A stretch of DNA of 20,000 nt from an uncultured virus (IMG/VR IMGVR_UViG_3300046168_000066) (Duplodnaviria; Heunggongvirae; Uroviricota; Caudoviricetes): the IMG/VR virus record IMGVR_UViG_3300046168_000066; one strand, given 5' to 3'. Made by a program: the position numbers and the translations under genes. Shown here one piece after another: positions 1 to 20,000 of this stretch. The notes beneath the pieces are model-generated. The model was given only the letters and a program-made list of their open reading frames with translations, ran no database searches and had not been told where the DNA came from. Position 1 is the first letter of the stretch. Each line of letters begins with the position of its first letter.

Positions 1-1
1 C

Positions 2-328
2 TTTTTCTGCGATTTATCAGAATATCATATCAAAAAAAGTCAATATATGTATTTTGCAAGTCCCCGTGGGAAAGGAATCCAATCTCCTAAAATATATGAA
101 TCTATAATGTGTGAAACAGTTCCAGTGTTAACTGATGCTCCGTATGCAAGACAACTAAGAGATTTATATAATTTACCAATTTACATAATCGACAAATGGG
201 AAAATCTAAATGAAAATCATTTAATTGAAACATACGAAAATAAATATAAAAATTACGATTGGTGTTCTTTGAAAAAAAGATTTCATGTAGATAATTTTAT
301 AGGTGAATTTTTAAATAAAGATTATTGA
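2..328 (+). CDS. Exostosin/GT47-like glycosyltransferase, C-terminal part (5' truncated by window edge)
   Basis: Frame is open from base 2 (FFCDLSEYHIKKSQYMYFASPRGKG...). SPRGKGIQSPKIYESIMCETVPV resembles the exostosin-family PxGxG..R.yEa...ciPV motif. Confidence 0.65.
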   Translation, partial: FFCDLSEYHIKKSQYMYFASPRGKGIQSPKIYESIMCETVPVLTDAPYARQLRDLYNLPIYIIDKWENLNENHLIETYENKYKNYDWCSLKKRFHVDNFIGEFLNKDY

Positions 329-424
329 TGCCGTTCCCACAATTGAATTTTACGATTTCCGACATATCTGCCACAAAAAAGCATACAATTTTTCAAATTA
401 TTTTCATAAACCCCCTCGTCTTTC

Positions 425-432
425 TATTTATA
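425..432 (+). promoter_or_regulatory. TATTTATA motif, candidate phage promoter
   Basis: Shares ttctatttatataa with 7515-7528 and is followed by TAAGGAGG. Confidence 0.45.
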
Positions 433-454
433 TAAGGAGGTTAGCAGATAGATA

Positions 455-1027
455 ATGATAAGTCATAAACACAAGTTTATTTTTGTTCACATTCCCAAAA
501 CGGCAGGTCGAAGCATAGAAAAATATTTGCTAAATTTTAATTCTATGAGAGAAATGCAACCACATCACTCGGTCACCGATTACATTAAAAGAGTAAAAAA
601 TTTTAATTCTATGTTTAAATTTTCATTTGTAAGAAATCCATATGAAAGATTATTAAGTGAATATTTTTACATGAAGAGGATGAAAGGTTGTAACTGTGAA
701 TTTAAAGATTTTAAAATAGAGTGCAATACATTTAAAAAATTTGTAATTTCCGATGCGGTAGAAAAATGTTGTTTTAAACATCACAATACTCCACAAATTG
801 AAATGGCAAATCCCAAATACATGAATTTTATAGGAAGATTTGAAAATCTCCAAGAAGACTTTGATATTATCTGCGACAAAATTGGAATTCCACGACAACA
901 ACTTCCACACAAAAACAAAAGCAAACACAAACACTACACCGAATATTACAACGATGAGACGAAACAAATCGTTGCGGAAAAATACGCAAAGGATATTGAG
1001 TATTTCGGTTATAAATTTGGAGAATGA
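455..1027 (+). CDS. Sulfotransferase family 2 protein (carbohydrate sulfotransferase-like)
   Basis: 5'-PSB motif FIFVHIPKTAGRS, 3'-PB motif FVRNPYERLLSEY, then FIGRFENL and the C-terminal YAKDIEYFGY. Confidence 0.9.
   Translation: MISHKHKFIFVHIPKTAGRSIEKYLLNFNSMREMQPHHSVTDYIKRVKNFNSMFKFSFVRNPYERLLSEYFYMKRMKGCNCEFKDFKIECNTFKKFVISDAVEKCCFKHHNTPQIEMANPKYMNFIGRFENLQEDFDIICDKIGIPRQQLPHKNKSKHKHYTEYYNDETKQIVAEKYAKDIEYFGYKFGE
864..949 (+). repeat. 86-bp exact direct repeat, copy 1 (core of a ~190-bp near-identical 3' segment of the sulfotransferase genes)
   Basis: atattatctgcgacaaa...accgaatattac is identical to 1479-1564 (offset 615). Flanks are similar with scattered substitutions. Confidence 0.95.
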
Positions 1028-1030
1028 GGA

Positions 1031-1645
1031 ATGATAAGTCATAAGTATAAATGCATATTTATTCACATACCTAAATGTGGGGGTTCTTCAATAGAAAATG
1101 CCATTGATGGTAGAGACTGGTGGAATATAAACAAACCAATTAACATAAAATGTGAAAAACACTTTTCAGCTGAGAAGTGTAAGCAACAATATAGCAAGTA
1201 TTGGGAAGAATACACCAAATTTACTATGGTGCGAAATCCTTATTCATTACAAGTATCATGGTATTTTTTTAAAAATATATATAATCACAAAATGTCCTTC
1301 AAAGAATATGTTAAAAACGAAAAAATTAATCGTATTTCAAGATATAGTGGTGGGTTCTTAGATAAAAAGTGGAGTAAGATAATGCCAGACTTATTAACAT
1401 CTTACGAGTATATTTCAACTAATGGTGCAATTGAATTAGATTTCATCGGAAAATTTGAAAACATCCAAGAAGACTTTAATATTATCTGCGACAAAATTGG
1501 AATTCCACGACAACAACTTCCACACAAAAACAAAAGCAAACACAAACACTACACCGAATATTACGATGACGAAACTCGTCAAATCGTTGCGGAAAAATAC
1601 GCAAAGGACATTGAGTATTTTGGGTATGAATTTGGGAAAAGTTGA
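1031..1645 (+). CDS. Sulfotransferase family 2 protein, tandem paralogue
   Basis: IFIHIPKCGGSS, MVRNPYSLQVSWY, FIGKFENI and YAKDIEYFGY motifs. Starts 3 nt after the upstream stop. Confidence 0.9.
   Translation: MISHKYKCIFIHIPKCGGSSIENAIDGRDWWNINKPINIKCEKHFSAEKCKQQYSKYWEEYTKFTMVRNPYSLQVSWYFFKNIYNHKMSFKEYVKNEKINRISRYSGGFLDKKWSKIMPDLLTSYEYISTNGAIELDFIGKFENIQEDFNIICDKIGIPRQQLPHKNKSKHKHYTEYYDDETRQIVAEKYAKDIEYFGYEFGKS
1479..1564 (+). repeat. 86-bp exact direct repeat, copy 2
   Basis: Identical to 864-949. Confidence 0.95.
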
Positions 1646-2340
1646 TGAACGATACGCAAAATATTGCAATTGTATACTCAGCACACGGTAAGAAATATAC
1701 GAAATACGCAGAACGATGTGCAAGATATTCTAAAAAAATTATTTGCGACCAAAAATGTGATTTGGTATTTCATACTAATCACGATTATGATAATAGTGAA
1801 GGTATATTTGATAAAGTAGTTTATGAGAAAAATATTTTTCCATCACATAAGTCACACGCATTCAAAATACAAGGAATCATAAATTTGCTATGCAATACGA
1901 CATATAAAAAGTTTTTATACATCGATAGTGATGCCATTATACTAAAAAAAGATTTTATGATTCCGTTTGATTATTTAGATACTCACGATTTATTAGGTGT
2001 GAGTGCAAAAAAAGAATATGGTCCAAGTTCAAAGGAAATAGATTCTATTGGAAAGTATGTAAAAATTCCAAATAGTTTTGGTGAAATTAATACCGGAGTT
2101 ATTTATTACAATAATAATGCGGATATAATAAGATTAATGAAGAATTGGTTAGATTTTTTCTTAAATAACTATAAAAAAAAGTATGACCAAGGTGGGTTTA
2201 GATTATGTTTGTATGAGTCAGATATAAAATTTAAGAGAATAGATGATATTTTTAATCAAAGATTTAAAAAACCAAATAACGAAACCGTCATACTACACGG
2301 ACCGGGAAGCGTATTTAAGTTAATAGATAGTTGTTCTTAA
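1645..2340 (+). CDS. GT-A fold nucleotide-diphospho-sugar transferase (GT8/GT77-like)
   Basis: DxD motif FLYIDSDA, then INTGV, YDQ and a late ILHG. ATG at 1645 overlaps the upstream TGA (TGATG). Confidence 0.75.
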   Translation: MNDTQNIAIVYSAHGKKYTKYAERCARYSKKIICDQKCDLVFHTNHDYDNSEGIFDKVVYEKNIFPSHKSHAFKIQGIINLLCNTTYKKFLYIDSDAIILKKDFMIPFDYLDTHDLLGVSAKKEYGPSSKEIDSIGKYVKIPNSFGEINTGVIYYNNNADIIRLMKNWLDFFLNNYKKKYDQGGFRLCLYESDIKFKRIDDIFNQRFKKPNNETVILHGPGSVFKLIDSCS

Positions 2341-2365
2341 ATTTATATACAGAATATTTATTTAT

Positions 2366-3313
2366 ATGAAAAATGTAGCATTTATAGACTATAATATGTG
2401 TGAACGTGGAACAACGATTGCGACTTACGATTATGCACTACATAATGAAAAAATACTTGGTAATAAATCATTCATATTTTATGACATAAATTCAAAATCA
2501 AAAAAAGAAAAAGTAATTAGTAAATTTAAGAAACAATTTTGTGATGTGATTGGATTCACAAATTTTTCTGAAGTGGATAGTTACATAAGTCAAAATAAAA
2601 TTACTCATTTGTATAATTTAATAGGAGGTAGGTATAAACCTGCTTTGAGTAAGTATGCTAAAAATTGCATTCATTACGTTTTTACTTATCAAGATTATGG
2701 AGATATAAATGTTGCGTTGAGTCCTGTGATTAAAAATTTTAAAAAAAGTATGAATATCTTGCCCCACCTGGTTGACTTACCAGTTGTTACTAATGATTTA
2801 AGAAGTAAACTTGGCATTCCACCAAATTCAACTGTTTTTGGTGGATACGGTGGAAAGGATATGTTCAATATAAAAGAAGCACAAGAAGCAGTGTATGAGG
2901 TTGCTTCAAAAAATAAAAACATTTACTTCCTCTTTGCTAATTTTCATAAATTTTGTGATACATTGCCAAATGTTATTCATTTACCTTGTATTGTTGATAT
3001 AAAAGAAAAAGTTGAATTTATAAATACCTGCGATGCAATGATGTGGGCAAGAAAGCAAGGTGAAGTTATGAGTATGGCAATGGGTGAGTTTGCTACAAAA
3101 AATAAACCAATAATTGCTACAAAAAAAGGATTTTTCCGTGGCCACTGTCATATATTGGGTGATACGGCAATTTGGTATTCTACGAAACAGAGTTTGATAA
3201 ATATACTTGAAAATTTTGATAAAAACATAGAGTCAAATAAAAATTGGAATGCATATCGTGAGTATACTCCTAAAAAGGTTATGGAGATATTTAATAAAGT
3301 TTTTTTAAAATGA
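2366..3313 (+). CDS. GT-B (GT4-like) glycosyltransferase
   Basis: N-terminal RGTTIATYDYA. C-terminal FINTCDAMMWARKQGEVMSMAMGEF..KNKPII matches the GT4 E-x7-E / kPvi pattern. Confidence 0.7.
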   Translation: MKNVAFIDYNMCERGTTIATYDYALHNEKILGNKSFIFYDINSKSKKEKVISKFKKQFCDVIGFTNFSEVDSYISQNKITHLYNLIGGRYKPALSKYAKNCIHYVFTYQDYGDINVALSPVIKNFKKSMNILPHLVDLPVVTNDLRSKLGIPPNSTVFGGYGGKDMFNIKEAQEAVYEVASKNKNIYFLFANFHKFCDTLPNVIHLPCIVDIKEKVEFINTCDAMMWARKQGEVMSMAMGEFATKNKPIIATKKGFFRGHCHILGDTAIWYSTKQSLINILENFDKNIESNKNWNAYREYTPKKVMEIFNKVFLK

Positions 3314-4119
3314 AACTATCAATTTACACACGGATAATGCCAAGACTTGAAACTTTTTTTTTAGAAGAATGGATCGAACACAATTTGCAAATTGGAGTTG
3401 ATAAAATTTATATATACGATGCCGGTAATAAACCTTTTAACGATAGAGGTGGCCATAAAAATAGAACTGATGTATTTAATGATCTCCATCGAGAACTCAA
3501 TAATTCAGAAAAAAATATTAAGTGGGGCAAAAAACCAAATGTAGATTACTTTTTAGATTATACAGAAAAAGAAATTCAAGATAAATTGTATGAAATACAA
3601 AATAAGTTTAAAAAAAATACAGAAATTACAGATTGGAAATATGGAAAAAATCATAACGAAAAAGAAAATGTTCGTTCTCAGATTCTTGGATATAAAAATG
3701 CTGTAACTCAAAATAAGTCAGACTGGTGGATGTTGTTAGATCCAGATGAATTTTTACATAGTTGTGAGTTCACATATATCAAAAAATTTCTATGTCAAAT
3801 GGAAGAACAAAAAAAGTTTTCATTAAAATTATCTCAAAGAATTTTTAAAAATAGACAACGGAATGTTTCTACTAGGAAAATCTTTGAGTATAGTGGAGAT
3901 CTTAGGTTAACAAAGACATTGGTTAAATCACCTATAATTTCTGAACTAAAATTACATTCTGCCGAATCTACTTTGTCTACATCATACTTTGTTAAGCCAA
4001 GAAAATTTAGATTTAACCATTACAGAGGTCCTTCGGAGCAAATGGGCGGACCTGCATACGGTAAACTTATGTACAAACCTTTTAATAAAATTGATAAAGG
4101 TATGTTAAAATATCTGTAA
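3310..4119 (+). CDS. Glycosyltransferase, GT2_4/GT92-like
   Basis: FLEEWIEHNLQIGVDKIYIYD and WWMLLDPDEF (DxDE) motifs, late NHY. ATGA overlap with the upstream gene. Confidence 0.8.
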   Translation: MKLSIYTRIMPRLETFFLEEWIEHNLQIGVDKIYIYDAGNKPFNDRGGHKNRTDVFNDLHRELNNSEKNIKWGKKPNVDYFLDYTEKEIQDKLYEIQNKFKKNTEITDWKYGKNHNEKENVRSQILGYKNAVTQNKSDWWMLLDPDEFLHSCEFTYIKKFLCQMEEQKKFSLKLSQRIFKNRQRNVSTRKIFEYSGDLRLTKTLVKSPIISELKLHSAESTLSTSYFVKPRKFRFNHYRGPSEQMGGPAYGKLMYKPFNKIDKGMLKYL

Positions 4120-4130
4120 ACATTCACTTG

Positions 4131-4763
4131 ATGAAAAAAAAATTAATATATAGATTGGGCGATGTAGTGCGAACGCAATATTTTCACTTGGACACATCTT
4201 TATATACAGACGGTGAGTATAAGAATACGATTGCTGGTAAATATATGCAATCTACTACCGAAAAAAATAATTTTGATTTGTTAAATGAAATTGTCCTCAA
4301 TTTTGAAAAAAAACTTAAAATGACAAAACCAACTTCAAACGAGTGGGTTGTTCATATACGACTTGGTGATGTTTTGGAAAAATCCAAACATTCAGTTGAA
4401 GAACATTTTGAAAATGATATAAGAAGTGAGGGAAAAGGAATTTCGGATTCATTCTACATTAAACCAAAGATATTTTTTTTAAACAGAATAAACAAGATGA
4501 AAAAACTTGGGATAACGAAAGTAATAATCTGCTCAAAATTTCATAAAGCAGAAGATGATCACAAAAAGAGCAGTTTATATTTGGAAAATGTGATTGAATT
4601 GTTTAAACGTAATGGATTTGAGGTTAATTTAAGAGTCGGTAAATTTGATGCAGATGAAGATTTCACATTTTTAGTTAACTCAAAATACTTTACCAGCACT
4701 GGAGGTGGTTTTTCGTTATTCGCAAGTAAACTTATTGAACTTCGTGGCAACAATAATATTTAA
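4131..4763 (+). CDS. Fucosyltransferase-like (GT11/GT23-type donor-binding domain) protein
   Basis: VVHIRLGD (HxRxGD) and DADEDFTFL...TGGGFS resemble the GDP-fucose-binding motifs. It is short for a complete GT-B enzyme. Confidence 0.55.
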   Translation: MKKKLIYRLGDVVRTQYFHLDTSLYTDGEYKNTIAGKYMQSTTEKNNFDLLNEIVLNFEKKLKMTKPTSNEWVVHIRLGDVLEKSKHSVEEHFENDIRSEGKGISDSFYIKPKIFFLNRINKMKKLGITKVIICSKFHKAEDDHKKSSLYLENVIELFKRNGFEVNLRVGKFDADEDFTFLVNSKYFTSTGGGFSLFASKLIELRGNNNI

Positions 4764-4778
4764 TTTTTCAGTAGAGTA

Positions 4779-4786
4779 TATTTATA
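4779..4786 (+). promoter_or_regulatory. TATTTATA motif, candidate phage promoter
   Basis: In a 29-nt intergenic gap, 6 nt before ATG 4793. Confidence 0.45.
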
Positions 4787-4792
4787 ATAGAG

Positions 4793-6457
4793 ATGATTAA
4801 AACAGCAGTATACGCATATTGGGCGAAACCTTTTTTGGAAAAAGAGTCGTATAGCAATTTTGAACGAAAAAATGATTTGTTGGTATCATTAAGACTCAGT
4901 GTCGAGCAATCAAGAAAGTTTTTTGATAAAATTGTTTTTTATGGAGATCACGAAGCAATTGCACAAATTTGCAACATCGTAAAATTTGATGAAGTATACG
5001 ATGATGTAGAAGAACTAAACGAAAAAAATATTCCAAGTTATTTTTATTCTCTTCCAAAAGTTGTTGCGTGTGAAAAAATGAAAGAACCTTTCGTTTTAAT
5101 TGAAAATGATTTTTATTTGTGGGACATTCCAAAATCAAGTAACTTTTATGAAGCACCTTTAATTGTTGAGGATTTCCACGAAACTCCGATTGAGTTTTAC
5201 GATGAAATTGACAGAATGCAAGAAAAAGAAATGGCAACTCGTCCACGATGGTATCGTCTTGCTAAAAAAGGAAAATTTTCAATTCCACAAAAAGGAATAT
5301 ACGGTGGAAACGATATAAAGTTTATCAACGAACACGCATTGGAAGTTATGCGATTAGTAGACAATGAAACAAATCTTGAAATCTTTCAATCCGAAGAAAA
5401 CGAAAAATTATTTAAAAATACTCATCTTATTTACGATTTGTGGTATTGTGGAGCAAAAATAGATAGCACTCAGACACCTTCATTTGCGTTACGAGATTCC
5501 GACATTAAATACACTCATTTGTATGCTGACAAGAAAAACGATCCTGAAGTTTCTATTAAGTTGTATGAACGAGTTCGCAAAGATTTGCCGGACTTTATGA
5601 AGAAAATTGATGCAGACGGAGAAGGTGTTTATGATCCAGTTGAAAATTATGATTATTTTATTGAACCAACTCCTGGTATTCCTAACATTGAGATTGGTAA
5701 AAAGAAACTGACATTCGTTATGGCATTAATGAATCGCAAACATCAAATTGAAAAAACATTAATTAAAAACTTGGAAGATAATTGGGAAGACCGAGAAGAT
5801 GTTGAATTTGTGTTAATGGATGTAAGCAGTAAAGACGGATTTCGTGAGTGGTTACAAGAACAAAATTTAGATAAATACACCAAGTCGGGATATCTTCGTT
5901 GTTTTGAAACAGATGTTATTGATACTTGGCACGCCAGTATCGGCAAAAACACTGCAGCTCACCAAGCACACGGCCGTATCGTAGTAACTTTAGATTGTGA
6001 TAACTTCACAGGTTTTCGTGGAGGAAATTTCGTAATACAACATTTTGAAAAACACGATTACAATTGCGTTATGCACCAATTTGATTGGAATCCACAAAAT
6101 GGAAACTTTGGAAGAATTGCATTAACCAAAAACAAATTTGACGAAATAGGAGGATATGATCAATCATTGTTGCCTATGGGATATCAAGATTGGGATATCA
6201 TCAAACGAGCAGAAGCAATTGGTTGTGAATATATAAATCCAACGGATGCAGAATATAATCAAGCAATTACCAATGAAGGTGGAAAAGAACTTAGTATGGC
6301 AAATACGATTGATGCTCATAAAAAAATGGGTTGGACTGAAATGAATCGTATCAACAAATTAAAATGCCATCACAATTTGTATCGCAACAAACACAAAGCA
6401 AACGAAGGATACTACGGAATTCGTTCAAATGTACGTCGTATTTTAGATGAAGAGTAA
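4793..6457 (+). CDS. Two-domain protein: DUF6734-like N-terminus fused to a GT2/GT7-like glycosyltransferase
   Basis: C-terminal half has TLDCDNF (DxD), GRI and IGGYDQSLLPMGYQDWD. N-terminal half (YAYWAKPF..LSV..SRKFFDKIVFYGD..PK..EPFVLIEND) recalls DUF6734 from memory, not verified. Confidence 0.7.
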   Translation: MIKTAVYAYWAKPFLEKESYSNFERKNDLLVSLRLSVEQSRKFFDKIVFYGDHEAIAQICNIVKFDEVYDDVEELNEKNIPSYFYSLPKVVACEKMKEPFVLIENDFYLWDIPKSSNFYEAPLIVEDFHETPIEFYDEIDRMQEKEMATRPRWYRLAKKGKFSIPQKGIYGGNDIKFINEHALEVMRLVDNETNLEIFQSEENEKLFKNTHLIYDLWYCGAKIDSTQTPSFALRDSDIKYTHLYADKKNDPEVSIKLYERVRKDLPDFMKKIDADGEGVYDPVENYDYFIEPTPGIPNIEIGKKKLTFVMALMNRKHQIEKTLIKNLEDNWEDREDVEFVLMDVSSKDGFREWLQEQNLDKYTKSGYLRCFETDVIDTWHASIGKNTAAHQAHGRIVVTLDCDNFTGFRGGNFVIQHFEKHDYNCVMHQFDWNPQNGNFGRIALTKNKFDEIGGYDQSLLPMGYQDWDIIKRAEAIGCEYINPTDAEYNQAITNEGGKELSMANTIDAHKKMGWTEMNRINKLKCHHNLYRNKHKANEGYYGIRSNVRRILDEE

Positions 6458-6468
6458 TATATATTTAT

Positions 6469-6888
6469 GTGGATAAACACATAAATGAAGTGACATCTGC
6501 TGGTATTTCAACTGCAACCGATTCTGAACCAGATTTTGGAAATTGGTTGGGAGTCGGCAAAATAAGAAAACTTGGAGCAGAAATGAGTGGTGATGCGGAT
6601 AAATGGTTTCGCACAGGAGGTTATACTCAAACTGAGTTTCCACAGGCAGATGATATATGGGGAGGAAAGTTTGATGAACTTACTGCATTTAATCTTGATC
6701 CCGGAATTTACAGAAAATCTGCAACAGAGAAATTAAAAGTTCCACCCACTTGGTCAAACTTTGCGACACCTGATGAAGCAGAGTCATTACCAAAACCAAA
6801 CTCAGTAACTACTGATGGTGACGAAGATACTGATGATGACTTCGGTGATTTAAATCAAAAAATTCCAAAATATCGTGATTTCTTTTGA
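6469..6888 (+). CDS. Hypothetical protein with acidic C-terminus
   Basis: 139-aa ORF filling the gap between neighbours, GTG start directly after TATTTAT. No family recognised; start uncertain. Confidence 0.65.
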   Translation: MDKHINEVTSAGISTATDSEPDFGNWLGVGKIRKLGAEMSGDADKWFRTGGYTQTEFPQADDIWGGKFDELTAFNLDPGIYRKSATEKLKVPPTWSNFATPDEAESLPKPNSVTTDGDEDTDDDFGDLNQKIPKYRDFF

Positions 6889-6923
6889 CAATAATTGAGT
6901 TATTATAATACTTATAGTTTGTA

Positions 6924-7487
6924 ATGGATGTTCCAATGATAATCGGTTTAACGGGTCTTGCTCGTTGCGGTAAAGACACTTTTTGTAATTATGCAAGAAA
7001 ATATTTAAAGTCCCACAACTACGAAACGCAAAGACTTGCTTTTGCGGACGAACTCAAAAAAGATGTAGACGCATTTTTAATAGAGAAACTTGGCATTTCA
7101 GCATTTACAGAAGTTACCTCAGAAAAAGAAATTATTCGTCCTATGCTGACAACTTGGGGAACTGATATAATGCGAAAAAAAGATGATTTGCATTGGGTCA
7201 AAAAAGTTGAAGAAATTATTGTTGAAAATCAAAAAAACAATATAGTAAGTATTGTAACAGATATTCGTTTTCCAAATGAAATTGAATATATTCACAAAAT
7301 GGGTGGATGTGTAATTCATTTGACGATGACAGGTAATAAACCTGCTAATGATTATGAAGCAGAAAATGATCCATTGTTGCAAAAAACTGCAAATTGCCAT
7401 GTTGAATGGGAAAGGTACGGAGATGATGCTTTAGAAAAGTGCATTGCTCACGTTGAAACTGCATTTAACGAGTGCGTCAATAAGTAA
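6924..7487 (+). CDS. Deoxynucleoside monophosphate kinase (T4 gp1-like)
   Basis: P-loop IIGLTGLARCGKDT, then AFADELK, R..L..WGTDI.R and TDIRFPNE. Confidence 0.85.
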   Translation: MDVPMIIGLTGLARCGKDTFCNYARKYLKSHNYETQRLAFADELKKDVDAFLIEKLGISAFTEVTSEKEIIRPMLTTWGTDIMRKKDDLHWVKKVEEIIVENQKNNIVSIVTDIRFPNEIEYIHKMGGCVIHLTMTGNKPANDYEAENDPLLQKTANCHVEWERYGDDALEKCIAHVETAFNECVNK

Positions 7488-7517
7488 CTTTATTTTTATA
7501 ATTCCATCGGAAACTTC

Positions 7518-7525
7518 TATTTATA
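7518..7525 (+). promoter_or_regulatory. TATTTATA motif, candidate phage promoter
   Basis: 4 nt before ATG 7530, with no SD. Confidence 0.45.
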
Positions 7526-7529
7526 TAAT

Positions 7530-8294
7530 ATGAAGTATAATCCAAAGAAACGAAAAAGCACCAAAGAAGCACACGAAAACATGACGTTCATGAATAGTCG
7601 TGAAGCACGATGGTTGAGAGTTCTTGCGGAATTGATGGAAACAGAAGCCAGAATGAAAAAAACTGGAATTAGACACACAATTGTTTTTCAAGGAAGTGCA
7701 AGAATTAACGAAGAATCTGAACAATTTAAAAAGAATGGATATGATCGTTATTATACCGAAGCATATGAACTTTCAAAGCAATTAACCGAGTGGTCAGAAG
7801 AAAACTTCACAGAACGTAAAAACAAGTTTTATATCAGCAGTGGTGCTGGACCAGGGATAATGGAAGCAGCCAACAAAGGAGCACACGATGCCGGAGGAAA
7901 ATCAGTTGGTCTTGGTATCAAGTTACCATTTGAACAAACCAACAACGAGTATGTGACACCTGAAATGGATTTCGTTTATCATTATTTCTTTACACGCAAA
8001 TATTGGTTTCTTTATCAAGCAAAAGCGTTAGTTGTGTTTCCAGGTGGTTTTGGAACAATGGACGAATTATTTGAAGCATTAACTTTGATTCAATGTCAAA
8101 AGATTGAGAAACCTGTTCCGACAATTTTATACGGAAAAGACTTTTGGGAGAATGTTGTTGGGTGGGACAAATTCATTGAAGCAGGAACAATCAGCAAAAA
8201 AGACTTGAATTTATTCAAAATTGTAGATGATGTAGAAACTGCAAAAACTTTTTTGATTGAGAATCTTACAAAATACTATAAATTGCATTTCTGA
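7530..8294 (+). CDS. LOG-family nucleotide monophosphate phosphoribohydrolase (often mislabelled lysine decarboxylase)
   Basis: GSAR, SGAGPGIMEAANKGA, LPFEQ, YFFTRKYWF and the signature PGGFGTMDE (PGGxGTxxE). Confidence 0.92.
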   Translation: MKYNPKKRKSTKEAHENMTFMNSREARWLRVLAELMETEARMKKTGIRHTIVFQGSARINEESEQFKKNGYDRYYTEAYELSKQLTEWSEENFTERKNKFYISSGAGPGIMEAANKGAHDAGGKSVGLGIKLPFEQTNNEYVTPEMDFVYHYFFTRKYWFLYQAKALVVFPGGFGTMDELFEALTLIQCQKIEKPVPTILYGKDFWENVVGWDKFIEAGTISKKDLNLFKIVDDVETAKTFLIENLTKYYKLHF

Positions 8295-8298
8295 TTTC

Positions 8299-8327
8299 TT
8301 GACTTATTGTTAAAATTCGGATAGTAT
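8299..8327 (+). promoter_or_regulatory. sigma70-type promoter for metK
   Basis: TTGACT (8299-8304), 17-nt spacer, TAGTAT (8322-8327). ATG follows at 8336. Confidence 0.6.
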
Positions 8328-8335
8328 TATACACA

Positions 8336-9491
8336 ATGAATAAAAAACTATTTACTTCAGAAAGTGTATCAAGTGGTCATCCCGACAAAGTATGCGACCA
8401 AATATCAGATGCAGTTCTTGACGCATTTTTGACACAAGATGCAAATGCAAGAGTTGCGTGTGAAACATTTGCGACAACAGGATTAGTTGTTGTTGGTGGT
8501 GAAATCACCGCAGATGGTTGGGTAAACTTTCAAGAAATTGCACGAAATGTGCTATCTGACATTGGATACACCGATGAAAAATACGGAATAAGTGCAAGTG
8601 GATGCTCTGTGTTGTTTACAGTTGATCGTCAAAGTGCTGATATTGCATTGGGAGTCAATGAAGGTGAAGGTGAGCATAAAGAAGCAGGAGCAGGTGACCA
8701 AGGACTTATGTTCGGATATGCTTGCAACGAAACACCTGAACTTATGCCATTGCCTATTATGTTGTCGCATCAAATTATCAAAAAAGTAGAAGAAGCACGA
8801 CATTCCAAGAGCATTCCTTATCTTCGTCCAGATGCAAAATCACAAGTTACGGTGGAATACGATGAAAACGATAAACCTATCCGTGTAGATACAATTGTGT
8901 TATCAACTCAGCATGACGAAGACGTAACTCAAGAAACAATCAAAGCAGATATCGAAGAACTTATTCGTGAAGTTGTAAATGAAAAGTATTTAATAGATAC
9001 CAAGTTTCATATCAATCCAACAGGTCAATTCATTATCGGTGGACCGCACGGAGATACAGGTCTTACTGGTCGTAAAATCATCGTTGATACTTACGGAGGA
9101 ATGGCAAGACACGGAGGAGGAGCATTTAGTGGTAAAGACCCAACAAAAGTAGATAGAAGTGCGGCCTTACATGGCACGACACGTTGCTAAAACAATTGTA
9201 GCAAGTGGGATAGCAGAAAAATGCGAAGTTCAACTTGCTTATGCTATCGGAGTTGCAGAACCTGTAAGTGTTCGTGTTGATACATTCCAAACAAGCAAGA
9301 TCGCCGAGACCAACATTGAAAATGCAGTAACTCAGAATTTTGATTTAACTCCAAATGGAATCATTGAGTTTCTTGGATTGAGAAAACCTATTTATCGCAA
9401 AACTTCTTATCACGGGCACTTTGGAAGAAACGATGTTTCGTGGGAAATGGTTGATGAAAATAAAAAGCAAATTTTTGCGGAACTTAAATAA
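8336..9491 (+). CDS. metK: S-adenosylmethionine synthetase, ~384 aa, split by one extra base at about 9165-9168
   Basis: [41 protein letters not shown] and [16 protein letters not shown]. Removing one base from gcggccttac restores the conserved DRSAAYMAR and joins ORFs 8336..9190 and 9159..9491. Confidence 0.95.
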
Positions 9492-9492
9492 A

Positions 9493-9939
9493 ATGGCAGA
9501 CGAAAAAGAAAAAGTATTATTGTACGATGCGATTGATTCAAGCATTCTAAAAAGCATTCCAAATCCAAGCAAAGAACCTTACGAAATCAAAGTAAAAGTT
9601 CCTGAGTTTACATTTCTTGGTGTGAACGAACAACCAGATTTCGGTGTGCTTTACATCACAATTTATCCAACCAAGAAAATCATTGAACTTAAAAGTTTAA
9701 AGCAATACACTTATCAGTTGCGTAATATCGTTGTATCTTATGAACGACTTATCAATGTTGTGTATGATCATTTAATGGAAGTGTATTCTCCTGATCGTTT
9801 GCGTTTAGTTTTAAAAAGCAATCCAAGAGGTGGAATCAGTAGTCGTTTGGTTATCGATAGTGATTGGTCAGCAAGAGGTGGTGAAGAAAAATATCGTGAC
9901 TGGGGATCAACTGACGATTCTTGGGAAGTAACTATGTAG
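9493..9939 (+). CDS. queF: QueF-like T-fold protein (preQ0 reductase homologue) lacking the catalytic cysteine, 148 aa
   Basis: PEFTFLGVNEQPDF, QueF motif ELKSLKQY, SYE and PRGGI. ATG at 9493, 1 nt after the metK stop, is preferred to the TTG at 9421. Confidence 0.8.
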   Translation: MADEKEKVLLYDAIDSSILKSIPNPSKEPYEIKVKVPEFTFLGVNEQPDFGVLYITIYPTKKIIELKSLKQYTYQLRNIVVSYERLINVVYDHLMEVYSPDRLRLVLKSNPRGGISSRLVIDSDWSARGGEEKYRDWGSTDDSWEVTM

Positions 9940-9949
9940 GAGATGTTTC

Positions 9950-10870
9950 TTGGTCAATGAATATTTGGTCATTAATCCTACGAATGGTTTAGGAAATCGT
10001 GTAAGATCACTTGCTTCATTTGCAGTTCTTGCTGATGAATTAAAATTGCCTTTATTTGTGCATTGGAGCAAAAGTAGTGGATTTGATGACACATCTATAT
10101 CAGAACTTTTCAAAACAGATGATATAAACTTCATTGATACTCACACTTGGAATGATATAAAGTCAAAGTCGTTTTCAATATCAGATCACATTGAAGGTGT
10201 ATGTGAAAATCACATTGATTCTGTGTACAAAGATAAACGGGTTCATTATATCAATAAAGTTTTAACCGGAGGGTTCAAGCAAATGACTGCAACGTCATCA
10301 AATTTATTGTCGTGGGCATTTGGCATTTATGAAGTTGACAAGCACATCAAAAATTTTAGTGGGAAATACAAAACACAATTAAGCAAATTGAAACCAAGTG
10401 ATAAAGTGATTAACGCAGCTCAAAGCACTCTTGATACTTTTTCAAAAAATATCATCGGAGTTCACATTCGTCAAGGAGATGCAACTTCACATAAAAACCA
10501 ATGGAGCAAAATGTATTCAGATAAAACATTAATTGCAATTAATGATCATTTTGATAAAACAAACACTCAAATATTTTTATGCACAGACGATCAAAAAACA
10601 TTGAATCAAATGCTAAACCGATATGGTAACAGAATAATTCATTATACAAAAACATTCGTTGATAGTTTATACGGAGAAACAAAAAAAGGTCAATTTGATG
10701 CAATGGTTGAATTGTATTTACTTTCACAAACAAATAAAATACTTGCAACAAGTCCAAGTTCGTTTGCAAAACTAGCAGCCGATTGGAGCAACAAAAACTA
10801 CTTTTCAACTCAACCAATTATTTTAGCAACTGGTAATCCAAAAAAGATGATTCAAATTTTACAAAGTTAA
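9950..10870 (+). CDS. Fucosyltransferase-like GT-B protein (NodZ/GT23/O-FucT type)
   Basis: GLGNR, IGVHIRQGD, IFLCTDD and AMVELYLLS...SSF motifs. TTG start lies 7 nt after AGGAG (9938-9942). Confidence 0.8.
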   Translation: MVNEYLVINPTNGLGNRVRSLASFAVLADELKLPLFVHWSKSSGFDDTSISELFKTDDINFIDTHTWNDIKSKSFSISDHIEGVCENHIDSVYKDKRVHYINKVLTGGFKQMTATSSNLLSWAFGIYEVDKHIKNFSGKYKTQLSKLKPSDKVINAAQSTLDTFSKNIIGVHIRQGDATSHKNQWSKMYSDKTLIAINDHFDKTNTQIFLCTDDQKTLNQMLNRYGNRIIHYTKTFVDSLYGETKKGQFDAMVELYLLSQTNKILATSPSSFAKLAADWSNKNYFSTQPIILATGNPKKMIQILQS

Positions 10871-10881
10871 TATATTTTAAT

Positions 10882-11661
10882 ATGTATTGTTTGATGGGTG
10901 ATGCAGAAAATATTATATTGTTTCCGTACTGGTGTGAAAAAGAACTTGAACGATTCAAGTTGATTGGAATGAATTGGAAAAAACTTACACACACAAACTT
11001 GAAATTGAGATTTGTGTTTGTTGGTAGATGGGATTGTAACAATATTGATATTAAAAAATATTCAAAGGTATTTGAAAAGTATGGAGTTGTATCGCACGTA
11101 GTTTTATCAACTCCACAATCACTCTCCCGTAAACCAACACGACACGATTTTGCCAAGCATATGTTTGTAAAAACAATGAAATACATAAACCGGTTTTCTA
11201 AAAGCAATGATGGAGGATTTGTGCTATGGATGGAATCGGATGTTATGTTTTTGAAAAATCAATGGTTGAACAAACTTTATGATGAATGGAGCAAGCAAAA
11301 AAATACTTTGTTGATGGGTCATTTAGTTTCGTACAAAAATGATACAGACCAAATTAAACGAAATTTTCCAAATCATATAAACGGAGTTGCTTGTTATGCA
11401 AAAAATATAATTGAGTATATTCCTGAAAATACATTTTATACTTCATACAGATCATTTGATGTTATTGTTTATAATCATTTGGTGAAAAGTAAATTAACGA
11501 ATCGAATTATATGCTCAGAACAATGGAAGCATCAATTAGACTTTGATTGTAATGAAGTTGAATTTGATGAAGTTGATTCCGATAAAATAATTTTACACGG
11601 ATGCAAAAGCAACAAAACTTTCAATAAACTTTTGAATGCACAAATCAAGGATACTGTGTGA
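10882..11661 (+). CDS. Putative GT-A-fold glycosyltransferase-like protein
   Basis: VLWMESD (ExD variant of DxD), HINGVACY, SFDV and a late ILHG. Lies between two GT genes. Confidence 0.5.
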   Translation: MYCLMGDAENIILFPYWCEKELERFKLIGMNWKKLTHTNLKLRFVFVGRWDCNNIDIKKYSKVFEKYGVVSHVVLSTPQSLSRKPTRHDFAKHMFVKTMKYINRFSKSNDGGFVLWMESDVMFLKNQWLNKLYDEWSKQKNTLLMGHLVSYKNDTDQIKRNFPNHINGVACYAKNIIEYIPENTFYTSYRSFDVIVYNHLVKSKLTNRIICSEQWKHQLDFDCNEVEFDEVDSDKIILHGCKSNKTFNKLLNAQIKDTV

Positions 11662-12395
11662 AACTATCATTTTTGACTGCTTGTATGGATCGTCTTCATC
11701 ATTTGAAGGAAACTTATTTGTATAATATTTCTCAAAGTAAATCTATTTCCAAGTGCGATGTTGAGTTTGTTCTGTTGAACTATAATTCAAGTGACGATAT
11801 AGACGAGTGGGTGAAACTAAACACACAAAATTTAGACATTGAATTCAAGTATCTCAAATTAGAAAATGCAAAGTATTATTCTCCGTCTATTGCAAAAAAC
11901 ATACTTGGAAAAAATGCAACTGGTGATTTGATGTGTTGGTTGGATGCGGATAATTATACAGAAAATGGATTTGTTAAATTTGTTGAGAATTCTTTTAGTG
12001 ATAATTTTGATCAGATTATGAAAGTAACCTGGAGTCAAGCAAACGCAGGTACAATTGGACGGATAGTGTGTTCTAAAGCAAATTTTATGAAAATCCGTGG
12101 TTATGATGAATCGTTTGTTGGTTGGGGATACGAAGATGTTGACTTTATTGACAGATTATCAAGATTCGGATTATCGCATATAGAAATACCTTCACAATTT
12201 TTAAGAAAAATTGATCACGGAGAAACCGAACGGATTTGTAATTATGATTCCAAGTATACAACAAAAATACCAAAGCATCATAAAAATCATATTATGAAAT
12301 ACGAATCAAATTTATTGAACTTTAACAAAAGTAAACAAAACTTAAAAAACAATAAACTTATTGCGAATTTGAAACCTGGATGGGGAGTTATATAA
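11658..12395 (+). CDS. GT2/GT7-like glycosyltransferase
   Basis: TACMDRLHHL, WLDADNY (DxD) and IRGYDESFVGWGYEDVD (WGxED). GTGA overlap with the upstream gene. Confidence 0.85.
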   Translation: MKLSFLTACMDRLHHLKETYLYNISQSKSISKCDVEFVLLNYNSSDDIDEWVKLNTQNLDIEFKYLKLENAKYYSPSIAKNILGKNATGDLMCWLDADNYTENGFVKFVENSFSDNFDQIMKVTWSQANAGTIGRIVCSKANFMKIRGYDESFVGWGYEDVDFIDRLSRFGLSHIEIPSQFLRKIDHGETERICNYDSKYTTKIPKHHKNHIMKYESNLLNFNKSKQNLKNNKLIANLKPGWGVI

Positions 12396-12419
12396 AATTA
12401 TAAAAACTCTCATTGTTGA

Positions 12420-12426
12420 TATTTAT
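12420..12426 (+). promoter_or_regulatory. TATTTAT motif, candidate phage promoter
   Basis: 7 nt before ATG 12434, with no SD. Confidence 0.4.
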
Positions 12427-12433
12427 TATAACA

Positions 12434-12970
12434 ATGGGAGCATCATCAAAAGATAAAGGAAATGCGTGGGAACTTGAAGTAGCAAAATTTCTTGAAGAGC
12501 ATTTCGAAGGCAAGTTCAGCAGAGTACCACGATCCGGTGCAATGTTTGGTGGAGAAAATGCGGAAAATGCTGAAGGTGAACGTTCTGACGTAGTTGAAAT
12601 ACTTTCAGGAGATATTATTACACCAAAAGACTTTCCATTTACGATTGAAGCAAAGCATTATGATGATTTTAAGTTCTCACATTTACTTCAAGGTGAAAAC
12701 AAGTTGCTTGATGGATGGTTGGTTGATGTTCAAAAAGATGCGGAACTTGCAAAACGTTTGCCTATGATAATGTGCAAATTCAGTTATATAGGAAGTTATG
12801 TGGTGTTTGATTATAGAATAGTCAAAACCAACGATGGAATTTGTCCAAGCACTTATTTTGAAAATCATTTGATATACAAACGCAAATGGATGATGATTTC
12901 GTTTGATGAGTTTGTAAACGTTAAAAATGTCATCGTTGATATGGCAAGATTAAAACTAAGGAATTCATAA
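12434..12970 (+). CDS. PD-(D/E)xK nuclease / Holliday junction resolvase-like (phage T5 D14-like)
   Basis: SKDKGNAWELEVAK, RVPRSGA, SGDI and TIEAK. ATG at 12434 preferred to the TTG at 12413. Confidence 0.8.
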   Translation: MGASSKDKGNAWELEVAKFLEEHFEGKFSRVPRSGAMFGGENAENAEGERSDVVEILSGDIITPKDFPFTIEAKHYDDFKFSHLLQGENKLLDGWLVDVQKDAELAKRLPMIMCKFSYIGSYVVFDYRIVKTNDGICPSTYFENHLIYKRKWMMISFDEFVNVKNVIVDMARLKLRNS

Positions 12971-13096
12971 GTGAAAGAAAAACTGCTTATGCTTCTTTTT
13001 TATTTTTATATGTTGCTCGGAGGTTTAATAATGGTTGGGTTCGTTGGCAATTTTATTTATGTTTGTTGTGCAAAATTATGGGAATGGATAAACTAA
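12971..13096 (+). CDS. Small membrane protein, 41 aa (absent from ORF track)
   Basis: GTG directly after the upstream stop. Translates as MKEKLLMLLFYFYMLLGGLIMVGFVGNFIYVCCAKLWEWIN, with one long hydrophobic segment. Confidence 0.55.
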   Translation: MKEKLLMLLFYFYMLLGGLIMVGFVGNFIYVCCAKLWEWIN

Positions 13097-13230
13097 AAAC
13101 ATTTCTTAAATATTCGGTGTACACAATCTCAGTTATTGTGCTTGGTTTTTTGTTTTGGTATGTTCTTGCTTACGCAATAACGATGCTCAGATTTTATGAA
13201 GGATTTACTGAAATTCTTTCATTTTTATAA
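13084..13230 (+). CDS. Small membrane protein, 48 aa (absent from ORF track)
   Basis: MDKLKTFLKYSVYTISVIVLGFLFWYVLAYAITMLRFYEGFTEILSFL: basic N-terminus plus a TM helix. Overlaps the previous ORF by 13 nt. Confidence 0.6.
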   Translation: MDKLKTFLKYSVYTISVIVLGFLFWYVLAYAITMLRFYEGFTEILSFL

Positions 13231-13265
13231 TTATAAAAACTAATATATATCATAGTTATTATAAT

Positions 13266-13748
13266 ATGAAGAAAGTATTATTTATTGGAAACGGAGATAT
13301 GTACCGCAGTAAATTTGCGGAAGCATATTTTAATAATTTAGGCAAGTTAGAGTGTTTGTTTATGTTGAACACTCACGGATTGGGACGTTATCCCAGTTCA
13401 AGGTATCCGGCGGCATATAGTACAAACATTGAGTTAACTGATCCTGTTGAATTAAATGAGTTTTCAAAACAAGTATGTGATAGTTACTTGATGTTCGGAA
13501 ATGATTGTTATTCAAAAGAACACACCAACATAACAGACGAAGATTTTTCACATTGTGACATAATAGTTGTAGTAAGTGAAAAAGAACAAAAAGATTTTAT
13601 GATGAAAAACTATGAAAAATATGCAGACAAAATGCAGTTCTGGAACATCAAAAAAGTGACAGGTGACGAAAAAGTAAAAAAGAAAGTCGCAACAAAAATT
13701 AGAAATAAAGTAAAAGAACTTTATGAGAATGTAACAAAAAAGAAATAA
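13266..13748 (+). CDS. LMW protein-tyrosine-phosphatase/ArsC-fold protein with degenerate active site
   Basis: MKKVLFIGNGDMYRSKFAEAYF aligns to VLFvCxgNxCRSxmAE. Later ITDEDFSHCDIIVVV and FWNI...IRNKVKEL fit the fold. Confidence 0.75.
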   Translation: MKKVLFIGNGDMYRSKFAEAYFNNLGKLECLFMLNTHGLGRYPSSRYPAAYSTNIELTDPVELNEFSKQVCDSYLMFGNDCYSKEHTNITDEDFSHCDIIVVVSEKEQKDFMMKNYEKYADKMQFWNIKKVTGDEKVKKKVATKIRNKVKELYENVTKKK

Positions 13749-13754
13749 ATACAT

Positions 13755-13761
13755 TATTTAT
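13755..13761 (+). promoter_or_regulatory. TATTTAT motif, candidate phage promoter
   Basis: 9 nt before ATG 13771. Confidence 0.4.
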
Positions 13762-13770
13762 TATATTGAG

Positions 13771-14223
13771 ATGGTGATAGATAGAGAGATAACAAACATT
13801 CGGGCATTCGATAATCGGAATGCTGACCAAAGAATAGTAGTAAACTATTCTTCAGTTGCGCTTTCAGATCAACATAATACTTGGAGTGTCGTTGATAAGT
13901 TTTATGTGTATAGTTACAATGACAATCTTTCTGAATCATCTGAATTTTACATAAAAGTAGATGAATGCGAAATCATTACATCTGATGGAGAAAAAACAAA
14001 CAAAATGGAAACATCTTGGTTTTCGGTGGAAAAAATCGGAGACATTGGTCAACGAGAAATTTTGTTTGAAACTAAAGACGATAAATTTAAAATGCTGTTT
14101 GAGCATCGTAATAAATCATTACGGGTTATTAAAAATAGTTACTTGATACAAAACATAAAAGGATCAATGTTCAAACGGAATCACGTGAAATTAAATTCAC
14201 TTGAATACATAGAATACATTTAA
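13771..14223 (+). CDS. Hypothetical protein
   Basis: 150-aa ORF, co-oriented, preceded by TATTTAT. No family recognised. Confidence 0.6.
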   Translation: MVIDREITNIRAFDNRNADQRIVVNYSSVALSDQHNTWSVVDKFYVYSYNDNLSESSEFYIKVDECEIITSDGEKTNKMETSWFSVEKIGDIGQREILFETKDDKFKMLFEHRNKSLRVIKNSYLIQNIKGSMFKRNHVKLNSLEYIEYI

Positions 14224-14247
14224 TTAACATTACTGGAGATATTAAAA

Positions 14248-17200
14248 ATGGCTGATGGAAAAAAAATTAGTGAACTGACGGAAACAAATTCATTGACAGA
14301 TAACGATGAATTTCTTGTGGTAAACAAAGAAATAACAAACGGAACAAATGCGGGTTCTGGAGGACAAACGAGTATCATTAAGTTTAGTGATCTCAAAACA
14401 CAAATTGGTTCTCAAGGAGAAAAAGGAGACGATGGACTTGCTGGTCCTGATGGTAAAAATGCGTATGATCTTTGGTTAGACGAAGGCAACACAGGAAGTC
14501 TTACCGATTTCTTTGATTCGTTCAAAGGACAAGATGGTACGGCAGGTGCTCCTGGTCCTGCTGGTGCTGATGGAGTTGATGGAGCTCAAGGTCCTGCGGG
14601 GTCCTGCGGGTGATTCTGGATTCACAATGGACAATGACGGAAAACTTACATTAGGTGATGCGAATGTTGGTATAGGTAATTTTAGTGGAGCATCTCCTGA
14701 AGCAACTATGCACATTCGCCACGCAACTCCCACAGTTCGTTTGACAGACGTTGCTTCACCGGGTACATCAGACTACCTTATTACGAACGATAATGATAAA
14801 CTAACAATCGGTACTGATCCGGGTGGAGATGTAATGACTTTTAGTGGTCCTAATGTAGGAATTGGCAATTCTGCACCTGATCATATTTTAACGATATCTT
14901 CTGAAGGAAATCACGGTGGTCTCAGAATGGTGGGTAGTGCTGGTAACGATAATCATATCCGATATGATTATCCGTCTAGTCAAACGAAATACTGGTTAGC
15001 AGGATGTGACTCAACTGGATCGTTGGCCAACGATTTTTTAATTTGGAATTCAGAAAGAGATAAAGTGGATTTCATCGCAAACCATGATACTGGTTACGTC
15101 GGAATCGGTGGTGCGATGTCTCCAATAGCAAAAATGCACGTACTTGGTAGTACTGCAATTGAAGCAGGTCGTCTTGATTTTTATCCTAACGAGGAAACAG
15201 GTACTTACGTTGAAATCGTAAATCGTGGTAAAATGTTAGACAATAAAACCGGAGGTGCAGGGTAACGCAAAAGGAATTAAGTTTTGGGCAGATAGTGGCC
15301 AAGGAAATCCTGATGTTACAATTGAACCAAATATACTTAGAGTTGACGGTACTGTTGAAGCAACAAACTTTACATTAGATGGAAAAGCATTTTCATCAAC
15401 CGATTTGAAAGGACCTGCTGGACCCACAGGACCTGCCGGAACAAGTGGAACAAATGGAACAGACGGATCAGACGGAGAAGATGGTAATTCAAATGCTCAT
15501 CTTGATTTACAGTATTCTTCAAATATTTCAATTGATGCTGACGGTCAAGGAATGAGCAAAGTCGGAGGATCAAATGGATGGAATGCTCACGTATATTCTA
15601 ATGTTTCATACAATTCTGGTTGTGTACTTGGTTTTATTCCAAATGTAAAAAATAATCCAACTATGCTTGGTATCAATACAGACCCAGGAACAAATACAAA
15701 TTGGAATACACTTGATCATGCGTGGTATATTCAAGGTGATGGTAATTGTAGTATTTATGAAAGTGGTTCAAAAATTGGAAGTACCATAGGTAGTTTTGCA
15801 GTTGGTGATGTTTTCACAATTACATACGACAATAACGTTGTTAGGTATTTCCAAAAAGGTGTACTTAAAAGAAGTGTAACAATTGGAAGTGGAAAAACAT
15901 TTCACTTTGATTCATCATTCCACAACACAGCATCAACTCGGGTTACTCGTATGGTTTCATTTGCTCCAATGGGTGCAGTTGGAACAAAAGGTGATAAAGG
16001 TGATAAAGGTGATCGTGGTCTCACAGGACCAACCGGAACAGTCGGTGCATCAGGACCTGCTGGACCACAAGGTGTTCAAGGTCAATCTGGACAACCAGTT
16101 GAAGTAACTTCACCTGTATCAAGATGGGATGCTTCTTCTTGGTCAACCGGTGGAACTCTTAACGCAATTATTGGTGACAAACCAATTTATCTTGGTGGAG
16201 AAGAAGGAAACTTCGGAGAATCTTCAACAATTCGTATGGATGGATCACGTGGTAAAGTATTTAATTTGCCACCACGTGGAAAACGTAGAAGTGGCAACGG
16301 AAACTTCATTCAAGCAGGTGATGTCCATGATAATATTTTTATGAGTGGAAACTTTACCATTTCAATGTGGGTAAGACCACGTGCATATCTTACCACAACG
16401 GGAAGTGCTAGTAATTTGAAATCATCACCTGGTGCATATATGTCTAAGTGGTATACACAAAATACAAACGGAACAAACAATTCGTTTATTATTTACTCAA
16501 ATGGTCAGTTTTATAGTGCGTATTCTCATAGTAGTACATTTCAAAATACAAGTGATTATCCAAAGTTAAACGAATGGACTCACTTGTCGTATGTATTAAG
16601 TGGTGGTAATTTAACTGTATACAAAAATGGTAAACAAGTTCCGTTGAAGTTTAATTTACTTTCTTCTGCTGGAAATAAAACTCCAAAACACTTGTTTAAT
16701 AATTCAAGTTATCCACTTGAAGTTGGTTCAATTCGTAGAAACGGAGGATATACACTTGATGGTATGGTTGATGATATTCGTATTTTTGACAAACCTTTGT
16801 CTGCGGGTGAAGTTTGGTTTACATACAATGGTGTAGGTGGTGGAGGACTTGTTGGTCCTCAAGGACCACAAGGTACGAAGGGAGCAACCGGATCATCTGG
16901 ACCAAGAGGTCAAGCAGGACCGACTGGACCAAGAGGTATACCTGGTCCAGCAGGAAGCAACGGAAATGTTGGTCCAACTGGTCCTAAAGGTGCAACGGGT
17001 GCTAAAGGTGATAAAGGTGATTCCGGTACAAGTCATGTTGTTAATTATGCTTCAAACAGAAATTGGGGAATTGGTAATAATGTAGCACTCGGAGCATCAG
17101 AACCCGCATCGGGTGGAAATTTTACTTCCAACGGAGCTGCATCTGAAAACAATATTCATTGGGACATCGGTCCATTTGGTCGTAGAACGAAAATTTGGAA

Positions 17201-19657
17201 AGCAAGAAACAATGATACTGCAAGCAATGCAGATGGTGGTTGGAATAAAGGAATAGTAGGTCTTGATCCAAATAAAGGATATATGTCAGTTACTTATGTA
17301 AGACGTGTGGGAAGTATTACAAGTGGTTCTTTTTATCACGGATGTGGTCAAGGAAAAATTACAAAAAACTTGAATGGAACTGTAAATGGTAATCCTTATT
17401 TTAATGCTTTTGGTATAAGTTTATTGCCTAAAGATGTATGGTGTGTTTCAATCGGATATATCCGTGCCGCTAATGATAATAGTACGGCAAAAGGAAATGG
17501 TGGAGTATATCGTTTAGATACTGGTGAAAAACTTGAAACCAACCGAGATATCGACTATAAAATGGTCGGCACAACACAAACTCACAGAACTTATTTGTAT
17601 TATTCAACAAATAGGGTGCTGCTTCTTTGGATTGGGCATTACCTGGATTTTATGAAGTTGCAAGTGATTCACCAACATTGTCAGATTTACTTGGTAAAGT
17701 AGGTGATTCGGCACAATCCACCAACTATGCAGTAACATCAAGTTCATATAGTCCTGCAACGATGGGTGATGCGAACTTTATGTCTACACTGCAATCACAA
17801 GGACAACTAATTTATATAGAAGATTTGATCGCAGATCCAAGTATAATTACCAAAATCGGAGCAGCTGAGTTAAATAATGTAGGAATGGTTGTGCGTGATC
17901 CTGCCAAGTTAAGTAAACTGAACGGAACTACACGTACACTTTACTATGATCAATCAAGTCCGTTTCTTAAACGTAATTATTATTTACAATTAGGAACAAG
18001 TGGACTTACACACACATACAATGGAAGTCATCCATTTAAATCACATAATTTATACATAAAATCTTGGACTAGTTCATACAAGTATCTTGTAGCAACCTCC
18101 GGAATGGCCGGAGTGGCCGGAGCAGCCGGAGCAACTGGCCCAAGAGGTCCAGCAGGTCCTGCCGGACCAATGCCTAATATTAGTGACATTCAAGGTCAGC
18201 AATTTGGTGTTCTTAAAACAAATAAGTTGGATATGAATGGAACTGTTGAACTTGATAAATCAAGTGGGGATTCTCATTCGATAACGTTCAATAAGGGTGC
18301 TAATGTTAGATCAAATTCAAGTGGTCAAATGCATTATCGTTCAACAAATGGTACACACGTATTTACGACCACCGGAAATGGTCCTGCAACGATTTCTGCT
18401 CATACCATCAATGCCGCTAAAGTTACTTTAAGTGCAGTTGATTTCAATGGAACAACGACTACATTCAAAGGAACATCAAACTGGGGAAGTACTACTATTG
18501 ACGGAATGGGTGTAAAGGCTTGGAAAGGAAATGGAATGTATGTGCATCGTGCTGATAACAAGATGTATGCTCAGTGGACAATGGATGGTCTTGGATCGAC
18601 ACGATTTGATGTTCACGCACATACAGGTGCTGGAGCAACAAAAGATTGGAAAAAGTATATTTTTGATAATCGTTTGATGATAGATACGAATCAAGTTCAT
18701 GGTAGTTTGCACTCAACAATTCGCACACATCGTGAAAACACCGACAAACAACCAAATTCTTTGCATATTCTTGCAAATCACGGTGACTTGCTTCTTGAAG
18801 CAAATAACATTCGTGCGGGAGTAAATCAGCAAGCAACTGTCGGAGGTCACGGTAGTATTATATTCAGAGCACACGGAGTTCCTGTAGTCGGTCACGTTGT
18901 AGACTCAACAAATAGTAATTCTGTTGCGTACAAAAAGCAACGAGGTGATTACATTTACGGAGCAACAACTGGTGCGAACGCATATAATCGTTATCGTCAA
19001 AAACACTTCCACGGAAATTCACGTTCTTCCGTAGGAATGAAACTTATTGGTGGTGCATTGATTCCAACATATGGAACTGTTGACTTGGGAGCACCGATTA
19101 ATGCACACCGTTTTGATACATTATGGTGTCGTAATGCTCCTGATGTTTATTCTGATAGACGTGCGAAGAAAAACATCGTTGAATCCGATCTTGGTCTTGA
19201 TTTCATTAATAAACTTAAACCTGTAAGTTACAAATACAAAGACAATAAAATCTTGGTGGAAAAACCATTAGAAACTGATGGTTCTGCTGACAAGGAAGAT
19301 CGCGAAGAAATGAAAGTTGATACGGTCAATGAAACACACGGAAGAACTCACTACGGAATGATTGCTCAAGACGTAGAAAAAGTTCTTGACGGAAAAGACT
19401 TCGGTGGATTTGTTAATCCTAATTATTCTCTTGAAGATGGAACGGAGGGTAAAGGAGAACTTCATATGAGTCTTCGTTACGAAGAGTTCATTTCACCTAT
19501 GATCAAATCAATTCAAGAAGTTGATAAAAAAGTCAACACTATCAAAATGAATGGAAATGATTCAGAAATGAATGAAATTAGAAAAACTCAAAAGGATATT
19601 CTAAAGGCAATTGTACGTCTTACAAACAGAATTGATAATATTGAAAAGAAAAAGTAA
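14248..19657 (+). CDS. Long tail fibre / receptor-binding protein, ~1800 aa, with collagen-like repeats, LamG domain and C-terminal peptidase S74 chaperone; three frameshifts in this sequence
   Basis: GGAG SD and N-terminal KKISEL. Five Gly-X-Y tracts, VGIG repeats, and a LamG-like FTISMWV...WTHL...DDIRIFDKPLS. Ends with YSDRRAKKNI...LKPVSYKYK...GMIAQDV...LRYEEFI. The four ORFs join at about 14600, 15261 and 17615. Confidence 0.88.
15987..16013 (+). repeat. (AAAGGTGAT)x3 tandem repeat encoding KGD collagen triplets
   Basis: Read directly; two further copies lie at about 17004-17021. Confidence 0.85.
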
Positions 19658-19671
19658 TTAATTAAAACCTT

Positions 19672-19705
19672 AAAAGACGGGGAGATTTACTCCCCGTCTT
19701 TTTTT
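19672..19705 (+). terminator. Rho-independent terminator, potentially bidirectional
   Basis: aaaagacggggag-attta-ctccccgtctttt is a perfect 13-bp inverted repeat ending in a T7 run, 14 nt after the tail fibre stop. Confidence 0.93.
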
Positions 19706-19726
19706 AAAGCTTAAATGGAGATGGCG

Positions 19727-20000
19727 ATGGAACACGAAACAAAATTACCACATTATGAAAAAAACGAAGAACTTGGTTCTTTGAGTCAAAGAATTGATTG
19801 GGGTCTTAAACAACTTAATGTACCTGCAACTTGGTCAATTACAAAAGGAGAAGGAATAACTGCAATGGTAATTGATACAGGTCATCCTGTGCATCCAGAT
19901 ATTGGTGATAATGCTATTGAAGGAAAAAACTGTATTTCGGGTGAACCACTTGAAGATGAAAATGGACATCATACACATTGTACTGGTATCATTTGTGCAA
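19727..20000 (+). CDS. Subtilisin-like serine protease (S8), 3' truncated by window edge
   Basis: MEHETKLP...IDWGLKQLNVPATWSITKGEGITAMVIDTG...DENGHHTHCTGIICA contains the catalytic Asp (IDTG) and His motifs. GGAG at 19717-19720; alternative in-frame ATGs at 19715 and 19721. Confidence 0.9.
   Translation, partial: MEHETKLPHYEKNEELGSLSQRIDWGLKQLNVPATWSITKGEGITAMVIDTGHPVHPDIGDNAIEGKNCISGEPLEDENGHHTHCTGIICA

Follow-up and report, generated by a model that had tools for sequence, protein, structure and literature searches.

The stretch of DNA analyzed here, referred to below as the window, is 20,000 nucleotides long and comes from an uncultured marine tailed phage. Directly behind a metK gene for SAM synthetase, it carries a short gene, called gene X here, whose product (P0001) is a QueF-like protein of the T-fold type with no cysteine among its 148 translated residues (Table 1). 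The stop codon of metK occupies positions 9489-9491 and gene X starts at 9493, a start that agrees with the length of the homologues (141 to 148 amino acids). An additional base near 9165-9167 breaks the metK of the window into two frames, but this base is missing from the contigs of four out of four seawater runs, showing that metK is intact in the population. No metH, metE, or ahcY gene was found in the 20,000 nucleotides. Neither gene X nor those of its neighbors that were tested have cultured relatives above 40% identity, and a tblastn search with X against 50,697 phage records, representing cultured phages, returned only canonical QueFs with less than 40% identity.

Table 1. Genes of the window and motifs encoded by gene X (bsQueF, QueF of B. 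subtilis)
Feature	Position	Strand	Basis
Sulfotransferases and glycosyltransferases	455-6457 and 9950-12395		
dNMP kinase	6924-7487		
LOG/SLOG-family gene	7530-8294		
metK (SAM synthetase), directly upstream of X	8336..9491	+	Pfam S-AdoMet_synt N/M/C on 8336-9190, C on 9159-9491
Gene X (P0001), Cys-less QueF-like T-fold protein, 148 aa	9493..9939	+	Translation, Pfam/NCBIfam, PDB alignment
Active-site loop PEFTFLGVNEQPDF, one residue shorter than the QueF loop	9601..9642	+	bsQueF alignment
Gly43 (GGT), at the position of the thioimide Cys55 of bsQueF	9619-9621	+	Alignment
Asp49, retained equivalent of bsQueF Asp62	9637-9639	+	Alignment
QueF (NADPH-binding) motif ELKSLKQY, residues 65-72; Glu65 = bsQueF Glu78	9685..9708	+	Alignment
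SYER, residues 82-85 (SYE for FHE); Glu84 = bsQueF Glu97 (pterin/purine anchor)	9736..9747	+	Alignment
PRGGIS, residues 111-116, common to QueF	9823..9840	+	Alignments
C-terminal tail IDSDW..RGG.EK.RDW....D.W.V.M, residues 121-148, family specific	9853..9936	+	Conserved in relatives
PD-(D/E)XK resolvase-like gene	12413-12970		
Collagen-repeat tail fibers with Peptidase_S74 chaperone domain	14248-19657		

Sequence and fold of the cysteine-less protein

The Pfam QueF model PF14489 matches the product of gene X with an E value of 5.4e-16 and a score of 59 (cut-off, 27.3). TIGR03139, the equivalog model of unimodular QueF (QueF-II), reaches 83.3 bits and thereby stays below its cut-off of 86.9, and TIGR03138 (21.9 against a cut-off of 293) is not reached. 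The closest solved relatives are the bsQueF structures 4F8B, 4FGC, and 5UDG, at E values of about 1e-15. An AF2 model of X has a mean pLDDT of 88.9, which is low in the tail of the monomer (73 and 59 in the last two 10-residue blocks), and shows strands at residues 32-42, 48-58, 102-109, and 118-122 and helices at 66-78 and 83-98, i.e., the beta-beta-alpha-alpha-beta-beta core of a T-fold. When compared with solved structures by Foldseek, this model matches unimodular QueF best (4FGC/4F8B; TM score, 0.76) and then superposes on bimodular QueF, GTP cyclohydrolase I, and QueF-L. T-fold proteins generally anchor a 2-amino-4-oxopyrimidine ligand with a Glu or Gln, and the residue of X at this place, Glu84, is invariant in an 86-row alignment. 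X belongs to both the T-fold superfamily and the QueF domain family of Pfam.

According to the accessible part of a 2026 QueF review (PMC13740343), the catalytic residues of bsQueF are Cys55, Asp62, and His96, while Phe33, Val77, Glu78, Ser79, Phe95, Glu97, and Ile130 contact the ligand; the QueF motif is given there, as in the accessible text of PMC10516641, as E(S/L)K(S/A)hK(L/Y)(Y/F/W). In the alignment to 4F8B/4FGC, the loop PEFTFLGV-NEQPDF of X, with its one gap, lies opposite PEFTSLCPKTGQPDF of bsQueF, so that Cys55 and Pro56 become Gly43 and Val44 and Asp62 is kept as Asp49. Further along the chain, Val77, Glu78, and Ser79 correspond to Ile64, Glu65, and Leu66; Phe95, His96, Glu97, and Asp98 correspond to Ser82, Tyr83, Glu84, and Arg85; and Cys99, Phe33, and Ile130 are replaced by Leu86, Ile22, and Ser117, respectively. 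X keeps the residues that read the 2-amino-4-oxopyrimidine edge together with the NADPH motif, has lost the nucleophile as well as the flat sandwich of aromatic residues around preQ0, and has gained a conserved Arg and a Trp/Arg-rich tail. This tail, which reads IDSDW...DW..DDSWEVTM in the window and is rich in Trp and acidic residues, has no counterpart in canonical QueF. The original prediction, made from the letters of the window, had described these features correctly, from the exchange of Cys for Gly (codon GGT), the lost Pro, the shorter loop, and the complete lack of Cys to the retained QPDF Asp, ELKSLKQY, Glu (SYE for FHE), and PRGGI and the Trp/acidic extension. Its conclusion that X cannot be a canonical, thioimide-forming preQ0 reductase stands as well, given the replacement of Cys55 by Gly43 and the inactivity of the QueF Cys-to-Ala mutant C190A listed in a table in the accessible part of the review (PMC13740343).

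A Cys at this position in reads or in the nearest homologues would have pointed to a faulty sequence. Instead, all 21 aligned relatives (identity, 67 to 97%) share Gly43, as they do the SYER segment, and Logan contigs (as distinct from raw reads) from three independent seawater runs cover its codon, with all listed differences located elsewhere, showing that the glycine is not a sequencing artefact. One of these contigs (X1) has five differences inside gene X, all of them synonymous. The dN/dS ratio of gene X relative to the four closest viral loci (L081-L084) is 0.06 to 0.08, showing that the gene is functional and under strong purifying selection.

A word-indexed search with X yielded 3,479 relatives, and the best 120 of these 3,479 are all 68 to 97% identical to it. 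Chromosomal genes from Cyclobacteriaceae, other Bacteroidota, Syntrophorhabdaceae, and Marinoscillum are among these 120, and chromosomal relatives of X bear the source name “preQ(1) synthase.” An exhaustive search of 50%-identity representatives gave 1,110 clusters at an E value of ≤1e-3 and 162 at ≤1e-10. From the best 150 representatives, we kept the 102 with at least 110 amino acids and aligned them with P0001. They split by motif into about 69 with E[FLVI]TF[LI]G...QPDF and SYER, where the catalytic position has no Cys, and about 32 Cys-bearing proteins with PEFTS[LVI]CPxTGQPDF and F(H/Y)E. The alignment of relatives and these ∼69 representatives show that a conserved Cys-less FTFLG..QPDF clade, as envisaged earlier, does exist and keeps the NADPH motif and Asp49 without exception. 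A subset of the Cys-less proteins has the tail (IDSDW..RGG.E...DW) and makes up one 37-row group of the tree (SH-aLRT, 90), in which the protein of the window falls into a phage subclade with 100% support. Given that this was a quick tree (101 rows, 147 columns) with many unresolved forks, a single origin of all Cys-less forms is not claimed. The Cys-less family comprises dozens of 50%-identity clusters from Bacteroidota, Gammaproteobacteria, Syntrophorhabdia, Neomarinimicrobiota, and many marine phages.

Two further leads from the family were discarded. A catalytic Cys that had migrated within the protein was considered because bacterial members read xCNPRGG; this Cys is not kept, however, in the phage clade, which reads KSNPRGG, or in other clusters, where F, L, or T stands in its place. 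Fusion proteins, which might have served as Rosetta stones, were too sparse: only six longer relatives were found (E ≤ 1e-20), all singletons, with a Lar_restr_allev, Peptidase_M19, or SAM-methyltransferase domain as the fusion partner.

Gene context and genomic distribution

We examined the distribution of X in 301 genomes of the class Bacteroidia, the class of genome G001, of which 15 carry X (family profile, E ≤ 1e-30). X is the only QueF-family match in each of these 15 carriers, and QueC was found in none of them (E ≤ 1e-20), showing that they have neither preQ0 for X to work on nor a QueF to interfere with. This leaves two of the roles suggested in the original prediction, a ligand sponge and a dominant-negative subunit for host QueF oligomers, unsupported, the more so as the gene context described below is one of methionine and SAM. 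Outside that sample test, QueC was not found in G001 and G004 and is present in G002, G003, and G005. Canonical bimodular QueF coexists with X in G002 and G005 (Pleionea and Marinilabilia), and the viral locus L093 has X side by side with canonical QueF. Syntrophorhabdus (S. aromaticivorans, G003) has QueC and no QueF-family gene besides X, which leaves room for a preQ0 role in this organism. No queuosine or Dpd genes were found in the window or in the scanned neighborhoods of X. X has neither the Cys nor the equivalog score nor the link to QueC that define QueF as an enzyme and is most likely not a preQ0 reductase.

To describe the bacterial neighborhoods, the neighbors of X in 16 of 34 clade loci were scanned against Pfam. 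In L001, L009, and L012, MetH is split: X is flanked by a separate homocysteine-binding ORF on one side and by the pterin/B12/activation part on the other, and it overlaps the upstream ORF by ∼20 nucleotides. L146 has X inside a split MetH in the same arrangement as L001, and the ORF layout of L013, which was left out of the Pfam scan, is the same as that of the first three. In L006, X and a full-length MetH diverge; X sits between a PLP enzyme of Cys/Met metabolism and homoserine dehydrogenase in L023 and is found downstream of a Pterin_bind protein in L016. The remaining scanned loci are uninformative; in some of them, X adjoins a gene for a TRAM-domain RNA methyltransferase (L017, L019, and L028, all from Marinilabiliaceae) or for a peptidase M13 (L029 and L033).

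The viral data set consisted of 40 clade loci, with the X ORF called in 38 and 122 neighboring ORFs scanned; some ORFs were left out, as were L098, L113, and L114, which nearly duplicate L097 and L110. A 273-kb viral contig (L115) has the gene order MetK, X, MetH (1,178 amino acids), and AdoHcyase (ahcY). X is followed by MetE in L100 and L101, with MetK two genes upstream in L101, while MetK precedes X in L110, L112, and L116, and a PNP_UDP_1 family protein (MTA/SAH nucleosidase or purine nucleoside phosphorylase) follows X in L109, L110, and L117. Unrelated viral contexts include ribonucleotide reductase, transaldolase, a clamp loader, and PD-(D/E)XK nucleases, and most viral and many bacterial neighborhoods are uninformative. 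DUF2452, which is adjacent to X in eight viral loci, was rejected as an obligate partner, as homologues of it are lacking from both the window and the 34 bacterial flanks.

MetH and MetE are unrelated proteins whose only common substrate is 5-methyl-THF. MetF never adjoins X in the neighborhoods scanned and is the sole methyl-cycle enzyme so absent. Gene context ties X to the methionine/SAM (methyl) cycle; the neighborhoods of the Cys-less clade, to which the original prediction had looked for a clue, are those of methionine and SAM and not of queuosine.

We then compared the occurrence of X with that of MetF (PF02219, E ≤ 1e-10) and MetH (PF02965) in the 301 Bacteroidia, counting an enzyme as absent if the genome was not among the matches. 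MetF was found in 263 and MetH in 271 of the genomes; the tallies include G099 and G185, two noncarriers with both enzymes. Only 1 of the 15 X carriers has MetF, compared to 262 of the 286 noncarriers (Fisher exact p = 3.2e-13). This p value ignores kinship and overstates the evidence, since the genomes are related and 8 of 13 examined Bacteroidia X loci share one synteny, with X convergent with riboflavin synthase and CHU_C flanks; the number of independent events in Bacteroidia is perhaps about five. The sole MetF-positive carrier is G277, whose match is unusual and lies within a 583-amino-acid frame. The carriers retain MetH (14/15), SHMT (15/15), and DHFR (14/15), indicating that CH2-THF is made and CH3-THF is consumed, with the known enzyme between the two not found. 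X was also considered as a replacement for DHFR and rejected, DHFR being present in all but one carrier. MetF and X are both missing from 24 genomes, of which 15 also lack MetH and 9 have it, counts that come without completeness figures. No QueF-family match that could be a divergent X was found in these nine at an E value of ≤0.001, showing that the absence of MetF has other causes too, e.g., incomplete MAGs.

Of a second, nonrandom set of 34 X carriers from several phyla, 20 lack MetF and 14 have it. The MetF-less carriers belong to Cyclobacteriaceae, Flammeovirgaceae, Chitinophagales, Crocinitomix, Polaribacter, Kangiella/Kangiellaceae, Neomarinimicrobiota, and Syntrophorhabdales, and they add independent lineages outside Bacteroidia. 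Both X and MetF are found in all seven Marinilabiliaceae, Pleionea, a Parvicellaceae MAG, Longitalea, and others. X is thus seen in genomes that have MetH but no MetF match, and it clusters with methyl-cycle genes, but the 14 second-set carriers with both enzymes depart from this pattern. MetF was found in none of 27 viral records with X, which is a weak test given that phages rarely carry MetF.

A candidate route to 5-methyl-THF

The enzyme expected at the vacant position, MTHFR, catalyzes the step that commits one-carbon units to methionine and SAM. Comparative genomics suggests that X probably is such an enzyme, namely, a 5,10-methylene-THF reductase that uses NAD(P)H without a flavin and is built on a T-fold. 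It would be a homo-oligomer descended from unimodular QueF that keeps the nicotinamide site of QueF and the anchor for the 2-amino-4-oxopyrimidine (Glu84) and has lost the covalent step. With 5,10-methylene-THF as the putative substrate, Asp49 could be the acid that assists in opening the imidazolidine ring, which yields the N5-iminium ion; the exocyclic carbon would then take up a hydride straight from NAD(P)H, and the resulting 5-methyl-THF would supply methionine synthase. Judging from the chemical structures, N5 of the pterin corresponds to position 7 (C7) of 7-deazaguanine relative to the oxo-pyrimidine ring, so that the exocyclic carbon of the iminium would lie where the imine carbon of QueF takes the second hydride. 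A preformed iminium needs no thioimide, which would make the Cys dispensable. The predicted reaction would amount to the second, imine-reducing half of QueF chemistry, and the p-aminobenzoyl-glutamate moiety of the folate could be bound by Arg85 and the tail. Imine reduction without a covalent step was among the activities proposed in the original prediction; we favor this mechanism, with a folate as a likelier substrate than the deazapurine envisaged there. A bolder version would have X perform two hydride transfers and convert 5,10-methenyl-THF straight to 5-methyl-THF.

In bacteria, X would take the place of MetF or serve as its backup. In the phage, X paired with metK would sustain the flux from methionine to SAM during infection, and the pair would likely serve to pull one-carbon units into methionine and SAM for the phage.

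Alternatively, X could reduce or repair another pterin or folate of the methyl cycle rather than being a plain MTHFR, for example, converting 5-methyl-dihydrofolate to 5-methyl-THF, reducing quinonoid dihydropterin, or reducing a methenyl to a methyl group in two steps. We regard this as unlikely. The neighborhood and active-site evidence applies to it equally, and the joint occurrence of X and MetF in 14 of 34 carriers would be natural if their jobs were complementary; moreover, QueF itself makes two successive hydride transfers in one site, as stated in the accessible part of the QueF review (PMC13740343). However, an auxiliary role would leave unexplained the 14 of 15 carriers that lack MetF and yet have MetH, SHMT, and DHFR, and the DHFR found in 14 of the 15 makes a DHFR role for X unnecessary.

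It is quite improbable that X is a noncatalytic binder or regulator, such as a folate or purine sponge, a chaperone handing 5-methyl-THF to MetH/MetE, or a poison of host QueF. The loss of a catalytic Cys would be expected of a pseudo-enzyme, and the ∼20-nucleotide overlap in L001 and L009 couples X translationally to MetH pieces. A binder, however, would not need the NADPH motif and the Asp49 that the whole clade keeps, could not supply the missing MetF step, and would find no QueF to poison in carriers that have none. Least probable, and very much so, is the notion that X acts by a noncovalent or altered mechanism on preQ0 or another 7-deazaguanine (salvaged or in phage DNA or tRNA): it could draw on QueF being nearest to X in sequence and fold, on the kept equivalents of Glu97, Glu78, and Asp62, on the QueC of G003 with no other QueF, and on the neighboring canonical QueF in L093, but QueC is found in 0 of 15 carriers, Cys-to-Ala QueF is inactive (PMC13740343, accessible part), the residues that stack on preQ0 are replaced (Phe33 by Ile22, Phe95 by Ser82, and Ile130 by Ser117), queuosine and Dpd genes are missing from the window and the scanned neighborhoods, and X coexists with true QueF.

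Relation to known enzymes

Unimodular QueF (YkvM type, B. subtilis 4F8B/4FGC; EC 1.7.1.13) shares with X the T-fold (∼35% core identity; TM score, 0.76), the NADPH motif, Asp62, Glu78, Glu97, PRGGIS, and a length of ∼150 amino acids. Its ring-shaped oligomer with sites between subunits is presumably the same in X. In contrast to unimodular QueF, X has neither Cys55 nor Cys99, has a shorter loop, Tyr for His96, Arg for Asp98, and the extra Trp/Arg/acidic tail, scores below the TIGR03139 cut-off, and is found without QueC and in methionine/SAM gene contexts. Another QueF paralogue that, like X, has changed its chemistry on the same fold is QueF-L, the archaeosine synthase of Crenarchaeota (5JYX/5K0P; TM score for 5JYX, 0.63). 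According to the accessible text of PMC10516641, QueF-L retained the thioimide-forming Cys but no longer carries out the NADPH-dependent reduction, which is the opposite of what is seen in X.

MetF/MTHFR (PF02219), a FAD-dependent TIM barrel, would share with X the reaction and the pathway slot proposed here. The two are not homologous, as X has no PF02219 match; X has another fold, is about half the size, and is not expected to bind a flavin. The proposed hydride transfer has a precedent in the flavin-independent mycobacterial MTHFR (MSMEG_6649/Rv2172c; Mfr), for which the direct passage of a hydride of NADH to CH2-THF is established according to the accessible parts of PMC13001107 and PMC13522567. 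These mycobacterial enzymes are monomeric, NADH dependent, and of the MTHFR fold, whereas X is a nonhomologous T-fold protein. The described forms of MTHFR (flavin dependent, MetFV type, and flavin-free mycobacterial) all have the MTHFR fold, as summarized in the accessible part of a 2026 review (PMC13001107).

We found no literature linking QueF relatives with methionine synthase, MTHFR, or 5-methyl-THF and nothing in print on a T-fold methyl-folate reductase. The term “cysteine-less” is absent from the 2026 QueF review (PMC13740343), as are “T-fold” and “QueF” from the 2026 MTHFR review (PMC13001107). The accessible part of a paper on phage 7-deazaguanines covers only Cys-bearing QueFs (PMC10516641), and the accessible main text of the GapMind 2026 preprint (10.1101/2024.10.14.618325) has no “QueF” and refers to metF only for another organism.

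On balance, we lean toward the view that the Cys-less proteins are an unrecognized family that has turned the nitrile-reductase scaffold of QueF into a flavin-free methylene-THF reductase, which would be a third nonhomologous solution to the MTHFR reaction and, in phages, an auxiliary gene for a private methyl cycle. The prediction of a methyl-folate substrate is specific and would be unexpected for the queuosine and folate fields alike. If X is a T-fold MTHFR, an annotation gap would be filled in many bacteria that have MetH and lack MetF, and the “preQ(1) synthase” names on X genes, which would then wrongly imply queuosine synthesis, could be corrected. X would also be a clean case of an enzyme that sheds a covalent step and keeps half of its chemistry. 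Abundant marine phages would then carry MetK, X, and sometimes MetH, MetE, or AhcY to sustain their supply of SAM. Seawater runs that contain at least half of the sampled words of the metK-X region of the window (8336-9939) number 20 and come from 19 studies.

Reading frame of metK and variation at the end of X

In the window, metK, which lies directly upstream of the Cys-less QueF relative X, is broken into two overlapping frames by a single extra base near 9165-9167. Given that this base is absent from the contigs of all four seawater runs compared (X1 to X4), the frameshift does not characterize the phage population, and arose either as an error of assembly or as a rare variant in the source of the window. 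At the other end of X, one base at 9902, within the codons of the C-terminal tail, is missing in part of the contigs from runs X2 to X4; these contigs also differ at 9878-9883 and diverge from the window after 9937, and they probably belong to a related phage with another tail end and another downstream gene.

Gene neighborhood of X in the window and in other viruses

Both metK and X are located within an island that comprises two sulfotransferase genes together with at least six that are glycosyltransferase-like, suggesting that glycans are modified under the direction of the phage. Further downstream, two overlapping ORFs, the first with collagen repeats, stand before the gene for an 815-aa collagen/laminin-G fibre protein; they may be one gene split by another frame error or a genuine overlap.

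Among the viral contigs carrying the X family, a gene of ∼140 aa encoding DUF2452 (PF10504) adjoins X in eight loci. Neither the window nor the flanking regions of X in the 34 bacterial loci contain a homologue of this gene, which may be a phage-specific partner. One of these loci, L093, a T4-like viral contig with an adjacent Gp23 capsid gene, encodes canonical bimodular QueF, X and DUF2452 consecutively, preceded upstream by a gene with a dATP/dGTP diphosphohydrolase N-domain. A single phage carries both a true QueF and its Cys-less relative.

Coordinates and loci of the features discussed
Feature	Location	Position or loci	Strand
metK, two frames	window	8336-9190 and 9159-9491 (overlap 9159-9190)	
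Sulfotransferase/glycosyltransferase island	window	455-6457 and 9950-12395	+
Island glycosyltransferase-like types: DUF6734, GT2, GT92, NodZ/fucosyltransferase-like	window		+
ORF with collagen repeats	window	14248-14613	+
Second ORF, overlapping the first	window	14513-15265	+
QueF, X, DUF2452	L093	4422-6318	
DUF2452-X adjacency	viral	L088, L090, L091, L093, L094, L096, L097, L101	
Riboflavin synthase-X synteny	Bacteroidia genomes	L135, L136, L137, L140-L144	
MetF match	G277	C67:13888-14742	

Bacteroidia carriers and fused forms

In eight of the 13 carrier loci fetched from Bacteroidia, X faces the gene for riboflavin synthase (two Lum_binding domains) in convergent orientation, and the flanks encode CHU_C/type IX secretion proteins; this shared synteny probably reflects a single lineage. 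The only sampled carrier of X with a match to MetF, the usual methylene-tetrahydrofolate reductase, was genome G277. This match is unusual, with the top score of the whole sample (388.9 bits), and lies inside a 583-aa open frame on a different contig from X. It may represent a MetF fusion, or the metagenome-assembled genome may be contaminated. Fusions of the Cys-less domain itself were rare singletons (P0275, P0274, P0126 and P0273), with class I SAM-methyltransferase, Peptidase_M19 and Lar restriction-alleviation domains as partners, and may be gene-calling artefacts.
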